A stretch of 63,508 bases of DNA, the filler included, from Candidatus Woesearchaeota archaeon (GTDB lineage Archaea; Nanobdellota; Nanobdellia; Woesearchaeales; J072), in assembly GCA_003695265.1 (NCBI GenBank). It is 6 parts of 6 records of this genome, joined end to end, with 100 filler letters (N's around TTAATTAATTAA, not from the genome) between each part and the next. Parts side by side here need not be neighbours in the genome. Positions count along the whole stretch, not along the records: positions 60,653 to 63,508 come from RFII01000095.1; 5 more parts are not named here. The stretch is one strand, 5' to 3'. Made by a program: the position numbers and the translations under genes. Every line of letters begins with the position of its first letter. The stretch's first letter is position 1. The notes below the pieces were generated by a model. It did not search any database, was not told the DNA's origin, and saw only the letters and a list, made by a program, of their open reading frames with translations. This document shows positions 1 to 63,508 of this stretch, one piece after another.

Positions 1-24
1 ATATTAAATTATTTTTCTCCTTAA

Positions 25-558
25 ATGAGGCTAAGTTTAGATGATTTAACCGTGCATCTTGGAAGGGCTTATGTCAGAATGCTTGCAGATAACCTGAGTG
101 TTGGCTTAGTCACAACCATAGGTCCAAAAACGAGGCCTATAGGAGAGTATTTCTCAGAAAAATTTGGCTGTGAGCTGGCAAATCTTCCCTCATTAAACAG
201 AGAAGGGAGGAATGAGGCTTTGGCGCGAATCCTTAATACCATTTACCCTTACCTGCCAATCCCTGTTTTAAGGCTTTTGTCCCGCGAATACATGAGGTTA
301 TATCAGCGTTCAAAAAGGTCTGTTCCTAATAATCTTGATTTGGATTCAATATTAATTGCAGAGCCGGAATCAACAATCCTATTGGTTGATGATAATTCTT
401 TTACTGGCAAAACATTTGAGCTATGGAAAGAAGAAATTAAAAAATTAAAACCAAATCCTATTGTTACATTTTCGGTGACAGTGACTGGCGATTACAGGCC
501 TGATTATTACTGCATTGAAGGCTGGCGCTCCTTTGAATGGAGGGCAATAGGCGTCTGA
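25..558 (+). CDS. Phosphoribosyltransferase-like (PRT type I) protein
   Basis: PRPP-binding loop-like motif ILLVDDNSFTGKTF; substrate not inferable. Confidence 0.55.
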   Translation: MRLSLDDLTVHLGRAYVRMLADNLSVGLVTTIGPKTRPIGEYFSEKFGCELANLPSLNREGRNEALARILNTIYPYLPIPVLRLLSREYMRLYQRSKRSVPNNLDLDSILIAEPESTILLVDDNSFTGKTFELWKEEIKKLKPNPIVTFSVTVTGDYRPDYYCIEGWRSFEWRAIGV

Positions 559-1215
559 TCACCTGCTCTTTCCCACACCAACCTTGTTACAGTATTCTCT
601 TATTGGGCACTTGCTGCAGTGCGGCGAAACCGGAGTGCAAAGGTGCTGGCCGAACGCAACCAAGAAAGTGTTGAGCGTTTTCCAGTACTTTTTCGGAAGC
701 TTCCTGCGCAGCGCCATTTCTGTCTCTAAAGGGCTCTTTGTTTTAACATAGCCCCACCGATTCACAATTTTATGCACATGAGTGTCGACGCAAATAGCGG
801 GCTTGTTAAAGGCAACAGCAACAACCAGGTTTGCGGTTTTTCTTCCTACGCCAGGGAGTTTGGTTAATTCATCAACGCTTTGCGGAATTATTCCCCCAAA
901 TTTTTCTTTTAGCGCAATTGGCAATTCTTTCAGGAACTTGGCCTTGTTCTTATAAAAGCCGACAGGGTAAATAAGCTTTTCAATATGCTTTATCGTAAGC
1001 TTTTCAAAATCATCAGGATTCCTTGCTGTTTTGAAAAGCCTTGAAGCAGCTTTTGCTGTCACCTCATCTTTTGTTCTGGCAGAAAGGATTGTGCCGACAA
1101 GAACTTTGAAAGGGTCTTTTGTCTGCGCTTCAATCAACTCAATAACAGGAACCTTGTACTTTCTCACTTCTTTTTTTAATACTTGGTATATTTTGTTTAT
1201 ATCAACTGTTTTCAT
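559..1215 (-). CDS. nth: Endonuclease III (HhH-GPD DNA glycosylase/AP lyase, 4Fe-4S)
   Basis: HhH LPGVGRKTAN, catalytic VDTHV, C-terminal C-x6-C-x2-C-x5-C cluster motif; ATGA overlap with dus. Confidence 0.95.
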   Translation of the reverse strand: MKTVDINKIYQVLKKEVRKYKVPVIELIEAQTKDPFKVLVGTILSARTKDEVTAKAASRLFKTARNPDDFEKLTIKHIEKLIYPVGFYKNKAKFLKELPIALKEKFGGIIPQSVDELTKLPGVGRKTANLVVAVAFNKPAICVDTHVHKIVNRWGYVKTKSPLETEMALRRKLPKKYWKTLNTFLVAFGQHLCTPVSPHCSKCPIREYCNKVGVGKSR

Positions 1216-2234
1216 TTAGTTTTTTGCAAGGGGAAGTTTCCCCTTGAACCCCTCTCCGTTCTGTGTTCCAAACTTGTTGTGTGTTCCAAATGGTGCCTCT
1301 TTGTGAAATCCTTTAAAATTTTCATTAATTCATCAATGCCTTTGCAAAGAGAAATTTTATTCCTCGCTTTTGCTCCTCCAACAATTCCTTTTGTGAATGT
1401 CATTGCCTGGTTTTTTATCCTTTGAAAACTTATTTTGTGCTTTTCAGCAAGCTCTGCGTACTCAAAAAACATTTTTAGCTTGTCATACCTCTCGTATTTT
1501 CCTTTCTTTAAATAATCATTAATCTGCGTGAAAATGTAAGGGTTGCCTATCGCGCCTCTTGCAACCATTATTGCATCAACGCCGCTCTCTTCCATGCGCT
1601 GCTTAAAAGCCTCTGGAGTGAAAACATCTCCGTTGCCAATAACAGGAATACTAACAGATTCTTTTACCTTTTTTATTATGCTCCAATCTGCCTTGTACTT
1701 ATAGCCATAACCCTGCAAGCGGCCATGAACTGCAACGGCTGCTGCTCCTGCGTCTTCGGCAAGCTTTGCCACCTCAACAGCATTAACATGCTTTTTGTCA
1801 TAGCCACTCCTTATCTTAATGGTCACTGGCTTGCTCACGGCAGATGAGATCTTAGACACGAGCTTTGCGATTCCTTCAGGGTTCCTCATAAGCTCTGAGC
1901 CAGCGCCTATCTTCACAACCTTCCACGCAGGGCATCCGCAATTAACATCAATAACATCAAACCTATCCTCAACTAATTTGGCAGCTTCCACAACCTCTTT
2001 TATATTATTGCCGAAAAGTTGCACAGCAACAGGCTTCTCAGCAGGGTCAACCTTAATCAAGTCAAGAGACCTTTTGTTGCCGCGCGCAATAGCTGATCCG
2101 CTGACAAACTCAGTGTAAGCAATCCCAGCGCCGCATTTTCTTGCTAATATGCGGAAAGCAACGTCAGTAACCCCAGCCATCGGCGCTAAGATTGCTTTGC
2201 TTTTGAGCTTTGGAAATGACTTTGCCGAGCGCAT
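1212..2234 (-). CDS. dusB: tRNA-dihydrouridine synthase (DusB-like)
   Basis: LAPMAGVTD, VQLFG, DVNCGCP, VHGR, IGNGD, ARGAIGNP motifs; atypical ~29-aa C-terminal extension. Confidence 0.92.
   Translation of the reverse strand: MRSAKSFPKLKSKAILAPMAGVTDVAFRILARKCGAGIAYTEFVSGSAIARGNKRSLDLIKVDPAEKPVAVQLFGNNIKEVVEAAKLVEDRFDVIDVNCGCPAWKVVKIGAGSELMRNPEGIAKLVSKISSAVSKPVTIKIRSGYDKKHVNAVEVAKLAEDAGAAAVAVHGRLQGYGYKYKADWSIIKKVKESVSIPVIGNGDVFTPEAFKQRMEESGVDAIMVARGAIGNPYIFTQINDYLKKGKYERYDKLKMFFEYAELAEKHKISFQRIKNQAMTFTKGIVGGAKARNKISLCKGIDELMKILKDFTKRHHLEHTTSLEHRTERGSRGNFPLQKTK
1227..1255 (-). repeat. REP-like palindrome (GGGGTTCAAGGGG-loop-CCCCTTG) inside the dus 3' end
   Basis: Hairpin CAAGGGGAA/TTCCCCTTG followed by AACCCCTCT; the same motif recurs at 48116-48181. 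Confidence 0.55.
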
Positions 2235-2363
2235 GTAATGCTGAAATAATCCTTTTTTTAAAAAACTTTACAATAAGACATTTATCAAAAATATTTTTAA
2301 AGTCTTTTATTAATGCTCAGCAAATAATTTTAAGTTGCATTTCCTAATTAATCCTCATTTTAC

Positions 2364-2440
2364 ATTACAAAATTATGTCACAACAGTGCTTAGTCCCGCC
2401 CATACCACCCAAGCATGAAAGCTTTCTCAGTTAAGCTGAC
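2364..2440 (+). repeat. Dispersed intergenic element, copy 1 (left end decayed)
   Basis: TTAGTCCCGCCCATACCACCC...CTCAGTTAAGCTGAC in the dus/antiporter divergent spacer. Confidence 0.85.
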
Positions 2441-2507
2441 AGCACTTTTTTTTGAAAACCTTTTTAAACCCAATGCTCCCATTAATTTATTAAAAAAAAG
2501 AGGCAGA

Positions 2508-4280
2508 ATGGCAGCTGAGAACATTTTTTTGGAAATCGGCATAATAATCATAGCAGCGACTTTTATAGGCTATTTCCTCAGACTTCTAAGGCAACCTCTT
2601 ATTCCTGCTTACATACTAACAGGATTACTATTAGGGCCTGTTCTCGGCGTAGTAACTGACCTCAGCGTTATTGAGAAGCTATCAGAAATAGGCATCGCTT
2701 TCCTGCTTTTCATCGTGGGACTTGAAATAAACTTTTCTAAGCTGAGGTCTGTGCTTTTCGTATCAACGATAGGCGGCTTAATAAGGATATTCCTGCTTTT
2801 CTCTATTGGTTATGTGGTTGCTTTGCTGCTCGGCTTTGTTTCAATAGTTGCAGCTTATGTTGCAGTAGCAATAACTTTCTCAAGCACTGTTTTAGCTGTT
2901 AAAATACTTGCGGACAAGCATGAGCTCACAACGCTTCACGGCAGGATAATAATGGGCATGCTGCTTATAGAAGACTTCTTCGCAATACTCGCTCTTACAA
3001 TATTCTCAAGCCAGGTTTTCTCACCTGTTATTATACTAATGTCATTAATCAAGGTGTTGCTGCTTCTAATAATTGCTTACCTTATAAGCAAATACATCCT
3101 GACTTTTATTTTTAAAATCGCTGTTAAGTCTAACGAAATAATGCTTTTGTTAGCAATATCCACCTGCTTTTTCTTTGCACTCATGGCAGAGTTCAGCGGC
3201 CGCTTGATATCCCTTGTTTTTTCCCCATCACAGATTCCCGCAGCGCAGAGCCTCGGAATAGGCACCTCTGCTATCATCGGAGCTTTCATAGGAGGCATCG
3301 CCTTAGCAAACCTGCCGCACCACATAGAGCTTATTGCGAGGATAAGGTCTCTAAAAGATTTCTTCGCAATACTCTTCTTTGTCTCAATAGGCCTTAACCT
3401 AACAACAGCGGCATTTAAATTGATATTAATTCCATTAATGGCGTTGCTTGGCATTATAATAACAATAAAACCTTTCCTAACCTCGCTAATAATATCATTC
3501 ATGGGCTACAAAAAAAGAACAAGCTTTTTTGTGGGGATAGGGATGATGCACGTCAGCGAGTTTGCTTTAATAATAGCAGCGCAAGGTCTCATTTTAGGAA
3601 ACATAACAAGAGAAATCTTTTCAGTAATAGTCATAACCACAGCGTTCTCAATGATTCTCGGAAGCTATTCCATAAAATTCAGTGCGCACCTATTTGAGTT
3701 TCTCAAGCCAGTGCTAAGCTTCCTAGATAAACTGGCGATGAAAAACATGGAAATAGAACATTACATCCCTATGGGCTTCAGTAATGCTGTTGTTCTCGTC
3801 GGTTATGGAAACATAGGCTACACAATCCACCAAAAGCTTTCAAAACTAAAAAAGAAAGTCATAATCATTGATTACAACCCTGACATAATAAAAGAGCTTT
3901 CTGACAAAAAAGTGCCGTGCTACTTCGGAGACATAAACGACCCTGAAGTATTGGACCAGATAAACATAAAAACAGTTTCCCAGATTATCTCAACGCTTCC
4001 CTACAAAGACCAAAATATTAAACTTATAAGAAAGCTGAAATCAAAAAACCCGAAAATCTTGATTTACGCAACAGCCCTGAAAATCGACGACGCCTTAAAA
4101 TTATATGATGAAGGCGCTGATTACGTTATAATGCCTCATTTCCTTGGAGGCGGCCATGTTTCATTAATGCTTGAGGAATCAGCTGACGACCCAAGAAAAA
4201 TGGAGCAGACAAGAAAAGAGCACCTCTTGCAGTTGGAGGAAAGAAAACGGATGAGGCATGAGCATCCGCTAAGCGTTTAA
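2508..4280 (+). CDS. CPA2 cation:proton antiporter with C-terminal TrkA-N/RCK domain (KefB/KefC-like), paralog 1
   Basis: ~13 TM helices, IGIAFLLFIVGLE, FSST, IEDF, RCK motif VGYGNIG; start moved to ATG 2508 after AGAGG. Confidence 0.9.
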   Translation: MAAENIFLEIGIIIIAATFIGYFLRLLRQPLIPAYILTGLLLGPVLGVVTDLSVIEKLSEIGIAFLLFIVGLEINFSKLRSVLFVSTIGGLIRIFLLFSIGYVVALLLGFVSIVAAYVAVAITFSSTVLAVKILADKHELTTLHGRIIMGMLLIEDFFAILALTIFSSQVFSPVIILMSLIKVLLLLIIAYLISKYILTFIFKIAVKSNEIMLLLAISTCFFFALMAEFSGRLISLVFSPSQIPAAQSLGIGTSAIIGAFIGGIALANLPHHIELIARIRSLKDFFAILFFVSIGLNLTTAAFKLILIPLMALLGIIITIKPFLTSLIISFMGYKKRTSFFVGIGMMHVSEFALIIAAQGLILGNITREIFSVIVITTAFSMILGSYSIKFSAHLFEFLKPVLSFLDKLAMKNMEIEHYIPMGFSNAVVLVGYGNIGYTIHQKLSKLKKKVIIIDYNPDIIKELSDKKVPCYFGDINDPEVLDQINIKTVSQIISTLPYKDQNIKLIRKLKSKNPKILIYATALKIDDALKLYDEGADYVIMPHFLGGGHVSLMLEESADDPRKMEQTRKEHLLQLEERKRMRHEHPLSV

Positions 4281-4281
4281 A

Positions 4282-6021
4282 ATGGAAAACGTGCTTATAG
4301 ACCTTGGCATTGTGCTTCTGCTAATCACGCTTCTCGGCGGAGTAGCCAGGCTTTTGAAGCAGCCATTAATACTTGCTTACATAGCAACAGGCATTATTAT
4401 AGGCCCTGTTGGCCTTGGCTTAATAAAGAACGCTGAGCACTCTTTCCTTTTCACACTAAACCCCTTTTTAGGGGCGTTGTCTGCTTTCTCGCACATAGGC
4501 ATAACTTTTCTGCTTTTCATTCTTGGAATAGGGCTGAACCCAAGAGTCTTTAAGGAAATGGGAGTTTCTGCTTTGCTGGTGGGAATTGCGCAAATACTAG
4601 TCACTGCCTTTATCGGCTTCTTCATAAGCATTGCTCTGGGATTTGGTATTATAGCTTCTCTTTACGTTTGCATAGCATTGACTTTCAGCAGCACCATAAT
4701 CATTGTCAGCTTTCTCTCCGTTAAGAAAGACCTTAACAAGCTTTACGGAAAAATATCAATAGCAATACTAATCCTGCAGGACTTTGTCGCAATAATCGCA
4801 TTAGTCTTAATAACCGCGACAAAAACAAGCGCTTCTCCCACTAATCTCCTAATAGTTTTTCTCGTGAAAGGAAGCATGCTTATGCTTGCCCCATTCATAT
4901 TTGCCAAAATCATTTTCCCATGGTTTTTTGGCAAAGCAGCAAAGTCGCAAGAGCTTCTTTTCCTAACAGGACTGTCATGGTGCTTTATAGTAAGCCTTTA
5001 CAGCACGCTGTTAGGATTTTCGATAGAATTAGGAGCTTTAATAGCGGGAATCACTATTTCTAGCCTGCCTTACGCAAAAGAGCTCTCAAGCAAAATAAAG
5101 CCACTAAAAGACTTTTTCCTAATAATGTTCTTTGTAATGCTCGGGGCAGGCATGATGTTTGACACGACAAGCCTTCAGCCAGCTTCTATAATTATACTCT
5201 CATTATTCATTCTCATAGGCAAGCCCTTAATAATCCTTCTTTTAATGCGCTTCTCAAATTACAGGATAAAAACAGCGTTCTCAACAGGAATAACACTCTC
5301 TCAGATAAGCGAGTTCTCCCTTATCTTATTAACATTGGGCGTGTCTGCAGGACACATAAACCCAACTGTCAGGTCATTAGTTGCTTTTGTTGCAGTAATA
5401 ACAATTACTCTGTCGTCATATTTCATATTTTACCAAGACAAAATCTATTCAAAAATATCAAGTGTTCTCACAAAGTTTGAGAGCAAGAACGCTCAAGAGG
5501 ACTCAATGAAGTCACACCAGCAAAAAACATATGATTTAATACTGATTGGCTACGGGCAGCTCGGAGAGGAAATCCACTCCAGGCTTAAAAAAAGGAAAGC
5601 TCTGATAATTGACCACGACCCAAAACGCGTTAACAGCCTCATAATGAACAATGTTGAATGCGTTTACGGCGATGTCTCAGACCCTGACACGCTTGAGCAA
5701 ATAGAAGAATTCAACCCCAAAATAATTGTTTCAACTCTTGAAAGCCATGACGAAAACGTTCTAGTGCTCAAGCACTTTAAGGCAAAAGACAAAAACATAA
5801 AACTCTTCATAACCGCAACAAACATGGACGAGGCCTTTGAGCTTTATGACTTGGGAGCCGATTATGTTATAATGCCTCACTTTTTAGGAGGGGACCACGC
5901 TTCACTAATCCTTGAGAAGCACGGCGCAGACAGCAGGAAAATAAGGAAGACAAGGTCAGAACATTTAAGAGAGCTGCGGATGAGGAAGGCGAAAGGAAAT
6001 GAGCACCCAACATACGTTTAA
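4282..6021 (+). CDS. CPA2 cation:proton antiporter with TrkA-N/RCK domain, paralog 2
   Basis: FSST, LQDF, SQISEF, IGYGQLG; C-terminus homologous to paralog 1 (YVIMPHFLGG...EHP). Confidence 0.9.
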   Translation: MENVLIDLGIVLLLITLLGGVARLLKQPLILAYIATGIIIGPVGLGLIKNAEHSFLFTLNPFLGALSAFSHIGITFLLFILGIGLNPRVFKEMGVSALLVGIAQILVTAFIGFFISIALGFGIIASLYVCIALTFSSTIIIVSFLSVKKDLNKLYGKISIAILILQDFVAIIALVLITATKTSASPTNLLIVFLVKGSMLMLAPFIFAKIIFPWFFGKAAKSQELLFLTGLSWCFIVSLYSTLLGFSIELGALIAGITISSLPYAKELSSKIKPLKDFFLIMFFVMLGAGMMFDTTSLQPASIIILSLFILIGKPLIILLLMRFSNYRIKTAFSTGITLSQISEFSLILLTLGVSAGHINPTVRSLVAFVAVITITLSSYFIFYQDKIYSKISSVLTKFESKNAQEDSMKSHQQKTYDLILIGYGQLGEEIHSRLKKRKALIIDHDPKRVNSLIMNNVECVYGDVSDPDTLEQIEEFNPKIIVSTLESHDENVLVLKHFKAKDKNIKLFITATNMDEAFELYDLGADYVIMPHFLGGDHASLILEKHGADSRKIRKTRSEHLRELRMRKAKGNEHPTYV

Positions 6022-6247
6022 GGATGACGAGCTGCGCGCTACAGTTCAGATTGGCAAGAACGGAATAACAGAGCAATTGGTTAATGAGATAAAAAAGCAG
6101 CTGAAAAAAAGGAAGCTCATAAAAATAAAGATCCTTAAAAGTTATCATAAAACCCATGACCGCAAGGAAACCGCCAAAAAATTATGCGTCTTGACCAAAG
6201 CAAGGCTTTTGTCGCAGAAAGGCTTTGTCATAGTACTCCGAAAATAA
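5999..6247 (+). CDS. yhbY: YhbY/CRM-domain RNA-binding protein
   Basis: VQIGKNGITEQLVNEI...LIKIKIL...G pattern of CRS1/YhbY. Confidence 0.85.
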   Translation: MSTQHTFKDDELRATVQIGKNGITEQLVNEIKKQLKKRKLIKIKILKSYHKTHDRKETAKKLCVLTKARLLSQKGFVIVLRK

Positions 6248-6325
6248 TTTAAATGCATAAAAACCAATATTATATAAACCACACCCGCTAATAAAGACCC
6301 ATATTTATATTAATAATACTAAAAA

Positions 6326-7729
6326 ATGGTGTCCGTTCAAGATTTTGGGTTCAAGGAAGAAATAGCAGAAGACCAGTACCATTTACAGCTGCCAACAGGC
6401 TACCCTGAGCCAATAAAAAGGTACAGGCTGATCCTGGACCAGCAGAACCTTTCAATAGAGGAAATGTACTACTGGATTCTCAGCCACTTGCAAATAGACC
6501 ATGGCTTTCACGAATTCATAAAAATAACAGACGTCTTCGCAGCGTCTGAGCAAAGCGCTTTCTGGGGGGTTTCACAGCAAAGGCTCGGCCTGCAGCAGGA
6601 CAAGGCATCACAGTTTCTGGCCGTTATTGGCAAAATGGTAAAAGAGCTTTTCCAATTGGTGCGCGAGCTCCGCGTCCTAGACGAAAAACTAAGCTTTTAC
6701 GAGGACTCAGCCACGCAGGAAAGCGCGGAAATAGCTTTGAAAGGGTGGTGGATAGACCTTGTTGAAGGTGGAGCAAAAAACCCAGCATCTGTTTATGGAA
6801 TGTCAACACAGGTCGGCTTTGCAACGCTGCCCGACCTTTTCTTCAGCGTGCATCCAAAAAAATCTTCAAGCGTTGACCACGTTGTTAACAGCCTTAAATT
6901 CAACAGGAAAGTGAAAGAGGTTCTGAAAAGGAAGCTGAAGGCTTACCTTGCATGGAAAGAACATACTCACAAGGAATTAAAAAACAGGAGGAAGTTCACG
7001 CTGAAGTACTTGAGGCAGCATTACGACATTATCAAAATGTACAATGCTTGGGTGAAGCCATACTTAAGATACATAAAAAGGCTGCACCAAGACAGAGAAA
7101 AGCAGGAAAGCGTTGACTTAGTAATGGCTTTCGAAGGTTCCATAGTTGAGATTGAGTTCTTGGCGAAAAGGCAGATGAAGCCAGGCGCTACTTATCACCC
7201 TGTAATCCTTGCAAGCTTTTACTACAGGTCAAGGCCTTACATGAACTTCCAGCAGGAAGGATTTCAGCGCGGCCCAGTGCACACAGGCCGAGCAAAAATG
7301 GAGCTCCGATCCTATGTGTGGAGTGATGAGCAAATAGAAAAATACAGGCAATACCGTGACAAAGAGTCATTTGAGCTTCTCTCAAACGTTGACGGCTCTG
7401 TCAGGGCTGCGATGGACGCTCTTGGCGAGGAGCTTGAAAATTATTTAAGAGAAGCAGGGGAAGACTTCGCAGACCTGAAAAAAGATAAGGATAAAGAGAA
7501 AAAGAAAACCCCCTCAATGTTAGACCCTTTTTCATCAGTTATTAAAGGCTTTGGTGAGATGTTTAACGCACTTTTCGGCGTCTCAAACCTTTTCTCTTCA
7601 AAGCAAGGTAAAAAAAAGTCAAGCGCGCAACTCAAAAAAGAAAAAGCCTCTGCCAAAGCCTACTCAAAAAACGCTGTTTGGCAGACTTATAAGAACTATA
7701 AAAAAGCACACAGAATGATTACTTGGTAA
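6326..7729 (+). CDS. Hypothetical protein (467 aa, largely helical), gene 1 of three-gene operon
   Basis: Long ORF with host-like codon usage and a TATA-like element (~6270) upstream; no recognisable catalytic motif. Confidence 0.85.
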   Translation: MVSVQDFGFKEEIAEDQYHLQLPTGYPEPIKRYRLILDQQNLSIEEMYYWILSHLQIDHGFHEFIKITDVFAASEQSAFWGVSQQRLGLQQDKASQFLAVIGKMVKELFQLVRELRVLDEKLSFYEDSATQESAEIALKGWWIDLVEGGAKNPASVYGMSTQVGFATLPDLFFSVHPKKSSSVDHVVNSLKFNRKVKEVLKRKLKAYLAWKEHTHKELKNRRKFTLKYLRQHYDIIKMYNAWVKPYLRYIKRLHQDREKQESVDLVMAFEGSIVEIEFLAKRQMKPGATYHPVILASFYYRSRPYMNFQQEGFQRGPVHTGRAKMELRSYVWSDEQIEKYRQYRDKESFELLSNVDGSVRAAMDALGEELENYLREAGEDFADLKKDKDKEKKKTPSMLDPFSSVIKGFGEMFNALFGVSNLFSSKQGKKKSSAQLKKEKASAKAYSKNAVWQTYKNYKKAHRMITW

Positions 7730-7734
7730 AAAAA

Positions 7735-8337
7735 ATGTTGGAACTTGACGACATAAAAAAACTTAGCCCAAAGGAGCGGATTGAGAAGATAAAGGAGCTT
7801 GAAAAAAAAAGAAAGAAAGAGCTGGAAGACGCGAAAAAACTGATTAATGATTCTATTGAGGAAATAAAACATGAGGAAATGCTTCGTGAGATAGAGGAGG
7901 AAATCACTGTTCCAAAACCAAAGCCCATTAACATTGACGCGCTTTTCGGCAAAAAAGAGGAAAGCAAAGAAAAAGAGGCAGAAGAGAGAGAAAAGAGGCT
8001 TGAGGAAACCATTGAATCAGAGCAGGTAATGCACGAGGAAGAAGTGAAAGCTCAGCAAGGCCAATACTCCCAGCTGATAGAGGAGCTTTACTCAGCGCAC
8101 CCAAACCTAGGAGCTATTGCGCAGCCAGTGTATGAGAAGCTTCAAAACCTAAGAGAAGTTAAGGAGGCGGGCGGCTCATGGACTTATGATGATTATCAAG
8201 TTTTCAAGGCAATAAGCTCAAACCTAGGCAGCTTCAGGGTTGATTACAAATACACTGACTCAGAGAAAGTGGCTAACATGCTTGCGGCAAGCAGGAAAAT
8301 AATTGATGAACTCGGATACCAGATTGGAGGCGTTTAG
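7735..8337 (+). CDS. Charged coiled-coil hypothetical protein, gene 2 of operon
   Basis: E/K-rich heptad-like N-terminus; ATG 5 bp after previous stop. Confidence 0.8.
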   Translation: MLELDDIKKLSPKERIEKIKELEKKRKKELEDAKKLINDSIEEIKHEEMLREIEEEITVPKPKPINIDALFGKKEESKEKEAEEREKRLEETIESEQVMHEEEVKAQQGQYSQLIEELYSAHPNLGAIAQPVYEKLQNLREVKEAGGSWTYDDYQVFKAISSNLGSFRVDYKYTDSEKVANMLAASRKIIDELGYQIGGV

Positions 8338-8345
8338 GTGGTTTT

Positions 8346-10175
8346 ATGGAATTTGTTAATCCTTACTTTAACGCGATGGACCGCGAAAACGATCCTCTTA
8401 ACGAGCTTGAAGTCCAGGACATTGGGGTTAGCACGCATCCAGGGAGAGACCAGCTTCAAGGATTGAAAACAAGAATCTTTCAAGGCGTTAACCGCGTTGA
8501 ATTAGGTTTCACAGGGGCAGGAAAAGGAGCTGCTGACCGCGGCGCTCTAACACCAGGAAGTTATGGTCATGATGAAAGGCAGGACATAAAAGAGCTCGCG
8601 AAAGCTAACGAAATAAAGCTCTCAACCCACGCAACAGTTGGCGTTGGCGGGTTTGCCGGATTGACGCAGGGCGGCTTTGATGATGCTGCTAGGAGAAACT
8701 CGCTGGATGAGGTGAAGCGCGCAATAGACTTTGCTGCTGAAGTGGCTGGAGGCGGCCCAGTAGTTGCTCATACAGGCGAGTTTCCCAGGCCGATTTCAGA
8801 AAGCTTCGGCGACAAGTTCACGGGATATCCTGAAGAGCCTGAGAAAGCTGTCCTTCACTTAGTTGATGACAGGACTGGAAAAATAGTTGATTCTGTAAGA
8901 AAAAACCAGACTGTTGTGCTGCCAAAATGGAAGACTGATGAGAACGGAAACCCTCTTATTGATGAGCGCGGCAACAAAATACCTGAGTTCAATCCTGAAA
9001 CAGGCCGCTTCACAGTTGTTGAGCGCGACTTCGATTACTTCAGAAAAGAGGCGGAACGCCACAACCAGATGGTGAGAAGCGGCAAAATAAAAGACAGGAT
9101 AATAACTCCTGAAGAAGCCTTCTTCAGAGAATCAATGCAGTCTAGGATAATGCAGTCAAGGGGGTGGGCTCTTTACCACAGCCAGCAGTATGACGAATTA
9201 TTGAAGAAAAGGAAGAAAACAAAGGAAGCCCTTGAATTTTACCAGGACCTTTATAACAGGACGCCTGAGAGTGAGCGCTGGAAGCTGAGAAGGGTTTTTG
9301 AAGAAAGGAACCCATGGGTTCCTGGCGACGTGAAATCCATCCCAGAATATTTGAAGGAGACTTTAAGAGACATTGATCGTCAGATAGAGTTCACTCAGGA
9401 AGCATCTTACTCTTACCAGCAGCAGGCAAAAGAGCTTGACGTTGTCATTGATCACACAAAACCCATAGCAGAGTACGCAAAAGAAAAATCGTTTGACAGC
9501 GTCGCACAGCTGGGCATCTACGCGTGGAAAAAGACTGAGAAGGAGAAAACTGAAAGGCCTTTGTTTGTGGCAATTGAGTCATACGTGCCTGAAAACTGGG
9601 GGTCTCACCCTAGTGAAATCAAGGAGTTTGTTCTTGGCGCGCGAAAGAAAATGGTGGAGATGCTGAAAGACAAGGTTGGGGAAGCAAGGGCAAAAGAGCT
9701 TGCTAAAAGGCACATCAAAGCAACCCTTGACACAGGCCACACGTACCTGTGGAAAAAATTCTTCAAGGGAAGCGACAAAGAATTTAACAAATGGTACGTT
9801 GAGCAAATATCAGACCTTGCAAAGTCAGGCGTTTTAGGCCATGTGCACGTCACTGACAATTTTGGGTACGCGGACGAGCACGTCCCTCCTGGGCAAGGTG
9901 ACATTCCTCTTAAAGAGGTTATTGCAAAGCTGAAGGAGCACGGCTTTAAAGACGTTATTGTTGAGCCAGCACATCATGACTACAGGGCTCATCTTGGAGG
10001 ATTAAAAACCTTCGGCTCGCCGATTTACGCTGTTCACAGAAGAGGAGAACCTAGCTACAGGTGGCAGGACGTGGAGCACAGCTACTTCGGCCAAGCAAAT
10101 CCGCCAAACTTCATTTTTGGGCCTTACTCTCCATCAGAGGATTGGACTCTATGGAGCGGTGTGAGGCTGGAATAA
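8346..10175 (+). CDS. Xylose-isomerase-like/AP endonuclease 2 TIM-barrel protein with large insertion
   Basis: Metal-ligand motifs STHA, VAHTGE, AIES, LDTGH, HVHVTDN, DEH, IVEP; RBS AGGTGG. Confidence 0.8.
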   Translation: MEFVNPYFNAMDRENDPLNELEVQDIGVSTHPGRDQLQGLKTRIFQGVNRVELGFTGAGKGAADRGALTPGSYGHDERQDIKELAKANEIKLSTHATVGVGGFAGLTQGGFDDAARRNSLDEVKRAIDFAAEVAGGGPVVAHTGEFPRPISESFGDKFTGYPEEPEKAVLHLVDDRTGKIVDSVRKNQTVVLPKWKTDENGNPLIDERGNKIPEFNPETGRFTVVERDFDYFRKEAERHNQMVRSGKIKDRIITPEEAFFRESMQSRIMQSRGWALYHSQQYDELLKKRKKTKEALEFYQDLYNRTPESERWKLRRVFEERNPWVPGDVKSIPEYLKETLRDIDRQIEFTQEASYSYQQQAKELDVVIDHTKPIAEYAKEKSFDSVAQLGIYAWKKTEKEKTERPLFVAIESYVPENWGSHPSEIKEFVLGARKKMVEMLKDKVGEARAKELAKRHIKATLDTGHTYLWKKFFKGSDKEFNKWYVEQISDLAKSGVLGHVHVTDNFGYADEHVPPGQGDIPLKEVIAKLKEHGFKDVIVEPAHHDYRAHLGGLKTFGSPIYAVHRRGEPSYRWQDVEHSYFGQANPPNFIFGPYSPSEDWTLWSGVRLE

Positions 10176-10222
10176 AAAAGTAGCTTATTAAAATCAAAAC
10201 AACAAACTAAAACATAGTTTTT

Positions 10223-11341
10223 TTACGCGTAACTTCCTAATCTTTCTCCCTTGGAAGCAAGATAATCTGTTATGTTTTTCTCAGCATAAACGAACGCTGA
10301 TGCAATACTGGACTTCACCCATTTCATCAAAGTTGAGAAGTGCTGCGTGAAAGCACGAGCTTCATGAACGTAATCAGGGTCTAACGCGTTTTCAATGTGC
10401 GGCGAATTAGTGTTTATCCTAACATAACCTCTTATTATCCCGCTGAGCGTTTTCTCAATCTTTTTGACGTCAACGTTACTAAAATTCCAACCAAACCTGT
10501 TTTCATCCCACTCTTCTTTTCCGGAGAATATTCTTCGCTTATACTTTCTTAGCCTCACGATTGAGTAAAGCATTTTTATTATTTCCCACTTGTTTCTTGT
10601 TTTTCCAAGGTAATTATCCCAGTAACCTAACTCTTTTAGTTTTCTAGCAAGCGAGCCCCTTCCAAGAACGCTCTTAGCAATTTCTAAATAATAACGGCTT
10701 CTTCCTGACAAGTCTCTCAGGGAGAAAAGCTCGCTTCCTAATGAAATCATTAATTCGCGGCTTAACCCCCTGTAAAAAGCAGTGTGAACGCCAAAACCAT
10801 TAGCTTGCTTGTAAAAACCTTTTTTCCTATTGACCAATAATGGCAGGTAAGGGAAATACGGGAAAAGCTCCCTGAACCTTTCATGCCTTTCAAACTCCTC
10901 CTCAGAAATAACCTCTAAGAACAAGTCTATCCTTCTCTTTTCCTTATCTTCCATTTCAGCCCAGCTTTGCATTGTTGTTTCAAGGCTTTCCCTTCTCAGG
11001 CAGAAAAGGTCCCCATACCTTACAAGGATTTTCCCGTCTCCTTTTGCACTAGCATCGTCTAGGCCTGCAACGAGGTTTTCTATAAAGCTTCCTTGCTGCG
11101 GGACAAGCTTAGTCCTCCCCAGCTGTATGTGCTCTGCAACATTGGGACTTGCTACTAACATTACATTATCAAAAAAACTCCTTTCTGCTTCTCTTATAAG
11201 GTGCTGTGCCAAATATTCTCCGGAACTTGTTCGGAGTAAAAACTTGTTTTCTTTCAGGCTTTCTTTTCTCATTCGCTTCTTTTCTTTCTTTGTGTAATCT
11301 CCTGCTAGAATAACTAAATGGTTTTTGCCACCCACTTTCAA
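10223..11341 (-). CDS. Divergent nucleotidyltransferase-like (MobA/NTP_transf_3-like) protein
   Basis: N-terminal VILAG, K..L..GEY, QGSFIENL..G, YGDL and a C-terminal DPD; otherwise divergent. Confidence 0.5.
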   Translation of the reverse strand: MKVGGKNHLVILAGDYTKKEKKRMRKESLKENKFLLRTSSGEYLAQHLIREAERSFFDNVMLVASPNVAEHIQLGRTKLVPQQGSFIENLVAGLDDASAKGDGKILVRYGDLFCLRRESLETTMQSWAEMEDKEKRRIDLFLEVISEEEFERHERFRELFPYFPYLPLLVNRKKGFYKQANGFGVHTAFYRGLSRELMISLGSELFSLRDLSGRSRYYLEIAKSVLGRGSLARKLKELGYWDNYLGKTRNKWEIIKMLYSIVRLRKYKRRIFSGKEEWDENRFGWNFSNVDVKKIEKTLSGIIRGYVRINTNSPHIENALDPDYVHEARAFTQHFSTLMKWVKSSIASAFVYAEKNITDYLASKGERLGSYA

Positions 11342-11408
11342 TCATTATATTATTAGAAAGAACGAACTTATAAACCTTTTTGCCGCTTTACTATTTTCAA
11401 GTAAGAAA

Positions 11409-12050
11409 CTATTTGAGCATGCCTGTCTCGTAAGCGAACTCTCTCTGAGCAGCTTGGCTTCCTATAACTGCAAGCTTTCTGGCAAGCGCATCATAGCCTC
11501 TGCTTATCTTGCTTTTGGCAGAGCCGTACATTTCCCTAAGAGCAGCTATGGCGCTTTCTTTCAATGTTCTCTCTGTCTCCTGCTCGTCTGAAACGCCGCT
11601 TTCATGAACACCCTCATGGGCTGCAACGTAATCAGCGATTTCCTCTTTATTAAGCAGGTGCGCGAAGCGCTTGTTCACTGCAAGAATCGTCCTGTACTTG
11701 GGATGGTTTGTTCTTATAATCGCGGCCAAAGCGTTCTTGCATGTCAGGCCGTTCTCGCAGAAGTCAAAGAAAGCATAAGCATCAACGCTGCCAGGCTCTT
11801 TTTTCAGCCTTTTTGCAATTTCTTTCCCAACCCTACTGTTCCAAAAGCCTTGGTACCAATCCTTTATTCTATGCGTTGTGGTTAGATCACCCGTGTCATA
11901 ATTCAACGGGTTGCCTTCCTTGTCCATAACAGTGCCATTAACAATCCCTTCCAAACCAGTTCTTTCCTCCATTCCTTGCGAGCCCATCTCATAAAACGCG
12001 AAAGGCTTAAAATATCTCTCGAAGATTTCTCGTGCTCTGCTCATTTTCAT
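11409..12050 (-). CDS. Hypothetical zincin-like metallopeptidase
   Basis: LNKEEIADYVAAHEGVHE (HExxH) with downstream Glu residues. Confidence 0.55.
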   Translation of the reverse strand: MKMSRAREIFERYFKPFAFYEMGSQGMEERTGLEGIVNGTVMDKEGNPLNYDTGDLTTTHRIKDWYQGFWNSRVGKEIAKRLKKEPGSVDAYAFFDFCENGLTCKNALAAIIRTNHPKYRTILAVNKRFAHLLNKEEIADYVAAHEGVHESGVSDEQETERTLKESAIAALREMYGSAKSKISRGYDALARKLAVIGSQAAQREFAYETGMLK

Positions 12051-12089
12051 AACACAATCTTAAAAATTAATAAAGCTTTCTATTTTTTG

Positions 12090-12205
12090 GGTTAAGCCAA
12101 TTTTGTTGTGTTAGGAAATTGTTGTCTTAAAAAATTACAAAATTTTTTAGTCCCGCCCACACCACCCAAACCACTAAAACTCATCACAGTTAAGCTGGCT
12201 TAACC
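12090..12205 (+). repeat. Dispersed intergenic element, copy 2 (complete, long form)
   Basis: 10-bp perfect terminal inverted repeat GGTTAAGCCA/TGGCTTAACC around the C-rich core. Confidence 0.92.
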
Positions 12206-12306
12206 TTGTTTGCCTGCATTTCTTTCTCATATTTGCTTGTTCCTATTTGGGAGAAGTTAAAAAGTTTAATAAAGCCCAAACCTTATTTTCTTCACTAAGG
12301 GGTAAT

Positions 12307-13104
12307 ATGGAATTCGAAGTAAACCGCGCCAAGAACATTAACGAGGAAAAAGTTAATGAGGCTGACAGGAAGATTGCCTACAAGTTCGCTGCTGAGGCCC
12401 ACAGAGAATTTGGGGACATGCTGAGAGCAGTGGTTCTCTTCGGAAAGACCGCCAGGAAAACAGAAACCCCTAAAAGCGACATAGACATTCTTGTCATTCT
12501 TGATGACATTTCTATTCAGCTGACAAAGGCAATAATCCAAACTTACAGGATAATCACAGAAAAGCTTGTGCGCAAAATCTCAGACAGGATTCATGTTACG
12601 ACGCTGAAGTTCACGACTTTCTGGGAATACATGCGCGCAGGAGACCCTGTTGGGATGAACATTCTTCGCGACGGCCTTCCAATAATAGACACGGGAATCT
12701 TTGCGCCAATGCAGGCACTCCTTTTTCAGGGAAGGATAAGGCCTACTCCTGAAAGCATTTGGACATACTTTGCTAGAGCGCCTACAACGCTTAGGAATTC
12801 CAAGTGGCACTTAAACCAGGCAACTATCGACTTGTACTGGGCAGTCATTGACGCTTCTCACGCAGCTTTGATGAAGCTAGGAGAAATCCCTCCAAGCCCG
12901 GAGCACGTTCCAGACCTGTTAAAAGAGAAAATGGTCAAGACAAATCTGCTTGAAAGAAAGTACGTTGGCATAGTTGGAAAACTTTACGACCTGCAGAAAA
13001 AAATAATTCACGGCGAACTAAGACAGGTTTCTGGAAAGCAATACGACGCCCTTCTCAAAGAAGCAGAAGCGTTCGTGGCAAGGATGAAGAAATTTATTAA
13101 ATAA
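12307..13104 (+). CDS. Minimal nucleotidyltransferase (MNT)-HEPN fusion protein
   Basis: VVLFGKTAR...SDIDILVILDD, then HEPN-like LYWAVIDASHAAL...PPSPEH...KKIIHG; ATG 12307 after AGGGGT. Confidence 0.8.
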   Translation: MEFEVNRAKNINEEKVNEADRKIAYKFAAEAHREFGDMLRAVVLFGKTARKTETPKSDIDILVILDDISIQLTKAIIQTYRIITEKLVRKISDRIHVTTLKFTTFWEYMRAGDPVGMNILRDGLPIIDTGIFAPMQALLFQGRIRPTPESIWTYFARAPTTLRNSKWHLNQATIDLYWAVIDASHAALMKLGEIPPSPEHVPDLLKEKMVKTNLLERKYVGIVGKLYDLQKKIIHGELRQVSGKQYDALLKEAEAFVARMKKFIK

Positions 13105-13133
13105 AACTTTTCTTATCAATCTTAGTTTTTTCA

Positions 13134-13231
13134 GTTTAAATCAACTTTTGTGCTGCAAAATTACAAAAACACTTAGTCCCGCCCACACCACCCAAACCAC
13201 TAAAACTCATCACAGTTAAGCTGGCTTAACC
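13134..13231 (+). repeat. Dispersed intergenic element, copy 3 (short form)
   Basis: 13173-13233 identical to 12147-12207 of copy 2. Confidence 0.92.
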
Positions 13232-13279
13232 TTTTTTTCCAAAACCTTTTTTAACCAATTAATTATTCACAAATTAACA

Positions 13280-13846
13280 ATGTCTTTTGAGGTTGAGAAG
13301 AAAGGCTTTCTAAGCAGGAAAGACCATTCAAAGAAAGGAAGCATTGACAGGGAAATAGTGCCCCTTATCAACTACATAAACAGCCTTCCTAATTATTACA
13401 CGACAAGCTCCTGCGCTGGAAGGATCGTCTTACTAAACATTCCCAAATCAGGGAAGAAGAACGAGGCTGAGTGGCTCTACAAAACACACGGAAAGGCCTC
13501 ATTTGCCAAGGTAAAAAAGGCTCTTACAGAAAAAACTGAGAGGGAAGTGTGGTTCAAGCAGGAATCATTCATCCTGCACATAAGATGCAGGTCATTGAGA
13601 GATGCTGAGCTGATCTTGTCATGCGCGAGAAAAGCGGGCTTTAAGCACTCAGGCATTATCTCCACTTCAAGAATAATCGTTGAGGTTGTGTCAAATGAGC
13701 GCATAGAAACTCCTGTTAAGGCCGGAGACAAAATTTTTGTTAGTGATGAGAACCTGCGCTACTTAGTAAGAAGGGCTAATGAAAAGCTTCTCATAACAAG
13801 AAAGAAGATTGCATTGTTTTTTGAAAACCTCAAAAGAAAAAAATAA
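13280..13846 (+). CDS. taw3: tRNA wyosine-derivative methyltransferase Taw3/TYW3
   Basis: D.SKKGSID..I..IN...YYTTSSCAGRI, ILHI, AGFKHSGI signature. Confidence 0.92.
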   Translation: MSFEVEKKGFLSRKDHSKKGSIDREIVPLINYINSLPNYYTTSSCAGRIVLLNIPKSGKKNEAEWLYKTHGKASFAKVKKALTEKTEREVWFKQESFILHIRCRSLRDAELILSCARKAGFKHSGIISTSRIIVEVVSNERIETPVKAGDKIFVSDENLRYLVRRANEKLLITRKKIALFFENLKRKK

Positions 13847-13898
13847 AAATTTTTTATTAGCTTAATTTGTTAGCACTTAAAAAACACTTGCCAACCTT

Positions 13899-16250
13899 TT
13901 ATCTTAAAAGCCTTACCGTAATTCCTATTGCTGCTGCCAAGACAACAATTATTGCTATTACCAATAATGCCACGTAAGCATTGCTCTCAGTAAAGCTTTT
14001 CTCCTCTTCTGCTCCTAATGTTCCCTCAAAGTCAAACTGGCCAAGGCCACTGCTTGTGTTGCTTTCCTCAACGACAATTCCTATTTGGTCTGAAAAGTCT
14101 GGAGGCGTGTAAGTGCTTTCTCCTTCCTCTTCTCCTGCGTTGCACTCGGGCGCAACCACATAAACAACTTCTGCGTCGCTAGGCTGATTAAAGTCGTAGA
14201 ATGTTGTCACGCCAATAGCGTGCTTTCCTGACTTCAGGTCTTTTGGCAGTGGGATTGTGAAAACCCTTGTTGTCTTGTCATCCTTGTCAAGCTTTAAGTT
14301 GGTTATTTTCTCCCTGTAATTAAGGCTGTCGCCAACTACTTCTATAGCCACTTCTTCCTCATCCCTTTTTCCTGTGTTCTCAACATTAACGCGCAGCTCA
14401 ACGCTTCTTTGATTACATAAAATCTTGTCCGGGCTGAGGGTTAATGATCTGACGTCTATTGAGTGGATTTCTCTCTCAACATCTAAGTCAATATGCCACA
14501 CTTCCCCATGCCTTGCGCCGTTCTCATCCTCTCCGAAAGCGCGTACTTCCATAGAGTAGGTGTCTTCATCAGTGTTTCTGTCAACGTCAAACGTAATGCT
14601 CTCCTGGTCTGTGTCATCCTCTCTGATGTCACCCAATCTTTCATTCTCACTCACATCAAAGTCTCTGTCATTAATTTCCACTTCTACCTCAACGTCATTA
14701 ATTGATACGCGGTCATTCCTGTTAAAAGTGTTTTCCAATTCAACCTTGACTTCCATGTCGTCGCCAGGCTTTATCTTATCCACATTGTCGCCATCATCAA
14801 CGTTCTCGCAGTCATTATTAACACACACATCCATGTCCTTAAAGGCAAGGTTGTTCTCAGCCTGCATTGTTAAGGGAATTTCCTGTGACTCAACTGCTGT
14901 GCCGTTAGCTGTTCCCATGAACTTTATTAAGCCGATATTCTCAATGTTCACTTCAAAGTTGCTTTTTATGGCGTCTAAGTCTGCTGGAACTGTCGCAGTT
15001 AAGTTTACATTAACTGTTTGCCCGGCAGGTATCACGCTCGGGAGCTCGTACGTCATGTTAAAGCGCGCGTCATTAACAGTGTCTGTTGCTGTGATGTTTG
15101 TTATGTCAAACGCGCCGTTGTTTTTTAGCTGAACAACTGCTGTTACTCTTACAGGAGCTCTGTCTTCTAGGTAACGAGCTTTCGGGTTTGTCCTTTTCTG
15201 GTTTGGTCCTCCAAACGTTGGTGTTAGAACATTGTAGCTAATAACTTCTGAGCTGACATTTACCTGGTATGATTGGTTGTCAGTGTTGTTGTACTCATCT
15301 CTTACCTCAACTGTAACATTAAACATTCCTTCAGACTCCGGAACCCATTCTATTAGCCCGGTGCTCTCATTTATCGTCATGTTGTTCGGGTGCTGTGTTA
15401 AGCTAAACGTTAATGTCTCATTTTCAGGATCCTCTGCCTCAACGTCATAAACGTATAATGCGCCCACAGCGCCTGTTAGGACAGGGCTGCTCGTTATGTT
15501 TGGAGCTTGGCTTGAAACGTTTATGTCCGGAGACTCTTTTGTTACTGAGCCGTCTGTAACGTTGAAAGTGAAAATCCCAACGTTGTTGAATGTGAGCTCA
15601 AACGTGGCTGCTCCGTTTGCCCATGCAGTTCCATTATCGCTTGGCAGAGTCGCATCCGGGTCGTTTGAATTAAACGTGACATTTCCGGAGTAGTCTGTCT
15701 TTACGTTGCCGAACTCATCTAAAGCAACTAATAGGAAATTGAAAGGCACAAAGATGAATTGCGACTCATTAACGTCAATTATGAAGTCGCCTAGGCCTGC
15801 AGGCATTATTTCAAAAGCGCTTGAGTTTGTGGGTCCATCAACGCTAACGCTGCTGTTTAATGTTTTAACGCTTACTGTGTAATTTCCTGTCACGTTCGCA
15901 TTTTTTACATTAAGTATTTCCACGGAGATGTTTGAGCCTGCTGTGACGTTCTCAGAGTCAAACGTGCAGCTGACGTTTTGGCCTGCTGCTCCGCACGCAA
16001 AATTGTTTCCTGTAAGCCCTGAGAAGGTGCCGTTTGAGGCGGCGCTGACATCAAAGCCTGCTGGGAAACCAATAATTATTTCTGTAAGGTTAGAATCGGT
16101 TGCTGTTGTGAAATTAATTGTGTGGTTGGAGCTTGCTCCTGCTGTGTAATCGCTTAAAGTGTCTGTGACAGAAGTCAAATCAGCTGCGGCTGCTGACAAG
16201 GTGATAACAGCAAGTAAAAGCAAACATGTTGCAAGGTGTTTTAGCTTCAT
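13899..16250 (-). CDS. Large acidic cell-surface/S-layer-like glycoprotein with Ig/cadherin-like and CARDB-like domains
   Basis: Signal peptide, many N-x-S/T sequons, APNITS..YDVEAEDPE..LTFSL..P..MTI..TGLIEWVP Ig-like module, C-terminal TM anchor. Confidence 0.8.
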   Translation of the reverse strand: MKLKHLATCLLLLAVITLSAAAADLTSVTDTLSDYTAGASSNHTINFTTATDSNLTEIIIGFPAGFDVSAASNGTFSGLTGNNFACGAAGQNVSCTFDSENVTAGSNISVEILNVKNANVTGNYTVSVKTLNSSVSVDGPTNSSAFEIMPAGLGDFIIDVNESQFIFVPFNFLLVALDEFGNVKTDYSGNVTFNSNDPDATLPSDNGTAWANGAATFELTFNNVGIFTFNVTDGSVTKESPDINVSSQAPNITSSPVLTGAVGALYVYDVEAEDPENETLTFSLTQHPNNMTINESTGLIEWVPESEGMFNVTVEVRDEYNNTDNQSYQVNVSSEVISYNVLTPTFGGPNQKRTNPKARYLEDRAPVRVTAVVQLKNNGAFDITNITATDTVNDARFNMTYELPSVIPAGQTVNVNLTATVPADLDAIKSNFEVNIENIGLIKFMGTANGTAVESQEIPLTMQAENNLAFKDMDVCVNNDCENVDDGDNVDKIKPGDDMEVKVELENTFNRNDRVSINDVEVEVEINDRDFDVSENERLGDIREDDTDQESITFDVDRNTDEDTYSMEVRAFGEDENGARHGEVWHIDLDVEREIHSIDVRSLTLSPDKILCNQRSVELRVNVENTGKRDEEEVAIEVVGDSLNYREKITNLKLDKDDKTTRVFTIPLPKDLKSGKHAIGVTTFYDFNQPSDAEVVYVVAPECNAGEEEGESTYTPPDFSDQIGIVVEESNTSSGLGQFDFEGTLGAEEEKSFTESNAYVALLVIAIIVVLAAAIGITVRLLR

Positions 16251-16346
16251 TTTTAAACCCCCTAAAACTTAAACATTATATTCACTATCAGACGATAGTT
16301 ACTCACCCCCTTTATTTAAATATTGTTATACTAAAAAATATATGAC

Positions 16347-16446
16347 NNNNNNNNNNNNNNNNNNNNNNNNNNNNNNNNNNNNNNNNNNNNTTAATTAATT
16401 AANNNNNNNNNNNNNNNNNNNNNNNNNNNNNNNNNNNNNNNNNNNN
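16347..16446. other. Artificial contig linker
   Basis: N44-TTAATTAATTAA-N44; stop codons in all six frames. Confidence 0.98.
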
Positions 16447-17501
16447 ACTGCGCGCAACGTGTCCTCTTCAGGCTTTTGCCCTACTGTTGGCAAAGCGTCA
16501 CTAACAAGTATCAAGTGTTTTGTAACGTTCTTATTATGAAATAGTGGGATTGACTGCTTTATTGTCCCAGCAATGTTTGTTTCCCTGCTTGCCTTTATCC
16601 TTGCGATTTCCTTTAGGATTGTTTGGAAGTCAAGGGTCGGCTCAACCTTCTTCTTCACATCACTCCCAAAAATTATTAGGCCTACCTTGTCCTTTCTTGT
16701 GATAGCCTTGTAGGCGAGGGCAATGCCTGCTTTTTTGCACAAGCTAAGCTTGCGTCCTTTCATGCTTGCGCTGGCATCTAAAGCGTAAACAACGCTTATG
16801 TTCCCTTTGCTTTTCCTCTCAAAAGTCCTTAAATCTTTCTCGTCAACGCGTTTATGCCCCCTTCTTATCGCAATCTTTGTGCTTTTCCTGATTGCAATGT
16901 TCCTGTAAGGGTCACCTTTCCTATATTCCTTAATGTTTGTCTTGTCTCCATAATTCATCTCTCTTTTGTGCTCTCTCTCGCCAAAAAGCCCCTTTGCTTT
17001 TAAGTGATCAAGCTCTTCTATGCAGAGCATTACAGCAGCCAGGTCAAACGCTTTATCACTGATTGAGAAGTCATTTTCAAGAAGTTTTTTGTCCTTCAAC
17101 TTTTCAACTTTTCTGATAATCCTCTCCTTTAGTTCTCGCTGTAACTCTGGTATTTTCATGTTTTTCCTTAAGAAGCTTGGATCATAGTCTGTTAAATACC
17201 TAATAAGCTTCTCGCCGTATAGGTTCTTGAAAGTCTGATAATTGGTGACGAGCTTCTCAAACAGCAGGTCAGGAGTGAATGCTCCAAGGCTGTGGTCAAT
17301 TGCCTCGCTCAACAAATTCCCATCTTTTATTGTTTCTTCATCAGCTTTCAAAACAGAATTAGCTAGAGGTCCTCCTTTGCTCAGCTTTCCATCAAGTTCG
17401 ATGGCTTCTTCAAAAGCAGATTGTTTTGGCTTTGTGTCAAAGATAACCACCTTTCTCAATAGTCTCCCTGTTCTCCTCAGCAAACTTCCTGAACTCTTCA
17501 T
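16447..17501 (-). CDS. VWA-domain protein (ChlD/ViaA-like AAA partner), 3' truncated by contig end; start uncertain
   Basis: MIDAS LDASASM, conserved T (ETNIA) and VSD. Confidence 0.85.
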
Positions 17502-18462
17502 TTAAGAATTCAGAAGGGCTTTTCAAGTACTTTATGCTCGGCTTTAACTCAATTCTGTGGCTCAGCACAGAAAGAACAGCATCCTTAATATCATCAAAAC
17601 TCACGTTTTTTCTGTTTGCAATAATAGCGTTTGCCTGCGCTCTCTCGTACAGGCCAAGCGATGCCCTGACGCTCGGCAGTTTTTCAAGGTCGTCTGATTC
17701 GCGCAAACCCCTAACAAACCTCACAGCTATGCTCAAAAGTATCTCAGGAAATTCAACGCCAAGGTTTTTTCCCTTAACCTTTACTATGTGCTTTTCAACC
17801 TCATCACTCTCAGGAAAATCCATATTAATTATGTCAAACCTGTCAAGCAGGCCGTCAGACAATTTTTCCGTGTTTATGTCTTTTGGGTTGAGAGTGCCGA
17901 TAAAAACAAAGTCTGCCTCAAAGTCAAGGTCATAACTTCCAATAGTTGCTTTTCCCTCTTCCAGTATTTGGAGCAAAGTGTTCTGCAGCCTTTCCGGGCA
18001 CCTGTTTAGCTCGTCAAAGAAAAGAACGCCGTTGTTGGCTTTGAATATCTTGCCAGGAGTGAATGCTTCTGTGCTCAGAGGCCCGTACTTCAAGGCCTTT
18101 ATAGGATCAATGTCTCCGATCAAGTCCTCTGAGGTCAGATCAGGGCTGCCCTGAATTCTGATGAAGCGCTCCTTTCCAGAAACCTTTTTTGTTTTCTGCC
18201 TTGAGCTCCTGCAGGCAGGGCAAACAGGCTTTTTTGGAAGGCAGTTAAAGCCGCAGTCATTAACTGTTTTGCTGGGCAGTATTTTTGCAACGTTCTTTGC
18301 CAAAGTCGTTTTTCCTATTCCAGGCTGGCCTATTATTAATACATGCCTTCCGCTAAGAAGAGCAGAGGACAACTGTTTTTTTGCTTCTTCCTGGCCGATA
18401 ATCTCATCAAAAGGGTTCTCTTTCTCCATTAGGCTTCTTGATATCTCATTGCTTACGCTCAT
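17437..18462 (-). CDS. MoxR/Mg-chelatase ChlI-like AAA+ ATPase
   Basis: Walker A GQPGIGKT, Walker B LFFDELNR, sensor TLNP, LLDRF; Cys-rich insert CGFNC..CPAC. Confidence 0.9.
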   Translation of the reverse strand: MSVSNEISRSLMEKENPFDEIIGQEEAKKQLSSALLSGRHVLIIGQPGIGKTTLAKNVAKILPSKTVNDCGFNCLPKKPVCPACRSSRQKTKKVSGKERFIRIQGSPDLTSEDLIGDIDPIKALKYGPLSTEAFTPGKIFKANNGVLFFDELNRCPERLQNTLLQILEEGKATIGSYDLDFEADFVFIGTLNPKDINTEKLSDGLLDRFDIINMDFPESDEVEKHIVKVKGKNLGVEFPEILLSIAVRFVRGLRESDDLEKLPSVRASLGLYERAQANAIIANRKNVSFDDIKDAVLSVLSHRIELKPSIKYLKSPSEFLNEEFRKFAEENRETIEKGGYL

Positions 18463-18483
18463 AAGCCCTGTGAAAGAATTATC

Positions 18484-19074
18484 TTATATAAATGTAATGA
18501 AAAATTTTGTTAAGGTCATGACAGAGCCAGCAGCCAAAGGAACCAAAAGGTTGTCGTCAACTGTTGTTTCGCTTATCCTTATCTCAATCGCTTCAACAGC
18601 CATTCCGGCTACAGCTCCAACAAACGCTAATAAGGGCTCTGTGAAAAGCATAGCAGCCAAAAACGATACTGCAGCTCCGACTGCTGAAGCCTCAACTGAT
18701 TTTTTCAACGTATTTGTTTTTTTGAAGAACAACGCACTGATATGAGATGTTGAGTCTCCGAATACAAGGACGCAAATCGCTGCCAATGCAATGCTCTTTT
18801 CAAAAACAAACATTGACAAGACTATTCCTGACAAAAAAAATATCAATCCCTTAAACGGAAAATTCTTCCTTACTTCGGGTCTTTCAAACTTTTCAAGGAG
18901 CCAGTCAAGCCAGGAGCTTCTTGACTTTGCGTACATAGACGCAAAAAGGCTTGCCAAAAGCATGAGATAAATTATAATTCTTGGAAGTGCGCCAACATAA
19001 AAAAGAGTAATTATTATTATTCCTCCAATAATATGAACTGCTTTTCTTCCTAGTTCTGACTTGATATTTTCCAT
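18484..19074 (-). CDS. Dolichol/phytol kinase-like (CTP_transf_1) membrane protein
   Basis: ELGRKAVH, VFGDS, KKSVEAS, DDNLLVP motifs; start moved to ATG 19074. Confidence 0.85.
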   Translation of the reverse strand: MENIKSELGRKAVHIIGGIIIITLFYVGALPRIIIYLMLLASLFASMYAKSRSSWLDWLLEKFERPEVRKNFPFKGLIFFLSGIVLSMFVFEKSIALAAICVLVFGDSTSHISALFFKKTNTLKKSVEASAVGAAVSFLAAMLFTEPLLAFVGAVAGMAVEAIEIRISETTVDDNLLVPLAAGSVMTLTKFFITFI

Positions 19075-19628
19075 TTTATGTTTGTCTTTTCTTGCAGCAA
19101 CACATACATTTTTCCAATGACCAAGCCTATGACAGCTCCAGCTACCACATCGCTTAAGTAGTGGTATCCGTTGTAAATCCTGCTGAAACCTACAAGCAGG
19201 CCAAACAGAATCCAGAACCACTTGAACATAGGGTATTCCTTGTCAAGTATTGGTATTGCAGCAAACGCTAATGCTGTGTGCGTGCTTGGAAAACTGTAAT
19301 CCGGCAGCCTGCTGAAAAAAGGGATGAAAACCTCAAAGAAAGGCCTTGGCCTTTGCACTAGGAATTTTATTGCGAGGCTGATTATTCCTGCTGTGAAAAA
19401 GCTAATCCATAACGGCATAACATACCTTATCTTTTTCTCCTGAATTAAGAAAAAGCTTGTGAGAAGTATCAATACAATGAATGTTGAGGCGAAGTAGCTC
19501 ATCCATCCCATAAAATAATCAAATAAAGGGTTTCTTATAAGGTCAACTAGTTCAAAGAAAGCATGATCTACTGCAAATGACAATATTAAAACCGCGCTGA
19601 AAATTATTAATATCTTGTGTTTTTTCAT
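19050..19628 (-). CDS. PAP2-family membrane phosphatase
   Basis: K-x6-RP (KFLVQRPRP), SFPSTH, SRIYNGYHYLSD. Confidence 0.93.
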   Translation of the reverse strand: MKKHKILIIFSAVLILSFAVDHAFFELVDLIRNPLFDYFMGWMSYFASTFIVLILLTSFFLIQEKKIRYVMPLWISFFTAGIISLAIKFLVQRPRPFFEVFIPFFSRLPDYSFPSTHTALAFAAIPILDKEYPMFKWFWILFGLLVGFSRIYNGYHYLSDVVAGAVIGLVIGKMYVLLQEKTNIKWKISSQN

Positions 19629-19629
19629 C

Positions 19630-20103
19630 TTAATACTTAACAAAAAATTGAAACACCCCCTTTCCTGAGAGCACTGCCACAGTCACAATAGCTCCTGCAA
19701 TCAACACTCCTATGACTGTTGCAATCACGAATTTCTTGAACCTTAAGCCGATTATTTCAGACGCTATTGCCCCTGAATAAACACCCGATCCTGGAAGTGG
19801 GATGCCAATGAATATCGCTATGGCCCATTCCCCATACTTTTCCACGCCGCTTCTTATCTTTTTCTGTGTTCTTAGCACATAATAATCATACAATCGTCTG
19901 AAAAGCTTAAACCTTAAAAACATATGTATTACGTAATTGATGAAGAGGTAAACAAGAATGCCTAATATTATGTTTGTTGCGACGCATACTGCAAAAACCA
20001 ATGGCCATCCAAGGTCTGTGTTGAGTATGCCATAAGGTATGCTTGCCCTTAATTCCAGAAAGGGCAGAAGCGTTATCAATATAAGGTTTATTATCTCAAG
20101 CAT
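19630..20103 (-). CDS. Small multidrug export protein family (PF06695, DedA superfamily)
   Basis: LPFLELRASIPYG and FIGIPLPGSGVYSG signatures. Confidence 0.85.
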   Translation of the reverse strand: MLEIINLILITLLPFLELRASIPYGILNTDLGWPLVFAVCVATNIILGILVYLFINYVIHMFLRFKLFRRLYDYYVLRTQKKIRSGVEKYGEWAIAIFIGIPLPGSGVYSGAIASEIIGLRFKKFVIATVIGVLIAGAIVTVAVLSGKGVFQFFVKY

Positions 20104-21311
20104 TTTATCTTCTTCACTCTTTCCTTGATATAATCATCTTTTATTATGTCGCGCACAAGCTGCGCGGGATTTTTGTATTTTCTTTTCAGCTTTGCATAAA
20201 CCCTGTTTTTCTTATAAAAGATTCTTTTGTGCTTCCCCTTAAATTTCTTTACATCCTTTTTTTTGTGTAACGGCGGGCCCTGCCTGATTATGAATTCGGG
20301 AAGGTTTTCTTTCTTTATAATAAAATAGGCTTTTGCTGTCTTGCCGAATTCCCATTCAAACTTTAAAATCTTAAAATCGTTCTTTCTTAAACTTCTTTTT
20401 ATGTGTTCAAGTGCTTTCATCACTTTTGCTCCTGCCACATCACCCTTGTCATCTTTTGGGGTTATTGAAAGAATTATCGCAAAGTCTTTTGTTGCTTTTG
20501 CTTCCTTTAAGTCGAGCTTCTTTATCCTGAAGAACTCTTCTGAGGGCTTCATTAAGAAAGACTCTGCGGCTTTCCTGAAAGCATCATATTTTTCTCTTGA
20601 AAGCGCAGCAGCAGCGTTCCTCTCAGGCATTATAGGATCAATTATTACTAGGGGAGAGCTTATCTTTGCTGAGTTTAGCATGTACAAAGCCTTGCCGTTA
20701 AAATGGTTGTAGAAGTCTATAACTTCCCTCTGCTTCCACCCCAAGCTGTTTTTCAGCAGCTCTAAAAATCCACCATAATAAATTATTAAGATGTCAAGCA
20801 CGTGCCCTGAGAAGCCCTTGACGTAGGATTCTGCGCCGTACACTTTCTGAGCCTTGCAGAACTGCTTCGCAAGCCTTATGTCATCCCTTATTTTCTGGTT
20901 TGAGTTCCTCAGAACCCATTCAACATGCAAAGGGCTCATGTCAGTAACGTTCTTTGCCTCGCTTGCTTTGCTTATCTTTAGCACAGGCACCACTTCAAAC
21001 AACATTCCTTCTTTTTTTATCTGAAAGTAATCCCTGCTTCCGTGAACAACGTCTTTTTTGTAAGGCTTCAGGATTTCTTCTAGTATTTCTGACAAGTTTT
21101 TATATTTTGGGCTGAACCTCACAAAAACATCAACGTCAAAGTCTCCTTTTAAGTGAGTGCCCTTTGCCACTGAGCCTCCTACAACAGCTTCTGCACTTAT
21201 CCCTAATTTTTTTATTCTTAAGTTTAACTCTTTCAGAAACAATCCTGCTTTTTTCTGCACTGAATTATCTGGTTTTATTCTCTTCAATACTTTGCGCAAT
21301 ATTTCGTCCAT
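20091..21311 (-). CDS. cca: Archaeal CCA-adding enzyme (class I tRNA nucleotidyltransferase)
   Basis: GGSVAKGTHL..DFDVDVF, VYGAESYVKGFSG, IDP..RNAAAA; start moved to ATG 21311. Confidence 0.93.
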   Translation of the reverse strand: MDEILRKVLKRIKPDNSVQKKAGLFLKELNLRIKKLGISAEAVVGGSVAKGTHLKGDFDVDVFVRFSPKYKNLSEILEEILKPYKKDVVHGSRDYFQIKKEGMLFEVVPVLKISKASEAKNVTDMSPLHVEWVLRNSNQKIRDDIRLAKQFCKAQKVYGAESYVKGFSGHVLDILIIYYGGFLELLKNSLGWKQREVIDFYNHFNGKALYMLNSAKISSPLVIIDPIMPERNAAAALSREKYDAFRKAAESFLMKPSEEFFRIKKLDLKEAKATKDFAIILSITPKDDKGDVAGAKVMKALEHIKRSLRKNDFKILKFEWEFGKTAKAYFIIKKENLPEFIIRQGPPLHKKKDVKKFKGKHKRIFYKKNRVYAKLKRKYKNPAQLVRDIIKDDYIKERVKKIKCLR

Positions 21312-21483
21312 ACACTGGGTGTGTTTTATATGGTATAAAATATTTGTGTTTGCAAACATAATAAAAAAATAAAAATGCTTTACAAATGAGCTAGCCCTTG
21401 TAAAATTTTTAATTGTCGTTGTTAAAATCAAAAACTTATTAAACATCTTCTTCTCCTACAATCATCATTAAAAGAGGTGTGCT

Positions 21484-22674
21484 ATGGAAGAGGCATTAAT
21501 TTACTTAACATACATTGTTGTTATTTTGCTTCTAGGCTTAATATGCACTTTAATAACCAACAGGCTCAGAATTCCTAATGTTTTGTTCCTCATCTTAATA
21601 GGTGTTTTTCTTAATTCTGTGAGGGTTGACGGCAAGCCGGTAATTGATTTTTCTCCTGTTTTTATCGTGGCTATAAGCATTATTGCTCTTGTCCTTATAG
21701 TGTTTGACAGCTCCTCAAGATTGAAGCTCAAGCAGTTTGACACTTTCTCAAGCAAAGCGCTTAAGATGACGATTATTGCTCTTGTCCTTAATGTTTCTGT
21801 TCTGGGCTCAGCTGCTTTTTTGCTGTTCGGCATTAAGTCTGTGCCTTTTGTTATTATCCTTGGCATAATACTAAGCGGTACAGGGCCTGACGTTGTTATG
21901 ACGATTCTGAAGCAGAAAAGCCTTAAGACAGTTGAGTTCTTGAAAATAGAGTCTATTCTTAACACGCCGCTTACTGTTTTGCTGCCTTTTATAATATTAG
22001 ACTTGGTCGGCGCTTTTAAGGGCGCTGTTTTTCCTAAAATATTCGAGCACTTTGTCCCTTTTCTCCAGCAGATAGTGGCTGGCATCGGAGCAGGCATTGT
22101 CATCGGAATAATTGTTTTTAAGGTAATGCGCAAAAGTTACTCTGAGACATTGTCTCCTCTTGCGATAATAACAGCAGCCCTCCTCTCATACATACTTGCA
22201 GAGAACCTCGGCGGCAACGGCGTATTGGCTGTTACAACCCTCGGCTTGTTCTTTGGAAACGTGTACATAAAGGAGAAGGGTACTATGCAGGAATTCTCGT
22301 CAATGTTTGCAAATTCCCTTGAAATCCTTGTTTTTATTCTTGTCGGATTAATCATCTCTATTCCAATGAATCCAGGGTTTTTGGGAAGGTGCTTTTTATT
22401 ATACATTGTTTATTTGGCTTTAAGGTACGTGTCTTTGCGCATCACTTTTCTCAAGTCAAATTTCACGGACAAAGAGCTTTTATACATGACGCTTGTTTCT
22501 CCAAAAGGAATCGCGACAGCAGCCATAACTTTTTCTTTGCTTAGTTTGAACAGCAAAATCACAGGAATGCTGAATGTTATACTAGTCACTATGATTTACA
22601 CGATAATCATCTCAACTTTTATTGTGAAAGCACAGAACTTCTTTATGCATCCTGCTGATAAGGAGCATGTTAAT
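21484..22674 (+). CDS. CPA1 Na+/H+ antiporter (NhaP-like); stop codon beyond contig end
   Basis: Multi-TM, LKIESILN, NGVLAV, SPKG motifs; RBS AGAGGTG. Confidence 0.85.
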
Positions 22675-22774
22675 NNNNNNNNNNNNNNNNNNNNNNNNNN
22701 NNNNNNNNNNNNNNNNNNTTAATTAATTAANNNNNNNNNNNNNNNNNNNNNNNNNNNNNNNNNNNNNNNNNNNN
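22675..22774. other. Artificial contig linker
   Basis: N44-TTAATTAATTAA-N44. Confidence 0.98.
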
Positions 22775-22792
22775 AAGCTTCAGCATATAATC

Positions 22793-22834
22793 TAACGGAA
22801 TAACCTTTTCATTTAAATTTCTTTCTATTCGTTA
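22793..22834. promoter_or_regulatory. Possible operator: imperfect inverted repeat around a TATA-like element upstream of the copper cluster
   Basis: TAACGGAATA ... ATTTAAAT ... TATTCGTTA. Confidence 0.3.
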
Positions 22835-22882
22835 AAAAATCAAGTGCAAATAATTAAATGCTTGGTAATTATACCTCTTTTT

Positions 22883-23083
22883 ATGAATAATTCAATGTTA
22901 TGCCCTGTATGCGGCAAAGATGTGGAAAGCGATGCAACAACAAAAGAGTTTTGCGCTCTGTGCGGAATGAACATCACAAAAGAAAACATTGTTGTGTGGA
23001 AAAGCGGGCCTAAAACAAAATATTTTTGCTGCGGCTCATGCTACAAGAAGTACATGAAGTTCCACACAAAAAATCTGGGGTGA
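22883..23083 (+). CDS. Small TRASH/YHS-like metal-binding protein
   Basis: CPVC, CALCGM, YFCCGSC; start could be 22883 or 22895. Confidence 0.75.
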   Translation: MNNSMLCPVCGKDVESDATTKEFCALCGMNITKENIVVWKSGPKTKYFCCGSCYKKYMKFHTKNLG

Positions 23084-23088
23084 TTAAT

Positions 23089-23484
23089 ATGGCAATTAAT
23101 ATGTACGGCTACAAAAAACAGGTTAATCTCGCGTATGAAAAAGCAGTTGAGAAAATTAAGGAAGAGCTGAAAAAAGAAGGCTTCGGCGTTCTAACAGAAA
23201 TAGACGTGAAAGCAACGCTTAAGAAAAAGCTCGGCGTAGATTTTGACAATTACATAATATTGGGCGCTTGCAATCCACCATCTGCATACAAGGCGTTGCA
23301 GGCAGAGCATGACATCGGCTTAATGCTTCCATGCAACGTTATTGTTTATGACAAGGATGGCAAAACATTTGCTTCAGCTGTTCTTCCAACAGCAGCTATG
23401 GGCATGATTGAAAATGAAAAGCTCAGTAGCATAGCTCAGGAAGTTGAAGAAAAGCTTAAGCGCGTAATTGACGCAATGAGGTGA
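23089..23484 (+). CDS. DUF302 family protein
   Basis: LKKEGFGVLTEIDV..TLKKKL..YIILGACNP..IGLMLPCNV; RBS GGGGTGA. Confidence 0.9.
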   Translation: MAINMYGYKKQVNLAYEKAVEKIKEELKKEGFGVLTEIDVKATLKKKLGVDFDNYIILGACNPPSAYKALQAEHDIGLMLPCNVIVYDKDGKTFASAVLPTAAMGMIENEKLSSIAQEVEEKLKRVIDAMR

Positions 23485-23489
23485 ATAAA

Positions 23490-23660
23490 ATGGTATTTGA
23501 GCTGTTTAAGAAGACAGATCCTGTTTGCGGCATGAAACAGGAAAAAGGCAAAGGCATTGAGAAGCGCGGGCATTGGTTTTGCAGCGAGAAATGCTTGAAA
23601 GAGTATGATGCAGGAATGAAAGCTGCCAGTAAAAAACGCGGTGGCTGCTGCTGCCATTAA
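23490..23660 (+). CDS. YHS/TRASH-domain protein, 56 aa (absent from ORF track)
   Basis: Manual translation MVFELFKKTDPVCGMKQEKGKGIEKRGHWFCSEKCLKEYDAGMKAASKKRGGCCCH; RBS GAGGTGA; fills the gap exactly. Confidence 0.88.
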   Translation: MVFELFKKTDPVCGMKQEKGKGIEKRGHWFCSEKCLKEYDAGMKAASKKRGGCCCH

Positions 23661-23664
23661 AAAA

Positions 23665-24072
23665 ATGATAAAAGCAGTGAAGGAAAAAATTGTTGGCGCG
23701 ACAGGAAGCGTTTCTGGGATTGCAAGCATTCTCGGCTCATGGCAGGTATGCCACAACATATGCCTTGGCATCATTGCATTGCTTGCATTTTTAGGAATCA
23801 CTGTTGTGGGTATGCCTTTAATGTTCCTAACAAAGCTTGCTGTTCCTTTCTGGACAGCCGCGTTTTTGTTGCTATTGGTCACATTGTGGTTTTACTTTAG
23901 GAAGCGGTGCATATCAAACAGGCTTATCATGTTCAACTCAGGGCTTATCATAGCAGGTGTTCCCTTCCAGCCATTACAGCAATTTTCCCCTGTTTTTTGG
24001 GTTGTCGGTGGGAGCCTTGCAATAATGGGAGTCTCGCTGTTCGTCAAAGACAAAATCATAAATAAAAGGTGA
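23665..24072 (+). CDS. Four-TM membrane protein with CHNIC motif (possible metal permease)
   Basis: Hydrophobic helices and a Cys pair near TM1; copper cluster context. Confidence 0.7.
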   Translation: MIKAVKEKIVGATGSVSGIASILGSWQVCHNICLGIIALLAFLGITVVGMPLMFLTKLAVPFWTAAFLLLLVTLWFYFRKRCISNRLIMFNSGLIIAGVPFQPLQQFSPVFWVVGGSLAIMGVSLFVKDKIINKR

Positions 24073-24076
24073 TATC

Positions 24077-24535
24077 ATGAAAAAGAAGAATGAGAATTAC
24101 ATTACATATGGAATAATAATCATTGCTGCAGTAATCCTTGCTTACTCAGTGGCAGGCTTTCTCAAAACAAATAATGGACCGGATTCACCTAAAACTGAGA
24201 TTCCAGAAACACCCGAGTTTGAGCCTGTCACGACAGGAACGACAGAGCCGGGAAGCGTGTCAGTAGAGCTGCAGCCACAATACATAAAAGACAGCAGGCT
24301 CGTTGTTAATGCCAGGCTAAACACGCACTCAGTTGACCTAAGCCAATTCGATCTAAAGCAGGTTACAACATTAGAGTATAATGGGAAAACTGTCAACCCG
24401 ATTGAAGCGCCTCAGCTTAGCGGGCACCATTCCAGAGGAAACATAATTTTTGAAGTTGGTGAAGAGCCAGAGTCTTTCAGGATAATAATCAAAGGAATTC
24501 CAAATGTTGAGGAAAGAATCTTTGAATGGAGGTAA
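24077..24535 (+). CDS. Membrane-anchored hypothetical protein (HSVDL, SGHH motifs)
   Basis: N-terminal TM and His motifs; RBS AAGGTGA. Confidence 0.75.
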   Translation: MKKKNENYITYGIIIIAAVILAYSVAGFLKTNNGPDSPKTEIPETPEFEPVTTGTTEPGSVSVELQPQYIKDSRLVVNARLNTHSVDLSQFDLKQVTTLEYNGKTVNPIEAPQLSGHHSRGNIIFEVGEEPESFRIIIKGIPNVEERIFEWR

Positions 24536-24539
24536 AAAA

Positions 24540-25076
24540 ATGAAAAAACAAGTATTATTACTCATAACCCTTTTTTCACTTATGAGCATTTTTGTTTTAG
24601 CTCACGGCGAAGAGACTTTTGCAGAAGCAGAGAGCATTATCAAGTCAAAAGTTCCGTGCGACAAGTTAAGTGATGAGCAGCTGGAAATGCTGGGCGATTA
24701 TTACATGGAGCAGATGCATCCCGGCGAGCAGCATGAGCGCATGGATGAGATGATGGGCGGCGAAGGGTCTGAGACTTTGCGAGAAATGCACATTCGAATG
24801 GGCCAGGCGTTTTACTGCGGCGAGCATGGAATGATGTCTGGTGGAATGATGAATATGATGATGGGCAGAGGAGCGGGAATGATGCCTGAATCCCAACGCA
24901 TAGAATCCCAAAATATAAATACGCAAAGAGCTGGCATGATGTCTGGCGGCATGATGTCAGGATTTGGAATTATGTCTGGCGGAATGTGGCTGTTATGGAT
25001 TTTGTACATTGCTGTTGCAGCGTTCATTGTGGGAATAATTTTTTGGTGGACATACAAATTAGTTATGAAGAAGTGA
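24540..25076 (+). CDS. Met/His-rich secreted membrane-anchored protein (putative Cu(I) binder)
   Basis: Signal peptide ending [19 protein letters not shown], repeated GMMSGGMM, C-terminal TM; RBS GGAGGT. Confidence 0.8.
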
Positions 25077-25086
25077 GTCAAGCATT

Positions 25087-27537
25087 ATGAAAAAAAACAC
25101 TAAGACATGTGTTTTAGCAATCGGTGGAATGCATTGCGCTAGCTGCGCCGCTAACATAGAAAAATCACTGAAAAAGAAAAGCGGCGTTTTTGATGCTTCT
25201 GTTAATTTTGCTTCTGAAAAGGCAACAGTGAGCTTTGACCCGTCAAAAATTTCAGAAGATGCTTTGGAGAAAGCTGTTGAGAAGACAGGCTATAAAGTTA
25301 TAAGAAAGCCTGCCAAAAACGTTCTCAGGCTGCGCGTCATAGGCATGGACAACCCTCACTGCGTTGGAACTGTTAATGCAGGCCTTAGCAGGCTTAAAGG
25401 CGTCATATCAAAAGAACTGCTTGTCACAGAAAAAGCAACAATAGCCTATGATCCCTCTCTTGTCAGCCCTAAAAAAATTAAGGAAACAATTCAAAGCCTC
25501 GGATACAAGCCTGTTGAGGAAGCAGCGCATGACTCTGAGAAAGAAGCCAGAGAAAAAGAAATAAAAAGCCTGAAGAAAAAATTTGTTGTTAGCATTATCC
25601 TAAGCATTCCGCTCCTCTTCTTTGCAATGGCGCCGCACATAGGAATTTCAATTCCGGAGTTTTTCGAAAAAAACATGGCCTTAATCCAGTTTATTCTCAC
25701 AACGCCGATACTCCTTGTGGGGCACCAGTTTTACACAAGAGGTTTCCTTGCTGTGGTGAAGACTAAAAGCGCGACAATGGACACTTTGGTTGCGGTAGGC
25801 ACAGGCGCAGCCTACCTTTACAGCCTGTTCGTCTCAATAATGATATGGCTTGGAAACAAAGGCTTTGGGAACGACCAGCTTTATTTTGAAGTGGCCGGAA
25901 TCCTAATAACATTTATTCTTCTCGGAAAGTACTTGGAGGCAGTCGCGAAAGGAAAAACATCGCAGGCAATCAAGAAGCTTCTCAGCCTTCAGGCAAAAAC
26001 AGCTGTTGTTGTCCGTGGCGGTAAAGAAGTTGAGATACCCATAGAGGAGGTTGTTGTTGGGGACATAGTCTTAGTTAAGCCCGGCGAAAAAATTCCTGTT
26101 GACGGAATCATTATTGACGGCTGCTCATCCGTGGACGAGTCAATGATTACTGGAGAGAGCATTCCTGTAGAAAAAACAAAAGGGGACAAGGTCATAGGCG
26201 CAACTATTAACAAGGCTGGCTCGTTCCGCTTTAAGGCTACAAAGGTCGGCTCTGACACTGCATTAGCGCAAATCATTAAGCTGGTTGAAGAGGCGCAGGG
26301 AAGCAAGGCTCCAATCCAGGCTCTTGCTGACAAGATTTCAGCGTATTTCGTGCCGACAGTTGTTGTCATAGCATTGTTATCATTCTTCGCGTGGCTCCTT
26401 CTCGGTTTTGGATTTGGCTTTGCGCTAACAGCGTTTGTTGCAGTGCTCATAATAGCATGCCCGTGCGCGCTTGGCTTAGCCACTCCCACTGCCGTGATGG
26501 TCGGCACTGGCTTGGGGGCAGAGCACGGCATCCTGATCAAGAGCGCATCCGCACTCCAAACAGCACACAAGCTTGACACTGTCGTGTTTGACAAGACCGG
26601 AACCCTAACCCAGGGAAAGCCTAAGGTGACTGATATAATTCCCTTTGGCAAGCTAAGCGCTGATGAGCTTATCAAATACGCTGCAATAATTGAGAAAAGG
26701 TCAGAGCACCCTCTCGGAGAAGCTATTGTTGCAGAGGCAAAGCAAAAAAACATTAAGGTTAGCGACGCCGAATCATTCTTGTCAGTTACAGGAAAAGGCG
26801 TCAAGGCAAGATTTGAGGGGAAAACGCTGCTTCTCGGAAACAGGAGCCTGATGGCTGAGAGCAAAATAAGCGTGCAGGAGCATGAAGAAAGGATAAAATC
26901 GCTTGAGCAGGAGGGAAAGACTGTTATGATTATCGCAATAAACAACAAAGTCGCGGGCCTTATTGCTGTTGCTGACACGCTTAAAGAGCACTCGAAAGAG
27001 GCAGTTAAGGAATTGCAGCGCATGGGAAAAGAAGTCATAATGATAACAGGGGACAACAAGAGGACAGGAGAAGCTATTGGAAGAGAGCTCGGCATTAAGA
27101 GAGTGCTTGCAGAGGTTCTTCCAAAGGACAAGGCAAACGAAATAAAAAAGCTTCAGGAAGAGGGCAAAATTGTTGCCATGGTGGGAGATGGCATCAATGA
27201 CGCGCCTGCCCTCACCCAAGCTGATATCGGAATTGCTATCGGCTCAGGAACTGACATTGCCATAGAGGCAGGAGACATTGTGCTGATAAAAAATGACTTG
27301 CGCGACGTTGTAATGGCAATAAGCCTGAGCGGTTACGCGATGAGGAAAATCAAGCAGAACCTGTTCTGGGCTTTCTTTTACAACAGCATAGGAATACCTT
27401 TAGCAACCGGAATACTTTACCCTTTCACAGGATGGCTCTTAAGCCCGATAATTGCCGGAGCGGCAATGGCGTTCAGCTCAGTCAGCGTAGTCACCAATTC
27501 GCTCCTCATGAAAAACTACAAGTTTGCCAAAAGCTAA
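25087..27537 (+). CDS. copA: Copper-translocating P1B-type ATPase
   Basis: HMA GMHCASC (second HMA GMDNPHC), TGES, CPC, DKTGT, EHP, GDGIND, YN, MAFSS. Confidence 0.96.
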
Positions 27538-27551
27538 TAAATATGCAAAAA

Positions 27552-27654
27552 AAGTTAAAGCCAATTTTGTTGTGTTAAAAAATTATAAAATTTTTTAGTC
27601 CCACCCACACCACCCATGCACAAAAGCTCGTCACAATTAAGTCGGCTTTAACTT
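27552..27654 (+). repeat. Dispersed intergenic element, copy 4
   Basis: 11-bp perfect terminal inverted repeat AAGTTAAAGCC/GGCTTTAACTT around TTAGTCCCACCCACACCACCC. Confidence 0.92.
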
Positions 27655-27712
27655 ATAAAAAGGAACTTTTAAAAACAAAAGATAATATCTGATTAAATAA
27701 AGCTGATTTAAG

Positions 27713-28303
27713 ATGAGAAGAAAACACATTATTTTTGCTTTGCTTATCCTTGCCATTTTGATTGCTGGCTGCACGGTAAAAGAAAAAGCGATTGCCAAAC
27801 CAGAGCCTGTTGTTGAGGAGCAGCTTAAGAATAATTCTGTAAGCTCTGATGAGGGAATACCTATAGGCCGCTCAATAGGATTTCTTCCGCATGACTTCAC
27901 AGTGCACACCACAGAAGGAGAGCTTTTCAACTTGAGGGAGCAGTCAGGAAAAAAGCCAGTCATTATCTACTTCATGGCGACGTGGTGCCCTTACTGCGCG
28001 AAGGATTTCAAGGCGCTCAGCGAAGTTATCAACGACTATGAAAATGATGTTGTTATAGTTGCTGTTGACGTTGACTTGAACGAAGGCATAAATGACTTGA
28101 AAAAATACAAGGAGCAGTACCCAAACCTTGAGGCTGTGAAGTTCGCGCCAGGCACTGCAGAAATACTTGCAGATTACAAAGCCACTGCGACAACGATTAA
28201 ATATGGCATCGGAAGGAACGGCGTTATAATAAGGCGCGGCTCAGGAGCAATCAATGAGGCTGAGTGGGTTATGTGGCTTGAAGCCCTGATAAATTCTGAA
28301 TAA
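27713..28303 (+). CDS. TlpA/ResA-like thiol-disulfide oxidoreductase lipoprotein
   Basis: Lipobox IAGC; FMATWCPYC. Confidence 0.88.
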   Translation: MRRKHIIFALLILAILIAGCTVKEKAIAKPEPVVEEQLKNNSVSSDEGIPIGRSIGFLPHDFTVHTTEGELFNLREQSGKKPVIIYFMATWCPYCAKDFKALSEVINDYENDVVIVAVDVDLNEGINDLKKYKEQYPNLEAVKFAPGTAEILADYKATATTIKYGIGRNGVIIRRGSGAINEAEWVMWLEALINSE

Positions 28304-28304
28304 A

Positions 28305-28970
28305 ATGGTAAACTTTGCTTTCATAATGTTTGCGTTCAGCGCCGGCACAGCAGCTTTTTTTGCGCCGTGCTCAGCAACACTCCTGCCTGGCTACATAACG
28401 TATTACTTCTCAAAGAACGAGAACCAAGCAACGTTTTGGAAGTCAGGATTGCGCGGGCTCTTGTTCGGGCTTGGCACAATTCTCGGGTTTTTTGCTGTGT
28501 TCGGCATTGCAGGAGCGCTCATAATCTTGTTGGGCCAGGCTGTCAAGCAGTTCATCCCATGGGTTGCAATGATTTTCGGCGCTTTTCTTATTTTTGCTGG
28601 AGCTGCAATGCTGCTTGGCAAAGACTTTTTTGTAAAACTGCCAAAAATAATATCAAGGATGGATTCCAGCTCGTTCGTCTTCGGCATTGCATACGCGATT
28701 GCTTCTCTCGGATGCACTTTTCCGCTTTTCGCAACTGTCCTGCTGCAGGGAATAACAGACACTTCACTCATTGGAGGGCTTGCATCTTTGCTCGCGTACA
28801 TTATCGGTATAAGCATCGTCATGCTTGGCATAACTTTCCTCACTGCTGTTTCAAGGGAATTCGTCCAGAAAAAAATCATGAAATTAATGCCCTATATTAA
28901 AAAGGCAAGCGCTCTGATAATAATTGTTGCAGGCGCGTACATGATTTATTACCAATTCTTTGTGATATGA
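28305..28970 (+). CDS. ccdA: CcdA/DsbD-type transmembrane electron transporter
   Basis: FFAPC..LLPGY and SLGCTFP; six TM helices. Confidence 0.88.
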   Translation: MVNFAFIMFAFSAGTAAFFAPCSATLLPGYITYYFSKNENQATFWKSGLRGLLFGLGTILGFFAVFGIAGALIILLGQAVKQFIPWVAMIFGAFLIFAGAAMLLGKDFFVKLPKIISRMDSSSFVFGIAYAIASLGCTFPLFATVLLQGITDTSLIGGLASLLAYIIGISIVMLGITFLTAVSREFVQKKIMKLMPYIKKASALIIIVAGAYMIYYQFFVI

Positions 28971-29060
28971 TTCTTTTAATTTTATTATCTAATCAAAGTA
29001 TCTTTTTTGAAACTTATTATTATTAATATATGGTAAACATCCATATGAAAAAATTAAGGG

Positions 29061-29801
29061 GTGGCTAAAATGAGAAAAGAAGATAATGTAACACTGAGCA
29101 AGGCAAGCATTTGGAAAGGAGTATCAGCTGTGTTGGCAGTTCTTCTCATTATTTCAATATACACTGGAGGATTCGGAAGGGGCTCTAACAAAGCAGAAGA
29201 TGTCAAGAGCGCAAAACAAGCACAGCCTCCTCCTGCAGCGCAGCCGGAACAGCCTGCTCCAAAACAACAGGTTGTTGACATGGAATCCTTGATGGATGAT
29301 GACCCTGTAAAAGGAGACAAAAATGCTCCAGTAACAATTGTTGAGTGGAGCGATTTCCAGTGCCCGTTCTGCGGAAGGTTTTACAGCCAGACACTAGGCA
29401 AAATTTACAAGGAATACATTCAGACTGGAAAAGTTAAACTGGTTTACAGGGATTTTCCCTTGAGCTTCCACCAAAACGCGCAGAAAGCCGCAGAAGCAGC
29501 GGAATGCGCTGATGAGCAGGGCAAATTCTGGGAGATGCATGACATGCTTTTCGAGAAAGGTGTTGACGGAGGAGTCCCAACTTTTAAGAGTTATGCTGCG
29601 GACCTCGGCTTAGACTCAGAAAAGTTTGACAGCTGCCTTGACTCAGGAAAAATGGCTGCAGAAGTGCAAAAGGACATGAGGGACGGAGCAGCAGCAGGAA
29701 TTACAGGAACCCCTGGGTTTGTCGTGAATGGCAAAATAGTGAAGGGAGCCCAGCCTTTCGAGGCTTTTAAGGCCATAATTGATGCAGAGCTTTCAAACTA
29801 A
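29061..29801 (+). CDS. dsbA: Membrane-anchored DsbA family oxidoreductase
   Basis: APVTIVEWSDFQCPFC, YRDFPL, GITGTP; start 29061 (GTG) or 29070 (ATG). Confidence 0.9.
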   Translation: MAKMRKEDNVTLSKASIWKGVSAVLAVLLIISIYTGGFGRGSNKAEDVKSAKQAQPPPAAQPEQPAPKQQVVDMESLMDDDPVKGDKNAPVTIVEWSDFQCPFCGRFYSQTLGKIYKEYIQTGKVKLVYRDFPLSFHQNAQKAAEAAECADEQGKFWEMHDMLFEKGVDGGVPTFKSYAADLGLDSEKFDSCLDSGKMAAEVQKDMRDGAAAGITGTPGFVVNGKIVKGAQPFEAFKAIIDAELSN

Positions 29802-29871
29802 TCTTTTTATTAGTCTTTCCAAACAATTTTCTTCTTTTGTTTTTTCTTTTTTGTTGCAAATACTTTTTCCG

Positions 29872-29966
29872 GGTAAAGTTAATTTTGTTGTGTTTGGAAA
29901 TTACAATGCTTTGTCCCGCCCACACCACCTAAAGCACGAAAGCTTTCTCACTTAAGTTGACTTAAT
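29872..29966 (+). repeat. Dispersed intergenic element, copy 5
   Basis: AATTTTGTTGTGTT...TTGTCCCGCCCACACCACC...CTTAAGTTGACTTAAT. Confidence 0.88.
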
Positions 29967-30016
29967 CATATAATTTCCGCAAGCTTTATTACTTTCCTTA
30001 TTCATACTCTTAAGAA

Positions 30017-30697
30017 ATGATTCCTTATGTTAATCGCAGGCAGATTGCAGAGCTTGACCGCTTGATGGTTGAGCACTTTAAGGTTTCTGTAGAGATGATG
30101 ATGGAGCATGCGGGCTACAGGATAGCAGAGTTTATTAGGAAGAAGTTTCCCGGTAAGAAAAGAGTGCTTATATGTGTTGGCAAGGGCAACAACGGCGGAG
30201 ATGGAATATCAGCGGCAAGGCATCTTAGGAATTTTGGCTACGAGCCTGTCTTGTTCTTAATGAGTCCTGATTTGACAAGGGAAGGATTGTCGCATCTTGA
30301 GATTGCGAGAATATTGAAAGTGCCTGAGCTGACGAGCGTTGAGATGCTGAAGCATGAAATAAGAAAAGCTGATGTTATTATCGACTGCCTTATAGGATAC
30401 AACCTTAAAGGGGCTCCGAGAAAGGACTTTGTAGGAGTCATTAAGCTAATAAACCAGTCAAGCAAGCCGATCGTTGCTTGCGATGTGCCTTCAGGAATTG
30501 ACACAGACAAAGGCGCTGTTCATGACACTTATGTTAAAGCAACTCACATCATATTTTTATCACTGCCTAAAATAGGTTGCAAAGATTTTCCTGCCGAAAA
30601 GTTTGTTGCTGATATCGGCGTGCCAAAAGAACTTTACTCAAAAATAGGTGTTAAGCCGGCAAATTATTTCAGAAAAAGCGCAATCATAAAAATATAA
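30017..30697 (+). CDS. nnrE: NAD(P)H-hydrate epimerase (stand-alone YjeF_N)
   Basis: MMEHAG, GKGNNGGDG, IDCLIGY, DVPSG, ADIGVP. Confidence 0.93.
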   Translation: MIPYVNRRQIAELDRLMVEHFKVSVEMMMEHAGYRIAEFIRKKFPGKKRVLICVGKGNNGGDGISAARHLRNFGYEPVLFLMSPDLTREGLSHLEIARILKVPELTSVEMLKHEIRKADVIIDCLIGYNLKGAPRKDFVGVIKLINQSSKPIVACDVPSGIDTDKGAVHDTYVKATHIIFLSLPKIGCKDFPAEKFVADIGVPKELYSKIGVKPANYFRKSAIIKI

Positions 30698-30755
30698 GGT
30701 TAAGCCGATTTTCTTGTGTTAAGAGATTGAAAAATTTTTAGTCCCACCCACGCAC
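30698..30755 (+). repeat. Dispersed intergenic element, copy 6 (right end missing)
   Basis: Starts directly after the nnrE stop: GGTTAAGCCGATTTTCTTGTGTT...TTAGTCCCACCCACGCAC. Confidence 0.82.
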
Positions 30756-30763
30756 TCAGATAA

Positions 30764-30976
30764 TTAATAGTTATTATAATCAAGTTGATTATATTTAATA
30801 AAATAATTTATCTTAAAAACTTTTATGCTTTTTACATCAACCCTAGGTGGCAATTGAACATAATAAGATTCACTATCACGCATTCCCATTTTAATTTTTA
30901 GCTTTTCGTTCGAAGAACTAGCTGTTTTCATTCTGTCCCTGTCCAAGAATTCCAAAGGAGGAGCTGATTTCCTAAT
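30764..30976 (-). CDS. C-terminal fragment of an unidentified protein (5' part beyond contig end)
   Basis: Frame stays open to the linker. Confidence 0.4.
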   Translation of the reverse strand: MRKSAPPLEFLDRDRMKTASSSNEKLKIKMGMRDSESYYVQLPPRVDVKSIKVFKINYFIKYNQLDYNNY

Positions 30977-31076
30977 NNNNNNNNNNNNNNNNNNNNNNNN
31001 NNNNNNNNNNNNNNNNNNNNTTAATTAATTAANNNNNNNNNNNNNNNNNNNNNNNNNNNNNNNNNNNNNNNNNNNN
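30977..31076. other. Artificial contig linker
   Basis: N44-TTAATTAATTAA-N44. Confidence 0.98.
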
Positions 31077-31150
31077 AAAATAGTAAAATTTATATATTCT
31101 TTTTTTGACTTCTTCGATAAAACTTGTGTGGGAATCACACCCTTTAACTG

Positions 31151-32851
31151 ATGATGGTAAAAAGAACAGATTTAGGAAGACGCGTAGCAGACCTAATGAG
31201 AAAAACAGGTAGAAAAATAATAAGATTTCCTTTACCAATGACCACAACCCTAGGATCCTTGTCATTAATATCCTATGTCGGGAGTGGTGATGAGAAAGCT
31301 TTAATCAGTGCTTTGAGCCTGGGTGCGATTGCTGATATGAGTAGGAGCATTGTGCTGAAATCACGGCTCCGAAGACTAAGATCTCAGGAATCAGAAATTG
31401 CAAAAGCAGTTGATACTGATTATTTAAAGGGAATAATTAATGCAGTTAGAGAATATTATGGTTATTCTGGAAAATGCACTCTCACAGAATTGCTTGAGGA
31501 TCAAGGCGGAACTGCTGTTTTTCGTGGCGGCTACTTCATAAACCTCTCTTTTAAGTTTGAGGATGGAAACGAAGCAAGACTCTTCTTTAAGTATAGCAGA
31601 TCAAATAAAAGTATTGGGCCAGAACTTACACCAATCCTTAGATCAATGGGGTATGACTTTGTTCCTAAAAGTTTCTTTCCATCTCAGCACACACGGCTTG
31701 ACGCGCGCCACCCGAACAGAGGCCAATTTTATGAGCTTATGCAAGGCCAAAGCTTAGAAAAAATGTTAATGCTTGGAGAATCCTCAAGCATGAATGCTGA
31801 CTCTTCTGGCAGGATCCCTTTAAGTGACATTTTCTCAAGAATGTTCAGTATTTACGCAGATAATCATTTAGTTGAAACTTCAAAGCACTTGCTTGAAAAA
31901 TACAAATCACATAAGTCATTAATCAACTTAATCAAATCTCCCCAAGGAAAAAAATATGAGCATTTTACGAATATGCTTGACTCCGAATTTAGAAAGTTGT
32001 TTGAAAGTGCAGAAACCACACTTATTCACGGCGACCTTCATCAAGGTAACATAATAATTAATGATAACCTTCACATAATTGACTGGGATACTGCACAGTT
32101 GGGAATTCCTTATTATGATTTCTTCTACCTGGCTGTTATAACAGATTTTGATAGAAGCCAGAGCTTTGAGCAAGTGAGGGATCAATTTGTTAAGTTACAA
32201 TCAGAGATTATGCCAGATATTAATCAACAACAATTGAAAATGATAGAATTTGAGACCTATTTATTAATGCTTGAGAGGTATTATAAAACAAGAAAATTTA
32301 TTAAGGCAGACCACAAACACGAGTTGCTGCGATCGTGCAAATACCTTCTTGAGAGGGCAAGAAAATCTTTACAAGAATATATTGGGATCACTCATAATAA
32401 CAAATTGTTAGAAAGTTTTGAGGAATTCTCTGAGAGAAGATACGCTCAGCTAAAAGATGTTCCTTTTGATCCCAGAGCAAGTGTTGCTTTCGCTTATGCA
32501 GTAAGTCTAACTCAGAGCAAAAAAGACAAAAGAGGATTAGCCAAGAAAAATCTTAAAACCCATCAGGCCAATATTGAGGAGATTGTTGTAATAGATGAAT
32601 CTGTTAGAAGTCCTATCATAATGGATGCTGCCATTTTAGGAACTCTTGGCATTGCAGTCTTAGGAGCCGGCGCTTACAGTTATTTTTCAAACCAAATTGA
32701 TTCAAGAAATTTTATTAGCTTAGTAAATAAAATAGCTCCAAAGATAGCTGTACTATTCGGTGCTGCTTATTGTGGCTACAACAGGGAGAAAGTTATTAAT
32801 AAAATACGCAAAGCTTATGAGGGGATTATTGGGCTAAAGAAGAAACATTAA
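31151..32851 (+). CDS. APH/choline-kinase-like phosphotransferase with terminal hydrophobic segments
   Basis: LFFKY Lys, Brenner motif LIHGDLHQGNII, IIDWD, G.PYYDF. Confidence 0.75.
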   Translation: MMVKRTDLGRRVADLMRKTGRKIIRFPLPMTTTLGSLSLISYVGSGDEKALISALSLGAIADMSRSIVLKSRLRRLRSQESEIAKAVDTDYLKGIINAVREYYGYSGKCTLTELLEDQGGTAVFRGGYFINLSFKFEDGNEARLFFKYSRSNKSIGPELTPILRSMGYDFVPKSFFPSQHTRLDARHPNRGQFYELMQGQSLEKMLMLGESSSMNADSSGRIPLSDIFSRMFSIYADNHLVETSKHLLEKYKSHKSLINLIKSPQGKKYEHFTNMLDSEFRKLFESAETTLIHGDLHQGNIIINDNLHIIDWDTAQLGIPYYDFFYLAVITDFDRSQSFEQVRDQFVKLQSEIMPDINQQQLKMIEFETYLLMLERYYKTRKFIKADHKHELLRSCKYLLERARKSLQEYIGITHNNKLLESFEEFSERRYAQLKDVPFDPRASVAFAYAVSLTQSKKDKRGLAKKNLKTHQANIEEIVVIDESVRSPIIMDAAILGTLGIAVLGAGAYSYFSNQIDSRNFISLVNKIAPKIAVLFGAAYCGYNREKVINKIRKAYEGIIGLKKKH

Positions 32852-33453
32852 TAGTTGAACCTGAAAGTCTTAATCGTTTTCGTCGCAATATCTAAATATT
32901 TGTCAAAATCTTTCTTTGTTGACGCGTAAGTTATTACAAAAGCGTACTTTTTCCCGTTCTTGTCAGCTTTTAACGTGTAATAAATAACTCCTTTAAAGTG
33001 GCGCTGGTCAATTTCGCGGAAGTAGGAATAATTAACCTTCACAGCCTTTTCCCCTCCGAGAGTTGTTAATTCAATTTCTTCCCATGGAGAGCCGTGACTA
33101 TAGGTTATGGTGCCTGCGTCCTTGTAAACTTTATGGTTTAATTCCATGCTCGCATCAGCGTACTCCTCAACAAATGAAATATTGTCTGATACGTTCCAGT
33201 CAATGTTAATGTTGATGTTGTCCCTGTAAGGGTCACGATCACTCTCTAAGGGGCTGAGGAATATCACATCAACAGTGTCATTCATGTAATTGTTTATTGC
33301 TTCCCAATCAGCAGGGTAATCAATGCTTACAAGCCCTTGCGGTGACGTCCACGTTTTTGTCTGCCATAAAACAACTTTGTCAGTTACTTCTCTTGCAGAG
33401 CAGGCACTCAGGCTTATAACCATTAAAATCATTGCCAAAATTTTCATCTGCAT
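32848..33453 (-). CDS. PsbP-like (Mog1p/PsbP fold) lipoprotein
   Basis: Lipobox LSAC, SIDYPADW, TLGGEKAV, YAFVITY..FDKY..IKTFRF. Confidence 0.75.
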   Translation of the reverse strand: MQMKILAMILMVISLSACSAREVTDKVVLWQTKTWTSPQGLVSIDYPADWEAINNYMNDTVDVIFLSPLESDRDPYRDNININIDWNVSDNISFVEEYADASMELNHKVYKDAGTITYSHGSPWEEIELTTLGGEKAVKVNYSYFREIDQRHFKGVIYYTLKADKNGKKYAFVITYASTKKDFDKYLDIATKTIKTFRFNY

Positions 33454-33482
33454 GCAGTTTTTTGGTAAGAACTCTTATTTAA

Positions 33483-33597
33483 ATTAATTGGTTTAACAAT
33501 TCTCATACCTTAATGTTAGGGGTGGTATGGGTGGGGCTAAGAATTTTATAACTTCCCACAACCCACCAAATCTCCAACACAACAGAATAAACTTAAC
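33483..33597 (-). repeat. Dispersed intergenic element, copy 7 (reverse, diverged)
   Basis: Reverse complement reads GTTAAGTTTATTCTGTTGTGTT...TTAGCCCCACCCATACCACCC. Confidence 0.8.
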
Positions 33598-33686
33598 TTG
33601 AGAATAGAAAAACTTATAAGTCAAGGACTCCATTAATTTGTTTATCCTTACAATGAATATTGTCACACTAAAAAGAGGTGAATTAG

Positions 33687-35414
33687 TTGGAAGAGAAAAT
33701 TCTTAATAAGGATCTTAAGATAAAGCCAAATCTTGAGAATTATGAGGAAGCTTACAGGAATTTTAACTGGCAGGATTATCATGATGAGCTTGAGTGGTGG
33801 GTTCCCGGAAAGTTAAACGCCGCCCATAACGCTGTTGACAGGCATGCCAATTCTTTCAGGAAGAACAAAGTTGCGCTGTACTGGGTAGGGCCTAATGATG
33901 AGAGGCAAAAATACACTTTCCTTGAATTAAGCAGGCTTTCAAACAAGTTTGCTAACGTGCTGAAAAAGCACGGCGTTCAGAAAGGCGACCGCGTATTCCT
34001 GTTTTTGCCAAGGGTTCCTGAAACGTACATTTCTTTTTTAGGAATATTAAAGACAGGCGCTATTGCAGGCACTCTGTTCTCGGCTTTTGGACCAGACGCT
34101 TTAAAAGACCGCCTGCAGGACAGCGGCGCAAAATACGTTGTGACAAACTCAGAGCTAAAGGAAAGAGTGTACAAAATTATTGGGGAGCTGCCAGAGCTTC
34201 AAAAACTCATAGTAATTGACACAAACCAGCCCGGCGAGCGCGAGATAAGCTTCTGGAACGAGATGAGCGAAGCCTCAGACAAGTTTGAATGCGAGCGCAC
34301 AGAGCCTGAGGATTACGCTTTCATGCTTTACACATCAGGAACAACAGGAAAACCAAAGGGTGTTATGCACGCCCATTACGCTGTTCTCCAGCAGCACATG
34401 ACTGCCAAATGGGTTCTGAACATTCATGAAGAAGACACTTACTGGTGCACTGCAGACCCAGGGTGGGTTACCGGCATAGCTTACGGCATTCTCGGCGTTT
34501 GGTCTAACGGCGCCTCGCAAGTAGTGTACGCCGGCAGGTTCAACCCTGAGAAATGGTACTCTATTCTGGAGGAGTTCAAGGTTAATATTTGGTACACGGC
34601 TCCTACAGCTATTAGAATGCTCCAAAGAAAAGGTGGCACAGAGCTAGTGAAAAAATATGACTTATCCAATTTAAGGGATATGTACAGCGTTGGCGAGCCG
34701 CTTAACCCAGAGGCAATAATGTGGGGGAAAGAGGCTTTCGGCTTAGTCTTCCATGACAACTGGTGGCAGACAGAATGCGGTGCTATGATGATAACAAACT
34801 ACCAGTGCCTTCCAGTAAAGGTTGGGAGCATGGGAAAACCGTTTCCAGGTATAACAGCCTCAATCGTTGATGATAATGGGAACGAGCTTCCGCCAAGAGA
34901 GCACGGCAACCTTGCTATAAGGGCTCCTTGGCCGTCTATGATGCGGGCTTACTGGAACAAGGAGGAAAAATACAAGAAATCATTTGTTAACGGATGGTAC
35001 ATTTCAGGAGACAAGGCCTGGAAGGATGAGGACGGCTACTTCTGGTTTGAGGGAAGAGCAGATGATGTTATAAAGACCTCTGGCGAAAGAGTGGGTCCTT
35101 TTGAGGTAGAATCCGCTTTGGTTGAGCACCCCGCAATTGCAGAAGCAGGCGTTATAGGCAAGCCAGACCCTGAGAGGGGTGAAATAATAAAGGCTTTTGT
35201 CACCCTTAACGAGGGCTATGAGCCGAGCGACCAGCTAGTTGAGGAAATAAAGCAGTTTGTTAAGAAGCAAATGGCAGGCCACGCTTACCCGAGAGAAATA
35301 GAGTTCAGAGATTCCCTTCCAAAAACCAGGTCTGGAAAGATTATGAGGCGCGTCCTTAAAGCGCAGGAATTAGGCCAAGACATTGGTGATACTTCTACAA
35401 TGGAGGAATACTAA
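33687..35414 (+). CDS. acsA: Acetate--CoA ligase (AMP-forming)
   Basis: YTSGTTGKPKG, WCTADPGWVTG, SVGEPLN, DNWWQTE, GRADDVIK, PKTRSGKIMRR; TTG start after GAGGTGA. Confidence 0.93.
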   Translation: MEEKILNKDLKIKPNLENYEEAYRNFNWQDYHDELEWWVPGKLNAAHNAVDRHANSFRKNKVALYWVGPNDERQKYTFLELSRLSNKFANVLKKHGVQKGDRVFLFLPRVPETYISFLGILKTGAIAGTLFSAFGPDALKDRLQDSGAKYVVTNSELKERVYKIIGELPELQKLIVIDTNQPGEREISFWNEMSEASDKFECERTEPEDYAFMLYTSGTTGKPKGVMHAHYAVLQQHMTAKWVLNIHEEDTYWCTADPGWVTGIAYGILGVWSNGASQVVYAGRFNPEKWYSILEEFKVNIWYTAPTAIRMLQRKGGTELVKKYDLSNLRDMYSVGEPLNPEAIMWGKEAFGLVFHDNWWQTECGAMMITNYQCLPVKVGSMGKPFPGITASIVDDNGNELPPREHGNLAIRAPWPSMMRAYWNKEEKYKKSFVNGWYISGDKAWKDEDGYFWFEGRADDVIKTSGERVGPFEVESALVEHPAIAEAGVIGKPDPERGEIIKAFVTLNEGYEPSDQLVEEIKQFVKKQMAGHAYPREIEFRDSLPKTRSGKIMRRVLKAQELGQDIGDTSTMEEY

Positions 35415-35563
35415 TTTTTATTTTTTTGCACAAATAAATTTTTTTATAATATCAAATATGATATTAAAAAACAGTTAAGGATATAATATTTTTAATTACC
35501 ATAAAATTTATAAACTAGTTTATTAAAGGCTTTAAAATAATTAATATTTGTGGGGTGTTTTGC

Positions 35564-37357
35564 ATGAGCAAGAAATCTTCAAAGAAAAAAAGCAATAATT
35601 CATTTTATATTGGCGTTGCTGTTCTGATAATAATCTTAGGCTTCTTAATATTCTACGGAAGGCCTTCTAACCAGTCTAATGTCAGTACAGGGAGCTCTAA
35701 TGGCGCAACGTCTGAGCTTGAATCATCTAAAACTGAGGAGCAGTTCGGCACAGAATCCATAAAATCTGGCACGGCAAAGCTTGACTTTTACGTTATGAGC
35801 CAGTGCCCTTACGGAACTCAAGTTGAGGACGCAATAGCTCCTGTTCTTGACAAGTTTGGCGATGCAGTTGACTTCAGCCTTAACTTCATTGCTAATGAGA
35901 ATCCTGACGGCACTTTCAGCTCTCTGCATGGCGAGGCAGAAGTAAAAGGGGATATTGTTCAGCTTTGCGCAATGAAGTACAATCCTGACAAGTACATGGA
36001 TTTAATAACGTGCATGAACAAGAACGCAAGGTCAATTCCAAGCAACTGGGAGTCATGCGCTGAGGAGAACGGCCTTGATGTTGAGAGCATAAGGAAATGC
36101 TATGAAGGCGACGAGGGAAAAGAGCTTCTCTCTGAATCAATAAGAAAGTCGAACGCAATTCAAGCTAGAGGCTCTCCGACGATGTACTTGAACGGCCAGC
36201 CTTACAACAGTGGCAGAGATTCGCTTTCATTCACTAGAGCCATATGCAACGTGCTGGGCGATCATCCTGAGTGCGAAAACCTGCCTGCATGCGGATCAGA
36301 TGCTGACTGCACAGCCCAGCCTGACAAGATAGGAAAATGTGAGAATCCCAATCAAGAAAATGCGAAGTGCGTTTACACTGATCCTGTTAAATTCACGATG
36401 ACTGTTTTAAATGATGAGAAATGCACTTCTTGCAGCACAGCGCAAATAGAGGCAACGACAAAGCAGCTTTTCAAGGGTGTCAGCATAAGGCACGTTGACA
36501 TAAGCTCTGATGAGGGAAAAGCGCTTGTTGAGAAATACAACATTGTTTTTCTTCCTGCTTTCATCTTTGATGAGGAAGTCACAGAGACAGCGCAGTGGAA
36601 CTCTAACCCTAGGCTTGCGAGCGCTTTTGAAAAGGTTGGTGACAAATACAAACTCAAAGATGAGGCGACAGGAGCAAGCCATTACGCTGATGAGGAAAAG
36701 CAAAAAGAGTTCCTTGAGTCAATTGGTGTTAAAACAGGCGACAACAAGCCGCAGATTGATTTCTTTGTTATGAGCTACTGCCCATATGGTAACCAGGCAG
36801 AAGAGGCCATAAAACCTGTTTATGAGCTCTTGAAGGGAAAGGCTGATTTTAAGCCGCATTACGTTATTTACAGCAATTACCGCGGTGGTGGCCCCCAGTA
36901 CTGCTTTGATGATGAGTCAAAGTACTGCTCAATGCACGGCATTGTCGAATTGCATCAGGACATAAGGGAATTCTGCGTTTACAGGCACATGGGTGAAGCT
37001 GAATGGTTTGAATTCGCAACTAAAATGAACAAGGAATGCAATTCGCAGAACGCTGACACTTGCTGGGAAGGCGTGGCTGACAGCCTAGGTCTTGACAAGG
37101 ATGTCATAAACGATTGTTTTGCAAATGAGGCTTTAGACATTCTGCAGAACGAGTTTGAGCTGAACAAGGCATACGGCGTCAGCGGTTCGCCAACAATTTT
37201 CATTGACGGGCAGAAGTACGGCGGCTCAAGAACACCTGAAGGATTCAAGTCGGGCTTATGCAATGCTTTTGAGGACGCGCCAGAAGAATGCAATGAAGCA
37301 TTAGAAGGAGCTCAGCAGCAAGCCTCGGTCCCAACCGGCGGAGGGTGCGGCGCTTAA
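35564..37357 (+). CDS. Membrane-anchored multi-thioredoxin-fold (DsbA/GILT-like) protein with internal duplication
   Basis: Two homologous domains (FYVMSQCPYG..HG..GSPT and FFVMSYCPYG..HG..GSPT) around a CTSC domain; N-terminal TM. Confidence 0.8.
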   Translation: MSKKSSKKKSNNSFYIGVAVLIIILGFLIFYGRPSNQSNVSTGSSNGATSELESSKTEEQFGTESIKSGTAKLDFYVMSQCPYGTQVEDAIAPVLDKFGDAVDFSLNFIANENPDGTFSSLHGEAEVKGDIVQLCAMKYNPDKYMDLITCMNKNARSIPSNWESCAEENGLDVESIRKCYEGDEGKELLSESIRKSNAIQARGSPTMYLNGQPYNSGRDSLSFTRAICNVLGDHPECENLPACGSDADCTAQPDKIGKCENPNQENAKCVYTDPVKFTMTVLNDEKCTSCSTAQIEATTKQLFKGVSIRHVDISSDEGKALVEKYNIVFLPAFIFDEEVTETAQWNSNPRLASAFEKVGDKYKLKDEATGASHYADEEKQKEFLESIGVKTGDNKPQIDFFVMSYCPYGNQAEEAIKPVYELLKGKADFKPHYVIYSNYRGGGPQYCFDDESKYCSMHGIVELHQDIREFCVYRHMGEAEWFEFATKMNKECNSQNADTCWEGVADSLGLDKDVINDCFANEALDILQNEFELNKAYGVSGSPTIFIDGQKYGGSRTPEGFKSGLCNAFEDAPEECNEALEGAQQQASVPTGGGCGA

Positions 37358-37377
37358 ATAGCTTATTCTTTTTTATA

Positions 37378-37495
37378 AAGTAGACGAGGCTAAAACTATG
37401 ACCTTTAGGTCATGGATACAGCCTCGTCTACTTATTCCAAAAATCGACGGCAAAAAACTGCAACCTTTAGGTTGCAGAATGGCCGTCGATTTTTG
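37378..37495. repeat. Tandem pair of 56-58 nt interrupted hairpins between convergent genes
   Basis: Two different 14-bp perfect outer stems, each with an inner stem capped by ACC-TTTA-GGT. Confidence 0.85.
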
Positions 37496-38440
37496 TTATA
37501 TTATTCCTGTTATTTTTAGTATAAAAAAAACATAAATTAGTAAGAACATCCCCCCTTCCCACTTGTTGATTTCCCTGTTCTCGCTGAAAAAATAGAAGAG
37601 GATTGTTGTGCCTATCAGCATTGGCAGCCCGAACTGAATAATCTGATCACTTATTCTTAAATCGCTTATCAGGCCAGGTATTCCGAAAACGACAAGTATG
37701 TTGAATATGTTTGAGCCTATTATGTTTCCAAAAGCTATTTCAGGATGGTTTTTTCTTGCTGCTGCAACTGTGACTGCCAGCTCAGGGAGAGATGTTCCTA
37801 AGGCTATAACACTTATTGCAATGACATCGCTTCCAATATTAAGGAGCTCTGAGAGCCTTATTACTGCAACAATAGTATATTTGGACCCAAAATAAATTCC
37901 GAGCCCGGACAAAATTAAGATTATTGGCAATAATAATGGAACGCTCCACTTAATTTCTTTTTCTGCTGTTTGTGTTAACTCCTTTTTGCGTTTGCTTCCA
38001 AGATACACCAAGTAAAAAGAATACACTGCCAAGCATATTATTGCATCTCCCAACGAGAATTTCCTGTCAAGCAGCATCATACCAACAAGGAATGTGGTTC
38101 CTGTCAAGAAAGGAAGGTCAGTCTCAGTCAAGTCGAATTTCACCCTCATTTTCTTGCTTACAAGCGCAGCAATTCCAATAATCAGCAAGATGTTTGCAAT
38201 GTTTGAGCCGACAACGTTTCCTGCAACTATTTCGCTTGATCCTTTCAAGACTGACCATATTGCAGAGCTTAGCTCAGGAAGAGACGTTCCTAAGGCTACG
38301 ATTGTGACTCCAACTATGAAAGGTGACACGCCCAAGATTACTCCTGTTTTCTTAGCAGCATCCGTAAAGAAATCAGAGCTCTTTATTAATACTGCAAGGC
38401 ATAGTATTAATATAATAATCCAAAGCAAAATTATTAACAT
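37496..38440 (-). CDS. Calcium/sodium antiporter (CaCA, YrbG-like)
   Basis: Two alpha-repeats GTSLPEL with GNVVGSN and GNIIGSN. Confidence 0.93.
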   Translation of the reverse strand: MLIILLWIIILILCLAVLIKSSDFFTDAAKKTGVILGVSPFIVGVTIVALGTSLPELSSAIWSVLKGSSEIVAGNVVGSNIANILLIIGIAALVSKKMRVKFDLTETDLPFLTGTTFLVGMMLLDRKFSLGDAIICLAVYSFYLVYLGSKRKKELTQTAEKEIKWSVPLLLPIILILSGLGIYFGSKYTIVAVIRLSELLNIGSDVIAISVIALGTSLPELAVTVAAARKNHPEIAFGNIIGSNIFNILVVFGIPGLISDLRISDQIIQFGLPMLIGTTILFYFFSENREINKWEGGMFLLIYVFFILKITGII

Positions 38441-38441
38441 T

Positions 38442-38780
38442 TTATTCTGTATTCTTGCTTTTTTTTGATTGCTCTCTTGATTTTGGTTTCTTTCTTAATT
38501 TCTCACGAAATTCTTTTATCTTGCTTATGTGAATCTCAGGGAAAAAACTTGACCTATAATCACATTTGTCACACTTGTACTCTTCCCTGAAAATTCCTAT
38601 TATGTTTGCCGGGCTGAGCCTTATTGAGCCGCATTTCGGGCATATGAGGACTAACTGGTGTTTTGCGAATTCCCTTTTCTTTTTTACCAAGACAACCCAA
38701 TAAAATATTAGTAGAAAAATAATAAGTGCCGCAGTGTTTGCCAATAATCTTATGATGTTACTCATCTTAAAGCTCGTCAC
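38442..38780 (-). CDS. Membrane-anchored zinc-ribbon protein
   Basis: TM then CPKCGS...YKCDKCDY; start may be the second Met. Confidence 0.7.
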   Translation of the reverse strand: MTSFKMSNIIRLLANTAALIIFLLIFYWVVLVKKKREFAKHQLVLICPKCGSIRLSPANIIGIFREEYKCDKCDYRSSFFPEIHISKIKEFREKLRKKPKSREQSKKSKNTE

Positions 38781-39192
38781 GCAACCGCATTAATTTTTTT
38801 ACGTTCTGATTATTATCACTAATAAACTTCCTTATCTTCAGCCTTATTTGCTCATCATTTGTTTCAGGCACGAGTTTCTCAAACTGCTTGACAGAATTTT
38901 TTTCTTTTTCATACAAAAACATGACAAAGTTTTTTATAAACTCAGGGTCAGAAGGGTCTGCCTCAAAGTATGTTTCTGTTTCTAAGTCCTCCTCGTACGT
39001 CTTTTCATCCTCTCTTTCCTCAAATATGTTAAGGCATGCTTTTATGTGTGATTCTTTGTTTGAAAGAAACTCTTTCAGTGTTTCCTTTGCTTCCTTATTA
39101 TTCACTTTATCAATGTATTTTCGTAAGTAGCCAGCTGTTTCCTCCTCTGTTTGAATTATTATAATCATAACATTTGTTGTTTCATCAGTCAT
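38767..39192 (-). CDS. Ferritin-like (rubrerythrin-like) four-helix protein
   Basis: E..Y and KESH pattern repeated in degenerate form in the second half. Confidence 0.55.
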   Translation of the reverse strand: MTDETTNVMIIIIQTEEETAGYLRKYIDKVNNKEAKETLKEFLSNKESHIKACLNIFEEREDEKTYEEDLETETYFEADPSDPEFIKNFVMFLYEKEKNSVKQFEKLVPETNDEQIRLKIRKFISDNNQNVKKLMRLRDEL

Positions 39193-39287
39193 GATCCTGT
39201 TGTGTTAAAATGTGTTTATAAATTTTGTTGAAAAATAGAAAACTTAATAAAGTGTTACTATCTAAAATAAATAAAAGAGGTGCTAAC

Positions 39288-40127
39288 ATGAATGCTGGCA
39301 TTCATTTCCTTGCAATAACATTAATTCTTGTTCTGGCACTAATAGGGTTAGACTACATGGACTTGTCTGGTGGCATAACTGGTTACGCCTTAAAAAATGT
39401 GCCTTCACTCGCGTATGTTAGTGCTCAAAATCCTGATTCTCCACAAAAACCTGTGCTGTTCGTGAAACCAAAAACAGGCAGTGTATCTGAGTCAGAAGCA
39501 ATGCCTAAGAAACCTCTTAAATTAAGTGTTCCTAAATCAAAAAAAGAGTTTAGGGGGGGTTACACAATAATTGATAAGAATAATAAAGGAGGGAAAAAGT
39601 TGTCTGATAATGTTATTATAGCAGGTAACCCAAACACTTATAAGTTTAATGATGGCAAATCCTGGTTTTTTTCAAGGCGTTTAAAAATGGACTTGAAAAT
39701 CAAGAGGATTTTCGAATCCTTTCTCGGTTTTAAAAAAGAGATCAAGCCAAGAAACAATGTTGTTTTAGACACAGACGGCAAACATGGATCCATTTTTAGG
39801 AGTGGCACAAAAACGAAGTCAATATCATTTTCTAACACTGCAACTAAAGTAGTAACGCCAGCAAACAGGATTGTTAAACCGTCGAGCAGGCGCGTTTCCC
39901 ACTTTGAGCCAAAAACAGCAGTTGCAACAAGAGTTGCAGAGAATTCTTATGTGTTGTGCAATGATTATGACGGACCTAGCTTCAGGTCAGCAAGTTTCTG
40001 CGAGGACAGGAATGGTTATCATTATGACACGTGCAATAATGAAGGGGCTGTTGATTACGTTTGCGAGAATGAGCTTTGCGTAGAGAGAAACATGAAATGT
40101 AGTTGCTCTTCCGGCATGTGCATATAA
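39288..40127 (+). CDS. Membrane-anchored surface protein with Cys-rich C-terminal domain
   Basis: TM plus ITGYA, C-terminal CNDYDG..C..DTC..YVC..C..CSCSSGMC; RBS AGAGGTG. Confidence 0.75.
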   Translation: MNAGIHFLAITLILVLALIGLDYMDLSGGITGYALKNVPSLAYVSAQNPDSPQKPVLFVKPKTGSVSESEAMPKKPLKLSVPKSKKEFRGGYTIIDKNNKGGKKLSDNVIIAGNPNTYKFNDGKSWFFSRRLKMDLKIKRIFESFLGFKKEIKPRNNVVLDTDGKHGSIFRSGTKTKSISFSNTATKVVTPANRIVKPSSRRVSHFEPKTAVATRVAENSYVLCNDYDGPSFRSASFCEDRNGYHYDTCNNEGAVDYVCENELCVERNMKCSCSSGMCI

Positions 40128-40182
40128 TTAGTTTATAATAAGAAATAATAAAATAAGAAATAATAAAATAAAAAAGCAGAAC

Positions 40183-40539
40183 TTATTCTGTTTTCTCTTC
40201 TTCAGATTCAGAATCTTCTGATGTTTCTTCTTGCACTGATTCTGTTCCAGTCTCTTCTGAAGGTTCTTCTTCAGCAGTAGCTTCACCCTCACTAGCCTCT
40301 GCTTCAGATTCTGCCTGCTCTTCCTCAGCAGGAGCTTCAGTTTCCTCTTCTGTTGTTTCTTCACTGCTTGTTTCCTCTGCTCCTGCAGTGGGTTCTGAAT
40401 CAGAACCTCCTTCTGATCCTTCAGCTGAGTCTGAACAAGAGCATGTTGAGCAAGTGTCTTCTTTTGCTTCCTCAGTGCTTTCTGTCTCCTCTTTCATCTC
40501 TTCAGTTTCTTGTGGCTCGTTCATTTCTTCATCTGTCAT
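40183..40539 (-). CDS. Highly acidic low-complexity protein with CxxCxC
   Basis: Strong RBS GGAGGTG, TATA-like element upstream and T-rich tract downstream. Confidence 0.75.
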   Translation of the reverse strand: MTDEEMNEPQETEEMKEETESTEEAKEDTCSTCSCSDSAEGSEGGSDSEPTAGAEETSSEETTEEETEAPAEEEQAESEAEASEGEATAEEEPSEETGTESVQEETSEDSESEEEKTE

Positions 40540-40652
40540 TCTTTATAACACCTCCATTAATTCAAGTGTAAAAATAAGTTTTTACCTCTCATATATAAAG
40601 ATTTTGGCTCTGAATGAGAAATCTTTTAAATGAGTTTTTATTCCTCTAACTA

Positions 40653-42761
40653 ATGTGTGGAATAGTTGGTGTTTTGAAGAGAAAGAATGCGTTTGACCTT
40701 GTAAAAAAAGGGCTTTGCTTGATTAAATACCGCGGCTTAGACGGTTTTGGCATTTATGGTGCAAAAATTCAAAAAGTTGGAAGCATAGCTTCTCTTAAAC
40801 GAGACTCTTCTGATATAATAATAGGCCATTGCCTTCATTCTGTTGTTAATCATGTTCCCCAGCCATTTAAGGGGAAAGGTGTTTTTTTTGCGAATTGCGA
40901 AATCTACAATTGGGAAGCGCTCTCAAAAAGATTCAGGTTAAATGCGAGAAATGATGCTGAAGCTTTTTTTCTTATGCTTGAAAGCAAGGAGATAAGTGAA
41001 GTGCTTGACTGCGTTGATGGTGTTTACGCTTTTTCATACCTTTTAAACAACAAGATTTACCTTGCTAGAGACATACTCGGCGTCAAGCCTTTGTGGTACA
41101 GCCATTCTGACGGCTTTGCTTTCGCCTCAGAAAAAAAGGCATTGGAAAAAATGGGTTATTTTGACATAATTGAGCTTAACCCCAGAAAAATTCTTGTTTA
41201 TAACTTGAGCAATGATTCTGTCGCATTTGTTGAAAGGGATTTCTTTCGCACGACTCCAGAAACCAGTTCTTCGCTTGATGAGATAGAGAGAAAGCTTGAG
41301 CTCTTAATCACAGAAGCTGTCAGGAAGAGAATTCCTTCAAAAAAATTCGGGGTGCTGTTCTCAGGAGGCATTGACTCCACTGTCATTGCGAAAACATGCA
41401 AGAAGCTAGGCGCGGACTTCACCTGCTACACAGCAGTCCTTGATGACCCTGCGCTTAAAATTCCTGAAGACCTTGTTTACTCAAAAAAAGTTGCTAAAAA
41501 GCTTGGGCTAAAGCTTAAAATAATAAGGATAAAATTGTCAGACATAGATTCTATTTTGAAAAAAGTCGTGCCATTGATCGAGGACACCAATGTCGTCAAG
41601 GTTGGCGTTGCACTAACTTTTTTTGCCGCATGCAAAAAGGCTTCTGAAGACGGATGTAAAGTTATTTTTTCAGGGCTCGGCGCTGAAGAGCTGTTTGCCG
41701 GCTACCAGAGGCATAAAAACTCGCTGGAGCTTAACAAAGAATGCGTTTCCGGTCTCTTAAAAATTTATGAGAGAGATACTTATAGGGATGATGTTATAAC
41801 AATGGCCAATAATCTTGAGTTAAGAGTTCCTTTCCTTGACAATGACCTTGTAAGCTTTTCACTTAAAATACCTGCACAATTCAAGCTTAAAGACAACTGT
41901 GAGAAATGGGTTTTAAGAAGGGTTGCTCAGAGGATTGGGATTCCTGAAGAGCTCTGCTTTAGGAAGAAGCGCGCAGCCCAGTACGGAAGCAATTTTCATA
42001 AGGCATTGCAGAAACTTACAAGAAAGGCAAAGCTGAAGTACATTAGCGAGTACCTTCTTAGGTTTTACCCAACACATAATGTTCCTCTCGGCGCTTTAAT
42101 AAGTTCTGGAAAAGACAGCTTATACGCTATGTATGTCATGATGCGCCAGAATTATAAGATTAATTGTTTGATAACAATAAAAAGCAAAGCTCAAGATTCT
42201 TTCATGTTTCACACACCAACAGTTGATCTTGTAAAGCTGCAGGCAGAAGCCATGGGCCTGCCCCTAATAGAAAAAGATACGACAGGAGAAAAAGAGTCAG
42301 AGCTTAAAGACCTTAAGAAAGCGCTGTCAATGGCAAAGAACCAGTTTGGGATTGAGGGTGTTGTTAATGGAGCGTTATTCTCGAATTATCAAAGAGAACG
42401 TATTGAGAGGGTTTGCGATTCATTAAATCTTAAAATATTTTCTCCTTTATGGCATTTAAACCAGGAGTCTGAGATGCGTGAGATTCTAAGAGAAGGCTTT
42501 GAGTTTGTTTTCAGCAGCGTGGCTGCTGACGGCCTTGACAAGTCATGGATTAACAAGATTATTACCCACACTGATGTGGACAAGCTAGTGAGGCTAAACG
42601 CAAAAAACAGCATTAATGTATCAGGAGAAGGAGGTGAATTCGAGACTCTTGTTTTAAACGCGCCAATGTTTAAGAAAAGAATAAGAATTGAGGACTTTGA
42701 AATAGAAGAGGATGGTCCTAATGTTGCGAGGCTTGTTGTTAAGAAAGCATCTCTGCAATAA
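40653..42761 (+). CDS. Asparagine synthetase-like (class II GATase + synthetase) fused to diphthine--ammonia ligase (Dph6)
   Basis: N-terminal MCGIVG, RG.D, LFSGGIDS, SGLGAEELFAGY, ELRVPFLD; then ISSGKDS, SFMFH, GALFSNYQ, PLW, GEGGEFET. Confidence 0.9.
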   Translation: MCGIVGVLKRKNAFDLVKKGLCLIKYRGLDGFGIYGAKIQKVGSIASLKRDSSDIIIGHCLHSVVNHVPQPFKGKGVFFANCEIYNWEALSKRFRLNARNDAEAFFLMLESKEISEVLDCVDGVYAFSYLLNNKIYLARDILGVKPLWYSHSDGFAFASEKKALEKMGYFDIIELNPRKILVYNLSNDSVAFVERDFFRTTPETSSSLDEIERKLELLITEAVRKRIPSKKFGVLFSGGIDSTVIAKTCKKLGADFTCYTAVLDDPALKIPEDLVYSKKVAKKLGLKLKIIRIKLSDIDSILKKVVPLIEDTNVVKVGVALTFFAACKKASEDGCKVIFSGLGAEELFAGYQRHKNSLELNKECVSGLLKIYERDTYRDDVITMANNLELRVPFLDNDLVSFSLKIPAQFKLKDNCEKWVLRRVAQRIGIPEELCFRKKRAAQYGSNFHKALQKLTRKAKLKYISEYLLRFYPTHNVPLGALISSGKDSLYAMYVMMRQNYKINCLITIKSKAQDSFMFHTPTVDLVKLQAEAMGLPLIEKDTTGEKESELKDLKKALSMAKNQFGIEGVVNGALFSNYQRERIERVCDSLNLKIFSPLWHLNQESEMREILREGFEFVFSSVAADGLDKSWINKIITHTDVDKLVRLNAKNSINVSGEGGEFETLVLNAPMFKKRIRIEDFEIEEDGPNVARLVVKKASLQ

Positions 42762-42858
42762 TAATATAATAAATCTTGATTTTGTTCATATAAAAATCTT
42801 CCCACTGGTCACAAAGCTAAGTAAGATTTTTATACTCCCCTATGTTTTAGGATGAAAC

Positions 42859-44037
42859 ATGCCAGTTTACTCTCACTCAAAGCTAAGCACTTTTGAGCAG
42901 TGCAGGCTAAAGTTTAAGTTTAATTATATTGACAAGATAAAGACTGAGATAGAGCAAACAGTTGAGGCTTTCCTAGGATCATTAGTTCATGCAACCCTGG
43001 AAAAGCTTTACAATGACTTAAAATTCCAGAAAATTAACTCATTACAAGACCTCCTCGATTTCTTTAATAAAGAATGGGAAAAGAATTGGAATGATTCAAT
43101 ACTTATTGTGCGGGATGAGTATGACAAGGAGAATTACAGGAAGATGGGTGAGAAATTCATAACTGATTATTACAACAGGTTTAAGCCTTTTGACCAGGAC
43201 AGAACGATAGCCACTGAGCAGCATGTCATAATAAACATTGGAGATTACACTGTTGAGGGTTATATAGACAGGATTGCTGATGAAGGCAACGGCGTTTACG
43301 CAATTCATGATTACAAAACATCCAACACTCTTATGACGCAGGACAGGGCTGATGAGGACAGGCAGCTCGCATTATACGCTTTAGCAGTTAAGGAGCTTTA
43401 TAAGGACTGCAAGGAAGTAAAGCTAATCTGGCATTTCCTCGCGTTTGACAAGGATGTTGTCTCAAAGAGGACGGACGAGCAGCTTATGAAGCTTAAATCA
43501 GAAATAATAAGCCTTATTAAGCAGATTGAGAACAACACAGATTTTCCGCCAAGCGTTTCAAGGCTTTGCGACTGGTGCGAATTCAGGCCCATCTGCCCGC
43601 AGTTCAAGCACCTTTTTGAGCTGGAAAAAAAGGAGCCAAACGAATTCTTAAGCGACTCAGGAGTAAAATTGGTTAATGAGTATGCTGAGACAAAAGAGCA
43701 AATTGACATGCTTGAGGAGAAGCTTGAAAAAATAAGGGAGGCCCTTGTTGCATTTGCGAAAAAGGAGAATGTTGAGCAGGTTTTCGGCTCAAATGTCATA
43801 GCCTCTATAAAGGAATATCCTAAGCTTAGCTACCCAAAAAGAAATGATCCCCGCCAAAAAGAGTTTCTCAGTACAATAAAACAGGTTGGATTGTGGGGTA
43901 AATTAGCCACTGTTGACGTTTACGAGCTCACAAAGATGATAAATAGGGGAGAGCTTCATGAAGATATAATCAAGTTGCTGGAAAAATTTATTGACAGGGA
44001 TAAAATCCAGAGGGTTAGCTTGAAGAAGAAATATTAA
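42859..44037 (+). CDS. PD-(D/E)xK RecB/Cas4-like nuclease with putative 4Fe-4S staple
   Basis: YSHS.L.TFEQC, GSLVH, E, GYIDRI, HDYKT, QLALY, CDWCEFRPIC. Confidence 0.88.
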   Translation: MPVYSHSKLSTFEQCRLKFKFNYIDKIKTEIEQTVEAFLGSLVHATLEKLYNDLKFQKINSLQDLLDFFNKEWEKNWNDSILIVRDEYDKENYRKMGEKFITDYYNRFKPFDQDRTIATEQHVIINIGDYTVEGYIDRIADEGNGVYAIHDYKTSNTLMTQDRADEDRQLALYALAVKELYKDCKEVKLIWHFLAFDKDVVSKRTDEQLMKLKSEIISLIKQIENNTDFPPSVSRLCDWCEFRPICPQFKHLFELEKKEPNEFLSDSGVKLVNEYAETKEQIDMLEEKLEKIREALVAFAKKENVEQVFGSNVIASIKEYPKLSYPKRNDPRQKEFLSTIKQVGLWGKLATVDVYELTKMINRGELHEDIIKLLEKFIDRDKIQRVSLKKKY

Positions 44038-44100
44038 ACTTATCAATTTGTTCTGATATAAAATGTTAATTAATGCTTAAAAGAATTTGCTTTTTCAGAT

Positions 44101-44194
44101 ATTAGCTTAATTGAGATGAGAATAAGTTTTTGTGCAAAGAGCAATGTGGGCAAGACTAAAAAAATTTGCAAGCTTACAAAAAACAAAATTAATC
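44101..44194 (-). repeat. Dispersed intergenic element, copy 8 (reverse, decayed)
   Basis: Reverse complement AATTTTGTT...TTTTAGTCTTGCCCACATTGCTC..TGCACAAAA...CAATTAAGCT aligns to copy 4. Confidence 0.7.
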
Positions 44195-44295
44195 ACATAT
44201 AAAAGCATATATTTACTACTAAGCAAGAAAACAAATGTTTAAATATAATAAAGCACATAAATAGTTTTTGTTAGGTTTTAGTGTGGGTGGGGACT

Positions 44296-44445
44296 ATGGA
44301 GCTTCTGAACGTGTTTGATTCTATAGATTATTTAGAGCCAAAATGCCCAAAGTGTGGTATTGTTCTAGATTACGGCACAAACACAAGGTATGATGAGAAG
44401 CTAAAGTCGCACAAATGTCTTAGCTGTGGCACAAAGCTTGAATAA
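44296..44445 (+). CDS. Small zinc-ribbon protein, 49 aa (absent from ORF track)
   Basis: MELLNVFDSIDYLEPKCPKCGIVLDYGTNTRYDEKLKSHKCLSCGTKLE; two CxxCG; G-rich RBS; TATA ~44237. Confidence 0.82.
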   Translation: MELLNVFDSIDYLEPKCPKCGIVLDYGTNTRYDEKLKSHKCLSCGTKLE

Positions 44446-44498
44446 ACCTTTTCTCCATAGAAATCTATTTAAATCAATTGTTAATTTCTTATTGCGTT

Positions 44499-47400
44499 AT
44501 GTCAAAAAAGTACGATCCGCATGAAATTGAGCCCAGAATATTGGATTTCTGGAAGAGGAACAGAACGCACGAGAAAGCCAAGAAAAAAGGAAAAAAATAT
44601 TATTTCTTAGATGGACCACCGTACACTTCAGGAAAAGTACATATAGGGACTGCTTGGAATAAGGCATTAAAAGACTGTGTTCTTAGGTATAAGAGAATGA
44701 AAGGTTTTGACGTTTGGGATCGTGCAGGGTATGACATGCACGGCCTGCCAACAGAAAATGCAGTCGCAAAAAAATTTGGGCTTGAAACAAAAGATGACAT
44801 AATAAAATATGGTGTTAGGAAGTTCGTTCAGGAATGCGAGAAGTTCGCAGTAAGCAATATGAGAGTGATGAATGAGGATTTTACGCGATTGGGTGTGTGG
44901 ATGGATTTCAAAAATGCTTACCAATCAATAAAACAGGATTTTATGTCAGGAGAATGGTGGCTGATAAAACAGGCGCATAAGAAAGGCAGATTATATGAGG
45001 GTCAGAAAACAATGCATTGGTGCGCTCATTGCGCAACAGCACTTGCAAAGCATGAATTAGAATACAAGAATGTGAAGGACAATTCTATCTTTGTAAAGTT
45101 TCCGGTTGTTGGAAAGAAAAATGAATTCCTTATAATCTGGACAACAACTCCTTGGACAATTCCTTACAACCTTGCTGTTATGGTTCACCCTGACTTTGAT
45201 TATGTTAAGGCAAAGGTGGGTGATGAGATTTGGATTGTTGCAAAAGGGCTCTCAGGAGTTTTCCTTGGGAACTTTGCCGGGAAAGAATACAAAATAATTG
45301 AGGAGTTCAAGGGCTCTGAGTTGGAAGGATTGCACTACCACCACCCATTTGAAAAATACATAAAGGATTATGAGGAGATAAGAAAGAAATCAGAAAAGCT
45401 CCATTCAGTAGTGATGTCATCTGAGTACGTTGACCTTAGTGGAGGAACAGGCCTTGTTCATTGCGCTCCAGGATGCGGTCCAGAAGATTATGAAGTTGGT
45501 TACAGGAATAACCTGCCTCCTTACAACAACCTTTCTGAAGAAGGTGTTTTTCCAGAACACATGGGAAAATTCAAAGGATTGGTCGCGAAAAAAGATGATA
45601 ACAAATTTATAAAGGCGCTTGAGGATGAGAATGTTTTGATAGCGACAAGCGAGATAGAGCATGATTACGCGCACTGCTGGAGATGCCACGCTCCAGTAAT
45701 TTTCAGGACAACAACGCAGTGGTTCTTCAAGATTGAAGACTTGAAGGAAAACATGCGGGAACTGAACAAGTCAATAAAGTGGGTTCCTGACTGGGCTGGC
45801 TCAAGGCAGTTTGATTCGTGGCTCGAAAACCTTAGGGACAATTCGATAACAAGGCAGCGGTTTTGGGGCACTCCAGTTCCAATATGGAAATGTAATAAAT
45901 GCAAGAATTACGAAGTTATTGGATCTATTGGTGAGTTAAAAGAGAAAGCGGGTTTTATTCCAGAGAACATTCACGTTCCGTGGATTGATGAGGTTACTTT
46001 TTCATGTGAGAAATGCAAAGGCGAAATGAGGAGAATTCCTGACATACTTGATGTTTGGATTGATGCTGGCACGACTTCGTGGACGTGCCTTGATTTCCCG
46101 CAGGAGAAAGAGCTTTTCAAAAAGATGTTCCCGCCTGATTTTATACTTGAAGGGAAGGATCAGATCAGAGGATGGTTCAACCTTTTGTTTGTCGCGTCCA
46201 TGATTGGGCATGAAAGCATAGCTTACAAATCAGTCTATATGCACGGCTTTGTTCAAGATGCACAAGGCCGCAAGATGTCAAAGTCATTGGGGAATTATAT
46301 TGTGCCTCAGGAGGTTATTGACAAGTACGGCGCAGATACTTTAAGGTATTACACGATAAGTGGGGCAAACCCAGGAGTTGACTTGAACTATAATTTTGAT
46401 GACATGCGAATAAAAAGCAAAAACCTACATATTCTCTGGAACCTGCACAACTTTGTAATTGACTTTGCTAAAGAAGTAGGGATTAATCCAAGTACGACAA
46501 ATAAAGCACGCTTAGACACAGAAGAGAAGTACATTTTATCAAGGCTAAACTCAACCATAAAAAATGTGAATGAATTGTTTGAGGATTACAAGCTGAACGA
46601 GGTTCCTCTCAGGATAGAAGAACTTTTTTTGGATTTAAGCAGGACTTACCTGCAGCTCGTGAGAGAAAAGTCAAGCTTGGGGAAAAAAGAGGAAAAACAG
46701 GCAGTCCTATATACAACATTTAAAGTGTTGCTTGAAACATTAAAGCTTTTCGCACCTGTATGCCCATTCATAACAGAGGAAATTTATCAAAATCTCAAGA
46801 AAGAGTTTAACCTGAAAGAGGAAAGCATTCACTTCTTCAGTTACCCAACACACGATGAAGGCTTGATAAATGAAAATCTCGAGAAAGAGTTTGATATTGC
46901 AAAAAGCGCAATACAAGCAATACTATCAGCAAGGGAGTCAGCGCAGCTCGGCGTCAGGTGGCCGGTCAGCAGCGTTGTTTTTGTGAGCGAAGATGACAAT
47001 GTGAAAAGCTCGTTGGAGGTTATGGAGGAGATTATTAAAACGCAGACAAATGTTAAGAATGTTGAGGTAAGAAGTGGTTTCGACAAGGTAAAGTACTCAT
47101 TGAAGCCAAGCTCAAGGTTCTGGCAAGAATTCAAGGAAGACAGCCATAAGCTGGCTGAGCACATAAAAAAGATGGACGCCCAGAAAACAGCAGCAACAGT
47201 AGCAAAAAACGGGAAAATGCCTGTTACAATAGGCAAAAAGGAATATGTTATCAAAGAGGAACACTTAGAGATTGAGAGAAGCGTTCCTGAGCCTTACAAA
47301 GAAGCAGAATTCAGAAGTGGATTTGCCTACTTGGACTGCAGAAGGACAAAAGAACTGGACGCTGAAGGATTCGCCAGAGAGATAATGCGCAGAATCCAGA

Positions 47401-47612
47401 ATGAGAGAAAGAAAGCAGGCCTGAAAAAACAGGATGAGATACACTTGTTTATTGAAACAGATGATGAGACAGAAGAAATGCTGAAAGCATGGCAAGACAC
47501 AATAAAAGAAAAGGTCGGCGCAACGACCCTGACTTTTGGCGCTCCTCATGAGAGATTCACTAATTCTAGCGAGGAAAAAATAAAAGGTAAGAAAATAAAA
47601 ATATTTTTTTAG
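44499..47612 (+). CDS. ileS: Isoleucine--tRNA ligase
   Basis: DGPPY, HIGT, WTTTPWT, GTGLVH, EGKDQIRGWF, KMSKS. Confidence 0.97.
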   Translation: MSKKYDPHEIEPRILDFWKRNRTHEKAKKKGKKYYFLDGPPYTSGKVHIGTAWNKALKDCVLRYKRMKGFDVWDRAGYDMHGLPTENAVAKKFGLETKDDIIKYGVRKFVQECEKFAVSNMRVMNEDFTRLGVWMDFKNAYQSIKQDFMSGEWWLIKQAHKKGRLYEGQKTMHWCAHCATALAKHELEYKNVKDNSIFVKFPVVGKKNEFLIIWTTTPWTIPYNLAVMVHPDFDYVKAKVGDEIWIVAKGLSGVFLGNFAGKEYKIIEEFKGSELEGLHYHHPFEKYIKDYEEIRKKSEKLHSVVMSSEYVDLSGGTGLVHCAPGCGPEDYEVGYRNNLPPYNNLSEEGVFPEHMGKFKGLVAKKDDNKFIKALEDENVLIATSEIEHDYAHCWRCHAPVIFRTTTQWFFKIEDLKENMRELNKSIKWVPDWAGSRQFDSWLENLRDNSITRQRFWGTPVPIWKCNKCKNYEVIGSIGELKEKAGFIPENIHVPWIDEVTFSCEKCKGEMRRIPDILDVWIDAGTTSWTCLDFPQEKELFKKMFPPDFILEGKDQIRGWFNLLFVASMIGHESIAYKSVYMHGFVQDAQGRKMSKSLGNYIVPQEVIDKYGADTLRYYTISGANPGVDLNYNFDDMRIKSKNLHILWNLHNFVIDFAKEVGINPSTTNKARLDTEEKYILSRLNSTIKNVNELFEDYKLNEVPLRIEELFLDLSRTYLQLVREKSSLGKKEEKQAVLYTTFKVLLETLKLFAPVCPFITEEIYQNLKKEFNLKEESIHFFSYPTHDEGLINENLEKEFDIAKSAIQAILSARESAQLGVRWPVSSVVFVSEDDNVKSSLEVMEEIIKTQTNVKNVEVRSGFDKVKYSLKPSSRFWQEFKEDSHKLAEHIKKMDAQKTAATVAKNGKMPVTIGKKEYVIKEEHLEIERSVPEPYKEAEFRSGFAYLDCRRTKELDAEGFAREIMRRIQNERKKAGLKKQDEIHLFIETDDETEEMLKAWQDTIKEKVGATTLTFGAPHERFTNSSEEKIKGKKIKIFF

Positions 47613-47621
47613 AATAAGATT

Positions 47622-47713
47622 AAAAAAAGTAGAATTTTTTCCTAAACCCAGCATTCAGCATTAGCTGATATGCTGGGCCGTGGTATGAAAGACTTGTTTA
47701 AATCATACACCCC
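47622..47713 (-). ncRNA. Candidate ~90-nt structured small RNA
   Basis: BRE+TATA at 47736-47755 (minus strand), predicted G start at 47713, two hairpins, oligo-T end. Confidence 0.45.
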
Positions 47714-47735
47714 AAAGAGAGAATATTAATGCAGA

Positions 47736-47780
47736 CTTATATATATTTTTTTCGCTTTTTCAAACCGAAAAGTATAAATA
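47736..47780. promoter_or_regulatory. Back-to-back archaeal promoters
   Basis: Minus strand GCGAAAAAAATATATATAAG; plus strand CCGAAAAGTATAAATA. Confidence 0.6.
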
Positions 47781-47797
47781 GGAGCATGTCTCATTAA

Positions 47798-48085
47798 ATG
47801 ATACGCACAAAGACCAATGGGGTGGTATTTATTCAGAAAACTTTTGAGCGCTCGCTAAAGCGCTGGGGCAATTCACTTGCGATTACAATAGATTCTAACA
47901 CCGCGAAAAGCATGTGCCTTCAGGAAGGGGAAATATTAAGGATTACGATCGAGAAGCTTGTGTATGACATGAAGCAGAAATTAATTGATGACCTCAGATT
48001 CCTGAAGGCCCAACCACCTTACAAAGATATGAAAGATGAGGAAATTCTAAAGGAATTATTAAAGGAAACCAAGATCTCTGGATAG
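47798..48085 (+). CDS. AbrB/MazE/SpoVT-family DNA-binding protein
   Basis: LKRWGNSLAITI..LQEGE.L.I; no adjacent toxin gene. Confidence 0.8.
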   Translation: MIRTKTNGVVFIQKTFERSLKRWGNSLAITIDSNTAKSMCLQEGEILRITIEKLVYDMKQKLIDDLRFLKAQPPYKDMKDEEILKELLKETKISG

Positions 48086-48115
48086 GATTTTTTTATTAAT
48101 CTTAAAAAATTTTAA

Positions 48116-48181
48116 CAATGGGGCAACGCCCCCTTGAACCCCCTCTTTAGACGGGGTTCCAAAGGGGTTGGACCCCTTTGC
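48116..48181. repeat. Inverted pair of REP-like GC-rich palindromes
   Basis: CAATGGGGC-AAC-GCCCCCTTG, GAACCCC..TCTTTAGA..GGGGTTC, CAAAGGGGT-TGG-ACCCCTTTG. Confidence 0.75.
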
Positions 48182-48252
48182 AGAATATTTTAAAATTTTC
48201 AGAAGATTTAATAGAAAACTATTTATAAGCAATTCTTCATAAATTCATTTTG

Positions 48253-48720
48253 ATGAAAAAGAAAACAATCTCAAGAGACACACCGCTTCTTAGCATAACG
48301 CTGCGCAGATATGAAAAGCCGAACAGCCTTGAGGGCAGAGAGCTTCTAAGAAAGCTGTGCTTATCACTCGGATTATTACAGCCGGGCGACTCAAGGGATG
48401 TTATTGTTGATGTCTTGCATGTTCTTTTGCTGGCAAGAGAAAAGCAGGAGCTGATAAGCGCAGAAGAAGTTAGAAGAAGAGTTACAGAAATTAGAAAACA
48501 GCAGAACCTACCTATGATTGGAATTGCCTCACCAAATATAAGGAGGCAGTTAAGAAGACTAAAAGACTCGTTTCTGATTGAGAGGGTCGTGAATGATTAC
48601 AGAATAGCAGAATTCTCAGAACTTTCAGAGATATTTGAAGAGAAAATAGAGAAGTTCATGTTTCCACAAATAGTGAAAAGAGTGAAAGAATACCTAAAAG
48701 CAGTTGATGAAAGACTCTAA
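48253..48720 (+). CDS. Hypothetical winged-helix protein
   Basis: SAEEV..ASPNIRRQLRRLK..LIER..Y wHTH-like pattern. Confidence 0.7.
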   Translation: MKKKTISRDTPLLSITLRRYEKPNSLEGRELLRKLCLSLGLLQPGDSRDVIVDVLHVLLLAREKQELISAEEVRRRVTEIRKQQNLPMIGIASPNIRRQLRRLKDSFLIERVVNDYRIAEFSELSEIFEEKIEKFMFPQIVKRVKEYLKAVDERL

Positions 48721-49676
48721 GCTTTGCTCGGGTGGCTGTGCAGAACACTTCTCGCAATATAGCATGCGAACGTGTTCATATTAATCATTTTCTCAACAAT
48801 CTTTGTTATAAAAATGTTCTTGTTGTCAATGAGGAATGCCTCGCAAACATTCATTAGGTTTTTCTTCCTTGACAAGACCTCATCAGCAATTTTGTAGTCC
48901 TGACTATACAACGCTTTCATTGCCGTGAAGTACTGGTTCGAGATAAGCTTGAAAAGGTTCAACAACTCCTTTTTATTGTATTTCTTTTCGAGTATTGTGC
49001 AGTACTTGCAGATTCTCTTCACCTGGTCTGCTATGTGCTCAATCTTCTCAGCAACATGATACATGTAAAGAAGCTCAATATAAGTCATGTCAAAAATTTT
49101 TGCCATCTGGGGGCGCTGCATTGCCTTGAAGACAAGCTTATAAACCAGGATTGTAAGCCTGTTCACATCATGGTCGCGGTCAGCAACGTGCTTCTGGTTG
49201 TCAATGCCTTTCTCAATACAGATTTCTGTGTCAAGAACCATTGACCTAGTTATATTATCTATGCGCCTTATAATTGATTTTATAGAAACATCCTTAACAT
49301 CAAGGAAGTCTTTTGCAATTATTTTTGTTGATGTCTGTTCAAGAATTTCCATTCCGACCAAGCCGTGTATTATCGATCTTATCTCCTTTGATTTCTCCTT
49401 TAATTTTTCTCCTGTAATTATTATTGTGTTGTAGTTGTTTATGTAAGCAGCAATGATTAAGTCATAAAGTGTTAGTATCTTCTCATTTGCTGAGATTGTG
49501 ATTTCAGAAGGCTTTTCGTTGTTTGAAGAAAGTTCGGGGCTTAGAATAATCTCGTTTTCGTTTTCCTCGATTTGAATTGTGTCACCTTTCTCCAGGTCAT
49601 GCCTTTTAATCCATTTTGAAGGCAAAGAAACAACGAGAGATGAATTTCCAAATTTTATCAGTTTTCTATAAACCAT
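48717..49676 (-). CDS. phoU: Archaeal phosphate uptake regulator (AbrB N-terminus + PhoU domains)
   Basis: RKLIKFGNSSLVVSLPSKW, AAYINNY, GMEILEQ, D..VNR, IEHIAD. Confidence 0.88.
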   Translation of the reverse strand: MVYRKLIKFGNSSLVVSLPSKWIKRHDLEKGDTIQIEENENEIILSPELSSNNEKPSEITISANEKILTLYDLIIAAYINNYNTIIITGEKLKEKSKEIRSIIHGLVGMEILEQTSTKIIAKDFLDVKDVSIKSIIRRIDNITRSMVLDTEICIEKGIDNQKHVADRDHDVNRLTILVYKLVFKAMQRPQMAKIFDMTYIELLYMYHVAEKIEHIADQVKRICKYCTILEKKYNKKELLNLFKLISNQYFTAMKALYSQDYKIADEVLSRKKNLMNVCEAFLIDNKNIFITKIVEKMINMNTFACYIARSVLHSHPSKA

Positions 49677-49790
49677 ATAAATACCACCCCTTAAAGCATA
49701 TATTTTATATGATACATATGGAAAGAGTATATATATTTAAATGTTTCTATAAATCGAATATAGGAGATAAAATAATAGGGGGGTGGTAAA

Positions 49791-49940
49791 ATGTCAAAAA
49801 CTCAAGACTACGAGTTTAGTCTTCCAAGGGAAGATAATGACATTTACACCGAAGAGGGTATGGAAGAGCTTGTTGAAGACGATGAGATTGATGCTTTTGA
49901 AGCAGCCTTCATGAGAGGCTACATGGACTTATGGATTTAA
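49791..49940 (+). CDS. Small acidic protein, 49 aa (absent from ORF track)
   Basis: MSKTQDYEFSLPREDNDIYTEEGMEELVEDDEIDAFEAAFMRGYMDLWI; RBS GGGGGGTGG. Confidence 0.78.
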   Translation: MSKTQDYEFSLPREDNDIYTEEGMEELVEDDEIDAFEAAFMRGYMDLWI

Positions 49941-49976
49941 GCAAATATTATATATAAAAAGAGAAAAAACGAATTT

Positions 49977-50516
49977 ATGAGTATATATGAACCAAGAGAG
50001 GATTCGTTTTTGCTCAGGAAACATGTGGAAAGGATTGCAAAAGGAGAAGTCCTGGATGTTGGGACAGGTTCAGGGATATTAGCCGAAGCCGCCTCAAGAA
50101 ATGCTGAATGGGTTTTAGCCACAGACATAAGTTTAAGCTCTTTATTTTTTGCTAAGAAGGGTGGGGTCAGAGCAAAAAACATCGCCTTTCTCTGCTCTGA
50201 CCTTTTTTCTTCTATCCAGAACGTTTTATTTGATGTGATAATCTTTAATCCGCCTTACCTTCCTAATGATAATAATGTGAGAGACATTGCTCTTGACGGC
50301 GGGGCAGAAGGATACGAGCTTATAGAAAGATTTCTCAAAAAAGCAAAATTTTTCTTAAAGAGTAATGGAATTATATTAATCGTTTTCAGCTCACTAACAA
50401 AAAAAGACAAGGTAGATTGGGTGATAAGGAGGGAAGGATACTGCTATGAGTTATTAGATAAGAAAAAGCTGGACTTTGAAGAGCTATATGTTTACAAGAT
50501 TAATTATTTATATTAA
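49977..50516 (+). CDS. HemK2/PrmC-like N5-glutamine methyltransferase
   Basis: IYEPREDSFLL, LDVGTGSG, SDLF, FNPPY, DGG..G. Confidence 0.9.
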   Translation: MSIYEPREDSFLLRKHVERIAKGEVLDVGTGSGILAEAASRNAEWVLATDISLSSLFFAKKGGVRAKNIAFLCSDLFSSIQNVLFDVIIFNPPYLPNDNNVRDIALDGGAEGYELIERFLKKAKFFLKSNGIILIVFSSLTKKDKVDWVIRREGYCYELLDKKKLDFEELYVYKINYLY

Positions 50517-50534
50517 ACATTTTTCTTTATTAGC

Positions 50535-50895
50535 ATGAAAGTGGAAAAAAAGGAATACTTCGCTCATGGAAAACGCGGCGTCATACACACAGGGTTTCTA
50601 AACGGGAAAAAAGTGGCTGTAAAAAGCAAAAGGGAAAGTAGCGAAGCAAAAGGCAGAATAAAGAATGAGGCTGTTTTCCTAAAAAAACTAAACAAGCACG
50701 GCATAGGGCCAACATTTATTTCTTTTAAAGAAAACGAATTAATCTATGAATTTGTCAAAGGTAGATTCATAATGGATTTCTTTGAAAAAGCTTCCAAAAA
50801 GGATATCAGGGAAGTAATAAAGAATGTTCTCACCCAATGCTACAAGCTGGACTCTTTAGGAATAAACAAAGAGGAAATGCATCACCCTGTAAAAC
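50535..50895 (+). CDS. Atypical Ser/Thr kinase-like (Bud32/RIO-like) protein, 3' truncated
   Basis: GKRGVI, VAVK, NEA..L..LN..GIGP, YEFVKG; runs into linker. Confidence 0.7.
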
Positions 50896-50995
50896 NNNNN
50901 NNNNNNNNNNNNNNNNNNNNNNNNNNNNNNNNNNNNNNNTTAATTAATTAANNNNNNNNNNNNNNNNNNNNNNNNNNNNNNNNNNNNNNNNNNNN
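50896..50995. other. Artificial contig linker
   Basis: N44-TTAATTAATTAA-N44. Confidence 0.98.
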
Positions 50996-53217
50996 CACTT
51001 TATAACCCCTTTTTCCTCGTTGCAGTTGCTGTCCCTAATGTCAAATCTGGGCAATTTTCCCAAAATCATTCTCTCCTTTATTTTCAAGTACTCATCAATA
51101 GCTTCTGTTTCGCTCAAATTATAATTTCTTGAAAGGTAAGCAATGCCTTTTTCTTCGCTAAGCCTTGACACCTCAGCATAAGCCTTATTCACGATTGGGT
51201 CCCATTCGGCAAAGTACTCTATGTGATGCATTTTCTGAAGCATTTCCTCATAGATAATTACGTAGGATTCCTGTGGTTCGCAGAAGATCTTGTTTACGTA
51301 TCTCTGCTGTATCTTGTTTTCTTTTGCTATTCTCAGGGCTTCGCTTTTGTTTGAGGTTATTATTTTCTTGAACAGATCCCAGGATGTTTTCTCAATAATC
51401 TTTTTTGCAGGCGTCCTGGCGCCGCAAACCAGAGTCCTTAGCAAACCTAGGCTCACGTTCTCGTCTTCTGACAAAAACATTTTTGAAATCAAGTAATTGG
51501 AAAAACCATCCCAAGATCCTCCATCCAGAATAGTTGCTCTCTTGGCATACGCCTGATAAACGTAGCCGTAATCAGGCCATCCTGCAATAATCGCGTCTTC
51601 AGATGAATTATGTCTTATTTCAGACAAAACGTTTGCAACAGCGTCATCCATTTCAGGCAGGGTGTACGACATTTTTTCTAAGTCAGCGTTAACAATGGCA
51701 AGCATGAGTATTCCAATAATCACAACAGAAATGTACTTTACGAGTGATTTGTAGCCGTAATCCCTTATTCTTGACACTACAATACCCAGGAATGAGCCTA
51801 TAAAAACAGTGAACACAGGCCCGAAGAGCCTTGTAAACCTTGCTGCGAACAAGGAAACAACTGCTAGCGCAACTACCCATATGAGAAAAAACAACCTTTC
51901 TCTTCTTGTCTTTTTTAATAAACCATACGCAAAATATAATATTCCTCCTAAAAATATTAAAAGAATTAGGTATCCTCCAATTTGCTGAACTAAATTTGTT
52001 GACTGTAATTCTGACAATATTTGGAAGGGGTCAGGCCAAGTGCCGCTTTCTGACATTCCAATGTATTTTCTTAGTACAGATGTTCTTTTATGCTTTAATA
52101 AAAACATAAGCGCTCCAAGAAGAAAAACAGTAACAAAAACAATAAGGCCGCTCAGCCAAAGAGCTTTCTTCTTTTTTGCTTTTTGTACCTTTCTAAAAAG
52201 CATTAATGTAATATAAGTGGCTAAAAATGTTACGATAATAAATACAATGTAATAATAACCCCCACCCCATGTTTGCTTAAACAAGAAAATGCTGAGTAAC
52301 ATTGCTATTAGCCAAGCTGCTTTCATATAAACTTTTTTGTCGTCAAAAATTCTGAATAAGAAAAATATGATCAAAAAAGGGAAAAAAATGTTTAGTGAGT
52401 CTGTGTCAGGTATTCCTGCTATCTGCCCCCTTATGGCGATTGGGTGGATTGCGAAGAAGACTGCCGCTAATAACCCGCCGAAATTGTTGCTGAGCTTCCT
52501 GCCGAAATAATACGCGAAAGGAAACGTCAGAATGAATATTAAGACAGGGAAAAAAAACGCAACTCCAAGCAAAGTCACTTTTTTACTGAAGAAAGACGCT
52601 ATTTTGAAAGCGTAAGCCATCATCCATGGGAAAAGGTTTGATTCAGCATATCTTCCTGCAGGAGGCGTTCTCAGAGTGTCAAAAGGCTTTCCTTCCTTTA
52701 AAGTTTCTCCTGGGTGGCCGTTCTCGACTATGTTTCCTGCCAGGCGGTAATAATAGTAAGTGTCGAACAAGTAAAGGTAAACGCTTCCAGAATCATCCTT
52801 GTAAATTTTCTTGTTTTCTTCTTTTAGGCGCTCTAATGTTTTTTTTGATTGCTCTGAGTTTAGGATTGCATCAATGTTTTTTTTGATTAGCTTTGCCTTT
52901 TCAGTGTCTGGCAGCATTGGGTACTGCTGCTCGACTTGCTTCACAATATCGTTTCTTACGTTCAGATAATAATTGTTGAACGTGAACTGGTCAATGAACT
53001 TCAGCCTGTAAGTCTGTGTTCTTAAGTAAATGCCGGCGCTGAAAGCGATTAGGAGAATTATTATTGTTATTGTGAGGTGGGCTTTTCTTGGCAGAGCCCT
53101 GCATTTTTCTTGTTTCGGCCTTTCTTCTTTGGTTTTCTTTGCTTTTTCTTCTGCTTCTTTTTTTAGCTCTGCCTGCTTTTTCAGTGTTGTTCCAATGTCT
53201 AAGTCCTCAACGTCCAT
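50996..53217 (-). CDS. aglB: STT3/AglB-like oligosaccharyltransferase, 3' truncated
   Basis: FDTYYYYR, PDTD, SELQ, ARF, WPDYG (WWDYG variant), DGG; multi-TM N-terminal part. Confidence 0.8.
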
Positions 53218-53296
53218 TTGTTTATGGCTTTTTTTATTATTTATAAAGGTTGCTCCAGCGAAAGATTAATAAGTAAAATAAGTAACCTTTCATTTT

Positions 53297-54253
53297 ATGA
53301 AATGCTTAGTTGTTGGGGGAGCTGGTTACATAGGAAGCCACGTTACTAAAAAGCTTTGCGAATTAGGCCATGAAGTGGTTGTTTTTGATAATCTTAGGAC
53401 TGGCTCGGAAGAGAACGTTGATTCACGGGCAAAGCTTGTTGAGGGCAACATTCTTAACGAGGAGGATCTCGAAAAGGCTTTTTCAGGCAAGGTTGATTGC
53501 GTTTTTCATTTCGCTGCTTTAAAGGCGGCTGGCGAATCAATGAAGAAGCCTGAAGAGTACTCGAAAAACAATATTTGCGGCACAATAAGCCTTCTTAACG
53601 CAATGCTGAAGCACAGTGTTAATAAAATTGTTTTCTCGTCTTCTGCTGCTGTTTACGGCTCTCCAAAGTATTTGCCGATAGATGAGAAGCATCCTCTAAA
53701 GCCAGATAATTTTTACGGTTACACAAAGCTCGCTATAGAGCAGGTTTTGGAGTGGTACAGCAAGTTGAAAGGGTTGAGGTATGCTGCTTTAAGGTATTTT
53801 AACGCTGCTGGAAACGATTCTTCAGGGGTTTTGAAGGTTATGGAAAAGAACCCTGCCAATCTTATGCCTGTAGTGATGGAGGTCGCGTCTGGCAGAAGGG
53901 AAATTGTTGAGGTTTTCGGCAATGACTATGACACAAATGATGGTACAGGAATCAGGGATTACATTCACGTTGACGACCTTGCTGACGCGCACGTAATGGC
54001 TTTGGACTATATTGTGAAAAAGGGAAACCTTGTTGTTAATCTTGGCTCAGAGAAAGGTTACTCTGTGCTTGAGGTGATTAAGGAAGCTGAGAGGGTTGTT
54101 GGCCGCAAGATTCCTTTCAGGATTGTTGGCAGAAGAAAAGGGGATCCTGCCAAAGTTGTTGCTTCATCAAGGCTCGCTTTTGAACTGCTGGGCTGGAAGG
54201 CAAAGCTCGGCTTGAAAGAAATGCTTGAGACAATGTGGGATGTTTACAAGTGA
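53297..54253 (+). CDS. galE: UDP-glucose 4-epimerase
   Basis: GGAGYIGSH, HFAA, FSSSAAVYG, YGYTK, LRYFN, GIRDYIHV. Confidence 0.95.
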   Translation: MKCLVVGGAGYIGSHVTKKLCELGHEVVVFDNLRTGSEENVDSRAKLVEGNILNEEDLEKAFSGKVDCVFHFAALKAAGESMKKPEEYSKNNICGTISLLNAMLKHSVNKIVFSSSAAVYGSPKYLPIDEKHPLKPDNFYGYTKLAIEQVLEWYSKLKGLRYAALRYFNAAGNDSSGVLKVMEKNPANLMPVVMEVASGRREIVEVFGNDYDTNDGTGIRDYIHVDDLADAHVMALDYIVKKGNLVVNLGSEKGYSVLEVIKEAERVVGRKIPFRIVGRRKGDPAKVVASSRLAFELLGWKAKLGLKEMLETMWDVYK

Positions 54254-54263
54254 GGTGCTTATT

Positions 54264-55031
54264 ATGAGAATAATTGACTCGAAAGGAAGATTGTTCGGAA
54301 AGATTAACATAATTGATTTTTTCCTGCTTGTGTTCGTGCTGCTCATAATAATCCTTGGCATGAAATTTCTTAAGCCGAAAGAAAAAGTTGAGATTAGTTT
54401 GCAAATGGAATTAAGCAATCAGTCGGCATACATTGCAAAGAACATAAATGTGGGGGACATCATACTTGAGGATGATGAAAAAGCAGGGGAGATAACAGGC
54501 CTGACTTTTCTTCCTGCTTCTGGCACTAATAAGAACATAATAATTTCTCTAAAGCTCTTTGCTGACTCGAAAAATAACAAGTTATTCTTCAACAACCAGA
54601 TGCTGAAAATTGGGAACGAGTTAAGCATTGAGTTAAAAGATGTAATTATTGAGGGGGTTATCTTACATATTAGCAAAAAGGAAGAGAGAGAATTTGCCAA
54701 AAAGAGGGTTACTGTCAAAATGTATAATCAGAGTTCTTGGATTGCTGATTTGCTGAGAATAGGTGATTCTGAATTATCCGGCGGTAAGGAAATTGCTAAG
54801 ATAATTGACAAGGACGTTGAGCCTGCTGAAATGATAGTGATATCTCAGGATGGGGAAGTCTTTTTAAGGGAGCATCCCACCAACAAGGATATAACCTTAA
54901 CTTTAGAGGTTGTCGCTGAGAAGGTTGGTGGCAGCTACTTTTTTCATGGAAGCGAGCTGAAAGCTGGAAATAACTTAATGCTTGAGACAAGCTCTATAAA
55001 CGTGAATGGAGTCATTGTTGGTGTTGAATGA
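54264..55031 (+). CDS. DUF4330-like membrane-anchored protein with two repeated domains
   Basis: IIDSKGRLFGKINIID plus TM; repeated GD..G.I..D/N I.I.L..LK.G..L units. Confidence 0.75.
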   Translation: MRIIDSKGRLFGKINIIDFFLLVFVLLIIILGMKFLKPKEKVEISLQMELSNQSAYIAKNINVGDIILEDDEKAGEITGLTFLPASGTNKNIIISLKLFADSKNNKLFFNNQMLKIGNELSIELKDVIIEGVILHISKKEEREFAKKRVTVKMYNQSSWIADLLRIGDSELSGGKEIAKIIDKDVEPAEMIVISQDGEVFLREHPTNKDITLTLEVVAEKVGGSYFFHGSELKAGNNLMLETSSINVNGVIVGVE

Positions 55032-55528
55032 TAACTCATAATTCGTTTGCTGTGAGGCTTGCGGAAAACGTTTCAAGTATTTACAGCAACAGTTTTTTCT
55101 CAAATTTCTTGAGCAATGCTTTAAATTTTATTAATAATTCTTATGATAATTCTTTCGTGAGATTGTTTTTTAGAAAAGCGGCTTTTTTCATTAGGGAAAG
55201 CTCTGTTGCTAAATGGCTTATGAGAGAAGAAGAGGAAATTGATGTTTTCAGCTCTAGCAAGTCTCTTGAGAAAGGAATCTCTGTTGGAGAAAGCGTTTTT
55301 TGCAGTGCTGAAAGCGCCTACAAAGAGAGCTTTGCTAACAATTTGGTTTCTGGTGTTGCTAAAGAGCTTGCCTCGAGGCCAGTGTTTTCTATTAGTTTAA
55401 TACTGTTTGCGGCAGTAATCACTAATTCTGTTCTATGGTTGTTTCTCGGCGATTTTAAAGTGAGCGGATTTCTAGCAAGGCTTGCTCTGGCTCTTGCTTC
55501 ATTCATTGGGTTATACTCCAAAAAATAA
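55028..55528 (+). CDS. Hypothetical membrane protein
   Basis: ATGA overlap; repeated (Y/N)xxSF motifs and two C-terminal TM helices. Confidence 0.7.
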   Translation: MITHNSFAVRLAENVSSIYSNSFFSNFLSNALNFINNSYDNSFVRLFFRKAAFFIRESSVAKWLMREEEEIDVFSSSKSLEKGISVGESVFCSAESAYKESFANNLVSGVAKELASRPVFSISLILFAAVITNSVLWLFLGDFKVSGFLARLALALASFIGLYSKK

Positions 55529-55560
55529 TTGGTTGTTCTTTTTTTTAAGCCGAAAGATTG

Positions 55561-56214
55561 TTATGCTATTGAATTTCGTTCCTGCGCTTCATAAATCATG
55601 TCAAAGAACTTCTTTTTGATGAAAAACTTTTTCCTCAGCCTCTGCATTGCTTGCTCGAGGTCGATGAGAATCCACTCATTGTTTTTTTTCTGCTCCACTG
55701 CTTTTGAAATTAGCCCTTCCCAGTTTATGTTATTTTCAATTTCAAGGATTGTTTCAATGTCTTCATAATCTCTTTCCCTGCCGGTTATTGCTTTTAACAG
55801 AAGAAGCGTTTCCTTTGGCGGAATTAATAATGTGAGCTCTTTTTTGCCTTTGAAATCTATTCTTTCAGCAGCGTCTTCTTGCTCAAACGAGACTTTGAAT
55901 CCAAAAATATTCCCTGCGAACAAGTCGAATCTTTCTTCTCCTCTTGTGTACATTCTCGGCTTGCCCTTGCAGGCTTTTCTTTTATCATCATATACTCCTG
56001 CTAAAGCCTTTTCTTTGTAGCCGAGCTTTTCAATCGCTCTTATGAAAGCTTCCATGTCACTCCTGTTTTTAAACACTAAATCAATGTCTTTGGTTGCGGT
56101 TTTGTATCCTGAGAACATCAGGGCTGTTCCGCCAACTGCCACGCATTCTAAGTCTTTTTCCAAGTACTCTGCAATTAGCTTAAATAGCTCCTCCTGGTCC
56201 TGCGTGTTAATCAT
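55561..56214 (-). CDS. AbiEii/DUF6036-like nucleotidyltransferase (type IV TA toxin-like)
   Basis: VGGTAL..G.K.ATKDIDL, LLLKA..GRERDYEDI. Confidence 0.8.
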   Translation of the reverse strand: MINTQDQEELFKLIAEYLEKDLECVAVGGTALMFSGYKTATKDIDLVFKNRSDMEAFIRAIEKLGYKEKALAGVYDDKRKACKGKPRMYTRGEERFDLFAGNIFGFKVSFEQEDAAERIDFKGKKELTLLIPPKETLLLLKAITGRERDYEDIETILEIENNINWEGLISKAVEQKKNNEWILIDLEQAMQRLRKKFFIKKKFFDMIYEAQERNSIA

Positions 56215-56690
56215 TTTCTGTACCTTTTTGGCATTGCCCTTACTTTAAAATTTTTCCTTGCCTTTTCGTAAAGATCGCGCACTTTTCCTTTTATGCCGTG
56301 CTTCTTCGCCAGGTCAAAGAGCCTCTTCCAGTTCTTCACGTGCTTAAACAGGTGGCTTGTCGCTTCAAGGGTTCTAGAGTCTCCTATTAGTATGCCGTCA
56401 ATAATTGCGTGCTCAACAGTGTAATTTCCGAACACCCTGTGCTTGAACTTCGGGACTAGTTTTTCCGGACTGTATTTGTTAACAACGCTGTAGAAGCCAT
56501 TGCTCGGGAATTGTGGTGTTTTGTGGATGGTGTAAATTCGCTTTTGACGGCCGCCTCCTGTTACAGTAACATATCCCTTCTGCTTGAGCTTGGATAACTT
56601 GTTTAATGCTGCTTGCCTTGTCAGCCCTGTTTTTTTAGCAAAGGTTTCTATTGTGAATTTGCCAGTCCCCACCATAACAAGGTTATCCAT
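56211..56690 (-). CDS. AbiEi-like wHTH antitoxin/regulator
   Basis: N-terminal wHTH, TVEHAIID; ATGA coupling to the downstream NTase. Confidence 0.7.
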   Translation of the reverse strand: MDNLVMVGTGKFTIETFAKKTGLTRQAALNKLSKLKQKGYVTVTGGGRQKRIYTIHKTPQFPSNGFYSVVNKYSPEKLVPKFKHRVFGNYTVEHAIIDGILIGDSRTLEATSHLFKHVKNWKRLFDLAKKHGIKGKVRDLYEKARKNFKVRAMPKRYRK

Positions 56691-56767
56691 AATAACTATT
56701 ATATAAATTTTTCTATTTTTTGGTTATGTTAATCCTTAAGCTATGCATAAAACTGCCAAGCGCTTTG

Positions 56768-57484
56768 TTATTTTGTAATTAGTGAAGAAAAGTCAGTGAT
56801 TTTTGGCGTTTTCATCGGAATCTTGAAGTTTGTGCTCCAAAAACCGTAATTGCTATGGTCGCCGAACATCCCAACTCCGTACATGCCATGGTCTGAGAGG
56901 ATTATTAGTTTGTTGCATTTCTCTTTTATTTGAGCTGCCATTTCGTCAAGCTCGCGGTAAATCATCCTCATCATAGTCTTGTTCCCAAAGTTGAGGTGGC
57001 CTATGACGTCTGCAACGCTGAAATATCCTAGGACAAAGTCATGGTCTTCATTCAGCGCTTTGAAGAATTCTTCCTTTATTTTTTTGTGGTGCTCAAACGC
57101 GTCCTTATTGTACTCTTCTCTAATCTTTTCTTTTTCCTGCTCGTCTTCTGTTGTGAAGAAGGCTTTAAGCAGTTTTCTTGACCTCTCGTGCGCTTCCAAG
57201 TCGTAGCTGAATCCTGGAAGGTCTAAGACAACAGGGCTTTTGAAATGCGAGAAAAAAGTCTCTTTTAAATCCCATTTCTTGCTCCACATTTCCTTGTTGC
57301 CGTCTTCTAGCACATCCTTCTCCTTGTTTTTTCCTGTGCTGAACGAGCTCCACAGCACCATTGTCCTTGGCTGGCTGAACTCGCTTATGTCAGTCTTGCC
57401 GTAGTAGTCCTGCTTTAGGTTCTTGCAGTCAAACTCCTCCACTAAGTTGTATTCCAAAGCGTCTATTGCGAACACAACAATCAT
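56768..57484 (-). CDS. Alkaline phosphatase superfamily (NPP/phosphodiesterase-like) protein
   Basis: IDAL, Thr-nucleophile region [26 protein letters not shown]. Confidence 0.8.
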
Positions 57485-58728
57485 TTTTCCTCACCCATAA
57501 TTATTATTCCGCCACCTGCTGTGTCAAGTCCCTTCTCAATAACAAACCTTCCCAGCTCTGGAGTTTTGTTAAAGTCGTCAACAATAATCTCCTTGTTTGT
57601 TTTTAGGATTACTTCTCCGACTTCCATGTTTCTCAGCTCAGAAGCGTCTTTTTCCAGTACCTCGAACGTTGACGAGTCAATCCTCTTCTCAATTTTTTCT
57701 ATGTCGCAGCTCGCTTCTTCTGTCGCGCATTTGAGCGTGACTGTTTCCCCTTTTCTTAAAGGGTCTTTTGACATCCAGAACAGGTTTGCTTTCACTGTGC
57801 TCGTTACTATTGGCTTGTCTTCCTTGTCTGACAGCACCATTCCCCTGTCTATAAACGCCTTTTCTTTCGTGACGATTCCCGTGCTCTCGCCGCAAACTGC
57901 TTTCTTCTTGTCTGGGTTGAGGAATTCTTCAACGCTTGCTATAACAGCGTTTTCTTCTGTAGGCAATATCAAAACCTTGTCTCCCTCGCTTATAGTCCCT
58001 GCCTCAACTCTGCCCACGATTATTCTCTTATCATCTATCTTGTAAACGTCTTGAACAGGCATTCTTAACGCCAAGTTGCTCCTGTCCATTTTTGACTTGA
58101 ACGTGTCTAAAGCTTCTAGGATTGTCATTCCTTCAAACCATTTCATGTTCTCTGATTTTTTTGCAACATTATCTCCTTCTTTTGCTGATATTGGGATTAT
58201 GTAAGTTGGCTCATTGGCTCCTATCTTGTTAAGGAACTCTTTTATGTCCTTGCTGACCTCTTTGAACCTTGACTCATCATAATTGACTAAGTCCATCTTG
58301 TTTATTACCACAATGACCTGGTCTAGGCCGAGCATTTTTAGGATGTAGGCATGCCTTTTTGTCTGCTCTTGGACGCCTTCCTCAGCGTCAACTATGAGGA
58401 TTGCTGCCTCTGCCTGGCTCGCGCCTGTGATCATGTTTTTGGTGAATTCCCTGTGGCCTGGAGCGTCTATTATGACGTAATCCCTTTTCTTTGTGCTGAA
58501 AAACGTTTGTGCAGTGTCAATTGTTATGCCCTGGTCTCTTTCTTCTTCCAAATGGTCCATTACGTAGGCGAACTCAAGCTCTTTTCCCAATGAGTCGCAT
58601 ATTTTTTTGACTTCCTCAATCTTCTCTTTTGGCAAGCAGCCAGTGTCAAAGAACAATCTTCCTATTAATGTTGATTTGCCGTGGTCAACATGTCCGACAA
58701 TGACAAATTTCAAGTGCTCCTTTCCCAT
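57481..58728 (-). CDS. cysN: Sulfate adenylyltransferase GTPase subunit (no CysC fusion)
   Basis: [32 protein letters not shown]; adjacent to cysD. Confidence 0.88.
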
Positions 58729-58932
58729 TTACCTTACACCCCACTTTATTGAGTTCCATGCCCTTTCGTGAGCAAAGTACAATGCCATTTTTACGATTGC
58801 TTCTGTTAGCCCAACACCAAATGATATTATAAGGTTTCCTGTGAAAACCCAAACCAGAACCATTGTTGTAAGGCTTGCCACAATTCTCCAGCTGATCGCC
58901 TTTGCTAGGGACCTTCTTTTTCTCTCATTCAT
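58729..58932 (-). CDS. DUF2061 small membrane protein
   Basis: RSLAKAISWR...YFAHERAW..IKWG. Confidence 0.85.
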   Translation of the reverse strand: MNERKRRSLAKAISWRIVASLTTMVLVWVFTGNLIISFGVGLTEAIVKMALYFAHERAWNSIKWGVR

Positions 58933-58934
58933 TT

Positions 58935-59747
58935 TTACATGTAACCCAAAGACCTTAGCTTCTGCATCATGTAGGCAGCTTCCTTGTCTTGGGATCTTCC
59001 GCTTCTCTCAGCAACTTTTGTTGTTTTGAGCTCCTCAATAATCTTGTCTATGTCGTCAGCGTTCGAGTCTATTGGGTGGCAGCATGGCTCGCAGCCTATG
59101 CTTCTGTAGCGCTTGCCGTTCTTAGCAAAGTAAAGGCTGACCACTGGGATGTTCTCTCTTTTTATGTAACGCCAGATATCCAGTTCAGTCCAGTGAAGCA
59201 TGGGGTGGACTCTTATATGCTGTTCGCCCTCCTGCTTGTTCTTGTACTGGTCCCAGAGCTCAGGAGGCTGGTCCTTGTAGTTCCACTGAAATTCCTTGTT
59301 TCTCGGCGAGAAGACGCGCTCTTTTGCTCTTATTCCATGCTCGTCACGCCTTATTCCAAGAAGCAATGCTTTGAAGCCGTGCTTTGCAATGGCCTGCTTC
59401 AGGGCTTCTGTCTTGAGCTGGCCGCAGCACTGCAGTGCTCCGCTTGTCTTGCAGTTAACACCTCTCTTCAATGCTTCCTCATTCCTTCCTATGACTAGGT
59501 TGAATCCCCACTCCTTAGCCCATTTGTCCCGAAACTCGTAAATCTCTTTGAACTTGAAGGAAGTGTCAATGTGCAGAGCTGGAAAAGGAACCTTGCCGTA
59601 GAATGCCTTCCTTACAAGCCACATAAGTGTTGTTGAGTCTTTGCCTATGCTCCAGAGAACAGCTATGTTCTTGAACTGCTTGTAAGCTTCTCTTATAATG
59701 TAAATGCTCTTGCTTTCCAGTTCGTCAAGATGGTCCATTTTTTGCAC
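58935..59747 (-). CDS. cysD: Sulfate adenylyltransferase subunit 2
   Basis: LESKSIYIIRE, WSIGKDS, HIDT, LKT..L, GIRRDE..RAKERVFS, YRSIGC. Confidence 0.93.
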   Translation of the reverse strand: MQKMDHLDELESKSIYIIREAYKQFKNIAVLWSIGKDSTTLMWLVRKAFYGKVPFPALHIDTSFKFKEIYEFRDKWAKEWGFNLVIGRNEEALKRGVNCKTSGALQCCGQLKTEALKQAIAKHGFKALLLGIRRDEHGIRAKERVFSPRNKEFQWNYKDQPPELWDQYKNKQEGEQHIRVHPMLHWTELDIWRYIKRENIPVVSLYFAKNGKRYRSIGCEPCCHPIDSNADDIDKIIEELKTTKVAERSGRSQDKEAAYMMQKLRSLGYM

Positions 59748-59748
59748 C

Positions 59749-60075
59749 TCACAAGTATCCCAATCTCTTCAGCCTTTCCCTTACCTTTTTGTCATCAATA
59801 TCTGAATACACTTCACTTTCCTCAGACAGTATAAGCCTCAGCAGGAAAGTCACATACTCAGAGGCTGACTTTATGTCACTATTCCTTATTTTTTCCTCTA
59901 CTTTTTTCGCTAGCTTTGTTGGTATTGAAATAATTGTTTTTTCTCTGTCAAGCTCCTTGAAAACAGAAATCATGTCGCTTAGAAGCTCTTGGTAAGAAAT
60001 ATCCCTTTTTGAGGCAAGTATTTTTAATTCCTGCCTGAGCTTTTCAGAGACCTGTATGGTTGTGCGATTCTCCAT
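59749..60075 (-). CDS. Double ribbon-helix-helix (CopG-like) protein with ERLKRLGYL tail
   Basis: TTIQVS..LR..LK..SYQELL and TIISIP..LA..SEYV..LL units. Confidence 0.78.
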   Translation of the reverse strand: MENRTTIQVSEKLRQELKILASKRDISYQELLSDMISVFKELDREKTIISIPTKLAKKVEEKIRNSDIKSASEYVTFLLRLILSEESEVYSDIDDKKVRERLKRLGYL

Positions 60076-60119
60076 TCATACATAGAATTATGTATTGGTA
60101 TTTAAATGTTTTGGTTTCA

Positions 60120-60237
60120 GCTTAAAGCCAATTTTGTTGATTTAAAAAATTGTTGTGTTAAAAAGCTTGTAAAAGTGCTTAGTCCCGCCCGCACCACCTT
60201 GACTGCTAAGAATTATCACGATTAAGTTGACTTAACC
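60120..60237 (+). repeat. Dispersed intergenic element, copy 9 (long form)
   Basis: TTAAAGCCAATTTTGTTG...TTAGTCCCGCCCGCACCACC...ATTAAGTTGACTTAACC. Confidence 0.9.
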
Positions 60238-60273
60238 TGTTTCAGAACAAGAAAATTGCGCTCTCACAACTAA

Positions 60274-60498
60274 CTAATCCAAATAACCCAGAGACCTCAG
60301 CCTTTCCTTTACTTTCTCCTCATCCTCAGCACTGTAAGCCTCTTCTTTAGGATTATCCTCTGACTCAATTTTAGAAATAACCTGCTCCAAAACATAAGCC
60401 ACATACTCATCAATATCCTTAAAATCAGAATCTTTTACGCGCTTCTCAATTTTTTCAGCTAATGATTTTGGGATTGAAACGCTTACCTTTCCTGCCAT
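60274..60498 (-). CDS. CopG/RHH protein with ERLRSLGYLD tail
   Basis: VSVSIPKSLAEKI...DEYVAYVL; RBS GGGTGGT. Confidence 0.85.
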   Translation of the reverse strand: MAGKVSVSIPKSLAEKIEKRVKDSDFKDIDEYVAYVLEQVISKIESEDNPKEEAYSAEDEEKVKERLRSLGYLD

Positions 60499-60552
60499 TT
60501 TACTACCACCCTAACCTTTTTTCTTTGGAAATCCTGTTGTAATATATAAATA

Positions 60553-60652
60553 NNNNNNNNNNNNNNNNNNNNNNNNNNNNNNNNNNNNNNNNNNNNTTAA
60601 TTAATTAANNNNNNNNNNNNNNNNNNNNNNNNNNNNNNNNNNNNNNNNNNNN
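60553..60652. other. Artificial contig linker
   Basis: N44-TTAATTAATTAA-N44. Confidence 0.98.
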
Positions 60653-60654
60653 AA

Positions 60655-61812
60655 ATAAGGGAATCTCTTAACGTTTATGCTGTTCACTCATCGTTTTCTG
60701 AAGCGCTGCTTTACCCGTTCGGCCCTGAAATATTAATCGATGCGACTAACAGCCCTGAGTCAAAGCAAAAGTGCATTAGCTACGCAAGCAAGTACAACAT
60801 ACCTTTCTTTTCTGCTTCCACCAATAAAGACAGAGGAGCCCTTGTTGTTTTCAGGCCGAAAAACAAGATTGCAACACTCCTTTCTGGAAGCTTAGAATCT
60901 TTGCTTTTGAATGAATTCAAAGGCCAAGCCCAAGGAAATTATTCAAGCGGCGTGATTGCAGGTTTGGCAACTGAAGAAGTGAGAAAATCAGTGTTCCAAA
61001 TAAAAGAATATGATCACCCTCTAAAGAATGGTTCTGTTATTTATTATAACATTAATTCCTCAAACCGTGTTGGAAGGCAATCTGATCTTAGGGAGCTGCT
61101 TTTGGACTATTACAAGGAGTTTAACGTTTTGATTATAGGAGCGGGTGCAATAGGCAATTTTGTTGCTTTAAACCTTGCAATGATGGGCGTAGGCAACATT
61201 GACATAATGGATGATGATTTTATTGACCATACCAACACTCACAGGCAAATACTCTTTTACGGAAACAGGATAGGAGAAAAAAAGGCAAAAGTGCTTTGTG
61301 AGAGGATTAAAGAAATAAACCCGAATGTGAGCTCGCATCCTTTGGTTGAAAAGTTTACTGAAGGTCATGAGGGCCTGATAAAGAACGGGAATGGAAACGG
61401 GCCTTATGATTTAATATTTACTTGCGTGGATAACCAGTACTCGCGATACATCATTAATGAGTTTGCGGTTGAGTATAATGTCCCAGTAGTGGATGGTGGC
61501 ACAGGGCCTACATCAGGCCAAGTTGCTGTTTTTGTTCCTGGCTACACACGCTGCGTAACATGCCAGAGAAACCTGAAAAAGAAGAAGAAAGTCGTTGTTA
61601 ACTGCAGGGAAGCAGAGCCCTCTGTTGTTATCCCAAACATAATAATAGGTAGCGCCATGTGCGGTGAGGCAAAGCGCATCTTGTATAAAGGCATTGATTA
61701 CACTGCTCCGAGAATCCTTGTTTATGATGCTTTTTCTGTGGGTAGGTTACAAACCAGGCCGGTTTTAATAGATAAAAGGAGGAAATGCCAATGTCAAACA
61801 AAACTCAATTAG
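60655..61812 (+). CDS. E1-like ThiF/MoeB protein with two tandem ThiF domains, 5' truncated
   Basis: Frame open from contig edge: ILIDATNS..KYNIPF..SSGVIAGLATEEVRK (end of domain 1), then IIGAGAIG, D.D..NTHRQ, KA, CVDN, CVTC, NC, KCQC. Confidence 0.85.
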   Translation: MRESLNVYAVHSSFSEALLYPFGPEILIDATNSPESKQKCISYASKYNIPFFSASTNKDRGALVVFRPKNKIATLLSGSLESLLLNEFKGQAQGNYSSGVIAGLATEEVRKSVFQIKEYDHPLKNGSVIYYNINSSNRVGRQSDLRELLLDYYKEFNVLIIGAGAIGNFVALNLAMMGVGNIDIMDDDFIDHTNTHRQILFYGNRIGEKKAKVLCERIKEINPNVSSHPLVEKFTEGHEGLIKNGNGNGPYDLIFTCVDNQYSRYIINEFAVEYNVPVVDGGTGPTSGQVAVFVPGYTRCVTCQRNLKKKKKVVVNCREAEPSVVIPNIIIGSAMCGEAKRILYKGIDYTAPRILVYDAFSVGRLQTRPVLIDKRRKCQCQTKLN

Positions 61813-62852
61813 AAGAATCTGTGGAAGAAGCAACATTTGAAACTGAGAAGGATTTGCCTGTTGACAAACATGAGGAAAAAATTCAGAAAATAAAGGATTA
61901 CATTGAGTGGAGAAAGAACTCTGAAAAAGAAAGAGCTGCTGTGAAGAAAATAAGGCGCCTTCTTGTAGAGCATTACAATGCTGAGATAGAAAAAAGGATT
62001 TCTGCCTATGTGAATGGTAAGGGAAACATTCCCGACCCGCTTAAAAGGATTCGTATTACGCGAGAGGCGTATGACAAGGCAAACCTCATAGCAAGGAAGG
62101 TTGTGGAAATGGCAGGAGCTCCTGTTGAGATTCACGCATGGGCTTTAAATCCGAGGGAAAAGCAGGAAAAAGGAGACATTGCGATTCGTGACTTGTACAT
62201 AGCGCATGATCAGGAAGTAACTCCATCTCACTGCAAAGCAACTTCAAGTGGGAAAATAAAAAGTTATTGGGATATTAAAAAAAACACTGATCAGAAAGTT
62301 GTTGGGTACATGCATTCGCACGGCTATTTTATGCCTTTTCTTTCACTCACTGATAAGGAAAACCTTGATGGCCTTGTTTTTGACCACGGCATTTCTTTTG
62401 AAATAAACCTTTTGGATGATGAGGAAGGAGAAGATGAGGTTATTTACAGGGCAAAATACGCTGTTAGCATTATTTTTAACGCCCTCGGCTCAAAGCCTTT
62501 TGGTGCTTTAGGAATAACATACAAGCCACTGTCAGAAGACGGTCTTGCCTCTGCTAAAACAGTTAGTAAAAACACACCTATCGAGGTGATTGATGAGTCA
62601 AACAACATTTCGCTTGACCCTGAAGAGATCGCAGAGCAGATTTCACAGAGAGTTTATTATAATGGTTGCTTGATTGGTGAAGCTTCCTCAAAAAAAGAAG
62701 ATAATCCTTCTGAACATGTTTCTCTAGATGACCTTCTCGCCAGAATAACCGTAATGGAGAAACAAGTCAGATCATTCGCAGATGAAAACATTTCCTGCTT
62801 GCAGTCACTAAAAAAAGATTTAAAGGCTTTTTACGGTGAGAAAACATCTTAA
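61791..62852 (+). CDS. JAB/MPN+ (JAMM) metalloprotease domain protein
   Basis: PVEIHAW..VGYMHSHGYFMPFLSLTD matches E..HxHx7Sx2D; RBS AGGAGG; overlaps the E1 3' end. Confidence 0.85.
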   Translation: MSNKTQLEESVEEATFETEKDLPVDKHEEKIQKIKDYIEWRKNSEKERAAVKKIRRLLVEHYNAEIEKRISAYVNGKGNIPDPLKRIRITREAYDKANLIARKVVEMAGAPVEIHAWALNPREKQEKGDIAIRDLYIAHDQEVTPSHCKATSSGKIKSYWDIKKNTDQKVVGYMHSHGYFMPFLSLTDKENLDGLVFDHGISFEINLLDDEEGEDEVIYRAKYAVSIIFNALGSKPFGALGITYKPLSEDGLASAKTVSKNTPIEVIDESNNISLDPEEIAEQISQRVYYNGCLIGEASSKKEDNPSEHVSLDDLLARITVMEKQVRSFADENISCLQSLKKDLKAFYGEKTS

Positions 62853-62937
62853 AACTCATGCTTGGCGGAAAATCAGTGACTTTTTTTTAATAAAATTTAT
62901 TAATCAAAAATGAATTTGTAATAATTGGTGTGGTTAT

Positions 62938-63384
62938 TTGGTTTCAAAAAAAGATGCGTTAATACTTTGCAATCTTAGAAGAAATTCCAGGCAAAGCATT
63001 GCTAAAATCGGAAAGAATTCTGGGATTCCTGCTTCTACTGTTTTTGACAGGCTTAGAAAGCTTGAGGGAAACATAATAAGCAAGTACGTTTCCTTAATCG
63101 ACTTTCAGAAGATTGGCTATCATATCAGGCTGTTCTTTGTTTTCAAGGCTTTTGACAAGGAAAAATTGAAGAAATTTCTTATTAACCACCAGAACATAAA
63201 TTCTGTTCACTCTGTTCATGGAGAAAACGATTTCTTTGTTGAGGCTGTCTTTAAGGACTTAAACCAGTTTGAGAGTTTTCTTGAAGATCTTAACAATAAT
63301 GAAATAAAAGAAAAGGATTATTACTATGTTGTTGAAGAGCTGAAAAGAGAATCCTTTCTTTCTGAGCCAGAGCATTTTTACTGA
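62938..63384 (+). CDS. Lrp/AsnC family transcriptional regulator
   Basis: D..IL..LRRNSR.S...STVFDRLRKL, IDFQKIGY, VHGENDFFVE. Confidence 0.92.
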   Translation: MVSKKDALILCNLRRNSRQSIAKIGKNSGIPASTVFDRLRKLEGNIISKYVSLIDFQKIGYHIRLFFVFKAFDKEKLKKFLINHQNINSVHSVHGENDFFVEAVFKDLNQFESFLEDLNNNEIKEKDYYYVVEELKRESFLSEPEHFY

Positions 63385-63508
63385 GAGAATAATTGCTTAA
63401 AACCCCTCCTCCGAAAATTTTTCAGTTTTTTCCTTAATTTTTACGAAAATTACGGAAAAAACAATCTTTTTTCTGAAAAAAACATATAAATTGGCAGCTC
63501 ATTATCTC

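Follow-up and report, generated by a model that had tools for sequence, protein, structure and literature searches.

The window analysed here, a stretch of 63,508 nucleotides, consists of separate contigs joined via N spacers, and the genes described below lie on one of them, C47 (2856 bp, window 60653-63508; Table 1). As the earlier note had recognised, the first frame is open from the contig edge to its stop codon; it encodes a tandem-ThiF E1 and is followed by a JAB/JAMM protease gene and by a gene for an Lrp/AsnC-type regulator, which is possibly associated with the cassette to which we assign the other two. The genes to the left of the spacer come from a different contig (C42) and do not neighbour the E1-JAB pair. 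One public sequencing run contains this stretch, and there it likewise breaks, at 60657.

Table 1. Features of the E1-JAB locus (positions in the window)
Feature	Position	Strand	Remarks
Tandem-ThiF E1, inactive and active adenylation domains	60655..61812	+	385 of about 480 aa; 5'-truncated at contig edge
Inactive adenylation domain, C-terminal two thirds	60655..61086	+	DATN replaces CVDN; without CxxC and without catalytic Cys
Active adenylation domain	61087..61812	+	P-loop G162 (61138), N194/R197/K210/D259; catalytic C317 (61603-61605)
Zn ligands C300, C303, C378 and C380 of the active adenylation domain	61087..61812	+	without C-terminal ubiquitin-fold domain
JAB/JAMM metalloprotease with N- and C-terminal extensions	61785..62852	+	E115 (62127), H177 (62313), H179, S187, D190
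Lrp/AsnC-type regulator	62938..63384	+	relative at <=7 kb from 10 of 101 tandem-E1 loci
Contig break, N spacers	60553..60652	.	predicted Ubl and E2 genes would fall here

The truncated E1 matches Pfam ThiF with an E-value of 6.8e-50 in two stretches, and aligns from its residue 1 with full-length homologues of 455-520 aa (43% over residues 1-375), about 93 of the 491 model positions being missing at its 5' end. The part upstream of the complete domain had been read as the second half of a further ThiF domain without CxxC, and it is ThiF-like: the family profile of the inactive half, to which the DATN segment belongs, aligns with the active half at an hhalign probability of 99.7 (E 2.8e-27) and also matches UBA1, MoeB, SAE1 and NAE1, while the N-terminal piece of the window E1, searched alone against solved structures, gave no match. 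Since the 5' end is absent, the degenerate P-loop and the Arg finger are not visible in this copy; across 82 family members the inactive domain has G-S-[DG]-x-L-A at the P-loop and no GxGxxG, carries Asn where the Mg-binding Asp is expected, contains neither Zn nor catalytic Cys residues, and keeps its N-terminal Arg in 73. The downstream domain possesses every motif that had been ascribed to it, with GAGAIG (G162/G164), the RQ pair within N194-R197-Q198, K210, CVDN (D259), the four Zn-binding Cys and a Cys at the catalytic position. In all 82 aligned members the GxG, D, N, R, K and D residues and this crossover-loop Cys are invariant, the latter lying 11-56 residues from CxxC (fewer than 28 in 79 of 82) and 9-13 residues from a conserved Asn. 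The window protein ends 5 residues past its last Zn Cys.

The next gene encodes the intact JAMM motif reported for it (E115 and HSH-x7-S-xx-D, residues 177-190), and the E, H, H, S and D residues are kept in 58, 58, 58, 54 and 59 of 59 aligned relatives, respectively. Its Prok-JAB Pfam score (25.6 bits) is just above the cut-off, and its likelier start is the ATG at 61791, with GGAGG at 61778-61782. The best solved relatives of the family are CsRpn11, JAMM1 and Rpn11; among 54 structure matches there was no entry named BilC, a result still compatible with kinship.

Related loci bear out the expectation of the earlier note that the E1 is preceded, beyond the contig break, by genes for a Ubl and an E2. 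Among 101 distinct tandem-E1 loci, JAB occurs in 95, an E2-fold protein in 93, a Ubl in 79 and all four genes in 74, as counted with profiles built partly from many of those same loci; for the 71 with enough flank the figures are 69, 67, 59 and 56. A held-out set of 40 loci, chosen by the E2 family alone and not used in profile building, contained the tandem E1 in 36 cases, JAB in 31, Ubl in 30 and all four in 27, several of the misses sitting at contig ends. The gene orders include Ubl-E2-JAB-E1 (27 loci, the commonest) and Ubl-E2-E1-JAB (23 loci), and the order in the window is compatible with the second, as in locus L026. This locus and the two other nearest E1 relatives in the tree (L032 and L025) all carry complete cassettes, and the source genome itself has a paralogous four-gene cassette on contig C57, made up of a truncated small gene, a 437-aa gene, a JAB and a 491-aa tandem E1. 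By analogy with these relatives, it is very probable that Ubl and E2 genes precede the E1 at this exact locus too. RING genes, which the earlier note had also proposed to look for, were absent among 49 neighbour representatives of at least 90 aa. A single-protein locus scan found nothing.

Alternatively, the window copy could be a stand-alone E1-JAB module, either serving the Ubl and E2 of C57 or decaying. When extension of the contig was attempted, the source assembly was found to hold no second full Ubl or E2, as such a module would have it, nor the missing N-terminus of the E1; this genome also contains an orphan Cys-less E2 (C77) and an orphan Gly-less Ubl-like gene (C24), and in one complete genome a close E1-JAB pair (L120/L212) has no adjoining Ubl or E2. 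However, E2 is present in 67 of the 71 loci with enough flank and E1-JAB stands alone in 1, all the catalytic residues of the window copy are intact, and, as the contig edge truncates the E1 gene, its neighbours are simply missing. We therefore consider a stand-alone module improbable and treat the window pair as part of a larger cassette.

The two partner families escape the usual sequence searches. Neither the Ubl nor the E2 gave a match in Pfam, PADLOC, NCBIfam or PDB sequence searches, and neither model gave a Foldseek match at E<=0.001; this lack of Pfam families explains why the cassette has been missed. In the case of the Ubl, 0 of 18 sequences match PF00240 (ubiquitin) at E<=1, and the Atlas gave no lead. 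The AF2 model of the L026 protein (132 aa, pLDDT 91.7) was compared with 48,161 chains, and its best 50 matches are mostly ubiquitin-fold domains (Z 6.6-8.1), the top one aligning over 83 residues with a Z of 8.1 and an rmsd of 2.5, while BilA, a chain of a bacterial E1-E2-Ubl complex (8tyz_B), is matched with a Z of 6.8. At the level of the fold, the modelled Ubl is thus a beta-grasp/ubiquitin domain. In an alignment of 52 rows, five of them added by eye, a single column is near-invariant, a Gly that follows the last strand (47 of 52; the other 5 have no Gly), and in 51 of 52 a C-terminal tail of 1-46 residues extends beyond this position; the conserved Gly and the tail predict that the Ubl is a pro-protein in need of the JAB.

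The larger partner has about 430 aa. When its model (445 aa, AF2, pLDDT 82.3) was searched against structures, E2s were the main matches apart from helical bundles in the wide search, and E2/UBC entries made up 49 of the best 50 in a second look, with Z 5.8-6.7, about 131 aligned residues and an rmsd of 4.2-5.4. According to the model, therefore, the large partner is a UBC fold, at middling Z (<8), with a candidate catalytic Cys after a His-Pro. The Cys of the motif Y-x-H-P-F...I-C is present in 107 of 107 aligned sequences, the His in 99 and the Pro in 105, the His precedes the Cys (by a spacing of 10 in 37 of the 107), and F311, H342, P343 and C352 are the only near-invariant columns. The HPN motif of canonical E2s contains Asn, and the corresponding position is Phe in 80 of 107. 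An HPN loop of E2 is named in the available text of PMC5654768. Against true UBCs the family profile gives a non-significant E-value of 0.19, with the Cys in register in that alignment; none of 23 members match PF00179 at E<=1, whereas a Thermoplasmatota E2 does, and the Atlas gave a weak Prok-E2_D lead (0.88, 11% of members). The protein also contains a beta+helix module twice, once at the N-terminus and once inserted after helix 1 (repeat probability 97, E 3e-11); as the aligned range begins at residue 108, helix 1 is probably at about 108-125 in the model, with the second copy between this helix and the sheet. A complex prediction of E1, Ubl and E2 (residues 272-445) scored 0.02, a value that speaks neither for nor against a complex, the cut probably being without helix 1 of the E2.

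Taken together, gene linkage, predicted folds and conservation of every catalytic residue make it probable that the two window genes encode the activating enzyme and the protease of a Ubl conjugation cassette with four members (Ubl, E2, E1, JAB), and they support the distinct conjugation/deconjugation system that the earlier note had supposed; from them we infer both chemistry and purpose. By analogy with known systems, the chemistry would in good likelihood be that of conjugation. In the mechanism we propose, which is modelled on BilABCD and on the Caldiarchaeum system, the JAB would trim the 1-46-residue tail of the pro-Ubl, exposing the Gly; the single-chain E1, a pseudo-dimer whose inactive domain would donate an Arg to the sole active site, would adenylate this Gly and then form a thioester on Cys317; the Ubl would be handed on to the E2, at its invariant Cys, and the E2 would join it to a target lysine without an E3, its two repeated modules perhaps acting as arms that bind targets or partners; and the JAB would also take the tag off.

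A sulfur relay, in which the JAB would mature the beta-grasp protein, a ThiS/MoaD/Urm1-like carrier, and the E1 would thiocarboxylate it, is a very improbable reading of the same genes. The top NCBIfam scores of the E1 are for ThiF/MoeB models, all under cut-off, 5 of 101 loci have a cysteine desulfurase-like gene nearby, a radical SAM gene lies downstream in one subclade, and sulfur operons with E1, JAB and ThiS are known (available text of PMC1779556). Nevertheless, sulfur relays do not include a protein of E2 fold whose Cys is invariant, such as 93 of 101 loci have, the family listing for 82 E1s contains no rhodanese domain, and the E1 active domains branch apart from MoeB/ThiF in the 38-row tree described below. 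The earlier note had asked whether the context is one of ThiS/MoaD sulfur transfer only; neither ThiS nor MoaE was found in the source genome, which is 94.6% complete and in which 11 of 14 controls were detected. We thus retain the conjugation reading.

The cassette is widely, if patchily, distributed. The E2 family is present in 64 of 301 genomes of the order (Woesearchaeota), one of which (G120, unpublished) enters this count only, in 48 of 301 of a phylum sample, 14 of these in other orders of the class, and in 9 of 201 genomes of a delta-proteobacterial phylum (that of L183); in the other orders, the E1 adjoins the E2 in 14 of 14 loci from 13 genomes. Tandem-E1 loci were found in Woesearchaeota, in Nanoarchaeia/Nanobdellota, in one Aenigmatarchaeota and in several delta-proteobacteria. 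In a 38-row tree all the active domains of the family, including the delta-proteobacterial and Aenigmatarchaeota ones, are on one side of a branch (94/98), which implies transfer between archaea and bacteria, and UBA1 joins UBA2/UBA3 (94/91). Forcing the family active domain to group with UBA1 was rejected (p-AU 0.007), and a 78-row quick tree is concordant. The description UBA1-like thus applies to the tandem architecture only, the active domain being no sister of UBA1 in this test. A tandem layout that arose independently of UBA1 is likely from these sequences, and likely at most, since the tree contains just two UBA1s, both from plants, with BilD and Asgard E1s absent, and since the placement of the inactive domains is not fixed in the tree that includes them (p-AU 0.37).

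As for the purpose, we tentatively prefer, over antiviral defence, that the Ubl marks the cell's own proteins, whether to direct them to an AAA+ unfoldase/proteasome or to regulate them. In 5 loci an ARC/Mpa-like ATPase (TIGR03689, about 1e-112, under cut-off) lies directly 5' of the Ubl; within the order, ARC-like ATPases occur in 5 of 301 genomes, 2 before the cassette, 2 before Pup-ligase genes and 1 before neither, and this sharing suggests that the Ubl can serve as a tag for unfoldases. Likewise, a ClpX-like gene lies within the cassette in 9 of 9 E2-positive genomes of the delta-proteobacterial phylum and in one archaeon, and the ClpX-linked cassettes form one clade in the tree. Most cassette loci, that of the window included, have no adjoining ATPase; the source genome has proteasome subunits, and no ARC ortholog was found in it.

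The same chemistry could instead serve antiviral or other conflict, the Ubl being put on a viral, host-cell or competitor protein in the way that BilABCD modifies phage tail fibres. The commonest cassette order is the Ubl-E2-DUB-E1 of BilABCD, the range is patchy (64 of 301 genomes), up to several paralogous cassettes occur per genome, divergence is very fast, with the E2 profile matching 958 clusters at 50% identity, and the tree implies transfer between archaea and bacteria. On the other hand, 148 proteins that flank 48 of the 101 loci gave no more than 10 matches to PADLOC at E<=1e-8, in a count made with no control set, all of them to generic domains (desulfurase, kinase, AAA, methyltransferase); the 6 matches on viral contigs include no tandem-E1 locus, only single-domain E1s; and the ARC and ClpX neighbours favour proteolysis. 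We consider a conflict role the less likely of the two purposes and keep tagging of cellular proteins as the working reading.

A broader proposal, which we put forward as speculation less likely to be right than wrong, is that DPANN archaea have their own independently assembled ubiquitin-proteasome pathway, in which a lineage-specific Ubl/E2/tandem-E1/JAB cassette would tag cellular proteins for AAA+ unfoldases, would be interchangeable with pupylation behind the same ARC-type ATPase, and would have been exchanged, in either direction, with delta-proteobacteria, being wired there to a ClpX-like unfoldase. If true, the ClpX-linked cassettes would represent a bacterial ubiquitin-to-Clp degradation route, and the E1 would have acquired its single-chain layout independently of UBA1. 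A connection of ubiquitin-fold tags with unfoldases of the ARC or ClpX type is testable, and the four small genes are directly reconstitutable.

Of the known systems, BilABCD (types I and II, bacterial and ISG15-like), as described in the available text of 10.1101/2023.09.26.559546, comes closest. It consists of four genes (Ubl, E2, JAB and E1) without an E3, its E1 is a tandem one, and its gene order is identical to the commonest order of the cassette, which has the same four-gene set in 74 of 101 loci and is truncated in the window. Both have a single-chain E1 with inactive and active domains, an Arg from the inactive domain, a 4-Cys Zn site and no ubiquitin-fold domain, both have a pro-Ubl with a conserved Gly and a tail, and neither has an E3. 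With tandem E1, pro-Ubl, JAB and gene order all those of BilABCD, the kind of system is already known, and the contrast that the earlier note had drawn between the single-domain archaeal UbaA/MoeB and the tandem eukaryotic UBA1 needs correcting, the prokaryotic BilD having this layout already. In spite of these similarities, the two show important differences: (i) The cassette E1 has no helical CYS domain of ~80 aa in the crossover loop, its Cys being in a short loop. (ii) Its inactive domain is plain ThiF-like, whereas that of BilD is PF14459 (Prok-E2_C); a listing of 25 families over 82 E1s does not include PF14459, further families there matching at most one member and the model having no positive control, and a search for it gave 0 of 201, with the controls silent as well. 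(iii) The E2, of ~430 aa, has His-Pro before the Cys, whereas in Bil the His follows it (CEHH in type II), and contains two repeated modules, one of them inserted after helix 1. (iv) The Ubl is ~45 residues longer and the JAB has long extensions. (v) The cassette is found mainly in DPANN archaea, and no defence-island context was seen. BilD was not among the best 60 PDB matches of the E1 profiles, which is still compatible with kinship, and a plasmid search for BilD gave MoeB/ThiF in the best 40 of 94 matches. Judged by its sequences, the cassette is a system that works like BilABCD and is not a member of it, set apart by the CYS domain, PF14459 and CEHH features, in a comparison whose tree held no BilD sequences.

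The Ub-E1-E2-RING-Rpn11 system of Caldiarchaeum and Asgard archaea, as far as the available text of PMC5654768 describes it, is likewise archaeal and has a pro-Ubl matured by a JAMM protease; the cassette JAB has CsRpn11 as its best solved match, and the E2s share the His-Pro...Cys arrangement. In contrast, its E1 has a single adenylation domain and in most cases a Ubl domain at the C-terminus, which the tandem cassette E1 lacks, and it uses a canonical UBC and a RING E3, whereas the cassette Ubl and E2 fall outside Pfam families. With eukaryotic UBA1/UBA6/UBA7 the cassette E1 shares inactive and active adenylation domains in one chain, and both of its halves match UBA1, but it is half the size and has no FCCH, SCCH or UFD. 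Bub operons also encode prokaryotic conjugation with E1, E2, Ubl and JAB, and differ in their Tyr/Ser oxyesters, fusions and DUF6527, while Cap2 of CBASS, a homodimer that combines E2 and E1, acts on a CD-NTase; unlike these, the cassette has an invariant Cys in both E1 and E2 and four separate genes (available text of PMC11601596 and PMC11601603, where Bil, Bub and Cap2 are further described). The Pup-proteasome (ARC/Mpa, Dop, PafA) resembles the cassette in that an ARC-like ATPase precedes Pup-ligase genes in two genomes and the cassette in others, but tag and ligase chemistry are unrelated and the ATPase link is limited to 5 loci. The bacterial operon types 6a-6e, as given in the available text of PMC1779556, do not fit the cassette.

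The literature searched contains no description of the cassette, the supplementary operon tables of the Bil/Bub preprints and subscription journals, which could list such loci, being outside this search; by term, the available text of PMC8204110, PMC8421398, PMC11354881 and PMC5654768 gave no Woesearchaeota/DPANN ubiquitin operon. The Ubl-conjugation cassettes form a real family, apparently undescribed so far, which has its centre in DPANN archaea. Its minimal single-chain E1 of ~480 aa offers a model for the evolution of asymmetric E1s from MoeB-type homodimers. To the complete prokaryotic E1-E2-Ubl cascades described in the available texts, namely Bil, Bub, CBASS and the Caldiarchaeum/Asgard-type operons (10.1101/2023.09.26.559546, PMC11601596, PMC11601603, PMC5654768), the cassette would add a further large family, in tiny, symbiotic archaea with reduced genomes, its E2 occurring in roughly a fifth of the genomes searched in the order.

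The genome from which the window derives carries a second copy of the cassette on contig C57, in which the Ubl is cut off at the contig start and its last strand terminates in E-G-A. The nearest relative of this copy, locus L036, has an ARC-like ATPase upstream. Two stray ORFs of the same genome, on contigs C77 and C24, are possibly decoys or adaptors.

Features and their coordinates (L, fetched loci; G000, window genome)
Feature	Coordinates	Strand	Remarks
Second cassette, four genes	G000:C57:1-4373 (L004)		
Stand-alone E2-domain paralog	G000:C77:1702-2316	-	Without Cys
Weak Ubl-like ORF	G000:C24:19-534	+	Without Gly; E 0.022
Entry grouped with these two ORFs	L211:6170-6769		
Transglutaminase-like gene	L025:13536-14330		Also near L027, L032, L039, L065, L086, L092, L158, L165
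Two-ORF tandem E1 (inactive half, active half)	L035:5917-7353		
Two-ORF tandem E1 (inactive half, active half)	L148:6149-7541		
Thermoplasmatota operon	L168:6965-9195		Also L174, L178, L180, L182
ARC/Mpa-like ATPase, then Pup-ligase-family genes	L228:6484-11662 (G021:C15)		
ARC/Mpa-like ATPase, then Pup-ligase-family genes	L231:6556-15239 (G236:C2)		
Presumed sulfate adenylyltransferase-like pair	Window 57481-59747 (C42)	-	

Elsewhere, E1 and JAB genes occur in the following sets: (i) the cassette's delta-proteobacterial form (L163, L167, L170, L176, L183, L201-L208), shared by one archaeal genome (L087), comprises a Ubl ending in QEGG, its tail often absent or short, an E2, a 130-230-aa gene, a ClpX-like ATPase, JAB and the tandem E1; (ii) the Thermoplasmatota operon combines a single-domain E1, a Ubl with an EGG end, JAB and a canonical E2 matching UQ_con (E 1.6e-14); (iii) large viral contigs from IMG/VR (L186, L189, L191) encode JAB and a single-domain E1, followed in two of them by a small protein with a QKG end.

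Two loci from the order of the window organism (L228, L231) apparently represent an archaeal pupylation operon: behind the ATPase come Pup-ligase-family genes, two or three in number (PF03136, E values between 1e-76 and 1e-137), and a small ORF, ending in GGQ in L228, sits between them. Among the papers listed by a literature search, none dealt with pupylation in DPANN. The pair on the neighbouring contig C42, which by motifs we take to be a GTPase and a PAPS-reductase-like subunit, has no link to the E1-JAB finding.

Among the 101 tandem-E1 loci, 9 have a transglutaminase-like gene no more than 7 kb away. In one subclade (L045, L058, L071), a 665-aa gene and another that is cysteine desulfurase-like lie upstream, 900-1240-aa genes lie downstream, and the Ubl has a terminal single Gly (IxPG). 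The E1 encoded as two ORFs reflects either a frameshift or a natural split; if natural, it would resemble SAE1/UBA2.
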